In this document: one piece after another, positions 1 through 64,000 of the stretch
How the letters are laid out: each line of letters starts with the position of its first letter
Numbering within the stretch: the stretch's first letter is position 1
Assembly (NCBI GenBank): GCA_963708185.1
Contig: OY970195.1
Coordinates: 704,001-768,000 of the forward strand
DNA length: 64,000 nucleotides
Origin: Candidatus Peregrinibacteria bacterium
Lineage (GTDB): Bacteria > Patescibacteriota > Gracilibacteria > UBA1369
Direction: 5' to 3'
The notes under the pieces: model-generated
The model's input: only the letters and a program-made list of their open reading frames with translations
What the model was told of the DNA's origin: nothing
Databases searched by the model: none
Made by a program: the position numbers and the translations under genes

Positions 1-340
1 TCGCTTCCTGAAAGATGTTCTCGGCGAAAGGACGAAGCACGACTTTGGCCGCGCCTTTTTCAAAAGCGGTCTTCATGTCTTCAATGCTGTGAAAACTCGC
101 CTCAACCTGAACAGGAATTTTTACCGCAGCGGTAATCTTTTTTATGACACCGACCTGCATGTAATGGCCTTCCTTGCGGCTGTTAAGGTCCACGAGATGG
201 ATTTTTTTTGCGCCCTGTTTCTCGAAAAATCTGGCCATCTCCACGGGGCTTTTGAAGTAGGTCTCCATCTGCTCATAACTGCCTTTGTAGAGGGCGACGC
301 ACCGTCCGTTAAGAACATAAATTTCCGGAATGATCTCCAT
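1..340 (-). CDS. HisA/HisF-like TIM-barrel protein, degenerate active site (truncated by window edge)
   Basis: Not in ORF track. Manual translation from ATG at 340 gives MEIIPEIYVLNGRCVALYKGSYEQ...PVEMARFFEKQGAKKIHLVDLN...IPVQVEASFH, which follows the HisA N-terminal pattern. Confidence 0.75.
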   Translation of the reverse strand, partial: MEIIPEIYVLNGRCVALYKGSYEQMETYFKSPVEMARFFEKQGAKKIHLVDLNSRKEGHYMQVGVIKKITAAVKIPVQVEASFHSIEDMKTAFEKGAAKVVLRPFAENIFQEA

Positions 341-352
341 ATCTGGCGTCAG

Positions 353-1436
353 TTATTGAACCTGAAATGCATGATGTCTCCATCTTTGACGACGTACTCC
401 TTTCCTTCGGTGCGCATGAAACCTTTTTCTTTCGCCGCCTGTTCGCTGCCGGCTTTGACGTAATCGTCGTAAGCGATGGTTTCCGCACAAATAAACCCTT
501 TTTCGAAGTCGGTGTGGATGACCCCCGCTGCTTGCGGGCCCTTGTCACCAAGGTGAATGGTCCAGGCGCGAACCTCCTTGGCCCGGCCGTGAAATACGTG
601 ATGAGACCGAGCGTTTCGTACGCCGCCTGAATCAGTGCGTTCAGACCGGTTTCTTTGAGGCCGAGGTCCTGGAGGAACATTCTGGCTTCCTCGTCACTGA
701 GAGCTCCCAGCTCTTCCTCGATCTTCGCCGAAATGGGGATAACCTTCTGTTCAGGCTTGAGATTCAACGTTTTTTTGAAATTCCCGGCGTCAAAATTCTG
801 AATTTCGTTTTCACTGACATTGGCGATATAGAGAAGCGGCTTCGCGGTTAACAGGTGAAGATCCTCCATTTCAATCTTTTCTTCAGGAGTGAAATCGGAG
901 TCGATGATTTTTTTGCCCTCGGAGAGCATTTTTTCAACTTTTTCCACCAGCACGGCGTAAGCGGCCTTTTTCTTGTCGCCGGATTTTGCTTCATTCTTGG
1001 CTTTTGACAGACGTTTTTGCACAGTCTGCAGATCGGCGAGAATAAGTTCCGTTTCCAGGACTTCCATGTCCCGCTTGGGATCCACGTTGCCGTGAACGTG
1101 AATGACGTTCCCGTCACTGAAGACGCGGACTACCTGCGCTATAGCTTCGCATTCTCGAATATGGGCCAGGAACTGGTTGCCCAGACCTTCGCCTTCACTG
1201 GCTCCTTTGACCAGACCGGCAATGTCCACGAACTCGACGATGGCAGGAATGGTTTTTTCCGGCTTGACCAGTTCAACGAGTTTCTGGAGCCTTGCGTCCG
1301 GCACTTCGACGACGCCGACATTGGGATCAATGGTACAAAAGGGGTAGTTCGCCGCCATGGCGCTTTTTGATTTGGTCAGGGCGTTAAAGAGAGTGGACTT
1401 TCCAACGTTGGGAAGTCCGACGATACCAATTTTCAT
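353..1436 (-). CDS. ychF: Redox-regulated ATPase YchF (apparent 1-nt frameshift near 581)
   Basis: [23 protein letters not shown] and [10 protein letters not shown] motifs. The conserved C-terminus (KEVRAWT...[14 protein letters not shown]...[10 protein letters not shown]) continues in another frame after TYFTAGP. Confidence 0.95.
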
Positions 1437-1439
1437 AAG

Positions 1440-2363
1440 TTAAGGAGCGGTTAAGGAGATCGTGACGGAGTTGGGTTGAGAATCCGGGAGAGAAATCCCG
1501 TCGGGGAGGATGAGATTGGCTTTCACGGGAAGAGAAGAGTTCTTGAGCGTATCGAGGGAAACCGGTTCGGTCTGGATGCTGTCGAGCGCATTGATGTCTT
1601 CCGCTTTTCCCTGAATGATGATGGTTTCAGGTGTCACGACCATTTTTTTTGACATAACGGTGAGATCGATCGACCCCTGGAGGTCCGGTTTTACCAGGAC
1701 CGTTTTTTGCTGCATCTCTTGATTGATGGCTACTTCGACCGTGACCTGTTCCGGGTCCAGAGTCACGCTCTTGAGTGACGACACGGTATCGGGAAGCTTG
1801 AGCGTTATATTCTGTTTGTAGGTAGCGCTTTCATTTCCCGAAAGCTGAATTGGAGCGCTGATGGAAGTTATCCCTTCAAGCAAACTCTTGCCTCCGCTGA
1901 TTTTCACCGTGGCCGGTGAAACCTGGATATCGCCCACACTGTAGCCCTTTGCCGGATTCCCGCTGACTGTCGTCTTCACTTTCACCGATTTCTGCGTTAC
2001 CGGCTCAAGGACGACATGGACCGTTGAAGGTTCCGTCTTGAGGATCGTGACGTTGTCGTTTTTCGAAGTTGCCGACAGCGGAACGTCCTGTTCCCCTTCT
2101 TTGGCGTTCTTCAGGTCCACGGAAAGATCGAAATCGCTTTTGGAGAGGTTCTTGATGAGGCTCTGGTCCGCCCGGATGCGAATGGTGGCCTTGCCGAGAT
2201 CGCTGGACACGCTCATGTCCTGGGGCACGTTGATGGCGTGAATTTCGATCTGTTCTGGGAAACGATAGGAGTTGTTTTCGATGCCGACGACAAAAAACCA
2301 CAAAACAATGGCGGAGAGCAGCGCCAAAATTTTCAATTCCCAGTTTTTGAGAAATCCTTTCAT
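1440..2363 (-). CDS. cdaR: CdaR/YbbR-domain diadenylate cyclase regulator
   Basis: N-terminal TM (NWELKILALLSAIVLWFFV) and repeated YbbR-like beta domains. Overlaps the cdaA stop. Confidence 0.85.
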   Translation of the reverse strand: MKGFLKNWELKILALLSAIVLWFFVVGIENNSYRFPEQIEIHAINVPQDMSVSSDLGKATIRIRADQSLIKNLSKSDFDLSVDLKNAKEGEQDVPLSATSKNDNVTILKTEPSTVHVVLEPVTQKSVKVKTTVSGNPAKGYSVGDIQVSPATVKISGGKSLLEGITSISAPIQLSGNESATYKQNITLKLPDTVSSLKSVTLDPEQVTVEVAINQEMQQKTVLVKPDLQGSIDLTVMSKKMVVTPETIIIQGKAEDINALDSIQTEPVSLDTLKNSSLPVKANLILPDGISLPDSQPNSVTISLTAP

Positions 2364-3217
2364 GCTTTTTTCTTTTTATGCCGTTGAGGTTTCAGGAACT
2401 CGTTGAGTAATATCTGGAGACGTGCCAGTGAAATATTCTGATCCAGATGTCCGTTCTGTGCGTAGGAAATCGTCCCTTTCTCTTCGGAAATGACGATGAT
2501 TTTCGCATCGGTGTTCTCGGAAAGTCCGAGCGCCGCCTTATGACGCGTTCCCAAGACCTGGCTGTAGGTCTTGAAGGAGTGAGGAAGCACGCACGAAGCC
2601 GCGACGAGCACCCCGTCCTTGATGATAATGGCGCCGTCGTGGAGCGGAGACCGGTTCATGAAAATGCTCAGTATCAGTTCCTTGGAAATTTTCGCGTTCA
2701 AAGGAATACCGGTGTCGACGTATTCCTTGAGCGGGACGGAGTTTTCAAGCACGATAAGAGCGCCAATCTTATGCTTGCCCATGTAATCACAGGATTCCAC
2801 GATATTACTGATGAGGGCGTTGAGTTCTTTTTCCTTCTGGCTCAACGATATTTTGGTGTGACCGATCCTTTCCAACGCCATACGCAATTCCTGCTGGAAA
2901 ATAACGGGGATGGCGACGAGGACGACCGTAAAAAACCTGTCGAGAAGCCACCCTAAGGTCACAAGCTGGAGCGCCTTGCTGACGGCAAAAATAAATCCGA
3001 TGACAACAAGACCGATAAGGATATTGACCGCACGTGTCCCTTTGAGCAGGATAAAAATATAATAAAACAGGATCGAAACCAGGAGGATATCGATGATGAC
3101 CTGAGCCGGCGAAAAGTTGAGCAGGGTGAGATTATCCCAAAATCCCTGGGCTTCCTGTCCGATGAAGAGCACGGCTTCTGCGATCCATTTACTGAGTATA
3201 TCCATAAAAAAGCTCAC
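2360..3217 (-). CDS. cdaA: Diadenylate cyclase CdaA (DacA)
   Basis: Three N-terminal TMs, IFQQELR, SPLHDGA and GTRHKAALGLSE (RHR-like) motifs. Confidence 0.92.
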   Translation of the reverse strand: MSFFMDILSKWIAEAVLFIGQEAQGFWDNLTLLNFSPAQVIIDILLVSILFYYIFILLKGTRAVNILIGLVVIGFIFAVSKALQLVTLGWLLDRFFTVVLVAIPVIFQQELRMALERIGHTKISLSQKEKELNALISNIVESCDYMGKHKIGALIVLENSVPLKEYVDTGIPLNAKISKELILSIFMNRSPLHDGAIIIKDGVLVAASCVLPHSFKTYSQVLGTRHKAALGLSENTDAKIIVISEEKGTISYAQNGHLDQNISLARLQILLNEFLKPQRHKKKKA

Positions 3218-3296
3218 TGTAATGCGGTTACCAGTGTAGCGTGGCTACCAGACGAGAACAAGCTTATTATCGTGAAAAACGCCGGAAAATTTTTTC

Positions 3297-3326
3297 AAAA
3301 AACCCCCGTTTGGTCCGGGGGTTTTT
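3297..3326. terminator. Intrinsic terminator hairpin (bidirectional-looking)
   Basis: AAAAAACCCCCG-tttggtc-CGGGGGTTTTT. Confidence 0.7.
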
Positions 3327-3361
3327 GCTTGTGGCGTTTTTGATTTCTTTTCGCTCCGTTT

Positions 3362-4393
3362 TTAACGCAGTGATTTCTTGATCTTGTAGAGTTTTCTGCG
3401 GTTGAGGAAAAGCGTCAGTGCGAACATTCCCGCGTAAACGTAATCCTCAGGGCCAGAGCTGGCGAGTTTGCCCTTCGTCGGCATTTCCACCTGTGCGTTC
3501 TGGCCGTTCTGAGCCGCGACCATGTTCTGTTGTTCTGCTGCGGAAAGCGCGGTGCTGCCTTCGGCGCTGCTTGGTGCAGTGTTTGTCGTCGCAGGAGCGA
3601 CATTTCCGATATCACTGAGGCTAGCACTTAATGACTGAGCAGCTCCGTGAAGCTGGTCGGTTCCGGGAGCCGGTGCCGTGTTGATGAAAAGCTGTTCCGG
3701 GGGAGTTTGTTCAGCGGGAGTCTGATTCTGTGTTTCCGCCGGTGCCGAGGCTGCTTCCTGGGTAACGGCCTGATTCTGGATGTTGGCTGTTTCCGTTCCG
3801 GTCGTGAAGGAGGATCCTGCGCCAAAACCGCTCAAGACGTCATTCGGCTGAGTCTCCGAAGAAGGAGTGCCGACGATGAGGTAACCTTTCATCTGAGGAT
3901 AAAAACTCGAGTTATAGGTGAATGAACCTGAATCGTTGAAGGTGTAACTGTAAGTGTCGCCCTGGTTGAGCGTCGGGCTCGCAAAATTGTCTCCGACGAC
4001 ATTCTGTGGAACGGCGTCATTATTTGTCCAGACAACCGTCGTTCCCGGAGTGACGTTGAGGGTTGCGGGATTATAGGAATAGTTCTGGATGCTCACCTGT
4101 TGGGTCTCTCCGGCCTGCATCTGGCTCATAGCTTCGGTACCAGACATTGCCTGGGTATCCTGCATGGAACTCGATCCGAAAAGATCCGTCCTGACTTCCA
4201 CCGGTTCCTGGATCCAGTACGCGAGGTACGCGGCGAAACCGACGATAAGAAGCGCCGCCACGACCTTTACTTTCGTCCCTGTGGTGACTTCGTTTTCCCC
4301 TTCGTCCTGTTCGTCCCGCTCAGATGCTGAAGGGTCCACTTCCGACTGGTTTTGTTCTTCTCCCTTTTTGAAGAGTTTTTTCAGAAATTCCAT
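3362..4393 (-). CDS. Membrane-anchored cupredoxin/plastocyanin-like protein lacking most Cu ligands
   Basis: TM, then YNPATLNVTPGTTVVWTNND..., a low-complexity linker, and a C-terminal LASSGPE-hydrophobic-basic tail. Confidence 0.75.
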   Translation of the reverse strand: MEFLKKLFKKGEEQNQSEVDPSASERDEQDEGENEVTTGTKVKVVAALLIVGFAAYLAYWIQEPVEVRTDLFGSSSMQDTQAMSGTEAMSQMQAGETQQVSIQNYSYNPATLNVTPGTTVVWTNNDAVPQNVVGDNFASPTLNQGDTYSYTFNDSGSFTYNSSFYPQMKGYLIVGTPSSETQPNDVLSGFGAGSSFTTGTETANIQNQAVTQEAASAPAETQNQTPAEQTPPEQLFINTAPAPGTDQLHGAAQSLSASLSDIGNVAPATTNTAPSSAEGSTALSAAEQQNMVAAQNGQNAQVEMPTKGKLASSGPEDYVYAGMFALTLFLNRRKLYKIKKSLR

Positions 4394-4601
4394 AAGTTTT
4401 GGTGTTAATTTTTATTTTTGAAATCTTTTCATATTAGCACAATTTTGAGGTTTCTTGAAGTCGCTAACGGCTACGTAAAGCCAAATCCACTATCCAAATT
4501 TTAAAAATGTTTTTTAATTACGTTCATAAAGATTTTTTAGTGAGCTTGCTAGAATTTTTTGGAATTTTTTGTTATAATAAGAAGAATTTTTAATTTGCAT
4601 C

Positions 4602-7091
4602 ATGCCATTTTCTTCCATCCCGCCGATCGATCCAACAGAAATCAACAAAACCTCCGAGTACAAGCTTCCTGAACAGATCCCCATGATCCCCGTGAAGGAC
4701 CTCGTCGTTTTCCCTTCGATGGTCGTTTCGGTTTACGTCAAGAACGCGGATCTTATCGATGCCGCCCAGAAAGCGATGAAAGACAAAGAGCTTGTGGGTC
4801 TCATTACCGAGATCAATCCAATGAAACCCGTTCCTCCCGTCGACAATCTTTACAAAGTGGGGACCGCCTCGGCAGTGCTCCAGGTGATTAAAGGTACCGG
4901 AAACGATGCGATGGTTCTCGTCGAAGGCATCAATCGCGTTGGGATTCAGGAGTTCGTGGCGACCGCACCTTATTTAAAAGCAAGCGTGAAACTCATTCCC
5001 AAGGTCCGCGAGCCGAGCCTTGAAGACGAAGCCCTGATGCGTGACGTAAAAGAGCTCGTCGGAAAGGTTTCCAACGGCGGGAAGACACTGCCGCAGGAAC
5101 TTATCATGGGGCTTGATAACATCACCGACCCTGAAGAACTTGCCGATCTGGCTTCCTCGTATCTGACCCTGGAAGTGAAAAAGAAACAGGAACTGCTGGA
5201 AATGGACGATGTTGAAGCAAGGTTTAAGAAAATCATCGAATATTTGAACAAAGAACTCCTTCTTCAGGAAATCCGCAAAAAAATCCACAGCGACATCAAT
5301 AAAGAGGTGGATAAAACCGAACATGACTACCTCCTGCGCCAAGAAATGAAAGCCATCAAAAAGGAACTCGGCGAAAAGGACAAAGGCGGCATTCCAGGCA
5401 TGGAAGGTATGAGCAATGAAGAGGACATCAAAGAACTTCAGAAAAAAATCACCGCGGCCAAAATGCCCAAGGAAGTTGAAAAGATCACCAAAGGCGAACT
5501 GGAAAAACTCAAGAAAATTTTCCCTTTCTCTCCGGAATTCGGCGTGGCGCGAACCTACATCGAATGGCTGTGCGACATGCCCTGGAGCAAGAGCTCAAAA
5601 GCAAAGGTCGACGTTAAAAAAGCCAGAAAGATTCTCGACGAGGACCATTACGGTCTTCAGAAAATCAAGGAACGCATCCTGGAATATCTTTCGGTGTACC
5701 AGCTGAAAGGTTCTCCTGGAGCCACTATTTTGTGTTTTGTCGGCCCACCGGGCGTGGGAAAAACTTCACTCGGACGTTCCATTGCGAGAGCATTGGGAAG
5801 ATCGTTTATCCATACGTCGCTCGGAGGCATCCGCGATGAAGCCGACATCCGCGGACATCGCCGCACCTATGTGGGCGCTTTGCCCGGTCGCATTATCCAG
5901 AGCATCAAGCGGGCCCAGTTCAACGATCCCGTGTTCATGCTCGACGAGATCGACAAGATCGGACGTGACTTCCAGGGTGATCCGGCGGCGGCTCTTCTTG
6001 AAGCCCTGGATCCCGAACAGAACTTTGCCTTCACCGACCATTATCTCGATGTGCCTTTCAACCTGAGCAAGGTCCTCTTCCTCACGACCGCCAACATTCT
6101 CGACCCGATCCCTCCGGCATTGCTGGACCGCATGGAGATCATCGAACTTCCGGGCTACACCGAAGAGGAAAAACTCATCATCGCCCACAAATATCTTCTT
6201 CCCAAACAGCAAAAACTCAACGGCCTGGAAAAACACATGTTCACCATGACCGACGAGGCAGTGACCGAAATTGTCCGCTTCTACACTTTTGAAGCCGGGC
6301 TGCGAGAACTTGAACGGGAGATTGCTTCGATCTGCCGCAAGGTCGCCAAGAAAATGATCGAGACCAAAAAGATCACCAGGGAGGTTACCGTCCAGGACGT
6401 CCGCGGGTTCCTGGGCGTCGAAAAATTCGACTACGAAAAAGCCGAGGACAAAGACATGGTCGGCGTGGCTACCGGCCTGGCCTGGACGCCCGTCGGAGGC
6501 GACATCATTTTCATCGAAGCTGCCTTGATGAAAGGCAGCAAGAATTTGATTCTCACCGGCAATCTCGGCGACGTCATGGAGGAGTCTGCACGCACCGCTC
6601 TGAGTTTCATCCGCAGCAATGCCGCGCATTTCGGTATCAAGGAAGATATTTTTGAGAAACACGACATCCACATTCACGTTCCTGAGGGAGCGACGCCAAA
6701 GGATGGTCCTTCCGCGGGCATAACGATGTGTACGACGCTTGTTTCGCTCCTCACCAACCAGAAAGTCCACAGAAACGTCGCCATGACCGGGGAAATAACC
6801 CTGACCGGACGCATTCTGCCCATTGGAGGATTGAAAGAAAAAATCCTGGCGGCAAAACGCGCCCAGCTCAAGGACATCATCATTCCCGAACGCAATAAAA
6901 AAGATCTCGCCGATATTCCACCGCACCTTTTGAAGGGCATGACGATCCATTGCGCCAAGACCTTCGACGATGTCCTGAAGATCGCGCTGATCAAACAAAA
7001 AGAAAAAACTCCTCTCAAAATAAGCAAGAAAGTCATCACCGTATCGCCCAAAAAGAAGGTCGTGGCCAAGATCATTCCGCTTCCTTCGTAA
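4602..7091 (+). CDS. lon: ATP-dependent Lon protease
   Basis: GPPGVGKTS, RGHRRTYVGALPGRII, KDGPSAG (catalytic Ser) and IGGLKEK. Confidence 0.97.
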   Translation: MPFSSIPPIDPTEINKTSEYKLPEQIPMIPVKDLVVFPSMVVSVYVKNADLIDAAQKAMKDKELVGLITEINPMKPVPPVDNLYKVGTASAVLQVIKGTGNDAMVLVEGINRVGIQEFVATAPYLKASVKLIPKVREPSLEDEALMRDVKELVGKVSNGGKTLPQELIMGLDNITDPEELADLASSYLTLEVKKKQELLEMDDVEARFKKIIEYLNKELLLQEIRKKIHSDINKEVDKTEHDYLLRQEMKAIKKELGEKDKGGIPGMEGMSNEEDIKELQKKITAAKMPKEVEKITKGELEKLKKIFPFSPEFGVARTYIEWLCDMPWSKSSKAKVDVKKARKILDEDHYGLQKIKERILEYLSVYQLKGSPGATILCFVGPPGVGKTSLGRSIARALGRSFIHTSLGGIRDEADIRGHRRTYVGALPGRIIQSIKRAQFNDPVFMLDEIDKIGRDFQGDPAAALLEALDPEQNFAFTDHYLDVPFNLSKVLFLTTANILDPIPPALLDRMEIIELPGYTEEEKLIIAHKYLLPKQQKLNGLEKHMFTMTDEAVTEIVRFYTFEAGLRELEREIASICRKVAKKMIETKKITREVTVQDVRGFLGVEKFDYEKAEDKDMVGVATGLAWTPVGGDIIFIEAALMKGSKNLILTGNLGDVMEESARTALSFIRSNAAHFGIKEDIFEKHDIHIHVPEGATPKDGPSAGITMCTTLVSLLTNQKVHRNVAMTGEITLTGRILPIGGLKEKILAAKRAQLKDIIIPERNKKDLADIPPHLLKGMTIHCAKTFDDVLKIALIKQKEKTPLKISKKVITVSPKKKVVAKIIPLPS

Positions 7092-7108
7092 AGGTTTTTG
7101 AGATTTTC

Positions 7109-8374
7109 TCAGGTATCGATCACCAGCAATTTGATGGTGTTTTCAACGTCTTTGATGTTGTTGAAGTGGGGATAGACGAGGATGTGGTGGAGACGGCGCA
7201 GATTATAGAAAAGCAGACTGTGCATTTCGTTGTTGATGACGACCTTGGCTCCTTCGGATTTGAAAAAATTGGTGATGCCGATGAAATCGAACGTCCTGAA
7301 AGGGAACTCTTTGCTGGAGACGTCGGTTATTTTTCCGTCGGCGACGTCCACGAAAACGTAATAGCGCGTCTGTTCAAGCGTCGTGGCGATTTCCGATTTC
7401 AGGCCATTATCATTTTTCGTCGGGACGGCGACGCGGACTTTGTGAGTCTGCGGTACTTCAAAAAAGAGCGAAAAATCTTTAAGGTGCGTGCTCACTTTTG
7501 CAATTCTGTCCTTGAGGATATTGAGGTCATTGCGGATATCCTTGGTTTCCACATACGGATTGATTTCAATATAGGCTTCACCGAAAATAAACGTTCCGGC
7601 CCGGCGCATGCGGATGTTGTTGACCTTGCGGACAATCCTCGACTTGGTCATGATGATATTTTTCACTTTATCGATCAGTTCCTGGTCGTCGAAGTAATCC
7701 AGAAGGAAAAACAGCGATTCTTTTCCGCTTTCCAGGCCGACTTTCAGAATAAGCACGGAAAGGATGATGCCGATGGCGCCTTCCAGGTACGGGATCTTGA
7801 AATAACTCGCGGCGATGCCTGCGATCACCGCAACCTGTGAAATAAGATCGGAACGTTTTTCTTTTCCGCTGTTGACGAGCGAGAGCGAATTGATTTTTTT
7901 GCCCGTTTTGATGAGGTAATGGGAAAGGTGCAACGAAATGAGGATCGTCACGACCACCTGTCCGATCGCCAGCAAATGGTCATGGCTGGCTTCGAGCACA
8001 AACAACCGGTCCATGCTCTCCATCAGCACTTCGATACCGAGATAGATGATAAGGACGGAAGCCAGGAATGCGGCAAAGCTTTCCGTTTTGTAATATCCGT
8101 ACTTGAAGCCCTCGTCGGCACTGCGCTGGCTCATTCTGAGGCCGATGTAGCTGGCAAAAATCCCCAGCATATCGGAAAAACTGGAAAGAGCGTCGACGAT
8201 AAGGACGACGATGCCGGTGGTGTAGCCGACGATACCTTTGAGCAAGGCCAGGAGAGCTATTTCACCCATGGCGTAGAGCGCAATGGTCGCCCCCTGCTTG
8301 AGTTCGTCCATTCCCTGCCGGGGTTTGGCATCGTGCGCCTGAGCAATGGTTTGTTTTTTTGATTGTTGAGCCAT
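7109..8374 (-). CDS. Cation diffusion facilitator fused to a C-terminal NifB/NifX-like domain
   Basis: Six TMs, YGYYKTE, a dimerisation domain (RMRRAG), and a C-terminal RVAVPT...GLKSEIA...YYVFVDV segment. Confidence 0.8.
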   Translation of the reverse strand: MAQQSKKQTIAQAHDAKPRQGMDELKQGATIALYAMGEIALLALLKGIVGYTTGIVVLIVDALSSFSDMLGIFASYIGLRMSQRSADEGFKYGYYKTESFAAFLASVLIIYLGIEVLMESMDRLFVLEASHDHLLAIGQVVVTILISLHLSHYLIKTGKKINSLSLVNSGKEKRSDLISQVAVIAGIAASYFKIPYLEGAIGIILSVLILKVGLESGKESLFFLLDYFDDQELIDKVKNIIMTKSRIVRKVNNIRMRRAGTFIFGEAYIEINPYVETKDIRNDLNILKDRIAKVSTHLKDFSLFFEVPQTHKVRVAVPTKNDNGLKSEIATTLEQTRYYVFVDVADGKITDVSSKEFPFRTFDFIGITNFFKSEGAKVVINNEMHSLLFYNLRRLHHILVYPHFNNIKDVENTIKLLVIDT

Positions 8375-8442
8375 CTTTTTATTATACCATTTTTCTGGCC
8401 CCGGTGGTACACTTTGGGCGTATTTTTAGCTCTTTCAGGGAT

Positions 8443-8910
8443 ATGAAGGATCTTTTCGGAAGAGATGGTAAAAGACCGACGTTGGGCGCTGATTGCGTTA
8501 TTTTAAGCCGAGGAGATGATGGATGGCGGGTTTTGCTCGTGGAGCGCGGCCATGAGCCTTTTAAGGGCACATGGGCCCTGCCGGGAGGTTTCATGGAATG
8601 GGGCGAAAGCTGCGAGCAGGCGGCAGCGCGCGAACTGATGGAGGAAACGGCACTCAAAGACATCGACTTGAAGCTTTTGGGGGTGTTTTCCAAGCCGGGA
8701 AGAGATCCCCGCGGGACGATCGTTTCGGTCTCCTATATCGGCTTTGTGGATCCGGAGAAGGCAAAACATGCCAAAGGAGGCGACGATGCCGCGAAAGCCG
8801 AATGGTTTCCCTTGGTTCACAAGCCGCCTCTGGCCTTTGATCATGAGGATATTCTGGCCGCAGCCCAGGATGTTCTTGACGGGGATATTCCCGAAGGCTC
8901 CGAGGCTTAA
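8443..8910 (+). CDS. NUDIX hydrolase
   Basis: Nudix box GGFMEWGESCEQAAARELMEET, plus RDPR and GDDA. Confidence 0.92.
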   Translation: MKDLFGRDGKRPTLGADCVILSRGDDGWRVLLVERGHEPFKGTWALPGGFMEWGESCEQAAARELMEETALKDIDLKLLGVFSKPGRDPRGTIVSVSYIGFVDPEKAKHAKGGDDAAKAEWFPLVHKPPLAFDHEDILAAAQDVLDGDIPEGSEA

Positions 8911-8987
8911 CACTGGCAAAATAGTCCTTTTCTTTTGGAGTTTGGCGTGTTACCATCCTCCCCTCTTTTGCGTTTTATCGATTTTTC

Positions 8988-9509
8988 ATGAAAATCCTGA
9001 AACCAATCCTGACGTTGGCCCTCATGGTGGGTGCTGTGTACCTCCTCTACACGTTCCTGATTTTTCCGCTTTTTTCGCATTACGTGAAGGTGATCCACCT
9101 CGTTGACGCCGACACGCTGCTGGTGAAAGACGGCGACAAGATCATGCAGGTCCAGCTCATCGGAATTGATGCGCCCGAAAAAACCGGTCCGGCACATTCC
9201 CCGCAATGTTTCGATTCCCAGGCGCTTCATCTCACGGCTGAGGACTTTTTCTCCGACGGACAGGACGTGCGTCTGGTCCAGGACAATCTTCTCGGCGACA
9301 CCGACAACTACGGTCGTCACCTGCGTTACGTTTATCTGAAGAACGGCGACTTTCTCAATGAAAAAATGCTGGAGAACGGCCTGGGCATATTGTATACGGA
9401 TCCGAACAAGCCTTACCAGAAACAAAACCAACTGACCAAAGCCCAAGACGACGCACGTTCAAAAAACCTTGGAATCTGGGATCCACAAGGCTGTAACGGG
9501 CACTTCTAG
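8988..9509 (+). CDS. Thermonuclease (SNase-like), N-terminally anchored
   Basis: VDADT, LIGIDAPE, DNYGRHLRYV and LGIW motifs. Confidence 0.88.
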   Translation: MKILKPILTLALMVGAVYLLYTFLIFPLFSHYVKVIHLVDADTLLVKDGDKIMQVQLIGIDAPEKTGPAHSPQCFDSQALHLTAEDFFSDGQDVRLVQDNLLGDTDNYGRHLRYVYLKNGDFLNEKMLENGLGILYTDPNKPYQKQNQLTKAQDDARSKNLGIWDPQGCNGHF

Positions 9510-9532
9510 TTTTCATCTTTCCGTCCGAAAAA

Positions 9533-9570
9533 AGATTCAAAAATCCCTGTGCGACTGGAGCCGCACCGGG
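9533..9570 (-). terminator. Intrinsic terminator closing the putative ncRNA operon
   Basis: Minus strand CCCgGUGCGGC-UCCA-GUCGCACaGGG followed by AUUUUU. There is also a T-rich tract on the + side. Confidence 0.7.
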
Positions 9571-9596
9571 TAAATTTTTATTTTTGAATTATATTC

Positions 9597-9873
9597 AGAC
9601 CTCCCCCGTATCTTCATGGAAACTCATGATGCCAACCACAACAAGATGAAATGCTATGAACAATTACATGTGAGTGTCGTTGGACAAACGTTAGATACCT
9701 GTTCTTTTCATGACATCAAAACCCATCACAATAAAGACAAGCACGGGAACAATTCGCTGGGCGCTGTTGTTACCGACCATGAGATTCCGAGAAAATCGAG
9801 GGAGGGAGCTGTCTTGAGGACTGGGGGTCAAAAATAAGTGACCAATGCCCAGTCCGAAGACAGCTCTCTCCCG
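9597..9873 (-). ncRNA. Putative structured ncRNA unit 3
   Basis: 5' hairpin 9872-9800 (GGGAGAGAGCUGUC/GACAGCUCCCUCCC), CCCAG 9761-9757, UGAUGGG 9728-9722, long-range helix ~9804-9764 with ~9642-9601. Confidence 0.6.
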
Positions 9874-9922
9874 CTTTTCAACGGTACGTTCTTTCAAGGA
9901 TCATGACTGAAATTTCTTCAGT

Positions 9923-10303
9923 CCCCCTTAAACTCTACGAGACAAATTTCAAACATCTGAACACCTCGGAAATTCTTAGTTCCCTCAGTAGTCACTTACC
10001 ATATTCCGTTTCCAAAATATGACAGTACCTCTCTCACGTATCGGCACATCACGTCTGACCACAGAACCGAAGTCCTACAGACAAAACAGGAGGCGTCGAC
10101 AAATGAAGTCCAACCTCTTCCCTCTACAGCCTGGTCTTTTAGACCCGCCAAGCGAAAAGGATGAGCACGCCAAGAACCTGGGGGACTCTTGGACGCGGTT
10201 TTACTCTCCATCACGCAAAGTCTAAGGAGGAAGCTGCCAAAGATCCCAAGTATGAAACCCTTTTTTCATCAATACCTAAGGTCTTTGACAGCTTTCTCCC
10301 GAG
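9923..10303 (-). ncRNA. Putative structured ncRNA unit 2
   Basis: 5' hairpin 10300-10226, CCCAG 10182-10178, UGGCGGG 10150-10144, cUUCGg and GAAA tetraloop hairpins, 17-bp closing helix 10230-10214 with 9939-9923. Confidence 0.62.
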
Positions 10304-10350
10304 CTTTTGCCGGAAAGTTGTTTTTTGTTTTTAAAGAACGTTTTATTTTT

Positions 10351-10714
10351 ACTCCCGAGTAGAGGGGTCGGATATCGAACCCAGAAGAAACGATAAAATC
10401 TCTTCCGTGGATAACCATAAGAGTGACCGAAGTCATAATTATGATGTATCCGAGGTGTCTCGGCGTATAAAGTTTGATCCAAGCCGAAGCTCGAAACAAA
10501 ACTTCATGGAGTCGAAACATATCATTCAATCTCTCTCTTAAATCACTTGACCTCCAAGCCCATCAAGCGTTGAAGAAAGGCATCGGGACGAGTTCTGGGA
10601 GAACTGTCCAAATAATCCGATCCTTCAAACCCGGGAGGAATCTGCCTAAGACGCTAGTACTGAAGCATGGTGGGAACTTGCAGTAACCAGGATTTCAGGC
10701 AGGTTTCTCCCGAG
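10351..10714 (-). ncRNA. Putative structured ncRNA unit 1
   Basis: 5' hairpin 10714-10630, CCCAG 10599-10595, UGAUGGG 10565-10559, two cUUCGg hairpins (10492-10481, 10435-10424), closing helix with 10373-10352. Confidence 0.62.
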
Positions 10715-10791
10715 ATTGAGGTGCGCAGGCAAATGGTTTTGTACCTTTGCCGTGCGTTTTTCTTGTTGTCAAAAAATCACTGTTTCATTAA

Positions 10792-10821
10792 ATTCTATCA
10801 CATAAACAGAATATGTGTCAA
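10792..10821 (-). promoter_or_regulatory. Sigma70-type promoter driving the ORF-less transcript
   Basis: Minus strand TTGACA (10821-10816), 18-nt spacer, TGnTAGAAT (-10 at 10797-10792). Predicted TSS ~10785. Confidence 0.75.
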
Positions 10822-10950
10822 TACTCCCGGGGACTTTTTTTGAAGAGGTAGTTTTGTCCAGAAACTCGGATTGATCTTTTCGGCGGATTCGGGTAAGTTT
10901 TTCACTGCAATTTTGAGCACAAAGTGCGGTTCTAACGCGCAAAAAAACAT

Positions 10951-11025
10951 GCCGGGGTAGCTCAGTGGTAGAGCGAAGGATTGAAAATCCTTGCGTCGAC
11001 AGTTCGATTCTGTCCCTCGGCACCA
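10951..11025 (+). tRNA. tRNA-Phe(GAA)
   Basis: Cloverleaf GCCGGGG...CCTCGGC-ACCA, anticodon arm AAGGA-TTGAAAA-TCCTT, TTCGA T-loop. Confidence 0.97.
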
Positions 11026-11080
11026 GTACTTGATCATGATAAAGATTTCCAAGATCTTCGTTTCGGAAAGGAAACGACCA

Positions 11081-11109
11081 TTGACATTGGTAAAATAATA
11101 TTGTATATT
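11081..11109 (+). promoter_or_regulatory. Sigma70-type promoter for DEAD-box helicase
   Basis: TTGACA-17 nt-TATATT, implying a ~120-nt 5' UTR. Confidence 0.55.
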
Positions 11110-11234
11110 TCCTTACTGTTATATTCAGAAATAGTCAGTGGATTATAGAGTGGCTTGTCATAAACATTTGAGCTGGCTCTACACCCCGCCACGCGGGATG
11201 CATCCAGTTTCAATTTCGCAACCATCATATTTTT

Positions 11235-12560
11235 ATGCACAAGCGTTTCTCAAAATTCAAAGGCTATAAACCTTCAGGTTCAGGCGGTTCACATCGTTAT
11301 GGATCACATACTTCGTCGTCCACTTCGACTTCGACCTCTTCGAGTCCGACATCCGGCAGCCGTTATCAAGGCGGCCGTCCATTTGGAAACCGTCGTTTCC
11401 GCAAACCGATGCAAAAGAGCAAGCGGTTCGCCGGTACCACCATCAACGTGAACCAGCTCATCAACAAAGTGAACGACGACGCCTTTTTGAAACCGACCGA
11501 ACACGTGCTCCAGCACCAGTTCAGTGATTTCAAGATCGACCCTCGCATCAAGAACAACATCAAGCACAAGGGGTACATTTCTCCGACCCCGATCCAGGAC
11601 AAGGCCATCCCCGTGGGATTGGAAGGCAAGGACGTCATCGGCCTCGCCAACACCGGAACCGGCAAAACGGCTGCATTCCTGATCCCTCTCATCAACAAGA
11701 TGCTCGACAACCGCATGCAGCGGGCTTTGATTCTTGCGCCGACCCGCGAACTTGCTTTACAGATCAACGACGAGCTCAAGGAGTTTGCCAAGGGTTTCAA
11801 CCTCAATTCCGTGCTTTGCATCGGAGGGAGCAACATCATGTTCCAGATCCGCATGCTCAAGCGTCCGTTCAACTTCGTCATCGGAACACCGGGAAGAATC
11901 CTGGACCTGCTCGACCGGAAACAACTCTTCATCGACCGTTTCCAGAACGTTGTGCTCGACGAAGCCGACCGCATGGTGGACATGGGCTTCATCAACGATA
12001 TCCGTACGATTCTGGGCAAACTTCCCCGTGAACGCCAGTCGTTCTTTTTTACTGCGACGCTCGAAGCGAAAGTCGAGGAACTTATCCGACAGTTCACCAA
12101 GAATCCGGAGAAAATTTCGGTCAAACTCCGTGATACTTCCGCGAACGTCGAACAGGACATTATCCATGTTCCATCCGACAACAAAGCGAAACTGAACATT
12201 CTCATCGAACTCTTACGGAAACCGGAATTTGATAAAGTGCTGGTTTTCGGACGCACCAAGCATGGTGTGGAAAAAGTCGCCAAGGCACTGCTTGCCAGCG
12301 GCTTGAAATCAGACTCCATCCATGGCAATAAATCGCAAAACTATCGTCAGAAAGCCTTACAGCGCTTCAAACGCGGTGAAGTGAAGGTGCTGGTTGCCAC
12401 CGACGTAGCGGCGCGCGGCCTCGACATCAGCGCCGTGAGCCACGTCATCAACTTCGACATTCCGTCGAATTACGACGATTACGTCCACCGCATCGGCAGA
12501 ACGGGCCGCGCGGATCGCAAAGGTATTGCCCTGACGTTTGTTACCGGAGGCCAGGCGTAA
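11235..12560 (+). CDS. DEAD-box RNA helicase
   Basis: PTPIQ, GTGKT, PTRELA, DEADRM and HRIGRTGR motifs. Basic, Ser-rich N-terminal extension. Confidence 0.95.
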   Translation: MHKRFSKFKGYKPSGSGGSHRYGSHTSSSTSTSTSSSPTSGSRYQGGRPFGNRRFRKPMQKSKRFAGTTINVNQLINKVNDDAFLKPTEHVLQHQFSDFKIDPRIKNNIKHKGYISPTPIQDKAIPVGLEGKDVIGLANTGTGKTAAFLIPLINKMLDNRMQRALILAPTRELALQINDELKEFAKGFNLNSVLCIGGSNIMFQIRMLKRPFNFVIGTPGRILDLLDRKQLFIDRFQNVVLDEADRMVDMGFINDIRTILGKLPRERQSFFFTATLEAKVEELIRQFTKNPEKISVKLRDTSANVEQDIIHVPSDNKAKLNILIELLRKPEFDKVLVFGRTKHGVEKVAKALLASGLKSDSIHGNKSQNYRQKALQRFKRGEVKVLVATDVAARGLDISAVSHVINFDIPSNYDDYVHRIGRTGRADRKGIALTFVTGGQA

Positions 12561-12618
12561 ATTTCACGCCACACGCCCCCGACCTTAGAAATAGGGCTTC
12601 ACAGTCATTCCGAAACCG

Positions 12619-12658
12619 AGGAGGTTCGTTACCATATTGTGTAACGAACCTCCTTTTT
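12619..12658 (+). terminator. Intrinsic terminator after helicase
   Basis: 14-bp stem AGGAGGTTCGTTAC/GTAACGAACCTCCT followed by T tract. Confidence 0.8.
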
Positions 12659-12707
12659 GGTAAGTTATTATCATCGTAACCGTTTTTATCTTTCTCTCTT
12701 CGCCTCT

Positions 12708-13286
12708 ATGATGAAAAAAACTTCCTTCGCTGCGCTTTTGGCTGTCTTGTTTTTGGCAGGATGCCAGCAGAACGTATCTCCTTCCTCCGTTACCCAAAAC
12801 GTCACTCCCGCACTAAAGACCCAGCAGGTATCTGCTACGCTTGAAATCCAACCGAGTGGGGCAATGAACGAATCCATAATGCCCGTTGAAACTTCGATCA
12901 CCCAGACGGATCAACCGTTGATCGCAAGCGGAACCATCGACGGTTCGATGGGCTATCCGGCGGAAACTATTCCTCCCTCAATCATCGTCTGCGCCGATAA
13001 TACCTCCACAAAAGCGACATTCTGTACCTCCGAACGCATCAACAGTGACCAATACACTTCACACGTCGGCTATCAGCTCACGGTTCCAGCCGGAAACTAC
13101 AATGTTTATGAAAAGATCTCCGAAGGAACCATCGGGAGTTTTGATTCCACCTATAAAGCCTATTATTCCGACTTCGTCGTCTGCGGGGAGAAAAACACCT
13201 GCACGTCGCATAATCCGGTAGCGGTCCAGGTTCAAGCGGGACAAACGACCTCTGGCATCTCGCCCACCGACTGGTATAACCTGTAA
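12708..13286 (+). CDS. Hypothetical lipoprotein
   Basis: MMKK plus hydrophobic stretch plus LAGC lipobox. Cys pairs in the C-terminal domain. Confidence 0.8.
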   Translation: MMKKTSFAALLAVLFLAGCQQNVSPSSVTQNVTPALKTQQVSATLEIQPSGAMNESIMPVETSITQTDQPLIASGTIDGSMGYPAETIPPSIIVCADNTSTKATFCTSERINSDQYTSHVGYQLTVPAGNYNVYEKISEGTIGSFDSTYKAYYSDFVVCGEKNTCTSHNPVAVQVQAGQTTSGISPTDWYNL

Positions 13287-13308
13287 TCCGCACGATTAGA
13301 TTTTCCGG

Positions 13309-14091
13309 TTAGATCTTCTCGAATGGAAGCTGCAGAATGACCGCCATGTTTTTAGGGTCCATCGGTTTGCGATATTTTATTTTGGGATTCTTGTAGATGT
13401 TGATGATGTAGATGGTTGAGTCTTCCACTGCGCCATGCTCAAAGAGCAGCTCTTCTTCATCGGCGATGTCCTGAAGTTTTTTGATAAGATCGTTGAGATC
13501 GATGCACATGATTTTGTCGAGAGTGTCTTCAAGTTCTTCTGCGTCTTCCGGCGCCAGTGAAAGCGTAATGACGATATCATCGGGAACTTCTTCGGGGGCG
13601 ATGATGCTATTGACCTCACGAATGACCGGAGGTGTTTCCTTGAGTGCTGCAGCACTTGCCAGAATCTCCGCAGCAGAATCACGGACTTTTGCGGAAATTG
13701 GCGGCGGTGGAAGCGTTTTTGCCTGTGGTTTGAGGCAAGATTCGGGAGCTTTGGCAGTCGGTGAATATTTTTCCATGAGCGTTACATGTTCCGGAGCAAA
13801 CTGATCATCGCAGCATCCCTCGAGATGGGAAAGGCTCATGGTACGGGTTCCTTCCTTGTATTCAACCTTGGCCAGACAAAAATTCTGGAGATATTTGAAG
13901 GTTTTGTAGTCTTCGTGAGCCGGGGTTCCGGGAATACGCGGGTCCACTCCTTCAAAGTGCAGGAAAATTTCCCATCCGGGTTTGGACGGATCGATGTCTT
14001 CAATATCGCAATCTTTGACATCCGGATTTATCAGGCGGTCAAAAAGCTTATCTATCTCGAATCCGTCTGAATTGTCATTGTTGTTTTCCAT
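13309..14091 (-). CDS. Hypothetical acidic protein
   Basis: 260-aa ORF with AT-rich upstream region. No motif recognised. Confidence 0.65.
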   Translation of the reverse strand: MENNNDNSDGFEIDKLFDRLINPDVKDCDIEDIDPSKPGWEIFLHFEGVDPRIPGTPAHEDYKTFKYLQNFCLAKVEYKEGTRTMSLSHLEGCCDDQFAPEHVTLMEKYSPTAKAPESCLKPQAKTLPPPPISAKVRDSAAEILASAAALKETPPVIREVNSIIAPEEVPDDIVITLSLAPEDAEELEDTLDKIMCIDLNDLIKKLQDIADEEELLFEHGAVEDSTIYIINIYKNPKIKYRKPMDPKNMAVILQLPFEKI

Positions 14092-14258
14092 ACCTTGCGC
14101 AGCTATAAGTGTTCAACCTTCCAAAGGTGTTGAATTTTAACAATAATTAAGCTATTCAGTCAATAGTCGTTATTTCTTGGCTTTCTGTTGACATTCCCGC
14201 GAAAAAAGGTGTAGTTTTTGGCTAGAAAAGGCCACCAACATCCCGTAACGACACGCTT

Positions 14259-14486
14259 ATGGGAACCGTATGGACCATTATCGTCGTCATCAACCTTTGC
14301 TCACTGCTCTTTTTGTTCGCCTACATCAAGAGGCTTTTTGGCTATGCCCGGAAATATCGCATGCCTGAGTCAAAATATACCCTGCTTTTTGGGGGAATTA
14401 ATTTGCCCCACGTGGTTTTTGCTTACGTCTCCTCCGCAATCGCCTTCGCGGTGTTTTCGGTTATCTTCTTTAGTTTCGCCCGATGA
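14259..14486 (+). CDS. Small two-TM membrane protein
   Basis: 75 aa with two hydrophobic segments. ATGA overlap with the next gene. Confidence 0.6.
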   Translation: MGTVWTIIVVINLCSLLFLFAYIKRLFGYARKYRMPESKYTLLFGGINLPHVVFAYVSSAIAFAVFSVIFFSFAR

Positions 14487-15128
14487 ATCATGAAGTCCAG
14501 AACAACAAGGATCTTCACTTTAAAGGTCAATACGCCGGAGAGGTTGTCATTGCCTTTTTCCGTGGCCCACTGGATCACCCTGATGCCCAGCATCGTGGTC
14601 CACATTTTTTTCGTGGTGGTGTTTTTTGTCGTCATCGCGACGTTTTCCACACCCATTCTCGCGTTCATTGCCACTCCGTTGGGAGAAATCGTTTTCGTTC
14701 TGAGCATTTTCCTCATCACCTACGCCGTTCACAGTTTTTATCTTAAACTCATCAATCATTTTCTTAACTCTGTGATCATTACCAACTTCCGCATCGTGGA
14801 AAACCAAAAAATTATTTTCATCAAGGATCTTCAGGTTTCAGTGGACATGAGAATGATCCAGGACGTCAAAAAGGAACAGAACGGCATTTTGGAAAACCTG
14901 CTCAATTTCGGTGAACTCATCATCATGCTTTCTTCATCCTCGGATATCCGTGTCATCAAGTTCGTTCCAAACCCAAATTTCCATTTCAGGCTCATCAACC
15001 GCATCAAACTCGAAAATTTGCACAAACAAGCCGAAGAGAAAGTACAGTCGAGAAACCATCAGTCGATTCTCTACGAAAATTTCTCATCATACCGGACGAG
15101 GGAGAAACACGCAGAACATGAAGCGTGA
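14483..15128 (+). CDS. Membrane protein with bacterial PH-like domain (apparent frameshift ~14565)
   Basis: MNHE...FKGQYAGEVVIAFFR joins HWITL...IITNFRIV...IQDV...LLNFGELII if one G at ~14564 is removed. Confidence 0.7.
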
Positions 15129-15180
15129 CTTGTTTTCAGCCCTTATCAAGGCTAAAATCAACACGTTTTTGTTTTTCCGC

Positions 15181-15956
15181 ATGAAAAAATCCTTCTCTTT
15201 CGTTTTTATCGTCGTCATCATGGGGGCCTCAGGACTCGGCTACTATTTTTACAAACAGATCCAGTACAACAAAGAAAACGTTCCCGCCGCAGTGAGCATT
15301 GCTCAGCTTGAACAGAGTCAGAAGGCGTTTCAAGCCCTGGCGCAAGGCAGTTCCCAGGTACAGACCCAGCAAAACATCCAGGTTCCTCCCGAACTGAACA
15401 TCAAGATGACGTTTTATCCACAGGCACCTTCCGGCGACTGGAGCGAGCCCTGGCAGGAGGCTTGCGAAGAAGCCAGCATTCTTCTCGTTGCCAACACCTA
15501 CTACAACCACAACTGGACGCGCCAGCAGTTCGGTGATGAAATTTTGAAACTCGTGGATTGGGAAAACAACACTTTCGGCGACTACAAAAACACCAACGCC
15601 AAACAGATCGTGCAGATGCTTCAAGATTATCTGGGGCGAAAGCCGTCATCCACGATAATCCGACCTACAGCGATGTCCAGCAGGCCCTGACCAGGGGCCA
15701 TCTGATCGTGATGACGTTCGCCGGGAAAGAGATCGGCAACCCCTTTTACAGCAACGGCGGACCGACCTACCACGCCATGGTCATCAAAGGGTATAAAGCG
15801 GGGCAGAAAATCATTACCGAAGACGTGGGCACCAAGCGCGGAGAGGACTATGTGTACCCCTGGAAGGTGCTCGACGGCGCCCTCCATGACTATACTGTCC
15901 CGATCGACAGCGGAGCGAAGGAGATGATTGAAGTGATCCCTCCGACCAATTTTTAA
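15181..15956 (+). CDS. C39-like peptidase, N-terminal TM (apparent frameshift ~15635)
   Basis: QAP...ACEEAS (Cys) in the first frame. YHAMVIKGY (His) and TEDVG (Asp) in the second frame. The break lies in a G run. Confidence 0.75.
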
Positions 15957-15966
15957 ACAGTTCTCG

Positions 15967-17277
15967 ATGCCGGAATCTGAATCTACGCTCGCGCCCAATT
16001 TCTCGCTCAACGTGCTCGGCAGGAAGATCGCCTTTTCCACATTGGTCCAGTACGCGGGGAAGGCCGCCCAGCTCGTGCTGGCGGCCGTCGGCATCAAGTT
16101 GATTTCCAATTTTTTGAGTCAGAACGGGTACGGGGTCTATTCGGCCATCAGCGAGTATGCCCTGTTCTTTTCCACGGCGGCGAACCTGGGAATTTTCGGC
16201 AACGTGGTAAGGATCATGGCCGACCGTCCGCGCGACGGGAGCGTTTTCTTGAGTTCACTCGTTTTGCGCATCGTCACCGCTCTGTTGTTTTTCGTGACCG
16301 CTGTGGTGATCGTGCTCAACAACGGCAGCGGAAATGTTTTTATCGTGGGAACGGCGCTGTTTTGCGGAGGTCTGTTTTTCGACTACGTGACGTCGGTCTG
16401 CGACGGCATGCTCCAGTCGAATTATCTCATGGGAAGAGCAACCTTCGCCCTCGTCGCTGGAAAACTCGTCGATGTGTGCATGGTTTTTTGGATCATCAGA
16501 ACGTTCAGCGGAGGCATTGATACCGGCGGGATGTTTTTGGTGTTCGGCGCGGTACTTGCAGGAAGTTTCGTTACCGCCGCGTTGAGCCTGTATTTCGTTT
16601 CGAGGAAAATCGAATGGAGTTGGGCCGTGAACCCGCAGATGATGATGAGAATTTTCCTGGTGAGTCTGCCTTTCGGCATCATCAACATCATCAACAACCT
16701 TTACTTCCGTTTTCTGCCGGATTACCTGGGGCACCAGTTCCTGGATGACAAACATTTTGCAAGTTTCAGCCTCTCTTTCCGCATCGCCCAGGTTTTGAGC
16801 CTGGCGTCGACCTTCCTGATGTTCTCGGCGCTCCCCGGGCGCACGGAATACATTGAGGAGGGGCATATTGAAAAAGCCCGGAAGCTTTACGCAGTCATCC
16901 GCAAGATCCTCGTGGCCGGCGGCCTGGCGCTCGTTGTTTTCGGTTCACTGCTGGGACCGTGGGTTTTGACGCTTTTAACAAAGGACAAATACTATCTGCC
17001 TGAATTCTGGTTCGTACTCCCGATGATGCTGGTGCTGGCCGCGATTTCCTACGGCTACGACCTGGTGCTTCTGACGTTGTTCGCGGCCAATGAGGATGTC
17101 TGGTTCATGAAGCGCGAATTTGTGGCGCTGGCTCTTGCGGGAATATTCTTTGGTGCGCAGTTTTTGGTTTCAGACACCACGTTGCGGCTCGTGCTTATTT
17201 TACTCGGGGCTATCGCAGGAGAGGGGTTCATGGTGGTTTCGGGTTCGTTGAAGCTGAGAAAAGACGTCCTGGAGTAG
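15967..17277 (+). CDS. Oligosaccharide flippase (Wzx/MOP family)
   Basis: About 12 TMs, and a YGVYS...NLGI pattern near the N-terminus. Confidence 0.8.
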   Translation: MPESESTLAPNFSLNVLGRKIAFSTLVQYAGKAAQLVLAAVGIKLISNFLSQNGYGVYSAISEYALFFSTAANLGIFGNVVRIMADRPRDGSVFLSSLVLRIVTALLFFVTAVVIVLNNGSGNVFIVGTALFCGGLFFDYVTSVCDGMLQSNYLMGRATFALVAGKLVDVCMVFWIIRTFSGGIDTGGMFLVFGAVLAGSFVTAALSLYFVSRKIEWSWAVNPQMMMRIFLVSLPFGIINIINNLYFRFLPDYLGHQFLDDKHFASFSLSFRIAQVLSLASTFLMFSALPGRTEYIEEGHIEKARKLYAVIRKILVAGGLALVVFGSLLGPWVLTLLTKDKYYLPEFWFVLPMMLVLAAISYGYDLVLLTLFAANEDVWFMKREFVALALAGIFFGAQFLVSDTTLRLVLILLGAIAGEGFMVVSGSLKLRKDVLE

Positions 17278-17358
17278 TTTCCCGGGTTACGGTTCAAAAA
17301 TATATTGAAATTCCGCAGTGTTTACGGTAAATTTTTCCCGCAATCAGATTTTGTGCGA

Positions 17359-17435
17359 GCGGGTGTAGCTCAGTTGGCTAGAGCGCAACCTTGCCAAGGT
17401 TGAGGTCAGGGGTTCGAGCCCCCTTACCCGCTCCA
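17359..17435 (+). tRNA. tRNA-Gly(GCC), island integration site
   Basis: GCGGGTG...TACCCGC-TCCA, anticodon loop TTGCCAA. Confidence 0.97.
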
Positions 17436-18887
17436 AACGGAAAATCGCGTTTTATCGGCGCAATCGCGCCACGGATTTTGCAATTCCAAAGCCACTTTCT
17501 GCCCCGCAATCCGGAAGTTCGAGCCGATTTTTTGCAGAAACATTCGTTTCTCTTCCAAATTTCCGGAATCAGCTGTGCTGATGGCTTGGTGAGCCGTTAA
17601 AATCCATACCCTAAAGGGTTCGAGCCAATTATTTCCCTTCCGCCCAAAATCTGCCATCGCTTCCTTGATTTCCACTTTGCGATTGATGATCTTTTCCTTG
17701 GCGGCGAGATATTCTTCGTTGGTGATTGTTTTGTCGAGGTAAGCGTCAAGGAGCCGCATCTGCTTTTCTTCGAGCTGTTTTAGCTCCGTTTTCAGATTTT
17801 GGGCGGAAGGATCTGGTTTCGCCGCTGATTCTTTGGAATCCAGCTCCAATTGCTTTAAAAACTTTTCGGTCCAGTCATCGCTCAAAGCAACTTTTTGATA
17901 GAGCTCATCGAGCTGACTAACAAGCTCTTTTTCTTCAACATACTTTTGACTGCAAATAATGTTTTTCTTGGTGCAGCGGTAGTAGCGGTAAGTGCGGCCG
18001 GATTTTTTCGTTTTGCGTTCCGCAGTGACGGCACGGCCGCACTCACCGCATCGGAATACCCCCAGAAAAGCAAAAGATATGTTGTCTTTTGCTTTTCTGG
18101 GCCTTCCTCTCTGCTCAATGACTTTTTGAACCTTATCAAAAAGTTGCTTTGAGATAATTGGCTCGTGACTGCCCTGATAGAGTTCTCCTTTGTGTTTAAT
18201 GAGTCCGTAATAGAATGGATTTTGCAAAAGTTCCTGTAGCTTTGAAACGGCTATGGCTTCTCCCGTTCTGCGGCTCACCAAGCCTAAAGAAAGCGACAAT
18301 TTTTGTAAATGTTCTAGCGATTTATTTCCCTCGGCATACGCCAAAAACAGGGAGCGAACTGCCTCCCATCTTTGCGGGTCCTTGATGATTGTATGATTCC
18401 TTAATTCGTTCAGATAACCTACAGGAGCCAGGCTCGGCAGTTCGCCCCTGCGCAGTTTTTGGCGTATGCCTCGTTTGATGTTTTCAGAAAGGTTGTCGAT
18501 GTAATATTTACTTTGCCCAAAAGCGATATTCAGCATGAATTTTCCCTGCGGAGTCGCTTCAAACCAAAAGGTAGGGAATTTTAGCGCACCAATTTTGCCG
18601 GTATCCACCAAATAGATTACTTTCCCGCCGTCTACGCTGTTTCTTGCCAGTCTGTCGGGATGCCACGCTAAAATTCCCGTCTGTTCACTGCGCTCTATTT
18701 CTTCAATCAGCTTATTAAACACAGGTCTGCCGGGTGCTTTGGCCGTTCTGCTTTCAATGTATTCATCTGCGATCGCCAGGTTTTCTTTCTTAGCGAATTC
18801 TCTCAATTCAGTAATCTGCGCCTCTATAGAAAGCACCTGGCGATCGTCTTCGTCAGTAGATTTTCTGGCATATAGATAGTATTTCAT
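17424..18887 (-). CDS. Large serine recombinase (integrase)
   Basis: YARKS catalytic Ser, DRLARN, recombinase domain, zinc ribbon CGECG...YRC...C and coiled coil. Stop codon lies inside the tRNA. Confidence 0.93.
   Translation of the reverse strand: MKYYLYARKSTDEDDRQVLSIEAQITELREFAKKENLAIADEYIESRTAKAPGRPVFNKLIEEIERSEQTGILAWHPDRLARNSVDGGKVIYLVDTGKIGALKFPTFWFEATPQGKFMLNIAFGQSKYYIDNLSENIKRGIRQKLRRGELPSLAPVGYLNELRNHTIIKDPQRWEAVRSLFLAYAEGNKSLEHLQKLSLSLGLVSRRTGEAIAVSKLQELLQNPFYYGLIKHKGELYQGSHEPIISKQLFDKVQKVIEQRGRPRKAKDNISFAFLGVFRCGECGRAVTAERKTKKSGRTYRYYRCTKKNIICSQKYVEEKELVSQLDELYQKVALSDDWTEKFLKQLELDSKESAAKPDPSAQNLKTELKQLEEKQMRLLDAYLDKTITNEEYLAAKEKIINRKVEIKEAMADFGRKGNNWLEPFRVWILTAHQAISTADSGNLEEKRMFLQKIGSNFRIAGQKVALELQNPWRDCADKTRFSVWSG
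17430..17521 (+). repeat. 92-bp left arm, inverted copy at 19083-19174
   Basis: Direct comparison shows 91/92 identity. A further 14 bp (17522-17535) matches 19034-19047 beyond a 35-bp insertion. Confidence 0.95.
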
Positions 18888-19082
18888 AGGGCTTTGTTAG
18901 TTATCGCTTTTGGGCAAACTGCATCAACTGCCCAGCTCTCCATAAGCATGGGCAGATGAGGCAGAAAAATTGTCGCATTCTTTGTTCCGCCTCCGGCGGA
19001 ATGGAAATTTGGAATTTTCACCGAAGGTGAAAGGCAAAAAATCGGCTGTTCCGCGTTAGCGGAACTTTGCGCTCCGTGCAAA

Positions 19083-19389
19083 CGAACTTCCGGATCGCGG
19101 GGCAGAAAGTGGCTTTGGAATTGCAAAATCCGTGGCGCGATTGCGCCGATAAAACGCGATTTTCCGTTTGGAGCTGCCTTTACCGTCAGGTTCGGACTTA
19201 TTTTGAAGAAAATTCCGAAAAATAACAACCAAGACTTCATATGAAGTCTTGGGCCGCGCCGCCCGCGGCCTTTCGGGCGGCGCGGATACGGACGTGGAGA
19301 AAATTTTAAGCTGAAAAGGGCTGGCAGGCAAAAATTCCTCCCCCAGACCCCCTCCTTTTTGCCTGCCCGCAGAAGCACCGAATCTTTTT
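19083..19389 (-). repeat. Internal inverted attP-like junction (right arm + GCTCCA + left arm)
   Basis: 19169-19389 is the inverted copy of 24619-24839. 19083-19174 is the inverted copy of 17430-17521. They share the core TGGAGC at 19169-19174. Confidence 0.9.
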
Positions 19390-19435
19390 TCTTCAGTATA
19401 TTTCTAAACATAACTTAAGAAGCATAAACACTTAC

Positions 19436-19449
19436 GCTAACTATAGTAT
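19436..19449 (+). promoter_or_regulatory. Putative C-protein operator (C-box)
   Basis: GCTAACTATAGTAT upstream of the HTH gene. A 13/14 match lies at 21357-21370, upstream of dcm. Confidence 0.55.
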
Positions 19450-19490
19450 GTAGCATTAAAGTTAGCAATTGATTTATATTTCCAGTGTTT

Positions 19491-19706
19491 ATGAAGCGCA
19501 ATATTTTAATTAAATTTGGCAAAAAAGTCCGTGATGAACGGATTAAGCTTAATCTGTCACAGGAAGCATTAGCTTCTCGTGCGGGTGTTCACAGAACTTA
19601 TATCGGAATGATTGAAAGGGCCGAAAAGAATATTACTTTGGAAAACATTGGAAAAATTGCCAAAGCTCTTGATCTGAACATCGGGGACTTATTAGCCGAT
19701 TTTTAA
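19491..19706 (+). CDS. XRE-family HTH, probable RM controller (C protein)
   Basis: LSQEALASRAGVHRTYIGMIERAEKNITLENI. Directly precedes an HNH nuclease. Confidence 0.85.
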   Translation: MKRNILIKFGKKVRDERIKLNLSQEALASRAGVHRTYIGMIERAEKNITLENIGKIAKALDLNIGDLLADF

Positions 19707-19708
19707 TT

Positions 19709-20311
19709 ATGCTGAAAAAACCTAAAAAACTTATAACTGCAAAGGGCGGAGTATGGCAAAAATTGCTTGACGTTCTTTATGCCAATTTTGGAGAAATTGT
19801 AGACAATGCAACTCTTATTAAAGTTTCTGGCCAGCACAACTACGCGCGCCGCATAAGAGAGCTGCGCGCCGAGGGTTGGGCCATTGTTTACAGCCCAAGT
19901 CCAAGCGGCTATATACTGAATTCCACTGAAAAAGTGACATTAAGCGCAGATAAATACATTAACCTGAAATTGAGGCAAAAAATACTTGAGAGGGATCGCT
20001 ATACCTGTCAGCTTTGTGGCTCTACGACCGTAGGACACTATGATGCCAACGTGAAATTAGAAGTGGATCATATAATACCTCTGAAACAAGGCGGTAGAAC
20101 TCTGGAAGAGAATTTATGGACTCTTTGCAGTCGCTGTAACGCAGGGAAAAAGTCATTATTAGCTTATCCGGAAACAGTCAAAAATCGGATAATTACAATA
20201 AATTTACCCGAAGACCTGCGACAAGCATTAAGCGGCTTGGCCTTGAAGCGCGGAGAGACCGTAAACAACCTCATTTTGCAGGCTCTTAGATACGGGATTA
20301 AGAAGTTGTAA
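19709..20311 (+). CDS. HNH endonuclease (putative restriction enzyme) with N-terminal HTH-like and C-terminal RHH-like segments
   Basis: CQLCG...LEVDHIIP...GG...NLWTLCSRCN. Adjacent to dcm and vsr. Confidence 0.8.
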   Translation: MLKKPKKLITAKGGVWQKLLDVLYANFGEIVDNATLIKVSGQHNYARRIRELRAEGWAIVYSPSPSGYILNSTEKVTLSADKYINLKLRQKILERDRYTCQLCGSTTVGHYDANVKLEVDHIIPLKQGGRTLEENLWTLCSRCNAGKKSLLAYPETVKNRIITINLPEDLRQALSGLALKRGETVNNLILQALRYGIKKL

Positions 20312-21334
20312 CAGTTCTTTCCCGATTGAAAAACCCAACCGACAAGGTACGGCATTGCCGATTTGTTTTGCGACTTGCACGTTGGAACCGATAAAGACAT
20401 AGTCGTCGGGGAAAGTCTGCAATCGCGCAGCTTCCCTTATCGTAATGGGTCTATGCGCTTTAGGATGCAAATATCTGCCTTTTTCCGGCTTGAAAAATTC
20501 GGTTCTTATCGTCAAAGAAGGTTTATCCCATTCCAGTCTGCCGAAAACATCAGTTGATCCCGTTGTTTTTCTTATCCAGCATTCCGGCGTTAATTCTTTC
20601 GGCAAATTAAACCGGTTTCCACCCGGGGGAATGGTTTTATAGCGCTTAAGCGAAGTCGGCGTCGGATTACGCCCAATGTGCCAATTCTTACCGTTGGGTT
20701 TCAAAGGTAAATCCCCAATTGCATCTCTCACGGTTTTCCAGGGCGTCAAATCGGCGTTAAACAAATTATATTGGTTCGGAGCAACGTGCGTAGGATTGGG
20801 ATGCTTGGGCGTTCCAATGCGACTCCCAATTATGATTGCGCGTTTTCTTTTTTGCGGCACGCCGTAATTAACAGCGGGCAAAACAGCATCTTTCACTTCA
20901 TAACCCAGGTCTGCCGCAATTCGCTTAATACTTATAAATTCCTCACTGGTAAGAAGTTGCGGTACATTTTCCATTAAAAACATTTTGGGCTTAAAAAAAG
21001 CCACAAAACGCATGTATTCTCTCCAAAGTTGATTCCGCGGATCATCCTTTAAGCGCTTCCCAAGCTGACTGAACCCCTGGCACGGCGGGCCGCCTGCAAT
21101 CAAATCAACTTCATCCTCCCCAATCTTTTCGGCAAATTCAGTTAAGTTTATTTCCGTAATGTCGCCTTCGTGCACAGCAATGTCTTTGTGATTTGCTCTT
21201 AAAGTTTCACAGCTCCAATGATCCCAGTCCGTGGCTGCAATCAATTTGAATCCTGCCTGTTCCAAGCCGATGGACAACCCACCGGCCCCGGCAAACAAGT
21301 CAATAAATACGGGTTTTCTTTTATTTTTTTTCAT
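20228..21334 (-). CDS. dcm: C5 cytosine DNA methyltransferase
   Basis: DLFAGAGG, GGPPCQGFS, ENV, QKRKR and QIGNAV motifs. Confidence 0.95.
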   Translation of the reverse strand: MKKNKRKPVFIDLFAGAGGLSIGLEQAGFKLIAATDWDHWSCETLRANHKDIAVHEGDITEINLTEFAEKIGEDEVDLIAGGPPCQGFSQLGKRLKDDPRNQLWREYMRFVAFFKPKMFLMENVPQLLTSEEFISIKRIAADLGYEVKDAVLPAVNYGVPQKRKRAIIIGSRIGTPKHPNPTHVAPNQYNLFNADLTPWKTVRDAIGDLPLKPNGKNWHIGRNPTPTSLKRYKTIPPGGNRFNLPKELTPECWIRKTTGSTDVFGRLEWDKPSLTIRTEFFKPEKGRYLHPKAHRPITIREAARLQTFPDDYVFIGSNVQVAKQIGNAVPCRLGFSIGKELLQLLNPVSKSLQNEVVYGLSALQGQAA

Positions 21335-21435
21335 TATATCGGTCTCAGACAATATTGCTAACTCTAGTATACAGAGTGTAATATGTGGGTGCAAACAAAT
21401 TTATGGCGTTAGTTTATGCTCTTATTTAAGTCACA

Positions 21436-21867
21436 ATGGATACATTTACGCCTGAAAAGCGAAGTCAGATCATGAGTAAAATTCGTTCCCGCGATACTTA
21501 TTTTGAAGCATCCTTCTTAAAAATACTTAAAAAAAATATAAGAAATAGATTTGAAACGAATGTTTCCGACATTATGGGCAAACCGGATGTTGTTTTTCGC
21601 CGTTACAAGCTCTGTATTTTCTTGGACAGCGATTTTTGGCACGGCTGGCAATACCCGCGCTGGAAACACCTGCTGAAAACCAGTTTTTGGACGAATAAAA
21701 TCGAAAATAACAGGCGCAGGGATAGGAAAGTCACCTCATATTTGCGAAAAAACGGCTGGACAGTTTTTCGGTTATGGGAGCATGATCTCAGGCGCAATAC
21801 TGATGCACTTATAGGAAAAATCGTTGATTTTCTTGGTCGGACTCGGCGAGGGGTAAAGAAAGATTAG
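21436..21867 (+). CDS. vsr: Very short patch repair endonuclease
   Basis: MDTFTPEKRSQIMSKI, GKPD, DSDFWHG and GWTVFRLWE. Confidence 0.93.
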   Translation: MDTFTPEKRSQIMSKIRSRDTYFEASFLKILKKNIRNRFETNVSDIMGKPDVVFRRYKLCIFLDSDFWHGWQYPRWKHLLKTSFWTNKIENNRRRDRKVTSYLRKNGWTVFRLWEHDLRRNTDALIGKIVDFLGRTRRGVKKD

Positions 21868-23375
21868 AGGTTATTACCCGAATCCGCTTCATTGGAATGC
21901 TTTATTAGTCTACTGTTTTGCATCAATACTTCCTTTAACTTTTTGTTTTCCTCTTCCAGCGCTTTGAGTCTCGGCAGAAAATCAACGCTGAAAACAACAC
22001 CGCCATATTTTTGAGCTACTCCATAGATTAGATCGGTCAGGCCAATAGTAATGTTTGCAACTGTCCATAAGTCTGTTTTCACATAAAGATCATCTTCATA
22101 ATCGAAAAATGGAGTTTCAAACTTTCCGTTCAGGGCATCAAATTTAAAATTTCTGTGTGCATAAACAATATTTGAATGTGCAGATGACCTGTTGATTGAG
22201 CCTTTCATGTTTTTTAAGCCAATTGAGCCAGCTTTAAAATTTTCATCAAGCCAGGCATTTCTCTTTTTTGTAAGATCTTGGGAGGGATCTAGCTGACCTT
22301 GATCGTCTAAATCGGCAAAATCTTCGATTTTTGTGTTTGCAATGGCATAAGCTGCACATGCCCCGGCTTCCAAAACTTGTCTTAAATCCATCATCGCTTG
22401 GACGTGATGGAGCCTCATAACAGAAAAAAAGGCTAACGTATGGTGTTTACGCACCTGGGAGAGAAATGCAGCAAAAATAAAGCGGTCATGATTTACCGAC
22501 TTGATAAAATCCTGTAAAAGGGCATTTGCTTGGGAGGCATTTTCATAATATCGGCCGTATTTTGATGGAGCTACAAATAAAAGATTTTGCTCGCTTTCCA
22601 TAATTTCGCCCATCGTTGAGTGCTTTATTTCAACTTCTTCTGGGAAATTCTTTTTTATCTCCGATACCTGTTTTTGATGCCATTCTTCAATTTCTTTTAA
22701 GCGATAGGGTTCAAAACGTTGTAAATGGTCAATGACAGTTGAAGTATCCTCTTTGCAGGTTTCACGTAAAGGATCGAAGCCCCATGTTTCTTCCATAGCT
22801 GCGCCGCAAATTTTTTGCATAATCTCTTCCACAATTTTAAAAAGTTCCAATATCTCGCCTGAGTTTATTTTAACTTCTTTTTTGTTTATATCGTTATGAG
22901 CAAAATATTGATCTCTCAATGTTTTTAATTTCTCTATGAGAGGTTTGTTTTTCTGAATTTCATCCTCAATCTCTATTAATTGATCGTCAGTTACATCTTT
23001 ATACGCATTTGATAGCTCTTCTACGCCAATTCGATCTTTAAAGTGTTCTTTAAAATCCGCAGCAGTAAGTTTATCCCGGTGAGCCTTAATAAATTCTATT
23101 ATCGTAAAGATCGAAAGAGGACGATCACCTTTATCAAAAAATTTTGCCAGCGTTAGCATCGCGTGGACAAATACTGCCCACTCAATAGGACCAAAAAAAT
23201 GATTGAATTTATTTATAGTTTTTACATTTTCGTCAGCTTTTTCTTTTCCTAAAAGGTTCGGTGCTTTCTCTTCCATCATTGCGTCATAGATTGCAAAGGA
23301 CATATACGCACTGGAAAGTTGATCCATGAGATTTTTTAGATGTTTTACCAAGTCAGCAAAGGGTTTTTCGTCCAT
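21864..23375 (-). CDS. AbiU2-like HEPN protein fused to a second helical (HEPN-like) domain
   Basis: LAKFFD and RDQYFAH (R-x5-H) in the N-terminal half. LRQVLE...SAH in the C-terminal half. Confidence 0.6.
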   Translation of the reverse strand: MDEKPFADLVKHLKNLMDQLSSAYMSFAIYDAMMEEKAPNLLGKEKADENVKTINKFNHFFGPIEWAVFVHAMLTLAKFFDKGDRPLSIFTIIEFIKAHRDKLTAADFKEHFKDRIGVEELSNAYKDVTDDQLIEIEDEIQKNKPLIEKLKTLRDQYFAHNDINKKEVKINSGEILELFKIVEEIMQKICGAAMEETWGFDPLRETCKEDTSTVIDHLQRFEPYRLKEIEEWHQKQVSEIKKNFPEEVEIKHSTMGEIMESEQNLLFVAPSKYGRYYENASQANALLQDFIKSVNHDRFIFAAFLSQVRKHHTLAFFSVMRLHHVQAMMDLRQVLEAGACAAYAIANTKIEDFADLDDQGQLDPSQDLTKKRNAWLDENFKAGSIGLKNMKGSINRSSAHSNIVYAHRNFKFDALNGKFETPFFDYEDDLYVKTDLWTVANITIGLTDLIYGVAQKYGGVVFSVDFLPRLKALEEENKKLKEVLMQNSRLIKHSNEADSGNNL

Positions 23376-23376
23376 A

Positions 23377-24504
23377 TTAAGGTTGAGTTATTAATCGTCT
23401 AAAAAGACCAAATTTTGGACTTGCTTCAGTCATTGGAACAGTTGGGCGCATTTGACTTAAGCTTAAAATTTGGTGTTTAAAGGGGTCAAATGCATGTCCA
23501 CTACCAAAGTCTGGGCGTTTCCATTCCGCAGGAATATCACCTATAACTACATCGAAAACCTCTCTTCCAAAAAAACTTATTCTTGCGACTATCTTTCCAT
23601 CATCTTCTTTAAAGGTTATATAGAAGACAATAAATCTCATTCCCCCTCTTTCTTCCTCCAATATTGGATCGTCTGATATTTTGGTGATAATGCTTTTTAA
23701 TTCAATGTTCTTATCACCAGAAACAAAAGCCTTAATTTTGTCGAAATTTGGCGAGAAGAGTTTGTCCGCTTCTCCACCGGCTTGTGCGGAATATGATAAG
23801 TAATTGAAGGCCATTTTAGCTAGAACGGCCCCAATTTCATGATCTACAGTTATATCTTGGTTAACTTCTAAACCGCGTTTTTCTTCTCTGGCATGTTCAT
23901 TGTGAACCCTCTCGATTTCTTTATATTCAATATCAAACTCTTCTTTGAGCCACTTAATAATTTCATCCAGCCTTGAACTATCCTTTTCGGACTTAGCCTC
24001 AGCAAAAATGGACACACCACTTCTTTCTGCATATTTGTTCTTTATGTCTTCAACAAGCCTTTCGTAGTTTTTATTTTTTTTATTTTGCTTCTTCATAAGG
24101 TCAGGTAAAACCACTGTATAGCCGCCCTGTTTATCGTTTATAACTACCTGATTTGTTGGATAAAATTTTATTTCACCTTTGTCGGCTTTTAAGTTTGGAA
24201 ATTGCCCATTAAAAAGGCCGTTTTCGAGTTTGTACGAAAATGCGTTTTTAACACGATTATTATGTACTCTAATTTTTGGTTTTTCTTCGAGGTTCAACAT
24301 TTGACAAAGTATGCCTGCCGTAGAATCTGCCTTGAATTTTCTCTCCATTTTGCTGAATTTAGCATTACACTCTGCACAAACTATACCAATTAGCACGGGA
24401 TTTACCGGCTGAAATTTTCCAAGGAATCTAGGAATTACATGCTCTCTGTTAAAGTCTTCATCCCTTTGCCCTGTTTTTTTGCAATATACGCACTTGTATT
24501 CCAT
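23377..24504 (-). CDS. HNH endonuclease domain protein
   Basis: CVYC...REHVIPRFLG...VCAECN at the N-terminus, followed by a long unknown C-terminal region. Confidence 0.75.
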   Translation of the reverse strand: MEYKCVYCKKTGQRDEDFNREHVIPRFLGKFQPVNPVLIGIVCAECNAKFSKMERKFKADSTAGILCQMLNLEEKPKIRVHNNRVKNAFSYKLENGLFNGQFPNLKADKGEIKFYPTNQVVINDKQGGYTVVLPDLMKKQNKKNKNYERLVEDIKNKYAERSGVSIFAEAKSEKDSSRLDEIIKWLKEEFDIEYKEIERVHNEHAREEKRGLEVNQDITVDHEIGAVLAKMAFNYLSYSAQAGGEADKLFSPNFDKIKAFVSGDKNIELKSIITKISDDPILEEERGGMRFIVFYITFKEDDGKIVARISFFGREVFDVVIGDIPAEWKRPDFGSGHAFDPFKHQILSLSQMRPTVPMTEASPKFGLFRRLITQP

Positions 24505-24618
24505 ATTTATGCATTTAATGATCATTGCTGGGTTTATGAGCATATGCCATAAGGTCAGCTTTGACTAGCTGAAAAATGTCAGCAAAAGTATTCCAATAAT
24601 ACCAGGGTTTCATCTTAT

Positions 24619-24839
24619 AAAAAGATTCGGTGCTTCTGCGGGCAGGCAAAAAGGAGGGGGTCTGGGGGAGGAATTTTTGCCTGCCAGCCCTTTTCAGCTT
24701 AAAATTTTCTCCACGTCCGTATCCGCGCCGCCCGAAAGGCCGCGGGCGGCGCGGCCCAAGACTTCATATGAAGTCTTGGTTGTTATTTTTCGGAATTTTC
24801 TTCAAAATAAGTCCGAACCTGACGGTAAAGGCAGCTCCA
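24619..24839 (+). repeat. 221-bp right arm ending in attR core GCTCCA
   Basis: Inverted copy of 19169-19389. Contains three hairpins, including the perfect palindrome CCAAGACTTCATATGAAGTCTTGG. Confidence 0.95.
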
Positions 24840-24866
24840 GATACTTGTACGGCCTTAAAGCTGTTT

Positions 24867-25328
24867 TTATGTCGCCTCTTCGGCTTCATGGACGGCATTT
24901 TTGGTTTCTTCTGTTATTTTTTTGACTACCTGGGGTTGATCAATTTCAAGAACATAATGGCAACGTTCAGGGTCGTTCAAGAGTTCCGCCATTTCATCAG
25001 AAAAATTAAAATCCTCATCGAATCTGCCATTGAGCAATTTTACCGGAAACTCATGGGCAGGTTTATCATCTACAAAGAAAATTAAACGTCCTGTTGTTTC
25101 TTTCAGAGGATCATCGGCTTTGATCTGAGATTCTATTACTCTTATCCGTACGTGAATTTTGCTGTCGTACTTATCGGTTATTGCACACACGACTTTCAAA
25201 TCCTTCGTATTGGTTTGTACGGATTCGCCCGGCAAAGGAACACTTATTCCCAACTTATAGAGAGGAATTGAAGCAAGTTTTTCCTTAAAGGACTTATTTT
25301 CCGGTAATTGGGGATTATTTTCCGTCAT
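24867..25328 (-). CDS. Hypothetical protein
   Basis: 153-aa ORF just outside attR. Confidence 0.6.
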   Translation of the reverse strand: MTENNPQLPENKSFKEKLASIPLYKLGISVPLPGESVQTNTKDLKVVCAITDKYDSKIHVRIRVIESQIKADDPLKETTGRLIFFVDDKPAHEFPVKLLNGRFDEDFNFSDEMAELLNDPERCHYVLEIDQPQVVKKITEETKNAVHEAEEAT

Positions 25329-25441
25329 GGTTTTGATGAAATTTCCTCATGAATTATACCATAAATTTTAAATTCTGGCTAATAGAGAGGCTAGAAGGTT
25401 TTATGAGTTTTTTAGGCATCATCTTTCGTAACTATTTTCTT

Positions 25442-25491
25442 TTGACTTCCGGAAGAATGTCTTCTATTATTTAACCAATTGGTTAAATAAT
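25442..25491 (+). promoter_or_regulatory. Promoter with overlapping ArsR-type operator
   Basis: TTGACT-17-TATTAT. The perfect 26-bp palindrome ATTATTTAACCAATTGGTTAAATAAT (25466-25491) overlaps the -10. Confidence 0.8.
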
Positions 25492-25494
25492 TTC

Positions 25495-25818
25495 ATGACT
25501 CAGGCCGCGGAACATCAACTCGATCTTGTCTTTCAGGCACTTGCCCATAGTGTGCGACGCTCACTGTTTCACAGGATACAACGTGAAGAGGTATCCGTGA
25601 TTGAGCTTGCGAAACCTTTTCAAACGTCTCTCGTTGCCATCTCGAAGCATCTGAAAGTTCTGGAGAAAGCGGGACTTATTCAACGGAGAAAGGAAGGACG
25701 CATGTATTATTTCAAGGCCGTCGCTCAACCGATCAACAGCGCTGAACAATGGATCGCCACGCATAAAAAGTTTTGGGATCTTCAGCTCGATGCCCTCGGG
25801 AAACATCTCAACTCCTAA
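25495..25818 (+). CDS. ArsR/SmtB family regulator
   Basis: FQALAHSVRR...ISKHLKVLEKAGLI...EGR. Confidence 0.9.
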   Translation: MTQAAEHQLDLVFQALAHSVRRSLFHRIQREEVSVIELAKPFQTSLVAISKHLKVLEKAGLIQRRKEGRMYYFKAVAQPINSAEQWIATHKKFWDLQLDALGKHLNS

Positions 25819-25841
25819 TTTTATTTTTTTAATTTTATTTT

Positions 25842-26294
25842 ATGGAGAAAAAATCTCTCAAAGTGGTGAAATTTTACAAAGCTTCCCCGGCGAAAGTTTT
25901 TGCCGCCTGGTCAAGCGTTGATGAAATTAAGAAGTGGTTTGCTCCCCAACCGGGCACGACTTTGCCGATTTGTGAAGTGGATTTCAAGGTTGGAGGAAAA
26001 TACCGGATCGGTTTTGCGTCGCCGGACGGTTCGATGAAAAATCCCGACGGATCGACCCCGGTTGCAAGTGGGGAATATAAAGAAATCGTTCCGGATAAAA
26101 CGATAAAGTTTACCTGGCGGTGGGAGGCGTGGCCGATGGAAATGGGGACAACGCTCGTCACGGTTGAACTTGCTGAAAAAGATGGCGGCACGGAGCTGAC
26201 GTTAACTCACGAAGATCTTTCCAATGATGAGTCCGTTCAAAGCCATACTCAGGGCTGGAACGGCTGCCTGGAGAGTCTGGCAAAGAGTCTCTAG
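25842..26294 (+). CDS. SRPBCC/AHSA1 domain protein
   Basis: KVFAAW...WF, DFKVGGKYR, T-LTLTHE and GW...L. Typical partner of ArsR. Confidence 0.9.
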   Translation: MEKKSLKVVKFYKASPAKVFAAWSSVDEIKKWFAPQPGTTLPICEVDFKVGGKYRIGFASPDGSMKNPDGSTPVASGEYKEIVPDKTIKFTWRWEAWPMEMGTTLVTVELAEKDGGTELTLTHEDLSNDESVQSHTQGWNGCLESLAKSL

Positions 26295-26309
26295 TCGTAA
26301 AATGGAAGA

Positions 26310-26340
26310 AAGGCCGTACTTATCACGTGCGGCCTTTTTT
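26310..26340 (+). terminator. Intrinsic terminator
   Basis: AAGGCCGTAC...GTGCGGCCTT followed by T tract. Confidence 0.7.
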
Positions 26341-26402
26341 GAAGGGTTCCTGTGTTTGCCATGCAGATTGATTTTCGTTGGCAAGGAGGAGATAATCCGG
26401 TT

Positions 26403-27167
26403 ATGAATGATCCATCTGAAGAAATTCAACGCGCTGCCACCGCCCACCGAAATCGGATCCGTAAAGAAGCTCAAGAAAAAGCTCACGAGAAGGCTTCCGC
26501 CGCGGATGGCAGTCCGGGGATCCTGCTGCACTCGCTCAGTGACCGTAACGGAGTAGGATTCTGGTTGAGCCATTTCGCTTTAGTCATTGGATGTATCGCA
26601 CTCGGCGGCCTGCCGTTTGTGCTGTTTCCCGGTTTGAGCGAATTGGTCTGGAACAATATGGTCCTTGCGATCGTCTGGTCACTTGCGGTCCTTTTCCTGA
26701 TCGTTGTTGCAGGTGTTTCGCGCGATCGGATTATCGCACGCTATCGTCTTATGCAGCTTCGACGCATCAAGTACGGTTTCAATCTCAAGCGCTATCTTAC
26801 ACTGCTTTCCCAGGCCCGACGCGGTGCGACACATCTGGAGATCAGCATAGAGTTTGACGAGCCGTGGGATAAAACGACGAGCCAAAATGTGCTCGATGCA
26901 GTTCACGAATGGGTTCCTGACATTGAAAAAAATGAATGGAAAAGCGATAAAGAACTGCTGCTCACTTCCAAAATTCTTCCAACAACGTACGAGGCCGAAA
27001 GTGGTGAGTTTGTAGGTTTTGGTGAATTCTTTACAAACCGCAAAATTGACGAATGTTTTGACGGGGTCGTTCGTCACGTCTTCCCACGACTGAACGCTAC
27101 GAACAAGATGACCCTCATCGAGGTTGATATAATTGGGAACATTGTCTCTCCGCATGAAAAACCTTGA
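26403..27167 (+). CDS. Hypothetical membrane protein
   Basis: Two TMs followed by a soluble C-terminal domain. Confidence 0.65.
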   Translation: MNDPSEEIQRAATAHRNRIRKEAQEKAHEKASAADGSPGILLHSLSDRNGVGFWLSHFALVIGCIALGGLPFVLFPGLSELVWNNMVLAIVWSLAVLFLIVVAGVSRDRIIARYRLMQLRRIKYGFNLKRYLTLLSQARRGATHLEISIEFDEPWDKTTSQNVLDAVHEWVPDIEKNEWKSDKELLLTSKILPTTYEAESGEFVGFGEFFTNRKIDECFDGVVRHVFPRLNATNKMTLIEVDIIGNIVSPHEKP

Positions 27168-27822
27168 AACCTCAAAAAAAATCCGTCGTGTTGTTACAAA
27201 ACCAGGCTTGGTCCTCTTGCTTTCAAGTTTTTTGGCGTGCACATGCGTTTTCGCGTCTCCCTTGAATGACGTTTCGGATACCGGGCTGTTTTTTTCACGG
27301 GTCCTCCGGATTGTGGAATCGCTTTTCCAATGGGTTAAAATCCCCGAAGCTTCCGTGCCGTCTTCGTCGGAAATTTCCGATGAGGGTTTGACTGTCGCTC
27401 TCGACGCGGCCACGCAGTTTTCGACGGTTGCGCCGAAAGGTGCGACCAATATCACGTTTAGCTGTTGGAATTTTTCGGTTGGTTCTACCACACACCGCAT
27501 TGAAGCCCTGACGGTCCACCGCACCGGAACCGGTCCGGACAGGGATTTATCGGATCTCTACCTTTATGAGGGATATGACCGGTTGACGCCTGGACGGTCG
27601 GTGAACTCCGAGACACAAACCGTGGAATTCAAAAACATGAACATCAGCATTGAACCCGGCACAATAAGAAGAATCTGCCTTGTGGGCGGATTTTCTCCGA
27701 CGGCCGGCGTTGCCGACCAGCAGGCGTTTGGTTTGTTCTCTTCAGCGGACATTACGACCGACGCGCCCATCGTGCATGGTGATTTTCCGCAAACCGGCAC
27801 GTTGATCACGATCGCCGGGTGA
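27154..27822 (+). CDS. Secreted/anchored beta-rich surface-protein-like hypothetical
   Basis: Hydrophobic N-terminus and a LSDLYLYEG...RLT.GRSVNS beta-sandwich-like region. Confidence 0.6.
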   Translation: MKNLETSKKIRRVVTKPGLVLLLSSFLACTCVFASPLNDVSDTGLFFSRVLRIVESLFQWVKIPEASVPSSSEISDEGLTVALDAATQFSTVAPKGATNITFSCWNFSVGSTTHRIEALTVHRTGTGPDRDLSDLYLYEGYDRLTPGRSVNSETQTVEFKNMNISIEPGTIRRICLVGGFSPTAGVADQQAFGLFSSADITTDAPIVHGDFPQTGTLITIAG

Positions 27823-27885
27823 TAATCCCATTGATCTTTCCCCGCCATGAGCATAGACTCAGGCCCATTTCCATTAACAACCACT

Positions 27886-28245
27886 ATGTATAAATCTGAT
27901 CGAAACGGTAAATTTGGCAGTAAAAGAAACTTTGGAGGAAGAGGGTTTAACGGGTCGGGAAGAACTGTCATGCATAAGGCGGTATGCGATGAATGCGGCA
28001 AAACCTGCGAAGTCCCCTTTAAACCGACCGGCGACCGGCCCGTTTACTGTAATAACTGTTTTAAGAAGAATGAAAACGGTGATTCAAGGCGACCGCAGCG
28101 AGATGATCGGAAAAACTATGACGGAGGCAAGCGGACCGATCAATATCAGGAACAGTTTGCCATCATCAACTCCAAACTCGACGAAATTCTGGAGGCGTTA
28201 ACGAATATCGCCGAAGAAGAGGATGATAACGGCGATGAGGCGTAG
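27886..28245 (+). CDS. CxxC-x17-CxxC zinc-ribbon protein
   Basis: AVCDECGKTCEVPFKPTGDRPVYCNNCF, with a Gly/Arg-rich N-terminus. Confidence 0.88.
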   Translation: MYKSDRNGKFGSKRNFGGRGFNGSGRTVMHKAVCDECGKTCEVPFKPTGDRPVYCNNCFKKNENGDSRRPQRDDRKNYDGGKRTDQYQEQFAIINSKLDEILEALTNIAEEEDDNGDEA

Positions 28246-28340
28246 GCTCCGGCGTTGATTCATCACGATGGAGAATGGTTTGCAAAGATACCCGGGATAG
28301 GGTATTTTTTGCTAACCTTCGCCATTTTTTGCAAAACCAT

Positions 28341-28954
28341 ATGCATTCTCCAGATACATTCAAAGCGCTTCTCGTCGACGATTCGTCGGGAACGATCGAA
28401 ACGACCGAGGCCATCCTCTCCCTCTTGTATATCGACTGTATCACGGCCAGTACGGACTCGAAAGCTCTTGAAATTCTTCAGGGACCATTGAGGAACGACG
28501 TCGGGTTTGTGGTTACCGATCAAAATATGCGTGAAGATATAACCGGTTCACGACTGCTTCAGTTGATGCGTTTATCCAGTGAAACTGATGGAATCCCAGG
28601 CGGAATACTTACCGGAGATATGATGGGTTCAGAGGACCGAGAGGAAGAGGACCCATCGCCAATTTCGTCATCAGAAAAGACACCGATCTGAACAGGGTTT
28701 TTCCCAAAGTTATCGCTTTTGCCCGCGTCGCCAAACGTCAGAGGAACAGTTCAAAACAAGATCCCGCAGGGCTGGTCTCAAAACTTTCAGTACTTGATGA
28801 TTCCTCTTTCCGGCATGCAGATATGGTATTGGCTCCTGAAGATCGAAAGAGCGTGGAAGAGTTCCGGACGATGGTGCGCAGAGAATTGCTCGAAAGATTT
28901 TTACTGCCGCACGACATCAGGAAAATGCTCAAAGATGCTTTACCAAAGTCTTGA
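28341..28954 (+). CDS. Response-regulator receiver domain protein (apparent frameshift ~28650)
   Basis: LLVDD...VTDQNM...G..LL...ILTG. A -1 frame continues ANFVIRKD... for ~100 codons to TGA at 28954. Confidence 0.6.
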
Positions 28955-29028
28955 GAAGCCCTTCCGCAAGAAAAGTTTGCTTTCTTCCTAATATATTTTA
29001 TACTTCGGACGCACATCACTGATTTTCC

Positions 29029-30903
29029 ATGTCTCTAGAAAAGGAAACATTTCTAGAAAATAATCTTCTATTGAAGCTTGCGGCTAAGAGCAGGGAAGAG
29101 ATGAAAGCTCAACTTCAAAAAGCTCAAGACGCATTGAACCAGGGACTCAAGATATTGCCGCCACGCGTGCAGAATCTTTCAACGATGGCCGGGACGGTTG
29201 GGGAAATTTTGGTAGAGTCATCACAGAGTATGGTCCAGGCGGCAATCAGGAAAGTCATCAGAGAGGTTCTTCCTCAACATGAAGAAGCGCGTCATCCATC
29301 AGCCGAGACTCGAACGGAAACCAATCAAGGAAAAAAAATCGTTGTCTGGCTCGTTCATCCGACCAACTACCGGCAGGATGGAACACCCCGCAAATATAAA
29401 AAACAGATTCTTCCTTCCAATGCCATCGGCCAGTTGTGGGCACTGATGCCCCAATCCGTTCCCGACGGGCAGAAAAATGTCCCCGTTGAGCGGCATTTCA
29501 TTGAAGACACCGCCCAGCCTTTTGATATTGATGCCATCGTCCGTTCCATCCAGGGCGATGATGTTAAAGGCATCGTGATGCTCTGCGGGATACAGACCAA
29601 CCAGTGGCCCCGTGCACTGGACCTGGCCTTGCTCTGCCGGCAGCGGGATATTCCGGTGGTGGCTGGCGGTTACCACGTGCGCGCCGACCTCCCTTTTACT
29701 GAAAAACAGGCGGAAGATCTGGGCATATCATTGGCGATCGGCGAAGCGGAATCTCCCGTCCACGACGGACGTCTTTTTCTGGAAGCCATTCTTCAGGATC
29801 TTTGGAACGACGATTTGAAGCCCTCATATCGCCAGCAGGAAAATCCAAACATTGAATCGCAAAAACTGTCCGAGGTTATTCCTGAATACCAGAATCTGAT
29901 GATCAATCCTGCGATGGCCACCATGGAAACCTCGCGAGGTTGTCCTTTGCCCTGCAGTTTTTGCACGATCCGTACCATCGGCGGAACAGAGGTGCGGGCA
30001 AGAACACCGTCGCAAATGAAAGAGTGGCTCCATGAAGTTTATGAAAAACAGGGCATCCGGAGCATCTTTATCACGGACGATAATTTTGCGAGGAGCGACC
30101 AGCGTTTTGAAATCCTGAAAATCCTTGCCGAATTGCGCGAGGACGGATTCCCTCTCAACGCAATGATCCAGGTCGATACCAAGGCAACCTCCGGAAGAAC
30201 GGGGGCTCAGTTCGTCGAGGCCTGTAAAAAAGCTGGCGTGCATGCCGTTTTTCTTGGCATAGAAAGCGTTGATCCCGGAGTGCTCAAAGACATGAACAAA
30301 CCTCAAAATCATCCCGAACGCTACAAAGAGATGATCCACACCTGGCACGGAATCAACGTGCTGACGCAGTGCGGATTCATCATCGGCAACCAGAAAGACA
30401 CCACGGGCGTCGGGAAACGTTCGGCGGAGGCTCTTTTGGACATGGGTATCGATGTTGCGGCGGCGTATGTCCTTACTCCCCTCCCCGGTTCGGTGGATTA
30501 CCACCGCTTCCACCAGCAGGGATTTGTGCATGAAAAAGATTTCAGTCTCTACGACAGCCACTCAGCCGCATGCATTAAATTCCCCGGAGGCCTGTCCCCG
30601 GAGGAGGTCAAAGCAGAGTACGACAGCTTTTACCAAAATTTTTTCGCGTGGAAAAATTTCCCGAGACTTGCGGATCGGCTCCACGATAACACCCTGAGAG
30701 CCGCCACACGTCAGTGGATCTGGTATAAATACGCTTCGAGCCGGGGCGACAATCCGATGTACTCGGGCATGGGGAACATTCCACCCGATTTTGTGCGAGG
30801 GGATTTTCCCGATCAATCGCCGCCGTCCGTCGCCGACCTGGCACCAAAACCTCACGGCCCCGGCTCGCCTCTGCGAGAGAAGAAAAAATTGCAGATTATT
30901 TAA
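29029..30903 (+). CDS. B12-binding-domain radical SAM protein
   Basis: SRGCPLPCSFC (CxxxCxxC), VAGGYH, GEAE, TDDNF, GIES and LTPLPGS. Confidence 0.88.
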   Translation: MSLEKETFLENNLLLKLAAKSREEMKAQLQKAQDALNQGLKILPPRVQNLSTMAGTVGEILVESSQSMVQAAIRKVIREVLPQHEEARHPSAETRTETNQGKKIVVWLVHPTNYRQDGTPRKYKKQILPSNAIGQLWALMPQSVPDGQKNVPVERHFIEDTAQPFDIDAIVRSIQGDDVKGIVMLCGIQTNQWPRALDLALLCRQRDIPVVAGGYHVRADLPFTEKQAEDLGISLAIGEAESPVHDGRLFLEAILQDLWNDDLKPSYRQQENPNIESQKLSEVIPEYQNLMINPAMATMETSRGCPLPCSFCTIRTIGGTEVRARTPSQMKEWLHEVYEKQGIRSIFITDDNFARSDQRFEILKILAELREDGFPLNAMIQVDTKATSGRTGAQFVEACKKAGVHAVFLGIESVDPGVLKDMNKPQNHPERYKEMIHTWHGINVLTQCGFIIGNQKDTTGVGKRSAEALLDMGIDVAAAYVLTPLPGSVDYHRFHQQGFVHEKDFSLYDSHSAACIKFPGGLSPEEVKAEYDSFYQNFFAWKNFPRLADRLHDNTLRAATRQWIWYKYASSRGDNPMYSGMGNIPPDFVRGDFPDQSPPSVADLAPKPHGPGSPLREKKKLQII

Positions 30904-30965
30904 AGCAATCCCGGGAACCGGAGGAGGACTGCCCTTTGCGTCGATTTTTTGCTACACTGGGGCTC

Positions 30966-31754
30966 ATGAACACCTCATGGTACTTCAATCCGATCCTCGT
31001 CCAGCTGGGTCCCGTGGCCATTCACTGGTACGGCGTCATGTACGCTTTGGCTTTTGTACTGGGCTATTTTTATCTGCACCGTTCAAAGCACGGCAAAAGC
31101 CTTCCGTTAACGAACGACCAGAAAGATCTTTTCCTGGCGTATATTATCCTTGGAGTGCTGGTCGGCGGACGTCTCGGGTATATTTTGTTCTACAACCTTC
31201 CCTACTATGTGCAAAATCCGCTGAAGATTTTTGCGGTGTGGGAGGGAGGGATGTCTTTCCATGGCGGTGTTCTTGCCATTGCCGCGGTTGTCGTCTGGTT
31301 CAGCAAGAAATACCGTATCAAACTTTTTACGCTTAGTGACGCCGTTTGCGCGATCGCACCGCTGGGGCTTTTGTTCGGGCGCATCGGGAACTTCATCAAC
31401 GGAGAACTCTACGGCAGGATCGCGCCGGCAGGATCGCAACTGTGTTTGTATTTCCCTTCCGATCCGACGAACTGCCGCTATCCTTCACAACTTTTTGAAT
31501 CTTTTTTTGAAGGTCTGGTTCTGTTTACGCTTCTTTATTTCATCCGGAAAAAATATCCCCGATCCGGCGTTGTAACCGTGGCGTTTTTATTCTTTTACGG
31601 CGTCTTCAGGTTTTTCATCGAATTTTTCAGGGAACCCGATCCTCAGATCGGCCTTTTGTTCGGTGGGTTTACCGAAGGACAGCTGCTGTGTTCCGCCATG
31701 ATCATCGCCAGTGTGTTTTTGTGGATTTTCCTGAAAAAGCATCCACGGGACTGA
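30966..31754 (+). CDS. lgt: Prolipoprotein diacylglyceryl transferase
   Basis: HWYG, GGRLGY, WEGGMSFHGG, GRIGNFINGELYGR and RFFIEFFREPD. Confidence 0.96.
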   Translation: MNTSWYFNPILVQLGPVAIHWYGVMYALAFVLGYFYLHRSKHGKSLPLTNDQKDLFLAYIILGVLVGGRLGYILFYNLPYYVQNPLKIFAVWEGGMSFHGGVLAIAAVVVWFSKKYRIKLFTLSDAVCAIAPLGLLFGRIGNFINGELYGRIAPAGSQLCLYFPSDPTNCRYPSQLFESFFEGLVLFTLLYFIRKKYPRSGVVTVAFLFFYGVFRFFIEFFREPDPQIGLLFGGFTEGQLLCSAMIIASVFLWIFLKKHPRD

Positions 31755-31907
31755 CATGAAAAGTTTTTATATTTCCAGCTTGCGTTAAATTAAAAAATAT
31801 TTCAGGAATATGGATAGTGCATTTGGCTTCCCTTAGCGGTGTTGAGCCTTTTTGAAGCGCTCAAAATATGCTAAAATAAAAAGATTTAAAAACTAACAAA
31901 AACAAAC

Positions 31908-33830
31908 ATGACAAAACTGTTGAAATTCTTGAACGATGCAAAGGGGTACATCATCGCCGCTGTGATTATTCTGGCTGCAGGAGGTGCTTATGTTTACTTC
32001 AGCAATCAGGATGGCAAGAATTATGAAACGTTTACCGTCCAATCCGTTGATCTCGGACAATCCATCGAGGCGACGGGGTTTTTGCAGCCGACCACTTCGG
32101 TGGATCTCGCGTTCCATACTTCGGGAGAAGTGGGAAAGGTCAACGTTGACGTGGGAGACCGCGTGAAAAAAGGCGATACACTGGCCTCATTGACCAATGA
32201 CAGCCAGAAGGCCGCTTTGGCCCAAACCAAGGGTATTCTGTCCGAAGCACAGGCCGCTTTGAACCTTGAGCTTGCCCAGGCCACCGATCAAGACATTGCC
32301 ATCGCCCGTGCAGACGTGCAGCAGGCCGTCGCGAGCAAGGAAAAAACCCAGGTGGACTACAACAATTCACTCACCGATCTCGACAATACGAAAAAAACCG
32401 TTGCCCAGGACATCAAAACCGCCGAACTCAACCTCGACGATGCGAAACTCAATCTCCAAAAAGTGGAGATCAACAGTTCCACTGCGACCCAGCAGAGCGA
32501 CACCTCCGTCACGAACGCAGCGCTTGCGGTAAAAACGGCCCTCGACCAGCTTCTTGTTGCGGCAAAGGGGCTGCTGCAGAGTTTCGATAAGATCTTCGGA
32601 TTTGAAGGACCCTCGATTTTCAATACGGCAAATTCTATCACCATCGTGGGAAGTGCAGAGTACATCAGCGCCCAGAATCTCTACTCGCAGGATCTGCAAA
32701 GTTACAAAGACCTCCAGGCAACATTCGACGCGTTTCCATCGACGCCTTCAGCCGACGATCTCCTCAAGGTTGCAGTTGACGTCACCGGATTCATCAAGAC
32801 GACCAATGACTGCATTCTTGCGGTGACGGTCGTTCTCGATAAGTTAAGCACGAATTCGCAATTTCAGTACTCTGACCTGACGCAGCTCCGGACCGAGATC
32901 ACGGCTTCCGGAGGAACATTTAATGCCGCAGCGGCAAGTTACAATACCGCCAAGAAAACACTTGATGATGCCACCATCAATCAAAGCGGTACGGGGAGCA
33001 CTTCTCCGCTTGATGTGGAATCCGCTCGGTTGGCCGTCACCCAGGCCCAACAGAACCTGACCAAGGTCCAGGTCAACGGAGACACCCAGATTTCAACCAA
33101 AGAAACCGCTTCAAAAGCTTTGACCGCGGAGTTGCAGGTCGCCCAAGCCGAAGTCGACCGCAGCAACGCAGCCCTGGAAAAAACTCTGGCTTCGCCTCGA
33201 TCCGTGGACGTGGCTCCATACCGTGCGCGCGTGCAGCAGGCGCAGGCCCAGGTGGACAAAGCGCAAAGCGACCTCGATAATACGCTGATCAAAGCTCCAT
33301 TCGACGGTATCATGACGGCGAAAAACATTGATCCAGGAGAACAGTTCCTTATCGCAAGCGGTGTCGCCAACCAGCCGGCACTGAGCATTATCGACGATAG
33401 CCAGTTTCACATCGACGTCAACATTCCCGAAACCCAGATCATCAAGATTTCGACCGACAGCAAAGTCACCGTTACGTTTGACGCCCTCGATACCGAAGAA
33501 ACGTTTGACGGCAAGATTCTTTCGATCGAACCGGCTTCAACTACGGTCCAGGACATCATCTACTACAAAGCAAAGGTTGCGCTCGTCAAAGCCGACAAAA
33601 GGCTGAAAGCCGGCATGACGGCCAATGTTACCATCGCTTCGGATTCTCCGAACAAGGTGCTGGCTATTCCGGAACGAGCCATCGTGCTCGACGACAACAA
33701 TAATAAAACCGTTCTCACCTCACCGGGACAAAGCGTACAGATCCGAACCGGAGTCCGCGGTGAAAACGGCATGATCGAAGTTGTTTCAGGTCTCAAAGAA
33801 GGTGATACGATACTTGTTCCGCTGAATTAA
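31908..33830 (+). CDS. Efflux membrane-fusion protein (HlyD/MacA-like, long coiled coil)
   Basis: N-terminal TM, lipoyl-like V..GDRVKKGD, APFDG, LKAGMTA and SGLKEGD. Confidence 0.88.
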   Translation: MTKLLKFLNDAKGYIIAAVIILAAGGAYVYFSNQDGKNYETFTVQSVDLGQSIEATGFLQPTTSVDLAFHTSGEVGKVNVDVGDRVKKGDTLASLTNDSQKAALAQTKGILSEAQAALNLELAQATDQDIAIARADVQQAVASKEKTQVDYNNSLTDLDNTKKTVAQDIKTAELNLDDAKLNLQKVEINSSTATQQSDTSVTNAALAVKTALDQLLVAAKGLLQSFDKIFGFEGPSIFNTANSITIVGSAEYISAQNLYSQDLQSYKDLQATFDAFPSTPSADDLLKVAVDVTGFIKTTNDCILAVTVVLDKLSTNSQFQYSDLTQLRTEITASGGTFNAAAASYNTAKKTLDDATINQSGTGSTSPLDVESARLAVTQAQQNLTKVQVNGDTQISTKETASKALTAELQVAQAEVDRSNAALEKTLASPRSVDVAPYRARVQQAQAQVDKAQSDLDNTLIKAPFDGIMTAKNIDPGEQFLIASGVANQPALSIIDDSQFHIDVNIPETQIIKISTDSKVTVTFDALDTEETFDGKILSIEPASTTVQDIIYYKAKVALVKADKRLKAGMTANVTIASDSPNKVLAIPERAIVLDDNNNKTVLTSPGQSVQIRTGVRGENGMIEVVSGLKEGDTILVPLN

Positions 33831-33841
33831 TCCACCAGACG

Positions 33842-35092
33842 ATGTCTTCACGAAAAGATTCAATCCGTTTAGGTTTTTTCCTCGCACGACGTTCGATTTT
33901 GAGGGGAAACCGCTACGTGACCGTTCTCATTGTCGCCATTTTGATGCTGATTTTCCTTAATCTGCTTGCGGTCGGCGGTCTGCTCATCGGTATGCTCAAG
34001 AACGGTAACAGGGCTTTTTATACGTATTTTTCCGGAACGGTCGAGGTCAAACCACCGATTGAAAAACAGTACATCCAGTATCCCGACGAACTGATCAGTT
34101 TTTTCAAGAGCCTTCCCGGATACCTTTCCTACTCGGCGCGTCTCAACTCGGCGGCAAAGCTTGAGGTCGGTTACAAAGAGAAAAAAATCGGATCGGAAGT
34201 CAGCAATGTTTCCAGTCCGATCGTGGGGATCGATCCTGACATGGAGTCCAAGACGACCAGTCTTCAAAACACCATCATTGAAGGACGTTTTCTTCGCCCG
34301 GATGATCGAGACAAAATTGTCCTCGGCGCCATCATTGCCGGGCGAGGAGGGACCATCGCCATCGGAGAATCACTCAAAAACGTCAACGTCGGCGACAAAG
34401 TCCTCGCGACGTACGGCAACGGCGTCAAGCGTGAATACACCGTCGTTGGCATCATGCTGGCAAAACCGGTTTTCCGCAATCTGCAGTCTTTCGTCAACAT
34501 CAAGGAGCTCGACGACGTCATGGATATCACCAGTCCCCAATACACCGACATCGCCATCAAAACGGTCAACCCGCTCGACGCCGACCATTTCAGGAGTTAT
34601 TTCGTCAACGCCGGATACACCCAGTACAATCTCATCCAGACCTGGGAGGAATCGCTCGGCAGTGCCATCAATGACATCAACACGGTACTTACCGCGCTCG
34701 GTGACATCATCGGCGCCATCGGTGTGGTCGTGGGGTCGATCACCATTTTCATTCTCATTTTCGTCAACGCCATTTCCCACCGCAAATACATCGGCATTCT
34801 CAAAGCCATCGGCATCAAGAGCGAATCGATCATTCTGTCCTACGTTCTCCAGGGATTTTTCTATACGGTTCTGGGCATAATTTTCGGATCGATCATCCTT
34901 TTCGGCTTCCTGATACCGTACTTTAATGCCCACCCGATTGATCTTCCTTTTGCCGACACCTCGATTTACGTTTCTCAACCTTATGCCACCGATCGTATCA
35001 TCATTCTTCTCATCGTTTCGATCGTCAGCGGGCTTATTCCGGCCCGGCTTATCACCAACGAAAACACTTTAGACGCTATTTTAGGACGCTGA
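33842..35092 (+). CDS. ABC transporter permease (MacB/LolE/FtsX family)
   Basis: TM, periplasmic domain and three TMs. IGILKAIG motif. Confidence 0.88.
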   Translation: MSSRKDSIRLGFFLARRSILRGNRYVTVLIVAILMLIFLNLLAVGGLLIGMLKNGNRAFYTYFSGTVEVKPPIEKQYIQYPDELISFFKSLPGYLSYSARLNSAAKLEVGYKEKKIGSEVSNVSSPIVGIDPDMESKTTSLQNTIIEGRFLRPDDRDKIVLGAIIAGRGGTIAIGESLKNVNVGDKVLATYGNGVKREYTVVGIMLAKPVFRNLQSFVNIKELDDVMDITSPQYTDIAIKTVNPLDADHFRSYFVNAGYTQYNLIQTWEESLGSAINDINTVLTALGDIIGAIGVVVGSITIFILIFVNAISHRKYIGILKAIGIKSESIILSYVLQGFFYTVLGIIFGSIILFGFLIPYFNAHPIDLPFADTSIYVSQPYATDRIIILLIVSIVSGLIPARLITNENTLDAILGR

Positions 35093-35832
35093 TGTTTGCT
35101 GTCAAAACCGACAATCTGGCCAAAACTTATGTTTCCGGAAACGTTGAGACCAAAGCGTTGCGCGGTGTCAGCATCCAGGTGAAACCCGGCGAATTCGTCG
35201 CCGTCATGGGCCCGTCGGGTTCAGGCAAATCGACGCTGCTCTACCAGCTTGGTCTCATCGACTATCCGACGAGCGGAAAAATTTACATTGAAGGACGGGA
35301 CATCAGCCACTTTACGCAAATGGACCGCGACCGTTTTCGTTTGTACGAGTTTGGTTTTGTTTTTCAGGATTATGCGCTTATCCCGGAACTTTCGGCTGAA
35401 GAAAACATTATGGTTCCGCTGATGATGCAAGGAAAATCCAAGAAAGATGCTGAAAAAATGGCATTGGAAATATTGGATAAATTCGGCCTGAGCCACCGCA
35501 TCCGCAACCTTCCCAGCCAGCTTTCCGGAGGTGAACAGCAACGCGTGAGCGTCGGAAGGGCAATAGCGCATAAACCCAAGATTCTTTTTGCCGACGAACC
35601 GACGGCCAACCTCGATTCTGAAATGTCGCACGAACTTCTCGATCTGTTCCTGGAACTCAACAAAGCCGGACAAACCATCGTCATGGTCACGCACGAAAAA
35701 GAGTATGGGCTGATGGCCGAACGCATCATCCATCTTCGAGACGGTATGATCAACGGGCACCAACCGACGGATCATATTGAAGACGGCATGGAACACAAAA
35801 CCAAAAGCAGCATACGGGAGAAAAAACGCTAG
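35092..35832 (+). CDS. ABC transporter ATP-binding protein (LolD/MacB-like)
   Basis: GPSGSGKST, LSGGEQQRV, DEPT and VTH. Confidence 0.93.
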   Translation: MFAVKTDNLAKTYVSGNVETKALRGVSIQVKPGEFVAVMGPSGSGKSTLLYQLGLIDYPTSGKIYIEGRDISHFTQMDRDRFRLYEFGFVFQDYALIPELSAEENIMVPLMMQGKSKKDAEKMALEILDKFGLSHRIRNLPSQLSGGEQQRVSVGRAIAHKPKILFADEPTANLDSEMSHELLDLFLELNKAGQTIVMVTHEKEYGLMAERIIHLRDGMINGHQPTDHIEDGMEHKTKSSIREKKR

Positions 35833-35858
35833 AAATCCGCAAGCTTTCTTTCAATACA

Positions 35859-35884
35859 AAAACCCGGAGCTTGCTCCGGGTTTT
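35859..35884. terminator. Bidirectional terminator between ABC operon and pnp
   Basis: AAAACCCGGAGC-TT-GCTCCGGGTTTT between convergent genes. Confidence 0.85.
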
Positions 35885-35910
35885 CTCTTTTCAAATCGTA
35901 CTTTCAGGGT

Positions 35911-38094
35911 TTAGAACTTTCTCCTGAAAGGTTTTTTGGGCGGGCGCGACGCAATGCCGCCATCGTCGTGTGCACCTTCAGGTTTAGGAAGCAGAACCTT
36001 ATGGGAAAGGTTGTAGCGGCCCTGATCGTCGATCTCCATGAGTTTGACCTTGAGGGTGTCTCCGACCGATACGACGTCTTCTACGCGGTTCACGTGGGCC
36101 CAGGCAAGCTGTGAAATATGGACAAGGCCTTCTTTTCCCGGAAGGAATTCAACGAATGCACCGAAGTCCATGATCTTGACGACTTTTGCTTCGAACTCAT
36201 CGCCGACCTTCGGCTGATAGGTGAGACGTTTGATCCAGGCAATGGCTTTGTTGCCGCTTTCCTGATCCTTGGCCGTGATGCAGACGAGACCGTCCTGTTC
36301 GATGTCGATCTCCACTCCGCACTCTTCCGTGATCTTCTGGATGGTTTCTCCACCCTTGCCGATGACGACCTTGATGAGTGCCGGATCAATCTTCATATCC
36401 ATGATGAGCGGAGCGTACTTGGAAAGATGCTCGTTGGGTTTCGGAATGGTCTGGAGCATTTCGTACAGGATCTGTTCGCGGGCCTGCTTGGCTCGTTCCA
36501 ATGCTTCGCGCATAACTTCAATGGTCAGTCCTTTCACCTTGATGTCCATCTGAAGGGCGTTGATACCATCGTGAGTCCCGGTGACCTTGAAATCCATGTC
36601 ACCGGCGAAATCTTCCATGCCCTGGATATCGGTGAGGATCTTATAACCTTTCGTGATGTCTTTGTCTTTGGAAACGAGACCCATGGCGATGCCGGCAACG
36701 GGTTTCTTGATGGGAACGCCGGCGTGCATGAGTGAAAGCGTCGATCCGCAGACCGAAGCCATGGAACTTGAACCGTTACAGCTCATGATTTCCGAAACGA
36801 CCCAGATGGTGTACGGAAAATCTTCCTTGGAAGGAAGGACCGGGATGAGTGAGCGTTCAGCAAGATCGCCGTGACCGATGTCGCGACGGGAAGGACCGCG
36901 GAGAGGTTTTACTTCACCGACGGAATACGGCGGAAAGTCATAGTGGTGCATGTAGCGCTTGGTGATGTCTTCATCCATGGTGTCCACGATCTGGGCGGAA
37001 CCCGGAGAGCCAAGCGTGGTAATGCTCAATGCCTGGGTTTCACCGCGTTGGAACAGGGCGGAACCGTGCGGTCTCGGCAATAGTCCGACCATGCATTTGA
37101 TGGGACGGATTTCGTCGACCTTGCGGCCGTCGAGACGCTGTTCTTTTTCAAGAATATTGGCGCGCATGTTCTGTTCGAGCATCTTGTTGAGCACTTCATT
37201 GAGATGCCTGGTGCTCAACGTTCCGGCTTCGATCTGCTCTTTGTACTTTTCGGCGAGTTTATCTTCCAAGGCGTGGATTTTCTCCTTCACATCACCTTTG
37301 GTTTTTCCGAAGACCTGGTCCATCATGTCTTTGCTGATGGTCTCTTCCACGGCTTTCTTGGCTTCTTCAGGAATTTCCACCATGGTGGGGGTGCGTTCTT
37401 CCTTGTGGTAGACCTTGGCGAAATCTTCCTGGAGAGCGCAGATCTTTTTGATCTCTTCGTGCGCCATCTGAAGAGCCTTGAGTATGATGTCCTCTGAAAC
37501 TTCTTTGGAAGCGGCTTCAACCATAGTGATGGCTTCAGCCGTGCCGGCGACCACAAGATCCAGGCGGCCTTCTTCGACCTGTTTGTAGGTCGGGTTGATG
37601 ATGAGTTTTTCTTCGTCGCCTTCTTTGACGAGGCCCATGCGTACCGCACCGACCGGTCCCTGGAAAGGCATTCCGGAAATGCTCAATGCCGCCGAAGCCG
37701 CGATCAAAGCGGTGGTTGCCGGTTCGACTTCAAGGTCGGCCGACAGTACGGTGCAGATGATCTGAACATCGTTGACGACCCCTTTCGGGAAGAGCGGGCG
37801 GATGGGACGGTCAATGAGACGTGAGTTCAGGATGGCTCTTTCCGAAGGTCTGCCTTCGCGTTTCACGAAACGACTGCCTTTGATTTTTCCCGCGGCGAAA
37901 TATTTTTCCTCGTAATCGACCATCATGGGGAAGAAGTCCGTGCCTTCACGTACTCCGCCCATCATGGCGCTGGCGAAAACCACGGTGTCGCCGAGGGAAA
38001 CCGTTACAGCCCCATGGGACTGGTTCGCCAAGAGTCCGGTCTCGATTTTAAGTTCGCGACCGGCAAGATCCATTGAAAATGTTTTCTTTTCCAT
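35911..38094 (-). CDS. pnp: Polyribonucleotide nucleotidyltransferase
   Basis: Two RNase PH domains (DRPIRP, NGSSSMAS, GDMDFKV) plus KH and S1. Confidence 0.98.
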   Translation of the reverse strand: MEKKTFSMDLAGRELKIETGLLANQSHGAVTVSLGDTVVFASAMMGGVREGTDFFPMMVDYEEKYFAAGKIKGSRFVKREGRPSERAILNSRLIDRPIRPLFPKGVVNDVQIICTVLSADLEVEPATTALIAASAALSISGMPFQGPVGAVRMGLVKEGDEEKLIINPTYKQVEEGRLDLVVAGTAEAITMVEAASKEVSEDIILKALQMAHEEIKKICALQEDFAKVYHKEERTPTMVEIPEEAKKAVEETISKDMMDQVFGKTKGDVKEKIHALEDKLAEKYKEQIEAGTLSTRHLNEVLNKMLEQNMRANILEKEQRLDGRKVDEIRPIKCMVGLLPRPHGSALFQRGETQALSITTLGSPGSAQIVDTMDEDITKRYMHHYDFPPYSVGEVKPLRGPSRRDIGHGDLAERSLIPVLPSKEDFPYTIWVVSEIMSCNGSSSMASVCGSTLSLMHAGVPIKKPVAGIAMGLVSKDKDITKGYKILTDIQGMEDFAGDMDFKVTGTHDGINALQMDIKVKGLTIEVMREALERAKQAREQILYEMLQTIPKPNEHLSKYAPLIMDMKIDPALIKVVIGKGGETIQKITEECGVEIDIEQDGLVCITAKDQESGNKAIAWIKRLTYQPKVGDEFEAKVVKIMDFGAFVEFLPGKEGLVHISQLAWAHVNRVEDVVSVGDTLKVKLMEIDDQGRYNLSHKVLLPKPEGAHDDGGIASRPPKKPFRRKF

Positions 38095-38121
38095 AAAAAA
38101 AATGGGGGTTATGATATGTTT

Positions 38122-38218
38122 TCCCCCAACAAGGCCCTTGGCCCAAGTAACAAGTTCAAAGAGACAATATGTTTATCTGCTTGAACCTGTAACTTGTGAC
38201 TCTGGGTACTTGCCGAGG
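38122..38218 (-). promoter_or_regulatory. Long stem-loop in rpsO-pnp intergenic region (possible RNase III site)
   Basis: Minus strand CCUCGGCAAG/CUUGUUGGGG outer stem and AAGUUACAGGUUCAA/UUGAACUUGUUACUU inner stem. Confidence 0.55.
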
Positions 38219-38233
38219 AAATAATGATTAAAG

Positions 38234-38497
38234 TTATTTGCGAAGTTTGAGTTTTCCCACGAGATCTTCGTAGTTTTCCTTGTCGTTCAGGCGAAGATAG
38301 TTGAGGAGTTTGCGTCGTTTCCCGACCATCATGAGAAGTCCGCGGCGGGAATGGTTGTCTTTTGGATGTTCTTCCAGGTGGCCCGAGAGCTGGTTGATCC
38401 TTTCCGTGAGAACCGCAATCTGTACTTGCGGCGACCCGGTATCTTTAGGGTGAAGCGCGTAATTCTTGATTACCTTTTTCTTTTCTGTACGTTTCAT
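38234..38497 (-). CDS. rpsO: 30S ribosomal protein S15
   Basis: [13 protein letters not shown]...[25 protein letters not shown]. Confidence 0.97.
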
Positions 38498-38624
38498 CGC
38501 GTTAGCTAAAGTTAAAAAATTCGGCTTATAATGTACCAAATCTCTTGACGCTTGGCAAGAAGATATTTCTCCTTTATCATGGTTGGGATTTTTGAAGGAT
38601 TTTATAGTATTTGGAGCTTACGCC

Positions 38625-39560
38625 ATGAATTACCGCCAAATCATCGGTGAGGCTTGGGGTTTTACGCAGGAGAATAAGAAACTTATTGTCTGGTACGCCT
38701 TTATCCCCTCCATTCTGGGTACCTCTGTGGGCGTTTTTTACCTTGTCTATCAATATTTCGCTTTTCTCAGCTCTCCGTTGTTCGAAAACTGGCAGGAAAG
38801 CTTTCTTACCGTTGCCTTGAAGTCGATTTTTGATACGCTCAGGAGCAACATGGGAACTTTTATCCCGGTCGTGATCTTGGGAATTCTGCTGACCCTGATG
38901 TACTTTTTTCTTCCGCCGATCACTGACGGGGCCATGATCCAGCTTATTGCGAGAAAAAAAGGCGGGCAGGACGTCCGTATCCGCGACGGCCTGAAGTACG
39001 GATTATTCTATTTTCTGCCTCTTTTCAGCTATTCCCTCGTGGACAGAACCTACAATATTACTTCCCTTTTCTGGGAATCCGGCTTTGTTTTGAGAAATCT
39101 GGGACCCGACACCTTCGATACGCTGCTTCCCCTGCTGATTATTCTTGTGGTCGTGAGTCTCATTTTCATGTTTTTGTTTATTTTCAGCCAATATTTTATT
39201 GTCATCGACGAACGTCACGTGACGGAATCGATGGCAAAAAGCGCTGTGCTGGTCTCGAAACATCCCGGAAAGACTTTTATGCTCAGTCTTTTGATGTTCG
39301 TTATCGGCATTCGCATTCTGGTTCAGATTATTTTCGTGGTACTCGTACCTTTGGGAGTACTTACCGCCGTTTTTTATTTCGCCGCGTCAACGCTCCCGGA
39401 TATTGGGCTGTGGATCGGCGGCGGGCTTGGCATTGTTGCACTGTTCTTTGCCTCATACCTTGGCGCAATCGTTCACGTTTTTACCACCACCGTCTGGGTT
39501 TTTGGATTCCTTGACCTTACCACCACTCCCGAAATCAACGCCCGTGGAGACGCCGTTTGA
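38625..39560 (+). CDS. Hypothetical multi-pass membrane protein
   Basis: About 6 TMs. Confidence 0.8.
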   Translation: MNYRQIIGEAWGFTQENKKLIVWYAFIPSILGTSVGVFYLVYQYFAFLSSPLFENWQESFLTVALKSIFDTLRSNMGTFIPVVILGILLTLMYFFLPPITDGAMIQLIARKKGGQDVRIRDGLKYGLFYFLPLFSYSLVDRTYNITSLFWESGFVLRNLGPDTFDTLLPLLIILVVVSLIFMFLFIFSQYFIVIDERHVTESMAKSAVLVSKHPGKTFMLSLLMFVIGIRILVQIIFVVLVPLGVLTAVFYFAASTLPDIGLWIGGGLGIVALFFASYLGAIVHVFTTTVWVFGFLDLTTTPEINARGDAV

Positions 39561-40250
39561 CCGGATCATTCCCATGTTTTTCCCATGACTTCGACCGTTT
39601 TCATCCGCCAGGAAGCGGCCGGCCTTCGGTGTTTGAGGCGCGATTTTTTTCTTGGGCGCGGGTGCAGGTGCGGGCTTCTTGTCTTCAGTGTTCGACTGGT
39701 TGTCCTGGACCTTCTTGGTGATATCTCGACTGGAAATAGCTATTTCCTCAACACTGTCACCGTTCATGATGGGGTAGAGTGATCCCATATTGAGATGATA
39801 TTCTCCTTTATTGTCCCTGAGTCGATACGGTCCAACCATGGTTTCGGGCTTTTTGTTCTGGATGACTTTTCCGAATGCCCCAAGAAATGTAGAGAGATCG
39901 TCGGGATGGATCAGCAGAAAGAAAATCTGTTTGTTGATTTCAGTCTGTTTGTAGCCCAGGGCGTTTTCGACATCCCAGCTTGCAAACCTGATCGTTCCGT
40001 CCACATTCATGACGAACACGGGATCTTCCTGGTCATTCACGAGTTTGCGATAGGCAGTCTCCTTTTCCTGCATTGATTTGACGTCAATGGATTCCGTCAC
40101 CGCCGGAGGGTCCAGAACGTCGGTTTTTATTTCTCCGCCGTTAAGTCCTCCGTTTGACCCGATGAAGAAAAGAATCGTTGACATCGATACAACAAAGAGT
40201 GCCACCGCCACCATAATGACGTGCTTGTTTTGCTTCAGGTATTGCAACAT
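39453..40250 (-). CDS. Membrane-anchored PAS domain protein (3' end uncertain)
   Basis: TM, then DPVFVMNVDG.I.F...LGY...LIHPDD...YRLRD..G...SRDIT. The 108-nt overlap with the convergent gene makes the tail doubtful. Confidence 0.75.
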   Translation of the reverse strand: MLQYLKQNKHVIMVAVALFVVSMSTILFFIGSNGGLNGGEIKTDVLDPPAVTESIDVKSMQEKETAYRKLVNDQEDPVFVMNVDGTIRFASWDVENALGYKQTEINKQIFFLLIHPDDLSTFLGAFGKVIQNKKPETMVGPYRLRDNKGEYHLNMGSLYPIMNGDSVEEIAISSRDITKKVQDNQSNTEDKKPAPAPAPKKKIAPQTPKAGRFLADENGRSHGKNMGMIRSNGVSTGVDFGSGGKVKESKNPDGGGKNVNDCAKV

Positions 40251-40436
40251 TGAGTTTTGGTTTTATTTAAGGTAGATAGGTCTTTTTTCTATCGTATTGT
40301 ACTATTTTAGAATATTTAATAATCTTTGTCAATTGCCCCGAAGAAGATTTTTCCCCTTTTGAAGGGACTTTGATTTTCCAGTTAATTATGGTATAATTAC
40401 ATAACAAACACTCAAAAATACCCTAAAAATACACCT

Positions 40437-40886
40437 ATGGCTCAAACACCAGACCTTTCCATCCTTCCCATCCTCAAAAAGATCCCGCTGTTGGCCGATC
40501 TGAACGAAGATGACCACAAGGAGATCATCAAGCATATTGAAATGCAGTATTACCCCGCCCACCAGGTCATTTTCAAGGAAGGCGACCCCGGTGACGCCGT
40601 TTACATCATCAAACGGGGGGTTGTTCGTATCTTTCACCCCGGCTCAGACCCGGTTGAGGACAAAGAGGTAGCCATGCTGGGAGATAATGACGTTTTCGGA
40701 GAAATGGCCATTATTTCGGAAAAACCCCGCAACGCCAGCGCACAGACCATGGAAGAAAGCGAGATTTTTGTACTCAAAAAAGAAGATTTTATCCAGCTGG
40801 TTAGCTCCAATCCAAATATGGCGAGCCGTATCAGCGGTGAGTTCCTGAAGCGGTTCAAAATCAACCTGCAGGGAAAACAGGAGTAG
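40437..40886 (+). CDS. Stand-alone cyclic nucleotide-binding domain protein
   Basis: IFKEGDPGD.VYII..G, FGEMAI and PRNASA. Confidence 0.9.
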   Translation: MAQTPDLSILPILKKIPLLADLNEDDHKEIIKHIEMQYYPAHQVIFKEGDPGDAVYIIKRGVVRIFHPGSDPVEDKEVAMLGDNDVFGEMAIISEKPRNASAQTMEESEIFVLKKEDFIQLVSSNPNMASRISGEFLKRFKINLQGKQE

Positions 40887-40900
40887 TTTTTCACTGAATC

Positions 40901-41512
40901 ATGCTGTACCTTTACCTGTTCATATATCTTTTTCTTGCCCATTTACTGGCTGATTTCGTTTTCCAGCCGGAAGGGCTGATTGCCTGGAAACTCAAAAGCT
41001 GGAAGGGCATTTTTGTTCACGCCCTGATACTTTTCGTGACGATGACAGCTTTTTTCTGGCCTTTTGTCGCTGACATCAACCTGTTGGGCATGGGAGTGCT
41101 TTTATTGAATTCAGTGCTCCATTTTTTGATGGACAAGGATAAAATCCGCATGGAAAAGAAGGAACATCGTTATGTCAGACTGTTCTTTCTTGATCAGAGC
41201 TTTCACGTGGTCGTTCTATTGGTTTTGGCCCTTGTTCTCGGCTATCTCCTGCACTCGGACCTCTACGCAACGGGGCAGCTTCTGAATTACTTCAGCGGGT
41301 TTTTACCCTTCGCGCTCTATCTGATCGTCGCCGTTCTGAGCACCTATGTTTATGAGATCGTCAAATTCCAGTTCAAACGTCAAGAAATCGGGAAAAACGC
41401 CATAAAATTCAACTACGAACACATGTTTGTCCGGCTGATGGTGTTGAGCCTGATTTTTGGGGTGACGCTGTTCCTTACGGGCTTTCATATCGCAAAAACG
41501 CTGCTCGGGTAA
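40901..41512 (+). CDS. DUF3307-like membrane protein
   Basis: AHLLADFVFQ, H...HFLMD and LDQSFH. Confidence 0.8.
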   Translation: MLYLYLFIYLFLAHLLADFVFQPEGLIAWKLKSWKGIFVHALILFVTMTAFFWPFVADINLLGMGVLLLNSVLHFLMDKDKIRMEKKEHRYVRLFFLDQSFHVVVLLVLALVLGYLLHSDLYATGQLLNYFSGFLPFALYLIVAVLSTYVYEIVKFQFKRQEIGKNAIKFNYEHMFVRLMVLSLIFGVTLFLTGFHIAKTLLG

Positions 41513-41627
41513 AACGGCGCCTGAACGGGAAGCGCTTGTGTTTTTGAGCTTGGCTTTGTAGAATTGAGGCCGCCTTAGCTTCGCCGCTTCCGCTTGAGGA
41601 CGGCACCCGCTGTTTTACGCCTCGATT

Positions 41628-44067
41628 ATGCCTGTTTACAACGCCAAAGCCAACGAAAAAAAATGGCAGGAGCGATGGGAAGAAGCCAAACTCTACCAAA
41701 CCAACCTTGAGGACTTTTCGAAACCGAAATATTATAACCTGGTGATGTTTCCGTATCCGTCCGGAGACAAACTCCACATCGGACACTGGTACAACTACGC
41801 TCCAGCAGACTCCTGGGGACGTTATATGCGCATGCGCGGCGCGAACGTTTTTGAACCGCAGGGGTTTGATAGTTTTGGTCTGCCGGCTGAAAATTATGCG
41901 ATCAAAACGGGCGTTCACCCTACGGTGAGTATCACCCAAAATGTGGAATACATGCAGGAGCAGCTCCACAAGATGGGAACGATGTATGACTGGGACAAAA
42001 TGGTCGTGACGTCGGATCCGGTCTATTACCAGTGGACGCAGTGGATCTTTTTGCAGCTCTATAAAAAGGGACTGGCCTACCGCAAGAACGCCCCAGTGAA
42101 CTGGTGTCCGAACGATCAGACCGTTCTTGCAAACGAACAGGTCGTGGACGGACGATGCGAACGCTGTAAACACGAGGTAACGAAAAAAGATCTGACCCAG
42201 TGGTTCTTCAAAATTCGCGATTATGCCGAACGTCTGCTGAACTTTGAAAACTTGGACTGGCCGCAGAAAACCCGCCTGATGCAGGAGCACTGGATCGGTC
42301 GGAGCGAAGGCAGTGAGGTGGTTTTTGAACTGTGCGACACAGACGGCAACAAAACCGGTAAAGCGGTAACGGTTTTTACGACTCGCATCGATACGCTGTT
42401 TGGTGCCACCTACATGGTACTGGCGCCGGAGCATGAACTTGTCCTGCAGATCACCACGAAAGAACATAAAAAAAACGTCGAAGAGTACATTGAAAAAACC
42501 CGCAAAGAGACCGATATCGTGCGAAGTTCCGAAGATCGTGAGAAAACCGGGGTCATGACGGGTGCTTTTGCCATCAACCCGGTGAACGGCAACGTCATTC
42601 CCGTGTGGATCGCGGACTACGTGCTGGTTACCTACGGAACCGGAGCGGTGATGGCAGTTCCCGCGCACGATGAACGTGATTTTGCTTTTGCCAAAAAGTA
42701 CAAGCTGCCGGTGACCGAGGTTATTCAGCCAAAAACCGGCACAACAAAGCTACCAGCCGAAGCTTTTACGGAAGACGGCGTACTGACCAACTCTGAAAAG
42801 TTTGATGGACTGGATTCGGCGGATGCGAGAAAAAAAATCACTGAATTTTTGATGAACAAGAAAATCGGCGCAAAGGAACAGGCAGGAAAGTTCGTCGTCA
42901 ATTACAAACTGCGCGACTGGCTGGTTTCGCGCCAACGTTATTGGGGAAGCTCCGATCCCGATCATTTACTGCGAAAAGTGCGGCGAGGTGCCGGTGCCGG
43001 AAAAAGATCTTCCGGTGCGGTTGCCCAGCGACGTCGATTTCACGCCGAAAGGTGACGGTAAATCGCCGTTGAACACGGTGGAATCTTTCGTGCACGTCAA
43101 ATGCCCGGATTGCGGAGGAAAAGCCAAACGCGAAGTCGACACCATGGACACGTTCGTGGACTCGAGCTGGTATTTTTTACGCTATCCGTCGGCAAGAATG
43201 AATGAAAAACCTTTCGACAAAGACATGACCAAATACTGGCTGCCGGTGGATATGTACATTGGCGGGCCGGAGCATGCCTGCATGCATCTTCTGTACGCGC
43301 GCTTCATCACCATGGTGCTCCACGACATGAAATATATCACCTTCGACGAACCTTTCAGAAGGCTCGTGCACCAGGGCATGATCACCAAGGACGGGGCCAA
43401 GATGTCCAAATCCAAAGGCAACGTGGTGAGTCCGGATCAGTTCGTGGAAAAGTACGGCAGCGACGTCTTCCGTATGTACCTCATGTTCATGGGACCGTTC
43501 ACCGAAGGCGGCGACTGGAACGATCAGGGCATCACGGGCATCGCGCGTTTCGTGGAAAGGTTTTATCTTTTGATGCGGGCGAAGGACAAGGTCACAGACC
43601 GCGATGGACTTGTACGCGCCGTGCATAAAACGGTTAAAAAAGTCACGGAAGATATTGAACATTTTCATTTCAACACGGCCGTCGCGGCGTTGATGGAGTT
43701 CGTGAACACCGCCAACAAGACCGGCATCGACCGCGAAAGCCAGACAGTGATGACGAAATTAATTGCCCCGCTTGCGCCCCATCTGGCCGAACAGATATGG
43801 GAAGAGCTCGGAGAAACTTTCAGCATTTTCGATCATGAATGGCCGGCATACGATCCGGGGCTTATCCAGGAGACTTCATTGATTCTGCCGGTACAGGTCA
43901 ACGGAAAACTGCGCGGGCAGATCGAGGTTTCCGTCGATGCTTCCAAGGAGGACATTCTGGAGCTGGCAAAAAAAGAAGAAAATGCGGCAAGGTACCTTGA
44001 AGGAAAAACCCTCGTCAAAGAGATTTACGTGCCGGGAAAACTTGTGAGTTTGGTCGTGAAGGATTAA
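41628..44067 (+). CDS. leuS: Leucine--tRNA ligase (apparent frameshift ~42948)
   Basis: MFPYPSG-HIGH, editing domain, and SRQRYWG-APIP split by one extra A. KMSKS lies in the second frame. Confidence 0.95.
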
Positions 44068-44076
44068 AATATCCTC

Positions 44077-44847
44077 ATGCTTCAAAAGAAAAATAAAAAA
44101 AGTTTCACCGCACGCACGATGCATTCCGGTTTTACGCTCGCCGAGTTGATCCTCGTGGTCGCTCTCACCCTTTTTTTGCTGACCGTGACGGTGCAGGGGT
44201 TCGTGAACTCCGCTTCGCAGTTCACTTTTTCCAACGCTTCGGAGAGAGTTCAGGAGATGATCCGTTCCGCACGCAGTCTGGCCATCAGCGGGAAGGCGCA
44301 GCTGGACTATACCGATTTCGATAAAGACGGATGCTTTGACGATTCTTCGCTCAATGTTTCTCCGTGTGATTCTTCGGCACCTCCGGATTACGTGACCCCT
44401 GCGAATTACGGCATCAACTTCAGCAAAACGACACCGGGTGGCGTTGACACCTATACCGTCACGCTTTTCGCCGACCTCCATGCCAACCCGTCTTGCGCTT
44501 CGGGTTGCGGACAGGAAGGCGTCTATGACTCCGGAAGCGGGCTGGCGGATTACCGGAACGGAAAAGACGTTATTCTGGATCAGTATGTCCTGCCCAACGG
44601 GATAGTCTTTGCTTTTCCGGGAACCGGGAACAACGACGCCACAATTTTCTACTCACCTATTTTCGCCGACGCGAGTTTCAAAGTCGGGACATCTCCGGTA
44701 TTACCCGAAGACCCGTTCTTTACGTTCGGCGTTTCCCAGATGCAGGGGACGATTCTCCGCAAACGCTGTTATGAAATCCATAAACTCGCGGGTATCAGCG
44801 AACCGATGACAGCCACCCCGACAACCAATCCCGCAAAATGTCCTTAA
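44077..44847 (+). CDS. Type IV pilin-like (minor pilin/pseudopilin) protein
   Basis: Class III signal G-FTLAELILVV. Confidence 0.85.
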   Translation: MLQKKNKKSFTARTMHSGFTLAELILVVALTLFLLTVTVQGFVNSASQFTFSNASERVQEMIRSARSLAISGKAQLDYTDFDKDGCFDDSSLNVSPCDSSAPPDYVTPANYGINFSKTTPGGVDTYTVTLFADLHANPSCASGCGQEGVYDSGSGLADYRNGKDVILDQYVLPNGIVFAFPGTGNNDATIFYSPIFADASFKVGTSPVLPEDPFFTFGVSQMQGTILRKRCYEIHKLAGISEPMTATPTTNPAKCP

Positions 44848-45584
44848 CCCACGCCATGTCTCAACGTTACCGAAAAACCGGACTGAAAAAAGCCGAATCG
44901 CTCGTGGAAGTGATCATGGCTATTTTTGTGGTGGCGCTCGGTTCAGGCGTTGCGACTTCCCTGATTATTTCGGCACTCCAGGCCAACGAATTCAGCCGTG
45001 ACAACCTTGTGGCTCTGAACCTTGCGGTCGAAGGCATCGAGGTCATGAGGGACATCCGTGATGCCGACTGGCTCAAGTTCAGTTACGATAAAGAAAACTG
45101 CTGGAACATGAGGCCCGATACTCCGGCGGATAAACCTTGCACCGATGCGGCGGCCAAACCCATCGAAGCGACCGACAGCAACTCCGGGTATACCATTACG
45201 CCAAGTCCGTGGGGGTGGGTCCTTCCGGACGCTCCGATCGGCTCAGCGCTGGATCTGAGCAGCAGCGGTTCAGGAAACGACCCATATCAGCTCGGGTATT
45301 ACGATATGGATACGGGCGTTGACAGCGACGGTAACGGTGACGCCAGTCACGATCATGATGTTATCATTACGAAAGGCATCACGGTTTCCCCTCCCATGGC
45401 CGCCAGCGGAGATACAATTTTCTACCGCATGATCCAGGTCGAATACCCCTCATGCTCGACTTTCCCCCACTGTGAATCTATGAACATCGTTTCCACCGTT
45501 CAGTGGAGGGCACAAGGGGTAGCGCACCAGGTTGTCCTGACGACACATCTTACCAATTATCAAAAAGTTAAAGTTCAAGCATGA
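44838..45584 (+). CDS. Pilin-like protein (PilV-like)
   Basis: KKA-ESLVEVIMAIFVV, A.NLA.EGIE and a C-terminal V.W...V.L.T.LT segment. Confidence 0.75.
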   Translation: MSLTHAMSQRYRKTGLKKAESLVEVIMAIFVVALGSGVATSLIISALQANEFSRDNLVALNLAVEGIEVMRDIRDADWLKFSYDKENCWNMRPDTPADKPCTDAAAKPIEATDSNSGYTITPSPWGWVLPDAPIGSALDLSSSGSGNDPYQLGYYDMDTGVDSDGNGDASHDHDVIITKGITVSPPMAASGDTIFYRMIQVEYPSCSTFPHCESMNIVSTVQWRAQGVAHQVVLTTHLTNYQKVKVQA

Positions 45585-46741
45585 TCCGATCCTTCCTCTC
45601 CCATCGCGACAAAAAAAATTCACGCACACAATGTGAAGGTTTCACCTTGGTCGAAGTGTTGATCGCCGCAACCATTTTCACGATCGTAAGTCTGATCGCC
45701 ATTACGGTTTTCGTGAACGTCATCCGCATCCAGCGCAGGGTCCAGCTGGAAAACGCCATCTACGAAGACGCCCGCGTGATGATGGAACGCATCGCCCGTG
45801 AAATACGTCAGAATACCGTCGACTACGAAGAGTATTACAATAAGGCGATGGCGCAGGACGTCGGGTTTGTTTCTTTACCGGGCTTAAATAATACCAACCC
45901 GTACGGCAACCGTTACGGCTGCTATGCCCAGCGGTTCTACAACCCCGGAAGCGACAATGCTTTCGGCGCGCAATGCAGCGACGGGAACACTCCTGCAACC
46001 GAACCGGGGTGCATCATCGACAAGACTTCCCTCGACATCAACACAGGGCAGAACCCTTACGCCGGCACAGGACAGGCGAATACCGACGTCAGTGACGCCA
46101 ATGCTTTCTGCGACCTTAATTTTGCAGGTTCGGTTGATCCTTCCTGCGGACAACCTGGTGACGTCGACCACAGCCTTCAGAGTGAACTGTATTTGATCAA
46201 CGCTTCCGGTACGGGAAAAACCATCCTTGCCAGGAAAACCATCACCGCCGACGGAGAAAATTCGCTGGCGCTGTTAAAACTCACGGGCCAGGACCAGGAT
46301 CAGGACGGTGTTGATGAAGTCTGGAGGGACTGCGACACTTCACTCCCTCCAAATAATCAGTTCTGCTGTGCTCAAGGGTTCGATTGTTCAGCTTTGGATC
46401 TCACGACCGATTCCCTTGAAAATACGTTGAGTTACAACGCTTCGAACAATTACATCGGTTTTGTTCCGATCAGCCCGAGCAGGACGGATATCACTTCCCT
46501 TAAATTCTACGTCGATCCTCTGGAAGATCCGCGAAAGGCTTTTGCCGAAACCGATCCGACGCAGGGCATCCAGCAGCAACCGCATGTGACCGTTGTGCTT
46601 ACCGTGCAGCCTTCTAAAGCCTCCTTGTCCGGTTTCAACGGCGACGTTCCCACCGTCACACTTCAAACAACCGTCACCAGTCGCGTGTACAACGAAGTGA
46701 AGAGCTATTATCCCAACGATAATCTTTGCGCGGCTTACTGA
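45581..46741 (+). CDS. Pilin-like protein (PilW-like)
   Basis: G-FTLVEVLIAA, ARVMMERIAREIR and a C-terminal QP.VTV...LQTTV.SR segment. Confidence 0.85.
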   Translation: MIRSFLSHRDKKNSRTQCEGFTLVEVLIAATIFTIVSLIAITVFVNVIRIQRRVQLENAIYEDARVMMERIAREIRQNTVDYEEYYNKAMAQDVGFVSLPGLNNTNPYGNRYGCYAQRFYNPGSDNAFGAQCSDGNTPATEPGCIIDKTSLDINTGQNPYAGTGQANTDVSDANAFCDLNFAGSVDPSCGQPGDVDHSLQSELYLINASGTGKTILARKTITADGENSLALLKLTGQDQDQDGVDEVWRDCDTSLPPNNQFCCAQGFDCSALDLTTDSLENTLSYNASNNYIGFVPISPSRTDITSLKFYVDPLEDPRKAFAETDPTQGIQQQPHVTVVLTVQPSKASLSGFNGDVPTVTLQTTVTSRVYNEVKSYYPNDNLCAAY

Positions 46742-47418
46742 TCATTATGTTTTGCGCGCGGTTCCGGTCCCAACATGATGACGAACTCCCCTTTCGGGGT
46801 TTTCTTTTGGAAGTGTTCCAGCGCCTGGCCCGGGGTTCCCCTGAAAAATTCTTCGTAGATCTTGGTGAGTTCGCGGGCGACGACCATCTGCCTTTGGGGA
46901 AATTTTTCGGCGAATTCGGAAAGGGTTTTGAGAAGTCGGTGGGGTGATTCATAAAAAACGATCGTTCGTTGTTCATCGTGGAAGGTATCCAGCAAGGTCT
47001 GGCGTCCTTTTTTCATTGGGAGGAAACCGAGGTAGAGAAACTGATGCGTCGGCAGACCGGAAGCGCTGAGTGCAGCCAAAAATGCCGATGGTCCCGGAAT
47101 TGGAACCACCGTGACGCCGTTTTCGATGGCTGCTTTCACGAGCACGTACCCCGGGTCGGAAATTCCCGGCGTTCCGGCATCGGAAACCAGAGCGATCTCT
47201 TTTCCTTCTTTGAGCAGATCCAGAAGTTGGGTAAGTTTCCTTTCATCGCTCCAGGCATGAAAGCTGATGGTCGGTTTGTCGATTTCGTACTTTTTGAGAA
47301 GTATCTGGACATGACGGGTATCTTCCGCGGCAATGTAGTCCACCTCTTTCAGCGTGTTTATGGCGCGGAGCGTAATGTCTTCGAGATTACCGATTGGGGT
47401 GGCGACAATGTAAAGCAC
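46735..47418 (-). CDS. rsmI: 16S rRNA C1402 2'-O-methyltransferase
   Basis: LYIVATPIGNLEDIT, EDTR, SDAGTPGISDPG, YESPHR and RELTK. Confidence 0.96.
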   Translation of the reverse strand: MLYIVATPIGNLEDITLRAINTLKEVDYIAAEDTRHVQILLKKYEIDKPTISFHAWSDERKLTQLLDLLKEGKEIALVSDAGTPGISDPGYVLVKAAIENGVTVVPIPGPSAFLAALSASGLPTHQFLYLGFLPMKKGRQTLLDTFHDEQRTIVFYESPHRLLKTLSEFAEKFPQRQMVVARELTKIYEEFFRGTPGQALEHFQKKTPKGEFVIMLGPEPRAKHNDQ

Positions 47419-47424
47419 CGTGAA

Positions 47425-48132
47425 TTAATAATGGGTTACTTTTGTGGATTTTGGGATCTTCGTGGTAAAAACCTCCTTTTTGCTTTTGGTGATATGAGGC
47501 TTTTGAAGATAAAGCGGCTTGATGAATTTCGATTTTCTTTTGGCGGTTTTTGCGATTTCGACAACCGTTTTCCCGAAGGTTTTCAACTCGCTTTCCTTGA
47601 TCAATCTGGCGGCGGACTTTTCTTCCGAAAGCCTTTTCCTGAGTTTTTTAAGGTCCTCCGCTCCAAGGTCCGCCAACACATACTTCGTCCGGAATTTTTT
47701 CAGGAACTTTCCAAGCTCATCCATCGGGATCAGTTTGTTTTTTGATGCCTTCGGCGCGAGTACTGCGACACGATCGCCGCCGCCCTTGATGACGATCGCG
47801 GTGCCCTTTTGAAATTTGGGCGGGAGTTGTGCAGTGAGAAAACGAAAAACATCCGCAGATTTCAAAGCGGCATGAAGAGTCCAGGCAAGGACGTTCGCCG
47901 TCGTAATTCCGATGCGCAATCCGGTAAAAGGGCCGGGGCCGTTGACGACGAAGAGTTCTCCGATCTCTTGCCATTGCTTGCCGGATTTTTTCAGAAGCAT
48001 TTCGATGGCGGGAAGGATTTTTCCGGCTTCGTCCTTCTTACTCGTCCAGGTTTTTTCCGCCAGCACTTTCCCGGCGGCCACAAGCGCCACCCCCGTGCGG
48101 TTGGTCGCCGAATTCAGGGCTAAGGTCAACAT
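47425..48132 (-). CDS. tsaB: tRNA threonylcarbamoyladenosine biosynthesis protein TsaB
   Basis: GPGPFTGLRIG and a C-terminal PLY. Confidence 0.88.
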   Translation of the reverse strand: MLTLALNSATNRTGVALVAAGKVLAEKTWTSKKDEAGKILPAIEMLLKKSGKQWQEIGELFVVNGPGPFTGLRIGITTANVLAWTLHAALKSADVFRFLTAQLPPKFQKGTAIVIKGGGDRVAVLAPKASKNKLIPMDELGKFLKKFRTKYVLADLGAEDLKKLRKRLSEEKSAARLIKESELKTFGKTVVEIAKTAKRKSKFIKPLYLQKPHITKSKKEVFTTKIPKSTKVTHY

Positions 48133-48195
48133 ACCGATCGTTAAAAGTTCGGTGGTATTATAGACGATAATGGAACAGCGGCAAGGAAAGCCTTC

Positions 48196-48489
48196 CTAGT
48201 TTTTCTTCCGCTTGTTGTGGTGTTGCGTGATGATTTTTATGCGTTTCTTCTGAAGACTTAGCGTTGTCCTTTGCAGGTCATGGATCAGGTCGTTGAGCTC
48301 ATCCAGTGAAACGTTCTCATCTTTTTTGACGTATTGCAAAAGCTGTTCGCAGACCTTGTCGTACAGCTGACGGTCAGCTTTCTTGAGATCACGGATGGTG
48401 ATCTCAAGACGCATGAAGCGGCCCTGTTTTTTGTTTTTCTTTTTGTGACCGCGCTTTCCCGGCTGTTCCTGCGGAATCGGCTTGAGCAT
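48196..48489 (-). CDS. Small basic hypothetical protein
   Basis: 97-aa ORF in the same orientation as its neighbours. Confidence 0.6.
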   Translation of the reverse strand: MLKPIPQEQPGKRGHKKKNKKQGRFMRLEITIRDLKKADRQLYDKVCEQLLQYVKKDENVSLDELNDLIHDLQRTTLSLQKKRIKIITQHHNKRKKN

Positions 48490-48530
48490 AAATAATTTTA
48501 ATTTTTGTTTTGTTTTTTGTGATGAGCGGA

Positions 48531-51500
48531 TCAGAGCTTCTGGATGGCTACCCCCTGGTAGTAGTATTTAATGATGTCCTGATAGGTCTTCCCGGCGTTG
48601 GCCATACCAAGTGAACCGCAACCGCTTAACCCAACTCCGTGGCCAGACAGGACCATCCCCGTGCAGTACGGATCGGGAACGCTGATGAGGTACGGGGTGT
48701 CTTTCCATCCCCATACTTCCTCTGCGCTGCGGGTTCTTCCGTCATCCGAGCTGAAGTACGGCGTCTTGATGAGTTTTCCAAGGTACGTCACGACTTCACC
48801 CGTGGTATCGGCGATGGCCTTGAGCGTATTGGGTGAGTACTGTTCCGCGGCAAACCCAACGTACTTTTGAGATGTTTCCGGATCATCGGTCAGGTTGTAC
48901 GGTGCGCCCGGGAACTTTGCGGCCTGCTGAACGTAAAAAAGAGCATAGGTCCTGGACACGACGATAATGGCTTTCAGTTTTTCGAAAGGCTGCGAATCCT
49001 TGGTCTCGCCGGTTCCCTTGAGATAGTCCTCGATCGGCAGTTCATTGATGGTGACGAGTTTATTGTTATACCAGTGAGGTTCCAAAACGCCCCTGAATTT
49101 ATTGTAGACGATGGCGGCGTTTCCAGCTGACGGACGGTTCCAGTTCTGGATCTGGAGGATCGTGCCTTCATCCGGCGTGATACGCGGAGCGATCGTCGAG
49201 GTAAGTGTCTGGGTCTGAGTTTTGATGACGTACTGGTTATTTTCGAAACTCACCGTCGCCGTCTGGTTTGCGGTTAAACGAGCCAAAACTTTGCCGGCTG
49301 CTTCAATGTGAAAAGCTCCGTTTCCGGTGATGACCGGATTGTCGTTGAAACCCAAGGCAATCCTGATCTTCGCGGCGACGGTCGCGGGCTGCGTTGATGG
49401 TTGAGTGGAAGGCTGTGCGGGAACTGCAATCGCGTTTTTGGTAACGTTCATGTAGTAGTTCCTTGCCTGTGGAAGGATATAATTTGAACCGATTTTCGGC
49501 TTGATCTGGACAAGATAGAATCCAAGCGACGCGGGCACGTTAAGGGTGAAACTTATGTGGGCCGTTTCGCCGGGGGCCACATGATCCTGCTGCATGGCGA
49601 GGTTTTCGATTTTCACGTTTTGGGTGTTTTTGATATCGAAGTTGAGGTTATTGTCCCCCGTCTTGTTCCAGACAACGCCACCCGTGTTCATGACATCGAA
49701 CCAGACCGTTTTCTTTTCTCCCGGCGCAAAGGATTTTTCGGTACTTGTTCCGACGACTTTGCCTTCAAACTCTTTCTTGTAGACGTAGATGTCGAGATGG
49801 TTGTTCTTGTTTTCCATCCATGTGATGGCTTCTATGACCGGGCTGTAAAATTCGCGGTACGGACCGGTCTGGGTCGGGCCTTTGGTCGTGAAGGTCACGT
49901 GACCCGTTTCGCCCGGTTTCACTTCGTTTTCCTTCAGCAAACCGAGTCGGTTCGAAGGATTCAGCAAAAGTTTGTTGGTGTGGTCGCGGGGCTGGTCGGC
50001 ACCGAGTGAGAAATGGTTTTTTCCGGTGCGTTCCCATGTGGTGTTTCCAGTATTTTTGAAAGCGATCGTGACCTGGGCCTGTTCCCCGACTTTCAGGTAA
50101 GATTTCGTAAGCGTCACTCCCGTAACCTGGTAATCAAATATTGCCGGTTTGATCAGCACAGGCATGCTCAAATATTTTTCAACTTTGATGATCCCGTTGA
50201 CCATCGGGAACACTTCCAGGGCGGTAAATCCTCCCTTGTAGCCGGCCTGCACGCTGATCTTGAAGACTGCGCTTTGCCCCGGGGGTATGTCCCTGCCCGT
50301 GGCGCTGGATTTTACCAACCCACCGGTCACGAAAAAGTTGTTGGCATTGGCGTCACGGTTCATGATGATGTACGTGTTTTTATTCCAGGTGCTCGGACCC
50401 GTGTTTTTCAACGTTATGACGAGATCCTTTTGTTCCCCGGGATTAAATTCGAAGAGCGGAATGTCTTGTCCGATCTGAAAATCGTTTTGCTGATTTACCG
50501 CAAGATTCTGGCCTCGGTTGATGATCAACGGTTTGAAGCCGGTCTTCGCGGCGAGCCGGATGGCCGGAAGCTGGGCGTAAAGTTTATCTCCCGGGCAGCT
50601 TGTGGACATGATGTCGCGGTGTCCCATGATATTGGGAAGGTTCTGCCCGCGGAACATCGAATTTCCGGTCGGGTCGATGTTGTACTGCTGGGTCTTTGCA
50701 CGAATAAGTGCCACGAGGGAATGGATGACCGGTTCTGGAACATCATTGTCCTGGTAGTTTCCGAGCACCGCTATCCCGATTGAACCGATATTGCCCGGTC
50801 CGGCGTGCGCGCCGACGACACCGTCGCCCCCGGCGCGGCCTTCATAAATATTTCCCTGCTGGTCGATGATGTAGTTGTACCCGATGTCTCCCCAGCCTCG
50901 GGTAATGGTATGGAAATAGTAAATATCCCTGATCGCTTTCATGGGATCCTGGAGGTCCTGTGTGCTTGCGGTGTGATGGATGATGATTTTCGTGACTTTC
51001 GCGGGGTACTGTTCGGGCCAGGTCAGGGTGTTCCCTTGGGCGTCCGTCGCAACGGTTTTGACGATCTTCAGTTCGTCGGCATATTTCTTGAGATAATCGT
51101 CGGGTTCGCTGATGACCAATGAAGGCGCCGGATTCGAGGATTTATAGACACGGAGACTTTCATCCGCTCCCCATTCGGCCCTGGAAATGATGTGAATGCC
51201 GTTGAGGCTTGTATCAAGTGCCACTTTGTCTGAAGTCGTGGTCGAGGAAGTCGGAGGCATGGCCGCGAACATGATACTGTTTTTTTGCAGACTTGTGTCG
51301 CTGTTCGAAGTATTGATGTACGTAAACTTCAGGTTCTGGACCACGGGACTCAAACCTCCCTGTTCACCCTCAAGTAAAACTTTATACTGGAAGGTTTGTG
51401 TCGGATTGACGGGGATGAACGATGTAGGATGCATCGGATCTGCTTCCTCTTTCCCATCAATGCTCGGCTCCAAAAGGTACCAGTCCGACCATTTCCCGTT

Positions 51501-51746
51501 TTCCTGAAAACGCACCGACACTTCGGCCGTGCTGTTTTGAGGAAGCTGCTGATCCCAGCTCACTCCGAGTCCGGTGAACGTCATCGGCGCCGTTTTTTCA
51601 GGAGAAAGGAAGGTCGATGTTTTGAGAGTCGAAGGGTCCGGAAGGGTCTGGGCCGCAACCAGCACGGGGCTGATGAGGATTCCAATGGATAAAAGCAAAG
51701 ATATCAGAAGTTTTTTTACTGGAACGTTTGCGGAAAATTTCTTCAT
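48531..51746 (-). CDS. Secreted multidomain peptidoglycan hydrolase: amidase_2, three Ig-like repeats, SpoIID/LytB
   Basis: Signal peptide. IIIHHT, GWGDIGYNY, GAHA and GHRD...CPG. Three K/M-NTG..W...PG repeats. EDYLKG...RTYA...GHGVGLS...ILxxYY-like end. Confidence 0.88.
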   Translation of the reverse strand: MKKFSANVPVKKLLISLLLSIGILISPVLVAAQTLPDPSTLKTSTFLSPEKTAPMTFTGLGVSWDQQLPQNSTAEVSVRFQENGKWSDWYLLEPSIDGKEEADPMHPTSFIPVNPTQTFQYKVLLEGEQGGLSPVVQNLKFTYINTSNSDTSLQKNSIMFAAMPPTSSTTTSDKVALDTSLNGIHIISRAEWGADESLRVYKSSNPAPSLVISEPDDYLKKYADELKIVKTVATDAQGNTLTWPEQYPAKVTKIIIHHTASTQDLQDPMKAIRDIYYFHTITRGWGDIGYNYIIDQQGNIYEGRAGGDGVVGAHAGPGNIGSIGIAVLGNYQDNDVPEPVIHSLVALIRAKTQQYNIDPTGNSMFRGQNLPNIMGHRDIMSTSCPGDKLYAQLPAIRLAAKTGFKPLIINRGQNLAVNQQNDFQIGQDIPLFEFNPGEQKDLVITLKNTGPSTWNKNTYIIMNRDANANNFFVTGGLVKSSATGRDIPPGQSAVFKISVQAGYKGGFTALEVFPMVNGIIKVEKYLSMPVLIKPAIFDYQVTGVTLTKSYLKVGEQAQVTIAFKNTGNTTWERTGKNHFSLGADQPRDHTNKLLLNPSNRLGLLKENEVKPGETGHVTFTTKGPTQTGPYREFYSPVIEAITWMENKNNHLDIYVYKKEFEGKVVGTSTEKSFAPGEKKTVWFDVMNTGGVVWNKTGDNNLNFDIKNTQNVKIENLAMQQDHVAPGETAHISFTLNVPASLGFYLVQIKPKIGSNYILPQARNYYMNVTKNAIAVPAQPSTQPSTQPATVAAKIRIALGFNDNPVITGNGAFHIEAAGKVLARLTANQTATVSFENNQYVIKTQTQTLTSTIAPRITPDEGTILQIQNWNRPSAGNAAIVYNKFRGVLEPHWYNNKLVTINELPIEDYLKGTGETKDSQPFEKLKAIIVVSRTYALFYVQQAAKFPGAPYNLTDDPETSQKYVGFAAEQYSPNTLKAIADTTGEVVTYLGKLIKTPYFSSDDGRTRSAEEVWGWKDTPYLISVPDPYCTGMVLSGHGVGLSGCGSLGMANAGKTYQDIIKYYYQGVAIQKL

Positions 51747-52053
51747 AAATGCTTGATTGATTATCGAACAATAAACGTTTCTTTTTTTATAACTGATATA
51801 TCTGCAAATTATATCACTTTTCGACGTGACATTCAATGGTTTTATGGCTTAAAAAAGCCATGATTGTTTACTTAACCTTTTCTTGTTGTATAATCAACAT
51901 CACGTCTGGCTTTTACCGTTTGCATTTTGAGATAAAAAGAGTAATATTGAGCCGTTTTCGGAGGCTTTCCTCCTTACTCTCTTTCACTTGCGTTCCATTT
52001 TCACTCTTTTCACTCTCCACCGACGGGGGGTTTCATGTAGTTAGTCACTCACA

Positions 52054-53370
52054 ATGGCCTTAACGTATAACCTGAAGTACCGGAAGCTGAACTTTTTTCA
52101 AAAAGTTCTCTTGGAAAAAGAAGGTGAGATCGTCATCGACCGACAGTCTTTTCGGCTGAAAGGAAAAGGAGCTCACGACCAGGGGGAGGTCATTTACTTC
52201 AACGACATGAAAGAGATCGTCGTTGAGGGAGACGACCAGTTGAGATTTTCAACCTTCAAAAAGGAAAAATATGTTCTGTCGGAATTCTCGAACCTTTTTG
52301 AGTCTTTTCTCAAAGATTTTTGGCGCGTGCGCAACGAATTTCTCGCCGAGCAATTATTCATGAAAGTCGGCATGCTCTATAAAGAGTATGAGGGACACGT
52401 CGAGATCGTCACCAGGCAGGACAGGGTCATCCAGAAAGGAAAATCACGCATACAGTTTTACGAAGGAAGCGTCATCGTGATTCCCGAAATGAGCGAATGT
52501 TTCGCCATCCACTATAACTTTTTAAAAAGCCATGAGTTCGACGAGGACGAATACGTGCTGAAATTTTACATGGAAAACGGGACCAACATCCATATCTCGA
52601 AACTCGGGAGCTATTTTGGAGACGCACAGGAAAGTCTGGAGCTGCTTCTTGGCAAAATGTACCAGAAGATCATCAACCAGCTGCAGGAGATTTTCCCGGG
52701 TTTTCAAGCGGCGGATCTATTAAAGCTTGCCTACCTCGTGAGAGACAACAAAGGCGTATCGATGAGCGCTCTGAAAAAAATCCACGAGGACCTTCCGTTA
52801 AAAGTGAGTGAGATCGTTTTCTCCCAGAACCCCGTGATGAAAGCAAAAATCGATCTGCTCCGAGACATTGAATACCAGGACCAGCACTTTTTCATTGGAT
52901 TTTCTTTTCTCCAGAAAGCAGACAAAAAAGACATGCAGGTCAGATCGTGGTTCTGCCACGCCCTGCCCCAAAAAAATGTCATAGCGCTCGGCATCATTTC
53001 CCAACCGAACGATGCGACAGTCCATTTTTTCCGTATCGCCATCAATCCCGCCGAAAAAGAAGAGCGGTTGCCAGAAAGAATTTATGACATCAATTATTCC
53101 ATGTACATTCTACGGAATGATCTTGCACCTTTATATAAAGACAAACGGGAACTTCAAAAAGGAAAGTTCAAAACCGTCGTACGCAGACTTTCGGCTCTGC
53201 GTTCGTTGAGAAAAAATTATCTATGGAGGAACTTCGGTCCCGACGTTCAGTTTTTGCAAAGGGACTTGGAAACCGTCTTCAAGCGTGCGGCCCTGACGAT
53301 GCATTCGGGCCACCCTTCACAGAAATCCAAGGAAGAAATTCAGTCTGCCGCAGTCCCATCGGCGTCCTGA
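52054..53370 (+). CDS. Hypothetical protein (possible tandem PH-like domains)
   Basis: 438-aa ORF with two beta-rich segments each ending in a helix. Confidence 0.75.
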   Translation: MALTYNLKYRKLNFFQKVLLEKEGEIVIDRQSFRLKGKGAHDQGEVIYFNDMKEIVVEGDDQLRFSTFKKEKYVLSEFSNLFESFLKDFWRVRNEFLAEQLFMKVGMLYKEYEGHVEIVTRQDRVIQKGKSRIQFYEGSVIVIPEMSECFAIHYNFLKSHEFDEDEYVLKFYMENGTNIHISKLGSYFGDAQESLELLLGKMYQKIINQLQEIFPGFQAADLLKLAYLVRDNKGVSMSALKKIHEDLPLKVSEIVFSQNPVMKAKIDLLRDIEYQDQHFFIGFSFLQKADKKDMQVRSWFCHALPQKNVIALGIISQPNDATVHFFRIAINPAEKEERLPERIYDINYSMYILRNDLAPLYKDKRELQKGKFKTVVRRLSALRSLRKNYLWRNFGPDVQFLQRDLETVFKRAALTMHSGHPSQKSKEEIQSAAVPSAS

Positions 53371-53474
53371 CCCCGGGCATCCGTTTTATCCAATGAAGAA
53401 GCCGACTTTTAAAGTTTTGCTTTTTTTATTTTTTTGCGTTTATAATAACAGTGTATCAACTAATTTTTCTCCAT

Positions 53475-53792
53475 ATGAGCGAAGTCGTATTTACCGACAA
53501 GAATTTTCAGGATGAGGTACTGAAAGCACAGGGACTTGTCATGGTTGATTTTTTTGCGACCTGGTGCGGCCCTTGTAAAATGATGGCCCCGGTTGTCGAA
53601 AAACTTTCCGAGGCTTACAAAGACAAAGTAAAAATCGGTAAACTTGACGTCGATGAAAATCCGGACACTTCCGGCAAGTATGAAATCCAAAGCATTCCAA
53701 CCACCATCTTTTTCAAGGACGGAGAGATGGTCGACAAATTGATCGGGTTCCAGAGTGAAGAGGCTTTGAAGAAAAAACTGGAAAGTCTCTAA
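53475..53792 (+). CDS. trxA: Thioredoxin
   Basis: WCGPC and SIPT. Confidence 0.95.
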   Translation: MSEVVFTDKNFQDEVLKAQGLVMVDFFATWCGPCKMMAPVVEKLSEAYKDKVKIGKLDVDENPDTSGKYEIQSIPTTIFFKDGEMVDKLIGFQSEEALKKKLESL

Positions 53793-54274
53793 AAGAGTTC
53801 CTGCTGATTATTTGGGGTCCTGCGTTCATGGGATGCGGGGCCTTTTTTGTGTGAGTTTTTTTGAGCGACGGTAGCTTCTTTTTGCGCGACCTTGTCGCAC
53901 TCGTTATTCCATTTGTTTTTATCGTGTCCTTTCACCCACACATAATCCACGTCGAGTTCCTCGTTCAATTCATCAAGCTCTTCCCACAAATCAAGATTGG
54001 CTTTTCTTTTCCACCCTTGCGTCAACGTTTGCACGACCAGACTCGAATCTGAATAGAGCGTTATTTCAGATTCATGAAACAACTTGTGATCAAGATAACG
54101 GAGCGCTTCGATCACCGCGGTCATTTCCATTCTGTTGTTGGTGGTATCGAGATCGTGTCCTTTCAAAATTTCAAAAGGTTCATCGGAATTTTTTTTCAAA
54201 AAAATTGCGGCCCAACCTCCTGGTCCCGGATTTCCCTTACAGCTGCCATCCGTGTAGATTTCAATTTGTTTCAT
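53789..54274 (-). CDS. rnhA: Ribonuclease HI
   Basis: YTDGSCKGNPGPGG, TTNNRME, SDS, WVKGH and NECD. Confidence 0.95.
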   Translation of the reverse strand: MKQIEIYTDGSCKGNPGPGGWAAIFLKKNSDEPFEILKGHDLDTTNNRMEMTAVIEALRYLDHKLFHESEITLYSDSSLVVQTLTQGWKRKANLDLWEELDELNEELDVDYVWVKGHDKNKWNNECDKVAQKEATVAQKNSHKKGPASHERRTPNNQQELF

Positions 54275-54422
54275 GTCATGATGTTAACACGACGGAAAAA
54301 AAATTTCACCGGATAAATCGTGCATGAAACAGACAATAAACTTTACATTAAATACTTTTTTTGTTAGCATTCGATCATAAATAGGTTCACGGTGAACCTC
54401 ATACATCTTAACTTTTTCTTCC

Positions 54423-54530
54423 ATGATGAAGAAGAAAAAAGCTGCTAAAAAGGTCAAAAAGGTAGCAAAAAAGACCAAAAAGGCAGCACCAAAGAAAAAG
54501 AAAAAAGCTGCAAAGAAGAAAAAAAGATAG
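54423..54530 (+). CDS. 35-aa Lys/Ala-rich histone H1-like peptide
   Basis: Below the ORF-track size cutoff: MMKKKKAAKKVKKVAKKTKKAAPKKKKKAAKKKKR*. It has its own terminator. Confidence 0.7.
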   Translation: MMKKKKAAKKVKKVAKKTKKAAPKKKKKAAKKKKR

Positions 54531-54555
54531 TTCTTTTTTCTTTTTTCAACTTTGG

Positions 54556-54585
54556 AAAGACTCCGCACTGCGGGGTCTTTTTTTT
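54556..54585 (+). terminator. Intrinsic terminator
   Basis: AAAGACTCCGC-ACT-GCGGGGTCTTT followed by T tract. Confidence 0.8.
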
Positions 54586-54662
54586 ATTCCGGATTCATGA
54601 ACGATTTCATTGAACTCGCGATACGATTTTGCTAATGTTGGTGCGATCATTCTTGACCCGCC

Positions 54663-57218
54663 ATGGCTAAAAAAACTTCGAAGAAAAAAAAGCAGAAGAA
54701 AAAGCAGAAAAACCGGGAAAAGCAGCAACAAAAACAACAGTCAACGGCGGACGTCCAAAGAAAGAACAGTGGCGCCCCGGCTCAAAGTGATGCAAAAATT
54801 CAGGAAAAGAAATCTCCGAAAAATCTCGAGTTCAAAGGAAAGATCAAACTCGAAAAAAGTTCTCACACCTATTTTTCGGCGTTGCAAAGAAGATACGGGA
54901 AGCACATAAAAAAGGTCGAAGGTCCCGTAAAGAAAATTTTCAAGGTCGTGGCGATCCTGGTGATTCTGGCGGTGATTTTCGTCGTTTCACTTTTCCTGAC
55001 CTTTGGCCGTGATCTTCCTGACGTTTCGAAACTCAAGGATATGAACTTTGCCGAAACGACCCATATTTACGACCGCAACGGGCATGAACTCTACCGCATC
55101 TTCGGTGATGAAAACCGTGAGTACGTCAAACTTTCGGACATCAGTCCATACGCCATCCACGGAACAATCGCCATCGAAGATAAAAATTTTTACAGCCACT
55201 TTGGTTTTGACCCCGTGGGCATCATCAGGGCACAGCTGAAAAACATCCAGCAGGACAGCATCTCCCAGGGTGCCTCAACCATTACCCAACAGCTCGCCAG
55301 AAACGTTTTCCTTTCACCGGAAAGGACCTACGACCGTAAAATCAAAGAGATCCTGCTGTCGCTCGAAATCGAATGGAATTTCGACAAAGATCAAATCCTT
55401 GAAATGTATTTCAACAAGATTCCTTACGGTTCGAACGCTTTCGGCATCGAAGCCGCGGCCGAAACATTTTTCGGCGTTCACGCCAAAGATCTCAGTCTTG
55501 TCCAGGCGAGCGTCCTCGCCTCTCTCCCCAAGGCTCCTTCCTATTACTCCCCGTACGGTCCGAACGTTAAGGAGCTCACGGGCTACTGCAACGCGGATGC
55601 AGTGGATTCGACCCCTGATGAGATTTTCGGCACGATGGAGACTACTCAAGAAACGTATCAGGACAGCGCCCCCGCTCCAGCAAACTCCGACGCGGGAGGA
55701 CAGACCCAGCAAGCCGTCCATGCATCGTCAGCAACATGTTCGTCTCCCGATGATCCGAACTATGTATGGGGGCGAAAAGATTACGTTCTCCAGCGCATGG
55801 TCGAAGATGGATATATTACCAAAGATCAGCAACTTCAGGCCTGGAAAGAAGGCTCGACTCTGAAGTTCAGCGACCTGAAGCATACGATTGAAGATCCCCA
55901 CTTCGTTTTCTACGTCAAAGATTATCTCACCCAGAAATACGGCAAGGAGGTTGTTGAAAACGGAGGACTGCAGGTCATCACGACGCTTGATCCGAACATA
56001 CAAAAAATTGCCGGGGACGCCATAGCGAACCATACCGATTTGATGAGACGTTATGGTGCGGATAACGCCGGCATGGTGGCGCTCGATCCAAAAAACGGAC
56101 AGATTCTTGCGATGGTGGGCTCGAAGGACTACTGGGACGAGAGCATCGACGGACAGGTCAATGTGACGATCAGTCCTCGCCAGCCCGGATCTTCTTTCAA
56201 ACCCCTCGTATACGCCGCGGCGATCCAGAACGCCGGCATCGGTTCGGGAACCTACCTCGGCGATTACAAGACCATCTTCAACCAGCATGACACGCCCAGC
56301 GATTACGACGGGAAATTTCTGGGACACATCACGGTACGCCAGGCTCTGGGCGGCTCGAGAAACATCCCGGCCATCAAGGCATTTTACGTAGCCGGCGGTG
56401 AAGACAAAGTTCTGGATTTCGTGGAAAAACTCGGCATCACCAATCTGCGGCAGTTCCGCGACGAGTTCAACAAGAATGCTGACGAACGAGGATGGACGTT
56501 CTACTTCGGGTGGCCGATGGCGATCGGGAGCGGCGAGGTCCGGCTTCTTGATCTCACCAACGCCTACGCCACTTTTGCCAACCAGGGCAAATATAACCCC
56601 CCGAATCCGATCCTTGAAGTCCGCGACCGTAACGGCGTACTGCTCGAGTCTTTCCGGGACGCTGATGGCGGCAAGCAGGTCATTGACCCTGAAATCGCGT
56701 TTATCATCAACGACATGCTCAGCGACGTCTATGCGCGTCCCGCGGGTTCCTGGAGATGGTTGCTGACGATTCCCGGACAAAACCTCGCGGCAAAAACCGG
56801 CACCTCAAACAAAGTCGTGCGTGGTCGCGAGCTTCCCAACAACAACGTCACGGTCGGGTACACCCCGAGCATCGCGGCCGGTTTCTGGGTCGGAAACACC
56901 GACGGCAAGAGCCTTATCAACAGCGCGTACAGTCTGTATACCACCGATCCGATTTTCCACGAGTTCTTCGAGAATGTTCTCAAAGACAAACCGAAAGAAG
57001 ATTTCCCCAAACCGGACACTATCAAACAGATCGGGCATGAATACTTTCCGAGCTGGGGCGGACCTAAAGATTTTGAAAAAATGTTCAAGCGCGTCACCCA
57101 GCAACAGGCCCAGCCGATTCCGCTTCCCGACTTCCTGAGTAAGAGTCCGGCGGACGTCAAAGCCTACCAACAGACGCTCGACAAGGTCAATCAGCAGCAA
57201 CAGTTGGGCGGGTTCTAA
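54663..57218 (+). CDS. Class A penicillin-binding protein (PBP1A family)
   Basis: EDKNFYSHFG, GASTITQQLARN, RKIKE, SSFK, SRN and KTGT motifs. Confidence 0.93.
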   Translation: MAKKTSKKKKQKKKQKNREKQQQKQQSTADVQRKNSGAPAQSDAKIQEKKSPKNLEFKGKIKLEKSSHTYFSALQRRYGKHIKKVEGPVKKIFKVVAILVILAVIFVVSLFLTFGRDLPDVSKLKDMNFAETTHIYDRNGHELYRIFGDENREYVKLSDISPYAIHGTIAIEDKNFYSHFGFDPVGIIRAQLKNIQQDSISQGASTITQQLARNVFLSPERTYDRKIKEILLSLEIEWNFDKDQILEMYFNKIPYGSNAFGIEAAAETFFGVHAKDLSLVQASVLASLPKAPSYYSPYGPNVKELTGYCNADAVDSTPDEIFGTMETTQETYQDSAPAPANSDAGGQTQQAVHASSATCSSPDDPNYVWGRKDYVLQRMVEDGYITKDQQLQAWKEGSTLKFSDLKHTIEDPHFVFYVKDYLTQKYGKEVVENGGLQVITTLDPNIQKIAGDAIANHTDLMRRYGADNAGMVALDPKNGQILAMVGSKDYWDESIDGQVNVTISPRQPGSSFKPLVYAAAIQNAGIGSGTYLGDYKTIFNQHDTPSDYDGKFLGHITVRQALGGSRNIPAIKAFYVAGGEDKVLDFVEKLGITNLRQFRDEFNKNADERGWTFYFGWPMAIGSGEVRLLDLTNAYATFANQGKYNPPNPILEVRDRNGVLLESFRDADGGKQVIDPEIAFIINDMLSDVYARPAGSWRWLLTIPGQNLAAKTGTSNKVVRGRELPNNNVTVGYTPSIAAGFWVGNTDGKSLINSAYSLYTTDPIFHEFFENVLKDKPKEDFPKPDTIKQIGHEYFPSWGGPKDFEKMFKRVTQQQAQPIPLPDFLSKSPADVKAYQQTLDKVNQQQQLGGF

Positions 57219-57547
57219 AGTTCTATCCCAAGCTCCTCGATGACTTCAAAATAGGCGTCTTCGTAACATCCGGGATTGAAACCTTTCGCCTTGGAAAGCT
57301 TCTGACGGAAGGTGTTCAACCCAAGCCTTCCTTTGGAGCACAGTTCGCAAATAATCTGAACCTTGTATTCGAATCGCAGTCTTGAAGGATCGTCGAAGGG
57401 ATGCCCGTTTTCAATTCCGGCTCTTTGGGCGTGGAGTTCGGTGATTTTCCGATGGATCTCGCTGTAGGATTCCTTGCGGGAGTTGATAAAAAGCGTCGGA
57501 TCATCCCCGGGGATGATACCGAAATTCCGGTCTTTCTTTTCAGGCAT
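57215..57547 (-). CDS. Hypothetical protein
   Basis: 110-aa ORF downstream of tRNA-Gly(CCC). Confidence 0.5.
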   Translation of the reverse strand: MPEKKDRNFGIIPGDDPTLFINSRKESYSEIHRKITELHAQRAGIENGHPFDDPSRLRFEYKVQIICELCSKGRLGLNTFRQKLSKAKGFNPGCYEDAYFEVIEELGIEL

Positions 57548-57620
57548 AATCTTTGTAAAAGCTGCATGAAATTTAAACAAAAATCCTATATATGTCAAAT
57601 TTCTGTGGCGCACTGCGAAA

Positions 57621-57694
57621 TGGAGCGGTATACGGGAATCGAACCCGTGTTTCAGCCTTGGGAAGGCCGCGTTCTACCATTGAACCAATACCGC
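57621..57694 (-). tRNA. tRNA-Gly(CCC)
   Basis: Minus strand GCGGTAT...ATACCGC-TCCA, anticodon loop TTCCCAA. Confidence 0.96.
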
Positions 57695-57731
57695 GTGGAC
57701 ATGGACCCGACTGGAAAGCGGGATAATTGTA

Positions 57732-58628
57732 TCACAACGCCCTGATAAGAAAACAGTAATGGGCGTTTTGTCGCGTAAAATCGGGAGGGATGGTCTGTCG
57801 CTGGATGTTGCGGACCGTACACGGCGACAATTTTTCTTTGCTCAGTCTGAAATCCTGTTTGTTGTTCGAAAAAAGAATGAAACCCTCCGGAGCAAGGACT
57901 TCCAGGGCATCGTTGATGAGCGCGGGGTGGTCCTTCTGCACCGAAAAACTTTGTCCCTTATTGCGTGAAAACGAGGGAGGGTCGATGATGATGATATCGA
58001 AAGCGAGTTCCTTTTTTTTGGCGTATCTGAAAAATTCCCGGGTGTCCATTTTATACACCCAGTTTTTTTGGGGAGACAGACCGTTGAGTTCAAGATTTTT
58101 CCTGATCCACTCGCAATAGGTTTTTGAAAGATCTACGCTGAAGGTCTTTTTCGCCCCGCCAGCAGCCGCATAGACGCTGAACGATCCGGTGTAGGCGAAG
58201 GTGTTCAAGACCGTTTTGTTTTTCGACTGATCGCCGATCCATTTGCGCGTTTCGCGATGATCGAGAAAAAGACCGGTATCAAGATAGTCGGACAGATTGC
58301 ACCAGAATTTGTGCCCGTACTCCCTGATGACCAACTGTTTGGACGGAGCTTCGGGAAGGTCGAGTTCGTTTTTGGTACGGTTTTTGTAGAAAAAATTTTT
58401 TACGGAGAGCTTTTGTCTTAAAACTGTTTCGATTTCATGCAATTGTTTCAGGGCGAAAGCTCCAAAAAGATGGACGACGGCGCTGTCCTTGTAAATGTCT
58501 ACGGCAATTGGCAGATCAGATTCGTCGACATCCAAAAGGCGGTACGCTTCCAAACCGGCGTGTTCAAGATATTTGTATCTTTTGCGACGGCAACTTTCGA
58601 TCTGTTCAGCGATCTTTGCTTGAGTCAT
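57732..58628 (-). CDS. RlmI/RlmK-like class I SAM rRNA methyltransferase
   Basis: YLDTGLFLDHR, LNTFAYTGSFSV and DPPSFS. Confidence 0.88.
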   Translation of the reverse strand: MTQAKIAEQIESCRRKRYKYLEHAGLEAYRLLDVDESDLPIAVDIYKDSAVVHLFGAFALKQLHEIETVLRQKLSVKNFFYKNRTKNELDLPEAPSKQLVIREYGHKFWCNLSDYLDTGLFLDHRETRKWIGDQSKNKTVLNTFAYTGSFSVYAAAGGAKKTFSVDLSKTYCEWIRKNLELNGLSPQKNWVYKMDTREFFRYAKKKELAFDIIIIDPPSFSRNKGQSFSVQKDHPALINDALEVLAPEGFILFSNNKQDFRLSKEKLSPCTVRNIQRQTIPPDFTRQNAHYCFLIRAL

Positions 58629-58646
58629 GACTGTATGGATACACGC

Positions 58647-59006
58647 CTATTCTTCACCTTCGTAACGTTTTTCCATCGCCGAACTGTCCTTCCAGCTTCC
58701 GTCGATATCGCGGAACTTGATGGTGAGTTTGTAGGTGAATTCGTTCGGACTCCGGGCGTAGTGTTCCACCACCCTTCCGCTTTTTTCGCTCTCGGTTTTG
58801 GTCACTTTGTGCTCTTTGTCGAGGATCAGCATGAAATCCATGTTGTTTTTGGTAAATTCATGGGTTTCGCGAACACCGATCTCTTCCTCCTTGTTGGTTT
58901 TGTAGTCAAAGCGGAACAGCGGTTCCATGGTGACTTTATCGTCCTCGAGATCGTCGAGAAGGTTTGCTTTGATGTCGTCCCATTTGTCTTCGGAAAGAGT
59001 GATCAT
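58647..59006 (-). CDS. Hypothetical protein
   Basis: 119-aa ORF in an operon-like position. Confidence 0.65.
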   Translation of the reverse strand: MITLSEDKWDDIKANLLDDLEDDKVTMEPLFRFDYKTNKEEEIGVRETHEFTKNNMDFMLILDKEHKVTKTESEKSGRVVEHYARSPNEFTYKLTIKFRDIDGSWKDSSAMEKRYEGEE

Positions 59007-59101
59007 GGCAGGTTGGTTAATCTTGTCTGAACTGTAACGAATCTTTGCTTTTTCTACAAATATTTTTGTGTTAAAGTCATGGCGCTTCCTAGCTTCAACC
59101 T

Positions 59102-60121
59102 ATGTTTTTTTCGGAAGAACAGCTCGCACGGGAAACCGATCGTCTGCATCAGAAACTGCAGTACGTGGGTTTTGGCAAGGCGCTTTGCCAGATGTTCGCG
59201 CCCCTGACGCTTGAAATCAACGCTTTGAAAAAAGAAAAAAACGCCGTCATCCTGGCGCATTCCTACCAGACCCCCGACATCCTCTACGGCATCGCGGATT
59301 ACCAGGGCGATTCCTATCAGCTGAGCAAGAACGCCCAGGAAACCGAGGCCGATACCATCGTGTTCTGCGGCGTAAAGTTCATGGCTGAAACCGCTAAAAT
59401 CCTCAACCCTTCCAAAACAGTGCTTTTGCCTTCGCCGGCGGCAGGATGTTCGCTCGCCGACGCTATAACGGCCGAAAACGTCCGCGCCCTGAAAGCGCAG
59501 CATCCGGGAGTCCCGGTCGTGACCTACGTCAACACTTCGGCCGAGGTCAAAGCCGAAGCTGATGCCTGCTGCACCTCCGCCAATGCCATCAAAATCATCG
59601 AAGGTTTTCCGGACGAAGAGATTATTTTCATCCCCGACAAGTACATGGTTCAAAATTTGCAGAAAATGACGAAGAAAAAACTTATCGGATGGGATGGATC
59701 GTGCATCGTCCACGAAGAGTTCAATCCTTCGAAAATCCGCCAGTTCAAACAAAAATACCCGGGGCTCAAAGTTCTTGCGCATACCGAGTGCGCTCCCGAC
59801 GTCATCGACGCTTCCGACTTTGCCGGAGGCACCAACGACATGATGCGCTACGTTGAAAAGAACGAAGCTCCTTCCTACATGCTCGTCACCGAGTGCGGGT
59901 TGAGCGACCGCATGCGCGCCGAATTCCCCCAAAAAGACTTTCTGGGGATGTGCGGTCTTTGTCCTTACATGAAGCAAAACACGCTTGCCTTGATTTTGCA
60001 GGCACTGAAAAATCCCACACCGGAGCAGATCATCGACCTCGACGAACGGGTGCGCAAAGGCGCCGAACGATCTCTTTTGAAAATGTTTGAGTTGAGCCAG
60101 AAGGTTCCCGTCCATACTTAG
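59102..60121 (+). CDS. nadA: Quinolinate synthase
   Basis: ILAHSYQ, GDS, CGVKFMAE, GCSLA, YVNT, CIVH, HTEC and CPYMK (three Fe-S Cys). Confidence 0.95.
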   Translation: MFFSEEQLARETDRLHQKLQYVGFGKALCQMFAPLTLEINALKKEKNAVILAHSYQTPDILYGIADYQGDSYQLSKNAQETEADTIVFCGVKFMAETAKILNPSKTVLLPSPAAGCSLADAITAENVRALKAQHPGVPVVTYVNTSAEVKAEADACCTSANAIKIIEGFPDEEIIFIPDKYMVQNLQKMTKKKLIGWDGSCIVHEEFNPSKIRQFKQKYPGLKVLAHTECAPDVIDASDFAGGTNDMMRYVEKNEAPSYMLVTECGLSDRMRAEFPQKDFLGMCGLCPYMKQNTLALILQALKNPTPEQIIDLDERVRKGAERSLLKMFELSQKVPVHT

Positions 60122-60135
60122 TTCATAAGCTTGCC

Positions 60136-60933
60136 ATGGCTCGCAGTTATCGATTTATCTTGAGGAATCCTCAATCAACCGCACTTCTCGACCGGGCTGA
60201 GGCCGGATTCCAACTGACGGAAGCTGGCGAGCCCGACATCGTTTTCCAACTGGTGAAAGTGTTACGGGTGAAAAACGGAGACGTCGTCACTTTGCTCCCC
60301 CAGGATCAGGTTCCTCCGTTCCGCGAATTCGATTTCGAAGTTGCTTCGTCCTCGAAAAAGTCCGTCGAACTTGTGCGGAAAGGTGTGCGCCAGAACGAAA
60401 ATGAACTCGGGTTTTCGCTCGATCTTTTGCTGTGCCTGCCCAATAAACCTGATAAGTTGGAGTTCATGGTTCAGAAAGCCGTTGAGATCGGCGTGAAGAA
60501 CATTACGCTTCTGGAAGGAGATTTTTCCCAGATGAAACATCAACTGCGCATGGAACGCCTCAAAAAAATCCTCCTGGAAGCGGCGGAACAGTCCGAAAGG
60601 GCCGTGGTTCCGGGGATTGTTGAAGAAGGCGGCCTTGCGAAATATTTGCTGAGCCTGGACGACGCAGGGCGCGGGCGAATCCGGGCGGCTCTAGAACGTC
60701 AGGGGGCAGTTGAAGTTGCAGAGCAAAAGTCTTCCGGAGGCAACCCTTTTGCCGGTGCCGATCGAAGCCGCGGCCTGGCTGTCTTGGTGGGACCGGAAGG
60801 CGGTTTCAGCGACGGTGAAAAAGCCCTTTTTCATAAGATCGGACTTCGCACTTTTTCGCTGGGCAAACGCATTCTCAGAATGGAAACCGCCGTTATTCTG
60901 GGCCTGGGCCTTGCCGCGCTTGCGGGTTCATGA
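60136..60933 (+). CDS. rsmE: 16S rRNA m3U1498 methyltransferase
   Basis: KVLR, QKAVEIGV, EAAEQSER, GPEGGFS and LGKRILRMETA. Confidence 0.93.
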   Translation: MARSYRFILRNPQSTALLDRAEAGFQLTEAGEPDIVFQLVKVLRVKNGDVVTLLPQDQVPPFREFDFEVASSSKKSVELVRKGVRQNENELGFSLDLLLCLPNKPDKLEFMVQKAVEIGVKNITLLEGDFSQMKHQLRMERLKKILLEAAEQSERAVVPGIVEEGGLAKYLLSLDDAGRGRIRAALERQGAVEVAEQKSSGGNPFAGADRSRGLAVLVGPEGGFSDGEKALFHKIGLRTFSLGKRILRMETAVILGLGLAALAGS

Positions 60934-61636
60934 GCGGCCCGGCCGTTTTATGGGACGGAACCAGTCGGGCATGATGACGTTCCTTGGCAACATGCTCCGG
61001 AGCTTTGTGCTGCCGGATCAAGGCTGTGTCTCTGGCTTCCTGACGTTTTACGAAGAGATATTTTCCCAACTTCCAGGCTATGAATGCCCCGACGATTGCG
61101 AAGAAAACGAAATTCAAGTCGCTGATGATCTTCCCGAGCAGGGCGAAGTTCGTTCCGATGTAGAATCCGACAAACGCGAAAAGTATCGCCCAGATCACCC
61201 CTCCGCTCAGATTGTAAAAGAAGAACGTAGGGTAAGCCATGTCGAAAATGCCAGCGAAAATCGCTGCGTAGGTGCGAAGTATGGCGGTAAAACGGCCAAT
61301 GAACACCGTCTTGTTGCCGTGATTTTTGAAAAATTTTTCCGCACGGTCGATGTGTTTATAGTGAAAAAGCGGGAACTTTTCAAACTTTTTGATAATTTTA
61401 CGTCCGAATTTCTTGCCGATGAAATACCCCACGTTGTCGCCAAGAATGGCGGTTAATGCTGCTATGAGCATGACGATGCCGAGGTTCAGGTGCCCCAATG
61501 ACGCGGCGACACCGCCCAGGATGAGCACCGTTTCCCCCGGAAAAGGCACGCCCATGCATTCCAGGAAAATACCGATACCCACAACCCAATAGCCGTACGT
61601 TCTGATGAGAGGTATGAGGAAGCGAAATTCTTCCAT
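60893..61636 (-). CDS. DedA family membrane protein
   Basis: LE..GVPFPGET, GDNVGYFIG and GRF...R. Confidence 0.9.
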   Translation of the reverse strand: MEEFRFLIPLIRTYGYWVVGIGIFLECMGVPFPGETVLILGGVAASLGHLNLGIVMLIAALTAILGDNVGYFIGKKFGRKIIKKFEKFPLFHYKHIDRAEKFFKNHGNKTVFIGRFTAILRTYAAIFAGIFDMAYPTFFFYNLSGGVIWAILFAFVGFYIGTNFALLGKIISDLNFVFFAIVGAFIAWKLGKYLFVKRQEARDTALIRQHKAPEHVAKERHHARLVPSHKTAGPLMNPQARQGPGPE

Positions 61637-61690
61637 AACTTTCTGGTTTGAGTGTGTTGAAAGGTGTCTATTTTGACATATTTTGCCTAT

Positions 61691-62449
61691 TTAGTCAATA
61701 TCATTCCTCCCCCTTTGAGCAATTTGATGAAGCCAATGAATCGCCCTTTCCTGATCGATAAAATAGGGCGAAGTGGCAAACGTGATGACCGAGGATTTTG
61801 GGATCAGTTGTTCAATAATCTCAAGTTTCAGATCGTTGCCGATGTAGTCGGAATCAGGAGCAAAAAAATCCAGGTCGATGTCCAAAATAAGATTTCGACC
61901 GGAGATTCCCCCGTCTTCTCCGGGGAGCGCAAGCTTTTCCTTCAAGGCTTTCAGACTGTATTCTGAATCCAGAAAAATGATATCTTTCACCAGTCCTATA
62001 TGCCGGGCGGCGGGAATAAAATTCCCGACGTTCAGTACCCTGTTGGTGTAGTCGAAGACTTTTTCAAGATCTTCAGCATCCACCGATTCGATAAACTTCT
62101 CGGGAATACGGGTATCCTTATGCTGGTCGATATGGATGAGCAGGGCATCGTTCTTCAGAGTTCCCAACTTTTTTTCGAGACACCAAAAGGCGAAGGCGTG
62201 ATTGTGGTTGTCAAAAATGTACACCGGAACAGTTCCGAAAGTCGTTTTGACGAATTCCTGCAGCCCTTTGCAGCTGTGCAGAATCCCGTCGTCGTCGAAA
62301 TCTTCGAAAACCACTTCCTGTCCGGGGCGGACATCGTTCACATTTCCTTCAACAAGTTGCGGGACATAAAGTTTCTTGTCGGGACGTTTTTCAAAGTTGA
62401 AGGCGTTGTTGGAGATTTTTTCCCTGATGTAAAAAGCTTTTTCGTACAT
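61691..62449 (-). CDS. UPF0489-family protein
   Basis: FDNHNHA, HIDQHKD, LDIDLDFF and ATSP. Confidence 0.8.
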   Translation of the reverse strand: MYEKAFYIREKISNNAFNFEKRPDKKLYVPQLVEGNVNDVRPGQEVVFEDFDDDGILHSCKGLQEFVKTTFGTVPVYIFDNHNHAFAFWCLEKKLGTLKNDALLIHIDQHKDTRIPEKFIESVDAEDLEKVFDYTNRVLNVGNFIPAARHIGLVKDIIFLDSEYSLKALKEKLALPGEDGGISGRNLILDIDLDFFAPDSDYIGNDLKLEIIEQLIPKSSVITFATSPYFIDQERAIHWLHQIAQRGRNDID

Positions 62450-62482
62450 GCTGGGGTATAATACTCAAAAAACATGCAATAC

Positions 62483-62509
62483 AAAACCCCCGATTTCGGC
62501 GGGGGCTTT
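62483..62509 (-). terminator. Intrinsic terminator
   Basis: Minus strand CCCCCG...CGGGGG-TTTT. Confidence 0.65.
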
Positions 62510-62538
62510 GCAGCTTTTTCTCCTTGATGAAGAACTTC

Positions 62539-63306
62539 TTAACTCTGAGTGGTTGAAGTTGGGGTCGAATCTGCTCCCGGAGCGGCGTTGCGCAGCGCAT
62601 TGATGGCGTCTCTTGCGATCTGCCGGGCGGTGGTTACGGCGTTATGGAAAGAACTGAACGCCGTTTTAACTTCTTCCTTAAAGGTTTCGTGGGCCGCAGA
62701 ATGATCATCGCGAGTAGACTGGCGGGCCGAAGTCATAGTGTCATGGAATGCCTGTAAAGCCGCCTGTTTCTGATCCTGGGTTGCCGTGGAAGAACACAGG
62801 GTTGCCTTGAGCGTCGTCAGTGCGGACTGCAGGGCGTCTTTTTTGTCCTGAAGAAGCGGGTCGACCGATGAGCGGTAGGTGTTGAGTGCCGAATCCACCG
62901 CCGAACGGCGTGCGCTGCGAGCCGCATCGACGCTGGACTGGAAAGTGTTCACGATGGACTGGACCTGATCGCCGGACAAACCCTGGGTGTTCAATCTTTG
63001 CGTCAAATTATCCCGGCGGTTCGCGATACGAGTGTCCTGGTTCCGGCGAACATTCTGCAGCCTTGTGTCGTTCATTGCACGTCTATCCTCCATTTTGGTT
63101 TGGACATTCCCGACTCTTTGGTCGATTTTATCCTGAATATTCCCAAGTCCGTCCGTGCTGGCGCAGAGCTGTTGGACGAATGCCCCGGTTTTCGGGGCGG
63201 TTGTGGCTGTATTCTGGCTGTCGGTTCCCGCATCCATGGCGAATGCCGGGGCAGCCATGCTCACCAGGGCAAGGCCGGTAATGAGAGTTTTTGTTATTTT
63301 TTTCAT
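62539..63306 (-). CDS. Secreted alpha-helical hypothetical protein
   Basis: Signal peptide (AFA) followed by Ala/Arg/Gln-rich helices. Confidence 0.75.
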   Translation of the reverse strand: MKKITKTLITGLALVSMAAPAFAMDAGTDSQNTATTAPKTGAFVQQLCASTDGLGNIQDKIDQRVGNVQTKMEDRRAMNDTRLQNVRRNQDTRIANRRDNLTQRLNTQGLSGDQVQSIVNTFQSSVDAARSARRSAVDSALNTYRSSVDPLLQDKKDALQSALTTLKATLCSSTATQDQKQAALQAFHDTMTSARQSTRDDHSAAHETFKEEVKTAFSSFHNAVTTARQIARDAINALRNAAPGADSTPTSTTQS

Positions 63307-63407
63307 GATAAAGAAAAATTAAAGGGTGAGAACTGAGGAACAAGTTGTTCGACAGTAGAGTGCCCCCGGGGTTACATGTTGTTTCACGATGGTTTCGATG
63401 CGCGATT

Positions 63408-64000
63408 TTAGCCGAACGTAAAAGTAAAGGCTTTGAGTCCCGGGGAGGTCACCTCAAGCATGAGCGTATGCCTGCTGTAATCATTCCCGGTATCTACAAG
63501 ATTGTAGAGCGCCGCCTTGTCGATGGTTACGGTGCCGTCGTCGGCGACATCGGAACCATAGTACTCTTTCGGCAGAGGTTTGCCGTCCAGATAGACCTTT
63601 GCGGTCACGGCCTTGTCCGTCTTGTCGGCGACGATGTTGATCTTGTTGGCTTGATAGTTCATATAAAGTTTGGCCGGAGTCGTCTTTGCCGTCACGTACT
63701 CTTTGGTGATTTCCCATTCGCCTCCGAGATAGAATTTATCGTTTTCGAACGAGGTCGGGTCGGTGAAACTCATGTAGGAATCAGGAATAAATTCCTGTTT
63801 GTTGCCGAAATTCTCGATGCGATTGTACCCGAGATACGTTTCGGAAGTCTGGATTTTATTGAAATCGATCTGCGGTGCGCTGACCGGCGTGACCTGTCCG
63901 ACCTGTTCGCCAAGAAGATCCTGGATGATCATTTCAGTTTCATCGTAGTTGCCTTCTCCGAAATGGGTGTACCGGATATAGCCGTCTTTATCGATGATGT
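63408..64000 (-). CDS. DipZ-like thioredoxin protein, C-terminal part (starts beyond window)
   Basis: IDKDGYIRYTHFGEGNY...ETYLGY...LYNLV...FTFTFG end. Confidence 0.8.
   Translation of the reverse strand, partial: IIDKDGYIRYTHFGEGNYDETEMIIQDLLGEQVGQVTPVSAPQIDFNKIQTSETYLGYNRIENFGNKQEFIPDSYMSFTDPTSFENDKFYLGGEWEITKEYVTAKTTPAKLYMNYQANKINIVADKTDKAVTAKVYLDGKPLPKEYYGSDVADDGTVTIDKAALYNLVDTGNDYSRHTLMLEVTSPGLKAFTFTFG

Follow-up and report, generated by a model that had tools for sequence, protein, structure and literature searches.

A gene-free stretch of about 1.25 kb (positions 9540-10821, minus strand, of the 64,000-nucleotide window analysed here) holds a promoter, three paralogous units and a terminator, and it is rather probable that this arrangement is a stable-RNA operon in the style of those for ribosomal RNA, serving a new family of RNAs that act through their shape. 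In each unit a conserved spacer hairpin, P1, precedes a multi-helix body (Table 1). Judged by sequence comparison, the bodies form a new RNA family whose members, in the genomes searched, occur in a single family of CPR bacteria labelled Peribacteria or Peregrinibacteria; what is new is the RNA family and its architecture, not the mechanism. The locus combines covariation above controls with transcription signals and the absence of a coding signal, the generic marks of a structured non-coding RNA. The original prediction had read it as a polycistronic array of paralogous non-coding RNAs, a reading now supported by the covariation, the flanking promoter and terminator, the blank Rfam search and the non-coding signal, and every feature that it listed was found at the position it gave.

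Table 1 Features of the RNA locus in window coordinates.
Feature	Position	Strand	Details	Basis
Sigma-70-type promoter	10792..10821	(-)	TTGACA, 18-nt spacer, TG-extended TAGAAT	11 of 12 matches
boxA-like leader motif	10765..10779	(-)	UGAUUUUUUGACAAC	begins 12 nt past the -10 hexamer
Spacer hairpin P1-A	10634..10711	(-)	GGGAGAAACCUG ... CAGAUUCCUCC	sequence, fold, repeat position
Body A, paralogue of B	10352..10638	(-)	L1 CCCA 10599..10596, L2 UGGG 10562..10559	model R1 and alignment A1
Spacer hairpin P1-B	10226..10300	(-)	core helix 10294..10282 with 10243..10231	covariation
Body B	9919..10230	(-)		alignment A3; R1 193.9 bits
Loop-loop pseudoknot of body B	10144..10182	(-)	L1 CCCA 10182..10179 with L2 CGGG 10147..10144	covariation
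Spacer hairpin P1-C	9801..9872	(-)	conserved UUGGUCAC...UGACC tip	cross-genus conservation
Body C, shortened paralogue	9601..9806	(-)	L1 CCCA 9761..9758, L2 UGGG 9725..9722	alignment
Intrinsic terminator	9540..9570	(-)	stem 9566..9549, 7 pairs (5 G-C), then U run

The locus was predicted to lack a credible ORF, and positions 9540-10821 indeed contain no conserved reading frame; the longest internal ORF encodes 86 amino acids from a TTG start. Within the genus, just 5-8 of 33-47 indels are divisible by three and the variable columns are spread evenly over the codon phases (112/124/112). Protein coding was rejected on the ORF lengths, the indel pattern and this even split. The expected minus-strand bias is apparent in the fold energy, which is 93 kcal/mol better on the minus than on the plus strand (-466.3 vs -373.5 kcal/mol), in the many conserved G.U pairs (columns 170-180 are GU in 19 of 19 sequences) and in four cUUCGg loops seen by eye in the sequence. 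The near-consensus promoter and the terminator were both present as foreseen. The promoter is conserved across five genomes of the genus and was detected, as TTGAC...TAnnnT, at 25 of 26 related loci; a 3.5-kb scan returned 6 promoter-like sites compared to 2.8 ± 1.5 in shuffled sequences. The terminator stem shows compensatory changes within the genus. The whole locus is 77-79% identical in all four of the congeneric genomes compared, with promoter, units and terminator all kept.

The strict form of the boxA-like leader motif, UGAU-N-UUU-R-A-M-A, lies 7-21 nt past the -10 element in 12 of 25 loci, whose genomes are related to each other, and a shorter form is found in 9 more; its chance rate in the source genome (G000) is 0.0002 per 60-nt stretch. 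In the rRNA leaders of the organism itself, UGUUCUUUAACA(U/A) is found about 180 nt ahead of 16S and 141 nt ahead of 23S. The locus motif differs from this rRNA-leader motif at 1-3 positions, with an extra U in G000, and two genera have a form that agrees with the motif of the 23S leader in 12 of 13 positions. We infer from the sequence that the motif may have an antitermination role. Leaders of the boxA type have also been reported for CRISPR arrays.

The three units are marked by the motif GACAGCTYTCTCCCG (plus strand) at 9859, 10287 and 10698, and their GGGAG starts lie at 10711, 10300 and 9872. The motif spacing of 428 and 411 nt bears out the predicted distance of about 410-430 nt; the repeat core is 15 nt long with 80-93% identity, and its period is 411-428 nt. 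The proposed hairpin base, RRSCUG paired with CAGMUY, is present in the units but is not fully paired in unit A, which has a second mismatch (C.A). The A-U/G-C compensatory change claimed for this base was recovered at column pair 21-119, which is AU in 15, GC in 3 and GU in 1 of 19 orthologues. The core helix of P1-B comprises 13 pairs, 8 of which are changed on both sides, and 96.4% of its cells are paired. The notion of conserved hairpins with diverged interiors held for the hairpins but not for the interiors, as the units are homologous well past the hairpin (alignment A1, 63% mean column identity). P1-C is 94% identical over 77 nt to its counterpart in another genus. The third "unit" consists, in most other genera, of the hairpin alone, and there the P1-C hairpin followed by a U run constitutes the terminator; a hairpin with the P1-C tip is kept in three of the five examined family genomes that lack bodies. 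P1 is probably a spacer and not a part of the abundant RNA.

Body B is present in every genome that carries the RNA family. Its fold is branched and consists of 15 helices including the pseudoknot. The closing helix P2 (10229..10218 with 9935..9924) is joined by 13 further helices. In an alignment of 19 sequences, one per genome, from 14 genera, the paired share of the 1933 cells is 94.5%, compared to 39-51% when the partner strand is slid, and changes on both sides are seen in 60 of 102 pairs, compared to 16-30 with the partner slid. None of 500 shuffles reached the observed value on any of five covariation measures, and RNAalifold scored 59 of 98 pairs as compensatory. Across 45 covariance-model matches the paired cells amount to 91.2%, and both sides have changed in 48 of 52 pairs. 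Helix P11 (10021..10000) is capped by a GNRA loop in 19 of 19 sequences, which between them use seven different loop sequences.

The pseudoknot columns were unpaired in the model used to fit the alignment. In 41 sequences, the key pair of the pseudoknot is CG in 28, AU in 8 and GC in 5, and it is never unpaired. The two middle pairs are CG in 40-41 sequences, and the fourth is AU in 32 and something else in 8 (A.C in G000). The CCCACC tip of P1 was considered as a partner of the L2 sequence GGUGGG and rejected in favor of L1, which fits better: in G027, L1 and L2 changed together while the P1 tip stayed CCCACC. The closing-helix strand covaries with its partner in the body (columns 125-441, for example, are CG in 10 and UA in 6 sequences), and the same strand also covaries with an alternative partner in the leader (column 133 with leader column 8 is GC in 9 and AU in 7).

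Body A matches model R1 with 51.3 bits (E 5.5e-11). For body C, whose closing helix is CCUCCCUCG.../...CGGGGGAGG, the model does not reach E 0.001. The approximate sizes of the bodies are at least 280 nt for A, 300-330 nt for B and 190-215 nt for C.

The locus was then compared to known RNA families using the 4227 models of Rfam 15, with both gathering-score and E-value (up to 10) searches. At the gathering score, tRNA-Phe alone passes in the window; at E up to 10 there are 15 other matches, to microRNA, snRNA and lncRNA models, with 14.7-28.5 bits against gathering scores of 34-117. Ten homologous loci likewise gave nothing beyond tRNA. No match to OLE, GOLLD, ROOL, HEARO or raiA was found at the locus at E up to 10; Rfam 15 presumably includes these families, together with omega RNA. 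The source genome, a single contig with 99% completeness, has its one RNase P RNA (RF00010) at C1:185828-186179 (175.6 bits), outside the window, its tmRNA (RF00023) at C1:1209539-1209952 and its 16S and 23S rRNA elsewhere. Neither 6S RNA (RF00013) nor SRP RNA (RF00169, RF01854) was matched at the locus or anywhere in G000, although the genome-wide SRP blank is weak because the first-look filter missed SRP RNA in two of 14 control genomes. The assertion that the locus is not a tRNA, tmRNA, RNase P, SRP or 6S RNA is thus upheld, and the novelty that an Rfam hit could have removed stands. The hallmarks of CRISPR, TIGR and ToxI-type arrays are absent, given the long period, the homologous segments and the lack of an effector gene alongside. 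Base-pairing of body B to stable RNAs was rejected, as no perfect complement of at least 10 nt was found in 16S rRNA, the 23S region, RNase P RNA or tmRNA, where shuffled sequences gave 1.6 matches; the bodies resemble neither base-pairing regulators nor cis-regulatory elements. A literature search on Peribacteria noncoding RNA and Peregrinibacteria structured RNA, with supplements (and any motif lists in them) outside its scope, turned up no description of this RNA, and the accessible part of bioRxiv 10.64898/2026.10.21.760802 makes no mention of it.

Searching with a covariance model, as the original prediction had proposed, located the RNA in a single family of bacteria labelled Peribacteria or Peregrinibacteria, where 27 of 36 genomes have it; there was no match in 128 genomes from 18 other families of the order and no credible one in 150 other genomes drawn across the class. 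A 24-bit match to G280 in the class-wide set was taken as spurious because it lacks the L1/L2 domain. The nine family genomes without a match are 91-99% complete, which implies that the RNA is dispensable or replaceable. The number of units differs between genera and ranges from 0 to 4, and the locus is found once per genome, with its synteny fixed. The hairpin pattern was also seen in two viral contigs, neither of which matches R1, and a phage origin was rejected. Seventeen metagenome loci were also found.

The neighboring genes encode an SNase, a NUDIX protein, a cation-efflux (CDF) protein, Lon and a DEAD-box helicase. ARAGORN reports just three tRNAs, and nothing else, within the window. 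The tRNA-Phe gene is a conserved neighbor; it is transcribed divergently, and the locus lies on its 5′ side. The DEAD-box helicase was dismissed as a partner after tblastn found it at 0 of 30 related loci, including 8-kb loci of the same genus. The SNase is found in 27 of 36 family genomes and is often adjacent to the locus, but its presence does not track the RNA: G009, G023 and G034 have the RNA and no SNase, the adjacent orthologue is missing in G004, and an SNase paralogue occurs in three genomes that lack the RNA. An obligate partnership was rejected on these grounds, and neither the conservation of neighbors nor SNase presence across the 36 genomes revealed a partner protein.

The stretch is partly present in 18 sequencing runs, 13 of which are on record as RNA. 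The source organism itself is in none of them (all shares are 0.04-0.17), and the contigs over the locus belong to relatives at about 90-98% identity. Four metatranscriptome runs, under three study codes, have the bodies as individual contig records of 192-338 nt, one for each body. The contigs span 10352-10629 and 10366-10635 for body A (depth 49-62), 9919-10220 and 9926-10190..10220 for body B (depth 15-467), and 9601-9792 and 9605-9788 for body C (depth 12-14). Stops from different studies fall within 0-10 nt of each other (9601/9605, 9788/9792, 9919/9926, 10629/10635), and no RNA-library contig bridges two bodies. In run X1, record B has loose ends on both sides that we take to be library adapter. 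Contig cover is absent from the P1 hairpins, the linkers, the leader and the flanking SNase and DEAD-box genes, which we do not read as these being absent or silent. At the 5′ side the contigs begin 3-18 nt within the closing helix; the true ends may be some bases beyond the contigs, or else the mature RNA is missing a portion of this helix even though it covaries. With their ends uncertain, the contigs give no 2-nt 3′ overhang at the closing helix of the kind that RNase III would leave. The discrete products of 200-380 nt that had been predicted find a counterpart in these records, but as the contigs carry no information on strand, true ends or precursor, separate records with shared stops are a weak hint of processing into discrete RNAs.

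Taking these observations together, we suggest the following course of events. The strong promoter and the boxA-like leader would drive the synthesis of one untranslated precursor of about 1.2 kb, carrying the three paralogous bodies with a P1 spacer hairpin ahead of each. Each body closes on itself via a long-range helix (CCUCCYUAAGCUU with AAGUUUAGGGAGG) and folds into two multi-helix domains held by the loop-loop pseudoknot, with a GNRA tetraloop in addition. The 5′ strand of the closing helix has two alternative partners, either the leader strand just upstream of P1, which extends P1, or the 3′ end of the body. The P1-extending pairing may form first, during transcription, and then be replaced by the closing helix, and a nuclease cut near the junction of P1 and the closing helix would free the bodies as separate stable RNAs.

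As to what the bodies do, they most likely act through their three-dimensional shape: either they bind protein, as scaffolds or decoys, or they assemble into particles by themselves. That they are RNA subunits of a lineage-specific machine (an oligomeric RNA particle, a ribozyme or an RNP) made like ribosomal RNA is a tentative and rather doubtful proposal. Regulatory decoys in the manner of 6S or CsrB/RsmZ, soaking up RNA polymerase, a translational regulator or the anti-Shine-Dalgarno tail, seem unlikely to us, even though each unit has SD-like strands (GGGAGG) as well as anti-SD-like ones (CCUCC), CCUCC is paired with GGAGG in the closing helix, RNA-library depth over the bodies reaches 467 and RF00013 finds no 6S RNA in G000; tandem paralogues are also usual among decoy RNAs. 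The GGGAGG strand, however, is paired in the covarying closing helix, the branched, pseudoknotted fold is unlike the 6S rod with its central bubble, and the most conserved loops are CCCA/UGGG and GNRA rather than repeated GGA motifs (GGA occurs 8 times by eye in about 302 nt against about 5 expected). It also speaks against a decoy that no stretch complementary to 16S, 23S, RNase P RNA or tmRNA reaches 10 nt. Two further proposals, on a par with each other, appear somewhat less likely still. One is an RNA-only assembly, a homo- or hetero-multimer formed by kissing loops; recent cryo-EM work has reportedly revealed multimers for ROOL, GOLLD and OLE. The covarying L1:L2 contact could equally be made between molecules, covariation being blind to this distinction, and the matched loop specificities of units A and B can differ within a genome (G024 combines GCC/UGGC in A with CCCA/UGGG in B). 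A conserved GNRA loop is a further point in favor, as is the adjoining tRNA gene, ROOL and GOLLD often lying beside such genes. Against multimers of this kind, there is no Rfam homology to ROOL, GOLLD or OLE even at E up to 10, and the bodies are two to four times smaller. The other is a ribozyme that excises itself from the precursor or acts on another substrate, as might be suggested by the body-by-body records with shared stops, the compact pseudoknotted fold with invariant loop nucleotides and the alternative pairings at the proposed cutting region. Yet no Rfam ribozyme family matches, self-cleaving or other, the invariant nucleotides sit in mutually pairing loops and not in junction cores, the ends are uncertain, and protein nucleases account for the processing equally well.

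The remaining two explanations fare worse. A very divergent SRP or 6S RNA missed by the Rfam models, an idea encouraged by RF00169, RF01854 and RF00013 all being blank across a nearly complete genome, is very improbable: the locus is blank even at E up to 10, the SRP blank carries the filter caveat given above, and three paralogues combined with absence from 9 of 36 family genomes are unlike an essential universal RNA. That the locus has no function of its own, whether as the remnant of a decayed gene, as a selfish repeat or as a genomic island next to a tRNA gene, is scarcely credible. The variable unit number and the adjoining tRNA gene point in that direction, but compensatory changes in 60 pairs largely refute it, and promoter and terminator are conserved, the copy number is one per genome with synteny fixed, the two viral contigs with the hairpin pattern have no R1 match and the bodies occur in RNA libraries. 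Moreover, genomic islands usually integrate at the 3′ end of a tRNA gene, whereas the locus is on the 5′ side of tRNA-Phe.

Several known systems offer parallels to the locus. Like bacterial rRNA operons, it has one strong promoter, an early boxA-like motif, several structured untranslated RNAs in one operon, helices in the spacers on the borders of the RNAs, apparently separate RNA products and a neighboring tRNA gene. It differs from them in that its RNAs have no similarity to rRNA in sequence or model, are paralogues of each other and are missing from a quarter of the family genomes, and in that the tRNA gene is on the opposite strand. With OLE, GOLLD, ROOL, raiA and HEARO/omega RNA it shares many covarying helices, pseudoknots, GNRA loops, the lack of an explanatory adjacent gene and a function unknown at discovery, and some of those RNAs also lie beside tRNA genes; the bodies, however, are smaller (190-330 nt), are arranged as tandem paralogues behind spacer hairpins and are found in one CPR family. 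In size range, paired 5′ and 3′ ends and RNA-library presence they resemble 6S RNA, RNase P RNA, tmRNA and SRP RNA, but they match none of these models, do not fold like 6S RNA and are not universal even within the family. With CRISPR, TIGR and ToxI arrays the locus shares the alternation of a conserved hairpin with a second kind of segment along a single transcript, which would be cut into units. The period, however, is about 410-430 nt and not 18-80 nt, the segments here are conserved, homologous and structured rather than variable guides, and the locus has no cas, tas or toxin gene beside it.

A new large RNA with a well-supported fold is a rare find, and RNase P RNA, tmRNA, 6S RNA, OLE, ROOL/GOLLD and the omega RNAs each opened a line of biochemistry. 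To our knowledge, almost nothing is known about non-coding RNA in CPR bacteria. For the RNA described here, a structural model is at hand, with about 100 pairs (60 of them compensatory), a loop-loop contact supported by covariation and a GNRA loop, and the layout of tandem paralogues behind spacer hairpins with two alternative pairings is unusual. The narrow range of the RNA, which occurs in one bacterial family and is missing from a quarter of it, limits its general importance and at the same time eases comparative tests; the RNA is also readily amenable to work in vitro (transcription, probing, cryo-EM and pull-downs). Should the bodies prove to be subunits of a machine, they would join rRNA, RNase P RNA, tmRNA and 6S RNA as a new class of major stable RNA, and one that may reach the levels of housekeeping RNAs in episymbiotic bacteria with reduced genomes.

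The minus-strand operon had been described correctly in the original prediction, with its promoter, terminator, three units, four cUUCGg loops and no long ORF. The recurring motif is present in the window in three copies (spacings of 428 and 411 nt), and the three units (A, B and C, each a spacer hairpin, P1, followed by a multi-helix body) can be aligned past their opening hairpins with a mean column identity of 63%. The longest reading frame inside the region is 86 amino acids, and the minus strand folds better than the plus strand by 93 kcal/mol. The source genome, G000, is a single contig of 1.44 Mb. The whole locus is found in all four congeneric genomes (G001–G004) at 77–79% identity, with promoter, units and terminator retained. 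Within the genus, only 5–8 of 33–47 indels are divisible by three, variable columns split 112/124/112 by codon phase, and the longest open frames change strand and frame between genomes. The RNA locus is conserved and non-coding. A small leader hairpin (CGCACGGCAAAGG...CCAUUUGCCUGCG, 10715-10747, minus strand), located between a boxA-like motif and the P1 of unit A, is present in G000 and absent from G003 and G004; G001 and G002 carry another sequence at this place.

Features of the RNA operon and its surroundings, in window coordinates
Feature	Position	Strand	Details
RNA operon	10821..9540	minus	near-consensus promoter at one end, intrinsic terminator at the other
Promoter	upstream end of 10821..9540	minus	TTGACA, 18-nt spacer, TG-extended TAGAAT; 11/12 matches
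Terminator stem	9566..9549	minus	intrinsic, then U run
Body B closing helix	10229..10218 paired with 9935..9924	minus	structure from alignment A3
Loop of body B hairpin L1	10182..10179	minus	loop CCCA; same domain as hairpin L2
RNA-run contigs, body C	9601/9605-9788/9792		
RNA-run contigs, body B	9919/9926-10190..10220		
RNA-run contigs, body A	10352/10366-10629/10635		
ORF	12657-13286	plus	no Pfam match at E 0.001
ORF	13309-14091	minus	no Pfam match at E 0.001
ORF	14490-15128	plus	no Pfam match at E 0.001
ORF	15967-17277	plus	no Pfam match at E 0.001

The proposal that the units are structured non-coding paralogues is borne out by covariation in A3, an alignment of 19 B orthologues from 14 genera, on which RNAalifold predicted 98 pairs, 59 of them compensatory. 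In the body B structure, one pseudoknot included, 94.5% of 1933 cells are paired compared to 39–51% with slid partners, and 60 of the 102 pairs change on both sides compared to 16–30; none of 500 shuffles matched the observed value on any of five measures. The second domain of body B has a three-branch core. A GNRA loop caps helix P11 in all 19 sequences and occurs in seven sequence variants. The pseudoknot, a contact of hairpin loops L1 and L2, is clear in 45 aligned matches, divergent members included, of R1, a covariance model that covers the body's first 200 nt from the 5′ end: the key pair is C-G in 28, A-U in 8 and G-C in 5, is never unpaired, and has two invariant C-G pairs beside it. 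Because these columns are unpaired in the model, their covariation was not produced by the model-fitted alignment.

The strand CCUCCYUAAGCUUC, after P1, has two possible partners. One is the body's 3′ end, with which it forms the closing helix (e.g. pair 125-441: CG 10, UA 6); alternatively, it can pair with the leader strand immediately upstream of P1 (pair 8-133: GC 9, AU 7), where GGGAG/CUCCC is pairable in all cases. Compensatory changes occur in both pairings, which suggests that folding or processing follows an ordered pathway.

The leader carries UGAU-N-UUU-R-A-M-A 7–21 nt past the −10 hexamer in 12 of 25 loci and a shorter form in 9 more. UGUUCUUUAACA(U/A), the boxA consensus bound by NusB/NusE, is present in the leaders of both 16S and 23S in this organism, and in two genera 12 of 13 positions of the RNA-locus form are identical to the motif of the 23S leader. 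We infer that rRNA-type antitermination may act on the long untranslated operon transcript. Outside the window, the 16S (G000:C1:372254-373755) and 23S (377947-381062) genes are ~4.2 kb apart and each is preceded by its own boxA-like motif; the rRNA genes therefore look unlinked. A further stretch beyond the window, G000:C1:~901990-902200, has UGUUCUUUGACAA after a promoter-like sequence and is possibly the leader of a different transcript, either non-coding or for ribosomal proteins.

R1 matches 27 of the 36 genomes of the window's bacterial family, none of 128 genomes from 18 other families of the order, and, credibly, none of 150 other genomes sampled across the class; in G000 it finds unit B (194 bits) and unit A (51 bits) and no further copy. 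Scanning one genome per GTDB species for the exact pattern gave 50 stretches; in 16 of them the title names Candidatus Peregrinibacteria, Peribacteria, Gracilibacteria or Patescibacteria. These 16 include all eight two-match stretches, contain the units according to nhmmer (16/16), and coincide in their coordinates with the loci from a separate genome search of the window's own family; the remaining 34, with one match each in unrelated taxa, were taken as chance. The locus has the same order in all genera: a promoter, between one and four units of hairpin and body, and a P1-like hairpin at the end. In most genera this last hairpin forms the terminator together with a U run; in the window's genus a shortened third body and a terminator of its own come after it. 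Unit B, the middle one in the window, occurs in every genome with the family.

In line with the original prediction, no Rfam family matches the operon. RNase P RNA, tmRNA, 16S and 23S are located elsewhere in G000, and a CRISPR-like or ToxI-like array was rejected, as was an antisense to a neighboring gene. A viral link was likewise discarded: two viral contigs fit the hairpin pattern and R1 matches neither. No complement of 10 nt was found in stable RNAs, and no description of the family was found in the portions of the literature searched, one preprint included. Models of SRP RNA (RF00169, RF01854) and 6S RNA (RF00013) had no match anywhere in the 99%-complete one-contig G000, a blank that is possibly false, since the SRP first-look filter failed to detect SRP RNA in 2 of 14 control genomes as well. 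Alternatively, both RNAs may be unusual in this lineage.

On the upstream side, 13 of 19 loci have a divergent tRNA-Phe gene (the remaining loci are short or cut); downstream are SNase, NUDIX, CDF transporter and Lon genes. The DEAD-box helicase, suggested earlier as a possibly related neighbor, is not part of a conserved neighborhood across related loci. Four ORFs of 209–436 amino acids without a Pfam match lie at 12657-17277, and two other genera also have the 436-residue one, at a distance of ~2–3 kb from the RNA locus. In relatives with a short or missing array (L092-L096; L008:~1730-2000), the product of the next gene has an acidic N-terminus followed by a conserved ...YWVQEP... segment. 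At L093 (G025:C4:~35960-36350), tRNA-Phe is adjoined by two extra tandem copies of its first 40 nt within a ~97-nt repeat.

Small parts of the stretch are found in 18 public runs, 13 of them metatranscriptomes. Contigs for comparison came from four RNA runs with three study codes between them, and two of these runs may belong to one campaign; the contigs derive from relatives rather than the G000 strain. Bodies A, B and C each form a separate record of 192–338 nt, with depths of 49–62, 15–467 and 12–14, respectively, and the tRNA is also covered. In one run, X1, record B is flanked on both sides by loose ends that resemble library adapter sequence. Record stops from different studies agree within 0–10 nt, a weak hint of discrete ends in contigs that show neither strand nor exact ends.

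In a tree of 44 units, the A-type units of eight genera share one clade, suggesting that the duplication is old, and in a divergent clade the two units of a given genome group together. Of five genomes in the family that R1 does not match, three retain a promoter and a short hairpin RNA next to tRNA-Phe as the only remnant, and in two nothing of the locus is left. The RNA family is real, expressed and strongly structured, and was found neither in Rfam nor in the literature searched; its tandem paralogues are encoded by a stable-RNA operon that resembles those of rRNA. We favor action through shape, by protein binding or assembly, rather than base-pairing regulation.

What the first reader, a model, noticed from the sequence alone, without database searches (positions are those of the whole stretch)
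9601..10714. Each unit has two mutually exclusive folds: 5' hairpin vs long-range closing helix sharing the CCUCC strand
Seen in unit 1: CUCCCGGGU...GGaUCGGAU pairs with AUCCGAcCC...ACUCGGGAG (10373-10352), and CUCGGGAG occurs at both unit ends. Unit 2: CCUCCUUAGACUUUGCG (10230-10214) forms 17 contiguous pairs with CGUAGAGUUUAAGGGGG (9939-9923). Unit 3: ~9804-9764 pairs along ~9601-9642. The architecture is conserved although the sequence differs. Inference: a co-transcriptional switch or processing stalk (RNase III-like) that releases ~285, ~308 and ~205-nt mature RNAs. The contested strand is anti-Shine-Dalgarno-like (CCUCCUUA in unit 2), so ribosome or mRNA interaction is another possibility.
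Basis: partly seen in the sequence, partly recalled or inferred. Interest (0 to 1): 0.7.

Follow-up and report, generated by a model that had tools for sequence, protein, structure and literature searches.

The report
Tandem structured RNAs with leader hairpins
This stretch encodes a previously undescribed trio of large, tightly folded non-coding RNAs found in one family of tiny candidate-phyla-radiation bacteria, each preceded by a hairpin that competes for a few bases with the helix that closes the RNA.

Summary
On the minus strand, one promoter-like site (10821-10792) and one terminator (9566-9549) bracket about 1.25 kb of non-coding sequence. It holds three paralogous units, each a 5' hairpin followed by a multi-helix core shut by a long-range helix. 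No Rfam family matches.

The best-kept unit (U2, 30 homologues) has 96 predicted pairs, 67 with compensatory changes. Its core domain was found in 27 of 36 genomes of one family. It was found in 0 of 128 sampled genomes from the other families of the order.

The two "exclusive folds" overlap by only 5-8 nucleotides (CCUCC...). This is a local strand exchange at a junction, not two global folds. The closing helix covaries, including in the contested bases. The hairpin base covaries in unit 1 and in the homologous third hairpin, which in other genera is simply the array's terminator. In unit 2 its 5' GGGAG never varies.

This is only a weak hint of processing.

Most likely this is a polycistronic precursor of three stable RNAs whose leader hairpins guide folding and processing. 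The function of the cores is unknown.

The parts
10792..10821 (-). Promoter-like site TTGACA-18-TAGAAT with TG before the -10 box; probable single promoter of the array
   Evidence: 11 of 12 matches. The -35 and -10 boxes are kept in all 5 genomes of the genus alignment.
10630..10714 (-). Hairpin 1 (leader hairpin of unit 1). 5' base CUCGGGAG at 10714-10707; 3' base and contested strand CUCCCGGG at 10637-10630.
   Evidence: MFE and centroid folds. RNAalifold consensus of 9 homologues keeps the extended hairpin. Base pairs covary.
10352..10638 (-). Core 1 (287 nt). It is closed by 10638-10612 pairing with 10373-10352. The P2-P3-like domain lies at 10530-10616, with a CCCA loop at 10599-10596 and GGG at 10561-10559.
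   Evidence: 112 pairs, 34 compensatory, 9 sequences; R1 20.2 bits, E 1.9e-4. RNA-library contigs lie at 10352/10366-10629/10635.
10304..10351 (-). A/U-rich spacer between core 1 and hairpin 2
   Evidence: Sequence. Variable in length and content within the genus.
10225..10303 (-). Hairpin 2 (leader hairpin of unit 2). Invariant GGGAG at 10300-10296; contested strand CUCCU at 10229-10225.
   Evidence: The stem covaries, and pair 16/110 next to the contested bases is A.C in 24 sequences, A-U in 2, G-C in 2 and C-G in 1 (29 distinct).
9923..10230 (-). Core 2 (308 nt), the best conserved unit. The closing helix is 10230-10214 with 9939-9923. The P2-P3 domain lies at 10113-10199, with a CCCA loop at 10182-10179 and GGG at 10146-10144.
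   Evidence: Alignment A1 of 30 sequences: 96 pairs, 67 compensatory. 94.0% of cells are paired against 39-49% with slid partners, and 0 of 500 shuffles match. RNA-library contigs lie at 9919/9926-10190/10210/10220.
9874..9922 (-). Spacer between core 2 and hairpin 3
   Evidence: Sequence; genus alignment.
9800..9873 (-). Hairpin 3. GGGAG at 9872-9868; contested CUCCC at 9804-9800. It is homologous to the hairpin that serves as the array's intrinsic terminator in other genera.
   Evidence: 20 sequences, 33 pairs, 21 compensatory; a U tract follows directly in loci that lack core 3.
9600..9805 (-). Core 3 (206 nt). It is present only in this genus and a few close relatives. The closing helix runs from about 9805-9784 to about 9625-9600. 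The P2-P3-like domain lies at 9694-9778.
   Evidence: 7 sequences, 90 pairs, 18 compensatory; 8.5 bits, E 0.11; absent in close relative L053. RNA-library contigs lie at 9601/9605-9788/9792.
9540..9566 (-). Intrinsic terminator of the array (stem 9566-9549, then a U tract)
   Evidence: The stem covaries within the genus.

Best explanation
The region is a single transcription unit that makes a precursor of about 1.25 kb. The precursor carries three paralogous, highly structured non-coding RNAs of a family that is not in Rfam and is confined to one family of Peregrinibacteria/Peribacteria-like CPR bacteria.

Each core is immediately preceded by a conserved leader hairpin (GGGAGARAGCUG...CAGCUYCCUCC). 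The last 5-8 nt of the hairpin's 3' strand are also the first nucleotides of the core's closing helix.

Inferred mechanism:
1. While the transcript is being made, the hairpin forms completely and keeps the C-rich 5' strand of the closing helix paired.
2. When the G-rich 3' strand of the core emerges, it nucleates on the uncontested part of the helix. It then takes over the contested bases by short-range strand exchange.
3. Nucleases remove the hairpins and the A/U-rich spacers. Candidates are RNase III on the long hairpin stem, RNase Y in the spacers, and RNase J and 3' exonucleases trimming up to the closing helix.
4. This leaves three stable RNAs of roughly 290, 310 and 205 nt whose ends are locked in the closing helix.

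Shown: the transcript signals, the structures and their covariation, the dual complementarity, the paralogy, the phylogenetic range, and the presence of the cores in RNA libraries.

Inferred: the order of folding, the cleavage sites, the enzymes, and any function of the mature RNAs. I would guess a scaffold or particle-forming RNA rather than a regulator of a neighbouring gene.
For: Transcript signals and structure:
- One promoter-like site and one terminator bracket the region, and no ORF exceeds 86 aa.
- There is no Rfam match at gathering score, and only chance-level hits at E up to 10.
- Fold z-scores are -5.4 to -6.3.

Covariation:
- U2: 30 homologues, 96 pairs, 67 compensatory; 94.0% of cells are paired against 39-49% for slid controls; 0 of 500 shuffles match.
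- U1: 112 pairs, 34 compensatory, 9 sequences.
- U3: 90 pairs, 18 compensatory, 7 sequences.
- Invariant G-U pairs (for example 159/169, G-U in 29 of 29) fix the minus strand as the RNA strand.

Paralogy and range:
- The U2-domain model hits U1 (E 1.9e-4) and U3 (E 0.11) at the same relative place.
- It was found in 27 of 36 genomes of the family, and in 15 of 22 family genomes against 0 of 128 from 18 other families in the order sample. It was found in 0 viral contigs.

Dual pairing:
- U2 contested bases pair with the 3' strand in 141 of 145 cells, with double changes at two pairs. They pair with the 5' GGGAG in 145 of 145 cells.
- In U1 the hairpin base is paired in 66 of 72 cells and the closing helix in 70 of 72. 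Both show double changes, and one sequence has all three strands changed in concert.
- In the homologous hairpin 3 of 20 loci the basal pairs covary, and where no core follows it is the terminator.
- Across 30 U2 homologues the two states differ by -2.0 +/- 4.6 kcal/mol. In transcripts lacking the 3' strand the hairpin extension forms with P above 0.5 in 29 of 30.

Expression and enzymes:
- RNA-library contigs from 4 runs of 4 studies each lie within one core, and none bridges two cores. This is a weak hint of separate mature RNAs.
- RNase III, RNase J and RNase Y genes are present. RNase E/G was not found.
Against: - In U2 the 5' GGGAG is invariant, so the hairpin extension has no covariation of its own there. 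The pair next to it (16/110) is an A.C mismatch in 24 of 29 sequences.
- In U1 the hairpin base has an A.C mismatch at one position in 5 of 9 sequences. In U3 of L046 the 5' motif is GCGAG, which weakens it.
- In one search the register of the 3' strand was chosen as the best of many windows, which favours the closing helix.
- Equilibrium folding shows no bistability in this genome: each unit is at least 0.98 in one state.
- The expression data are assembled contigs from relatives that are 85-99% alike. They cannot show true ends, and no DNA run was laid for comparison.
- The homologues are close kin, so counts overstate independent events.
- Nothing bears on what the mature RNAs do.
Confidence: 0.55

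Rival explanations
1. Static junction. In the finished RNA the closing helix always holds the CCUCC strand, the hairpin ends at the A.C pair, and the two helices stack coaxially. The invariant 5' AAGAUAGGGAG is a single-stranded recognition site for a protein, a nuclease or a trans-pairing partner. Its complementarity to CCUCC is a by-product of the hairpins descending from a terminator-like hairpin.
For: GGGAG and the upstream AAGAUA are invariant or nearly so in 30 U2 homologues, which is more than pairing alone requires. RNAalifold chooses the closing helix for U2 and U3. In this genome the pairing probability downstream is about 1.0 for U2 and U3. Hairpin 3 shows that the hairpin type can exist without any core.
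Against: The U1 hairpin base shows three independent double changes and is chosen by RNAalifold. Basal pairs covary in hairpin 3. The hairpin extension is energetically favoured in 18 of 30 U2 homologues and forms in 29 of 30 nascent transcripts.
Confidence: 0.25
2. Attenuation. The hairpins are terminator-like elements, and competition with the closing helix sets how much polymerase reads through. In this genus hairpin 3, with its decayed U tract GAUUUUCUC, would control how much of core 3 is made.
For: Hairpin 3 is followed directly by a U tract, with no core, in most other genera. A close relative (L053) goes from hairpin 3 straight to the final terminator.
Against: Hairpins 1 and 2 have no U tract. 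The scan calls only 9566-9549 a terminator. The competing 3' strand lies about 200-300 nt downstream of the hairpin, too late to prevent termination at it.
Confidence: 0.1
3. Anti-Shine-Dalgarno mimic. The CCUCCUU strand or the SD-like GGGAG interacts with mRNAs or with the 16S 3' end.
For: The U2 contested strand shares CCUCCUU with the 16S 3' end GGAUCACCUCCUUUCUAGG. In about 10 of 30 U2 homologues the apical loop of hairpin 2 reads GACCCACCUCCUC, which contains CACCUCCU.
Against: The strand is paired in both folds. The U1 and U3 versions (CUCCCGGG, CUCCCUCG) match the 16S tail less well. There is no start codon at RBS distance after GGGAG. Short purine/pyrimidine matches of this kind are common.
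Confidence: 0.05
4. It is something already known: a divergent 6S or SRP RNA (neither is detectable elsewhere in the genome), a type III toxin-antitoxin RNA array for the neighbouring nuclease, a mobile element, or coding sequence.
For: The 6S, small SRP and large SRP models find nothing in the complete genome. An SNase-family gene lies next to the array in many genomes.
Against: No Rfam model touches the region even at E 10. The folds are multi-branched rather than rod-like. Units are 270-380 nt and divergent, and the nuclease gene is convergent and carries an N-terminal membrane or signal segment. The locus is single-copy in the genome and absent from viral contigs. The pattern of compensatory changes and non-triplet indels is that of RNA.
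Confidence: 0.04

Closest known systems
Ribosomal RNA operons with long-range processing helices (recalled knowledge: RNase III stalks flanking 16S and 23S; Bacillus-type maturation with RNase J1 and Mini-III)
   Same: Several stable structured RNAs are made from one promoter as one precursor. The 5' and 3' ends of each are brought together by a long-range helix. A/U-rich spacers separate them. The host has RNase III, RNase J and RNase Y.
   Different: There is no sequence or model similarity to rRNA, and complete 23S and 5S genes lie elsewhere. The closing-helix strands lie inside the RNA contigs rather than in removed flanks. Each unit has its own leader hairpin overlapping the helix, which rRNA stalks lack.
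Large ornate bacterial ncRNAs of unknown or structural function (OLE, ROOL, GOLLD, raiA; all in Rfam)
   Same: Size class of 200-400 nt per unit. Many covarying helices, GNRA and UUCG loops, a candidate loop-loop tertiary contact, a narrow lineage range, presence in RNA libraries and no obvious regulated gene.
   Different: No Rfam match. It occurs as two or three divergent paralogues in tandem under one promoter, with leader hairpins. It is restricted to one CPR family.
Terminator/antiterminator and leader-assisted folding switches (recalled knowledge: attenuators and riboswitch expression platforms; the 16S rRNA leader that transiently pairs with mature sequence)
   Same: One strand has two alternative partners, one made earlier than the other. 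The early hairpin is a true terminator at the third position in other genera.
   Different: There is no ligand-binding aptamer and no downstream gene in the same orientation. Only 5-8 bp are exchanged, and the late partner is 200-300 nt away.
Type III toxin-antitoxin RNA arrays (ToxI-like; recalled knowledge)
   Same: Tandem RNA units are apparently cut into single units, and a nuclease gene is next door.
   Different: Units are about ten times longer, divergent and elaborately folded. The nuclease is an SNase-family protein with a membrane or signal segment, encoded on the opposite strand. No PADLOC or TA evidence was sought.

Membership tests
Any Rfam 15 family | Covariance-model match at the family's gathering score | tested here: not met
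   only three tRNAs in the whole window; at E up to 10 the region gives only miRNA, U4 and U7 models, all far below their gathering scores.
6S RNA | Match to RF00013; a rod-like hairpin of about 185 nt with a central bubble | tested here: not met
   No RF00013 match anywhere in the genome or in the region. The cores are multi-branched.
SRP RNA (small or large bacterial) | Match to RF00169 or RF01854, including the conserved domain IV | tested here: not met
   no match in the genome; no match in the region.
RNase P RNA / tmRNA | Match to RF00010 / RF00023 | tested here: not met
   Both are found elsewhere in the genome, at C1:185828-186179 and C1:1209539-1209952, not at this locus.
rRNA-type processing stalk | The long-range helix is formed by flanks that are removed from the mature RNA | tested here: not met
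   RNA-library contigs include most of both strands of the closing helices, for example U1 10352-10635 and U3 9601-9792. This is contig evidence only.
rRNA-type processing stalk | Cleavage by RNase III | not testable with these tools
   An RNase III gene is present. No cleavage data exist.
Intrinsic terminator (hairpin 3) | A G+C-rich stem directly followed by a U tract | tested here: inconclusive
   Met in loci of other genera (L032, L006, L036, L035, L011, L056, L048, L054, L051, L049). In this window the tract is GAUUUUCUC and the scan does not call it.
Riboswitch / attenuator | Lies upstream of, and co-oriented with, the gene it controls | tested here: not met
   The array ends in a terminator, and the next gene is convergent.
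Type III toxin-antitoxin RNA | Short near-identical tandem repeats directly upstream of a co-oriented endoribonuclease toxin gene | tested here: not met
   Units are 274-381 nt and divergent. The neighbouring nuclease gene is on the other strand.

The most novel reading that the evidence does not exclude
These are a new class of abundant, ornate RNAs specific to a CPR lineage. The two or three co-transcribed paralogues would assemble, through conserved loop-loop contacts, into a hetero-oligomeric RNA or RNP particle or a ribozyme. Each carries a built-in leader hairpin that acts as a cis folding chaperone and processing signal by strand exchange with the closing helix. That would be an rRNA-like maturation logic invented independently for a non-ribosomal RNA.
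Probability: 0.15. Interest if true: 0.85.

Novelty: new variant of a known kind. Interest (0 to 1): 0.7.

Why it matters
Large, heavily covarying bacterial RNAs are rare, and the known ones have turned out to be ribozymes, ribonucleoprotein cores or self-assembling cages. This one devotes about 1.2 kb of a 1.44-Mb genome to such RNAs, in organisms that cannot yet be grown alone and whose RNA biology is almost unknown.

It also offers a clean natural case for study. One short strand has two evolutionarily maintained partners, one transcribed early and one late. That makes the role of transient leader pairing in RNA folding and processing directly testable with simple mutants in vitro.

The limits are the narrow range (one family) and the absence of any clue to the function of the mature RNAs.

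Tried and rejected
- Rfam at gathering and at permissive thresholds found nothing.
- Known housekeeping RNAs as an identity for the units were rejected. RNase P RNA, tmRNA, 23S and 5S are elsewhere and complete. 6S and SRP models hit nothing in the genome, including here.
- The phage or mobile-element idea was rejected: 0 matches in viral contigs, and the hairpin motifs occur only at this locus in the genome.
- Literature searches listed no paper on a structured RNA of Peregrinibacteria, Peribacteria or CPR of this kind.
  - In the 2017 paper on 224 candidate RNAs (PMC5737381) I saw only the passages returned by a term search. None names these phyla.
  - In bioRxiv 10.64898/2026.10.21.760802 I likewise saw only passages, and none concerns this RNA.
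  - Supplements of both were closed and could list motifs I could not see.
- The first duplex test for unit 1, using only the outer 18 nt, was not significant (50 of 500 shuffles). The full bipartite strand was (4 of 500).
- Equilibrium folding gave no bistable unit in this genome.
- Circular forms: no joints were seen in the contigs. Contigs cannot exclude them.
- Laid RNA-library contigs left the hairpins, the spacers, the leader, the terminator and both flanks (9400-9561, 10642-11000) without cover.
- The contig ends differ by 4-30 nt between runs. In run X1 they abut adapter letters, so they are not mapped RNA ends.
- Small shares in 13 RNA runs are not used to name a habitat.
- SNase as a partner of the RNA: linkage is noted, but the N-terminal hydrophobic segment suggests an exported nuclease. 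It was not pursued.
- Complex prediction, structure prediction and the large protein searches were not used, because no protein claim is made.
Full report
**What is there**

Between an SNase-family gene (8988-9509, + strand) and a tRNA-Phe gene (10951-11025, + strand) lie about 1.4 kb with no ORF longer than 86 aa. On the minus strand a near-consensus promoter-like site (TTGACA-18-TAGAAT, 10821-10792) and an intrinsic terminator (stem 9566-9549 plus U tract) bracket about 1.25 kb. Both are kept in the four other genomes of the genus, which share the whole stretch at 77-79% identity.

The transcript holds three units. Each begins with a long hairpin whose base reads GGGAGARAsCUG...CAGnUYCCUCC. 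A multi-helix core follows, shut by a long-range helix.

Nothing in Rfam 15 matches, either at gathering scores or at E up to 10.

**Checking the observation**

- Unit 2: 17 contiguous pairs (10230-10214 with 9939-9923), -25.6 kcal/mol, reached by 0 of 500 dinucleotide shuffles of the downstream sequence.
- Unit 3: -25.3 kcal/mol, 0 of 500.
- Unit 1: the full bipartite strand gives -28.9 kcal/mol, 4 of 500. Its outer part alone is unremarkable, at 50 of 500.
- Whole units fold with z = -5.38, -5.37 and -6.26.

**It is a real, conserved, structured RNA family**

A pattern for the hairpin base found 16 loci in the species-level genome collection. Fourteen are titled Peregrinibacteria, Peribacteria, Gracilibacteria or Patescibacteria MAGs; the other two are probably chance. 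A signature of unit 2 found 16 metagenome contigs and no viral contig.

Thirty full-length unit 2 homologues (29 distinct) align to a structure of 96 pairs, 67 of them with compensatory changes. For that structure plus pair 16/110 (97 pairs in all), 94.0% of cells are standard pairs. The figure is 39-49% when partners are slid by 1-3 columns, and 0 of 500 column shuffles reach any of the five measures. Invariant G-U pairs fix the strand.

Unit 1 (9 sequences) gives 112 pairs, 34 compensatory. Unit 3 (7 sequences) gives 90 pairs, 18 compensatory.

A covariance model of the P2-P3 domain of unit 2 scores 98.7 bits on unit 2. Its second and third best hits in the region lie at the equivalent places of unit 1 (20.2 bits, E 1.9e-4) and unit 3 (8.5 bits, E 0.11). 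The three cores are therefore paralogues. All three carry a hairpin with a CCCA loop, followed about 35-40 nt later by a loop with GGG. In unit 2 one sequence changes C to A and G to U at the two sites together, a single event that hints at a loop-loop contact.

The model finds the RNA in 27 of 36 genomes (16 of 25 genera) of the window's family. In an even sample of the order it finds the RNA in 15 of 22 genomes of that family and in 0 of 128 genomes of 18 other families.

**The two pairings**

The overlap is short. In unit 2 the bases CUCCY (10229-10225) can pair either with the 5' GGGAG (10300-10296) or with the 3' GGRGG of the closing helix.
- Downstream pairing: 141 of 145 cells pair, and two pairs show double changes (C-G to U-A in 3 and 7 sequences).
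- Upstream pairing: 145 of 145 cells pair, but only through C-to-U changes against an invariant GGGAG, so there is no covariation.
- The pair just inside the contested bases (16/110) is A.C in 24 sequences and A-U, G-C or C-G in 5.

In unit 1 the motif does vary. The hairpin base is paired in 66 of 72 cells, with double changes at three positions in three different sequences. The closing helix is paired in 70 of 72 cells, also with double changes. In one metagenome sequence the contested base, its 5' partner and its 3' partner have all changed together. In that count the 3' register was chosen as the best window, which favours the closing helix. RNAalifold picks the extended hairpin for unit 1 and the closing helix for units 2 and 3.

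The strongest support for the full hairpin comes from homology. In most other genera the third hairpin is followed at once by a U tract and no core, so it is the array's terminator. In an alignment of 20 such hairpins, 21 of 33 pairs carry compensatory changes, including the basal ones. A close relative (L053) goes from hairpin 3 straight to the final terminator, so core 3 is a recent addition in this lineage.

**Energetics**

In this genome the contested strand is predicted to pair upstream in unit 1 (P about 0.98) and downstream in units 2 and 3 (P about 1.0), in isolated units and in the whole precursor alike. There is no equilibrium bistability.

Across the 30 unit 2 homologues, forcing one or the other pairing changes the ensemble energy by -2.0 +/- 4.6 kcal/mol. 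The hairpin extension is favoured in 18 and the closing helix in 12. In transcripts that end before the 3' strand, the hairpin extension forms with P above 0.5 in 29 of 30. This fits a short strand exchange that happens when the 3' strand appears. It is a model result, not a measurement.

**Expression**

Thirteen metatranscriptome runs from five studies hold small shares of the stretch. Contigs of four runs from four studies, at 85% likeness or more, each lie within one core:
- core 3: 9601/9605-9788/9792;
- core 2: 9919/9926-10190/10210/10220;
- core 1: 10352/10366-10629/10635.

No contig bridges two cores. On the RNA strand the 3' ends fall at or just after the 3' GGGAG. The 5' ends fall within or shortly after the contested strand.

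These are assembled contigs of relatives. They show that the cores are present in RNA libraries, and no more than a weak hint about ends. The lack of cover elsewhere is not evidence.

The genome encodes RNase III, RNase J and RNase Y. No RNase E/G was found. A Bacillus-like maturation route is therefore available; that comparison is from recalled knowledge.

**What it is not**

- RNase P RNA, tmRNA, 23S (full model length) and 5S are elsewhere.
- 6S and SRP models find nothing in the genome, but they also do not touch this region, and the folds are branched rather than rod-like.
- It is single-copy and not viral.
- It is not upstream of a co-oriented gene.
- The neighbouring SNase-family gene is convergent in 8 of 11 loci examined. 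It carries an N-terminal hydrophobic segment typical of an exported nuclease.
- Upstream neighbours vary.

**Verdict**

RNase III cleavage, kinetics and function remain untested.

The family itself, not in Rfam and not found in five literature searches, is the more important result.

Noticed in passing
window 8988-9509 (+): An SNase-family nuclease gene with an N-terminal hydrophobic segment lies convergent, about 30-130 nt beyond the RNA array's terminator. The same arrangement occurs in 7 of 10 other loci tested. Within the family, 24 genomes have both the RNA and an SNase hit, 3 have the RNA only, 3 have SNase only and 6 have neither (kin are not independent, and some hits are paralogues elsewhere).
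   Followed up: partly
whole genome G000: The Rfam models for 6S RNA, small SRP RNA and large SRP RNA find nothing in this 99%-complete single-contig genome, while RNase P RNA, tmRNA, 23S and 5S are found. The SRP RNA of this lineage may be too divergent for the models.
   Followed up: no
window 10182-10179 and 10147-10144 (minus strand); alignment A1 columns 163-166 and 198-201: The invariant CCCA loop and the YGGG loop could form a 3-4 bp loop-loop contact. One homologue (X022) changes C to A and G to U together. Equivalent CCCA and GGG loops exist in units 1 and 3.
   Followed up: partly
alignment A1 columns 36-96 (loci L033, L032, L021, L022, L034, L036, L051, L057, L059, L060): In about 10 of 30 unit 2 homologues the apical part of hairpin 2 reads GACCCACCUCCUC. 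This contains CACCUCCU, identical to the anti-Shine-Dalgarno stretch of this genome's 16S 3' end.
   Followed up: no
L053:1773-1899 compared with window 9600-9805: Core 3 is a presence/absence polymorphism among close relatives. L053 has units 1 and 2 and hairpin 3, then runs directly into the final terminator.
   Followed up: partly
G000:C1:253084-254586 and C1:1196606-1198114: There are two RNase Y-like genes, one above the NCBIfam cut-off and one at 419 bits, just below it. RNase J and RNase III are present, and no RNase E/G was detected, so the RNA-decay toolkit is Firmicute-like.
   Followed up: no
window 10951-11025 (+): tRNA-Phe (GAA) is transcribed divergently from the RNA array, about 130 nt upstream of the array's promoter-like site. 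A DEAD-box helicase gene follows at 11235-12560. This upstream context is not conserved in other genera.
   Followed up: partly
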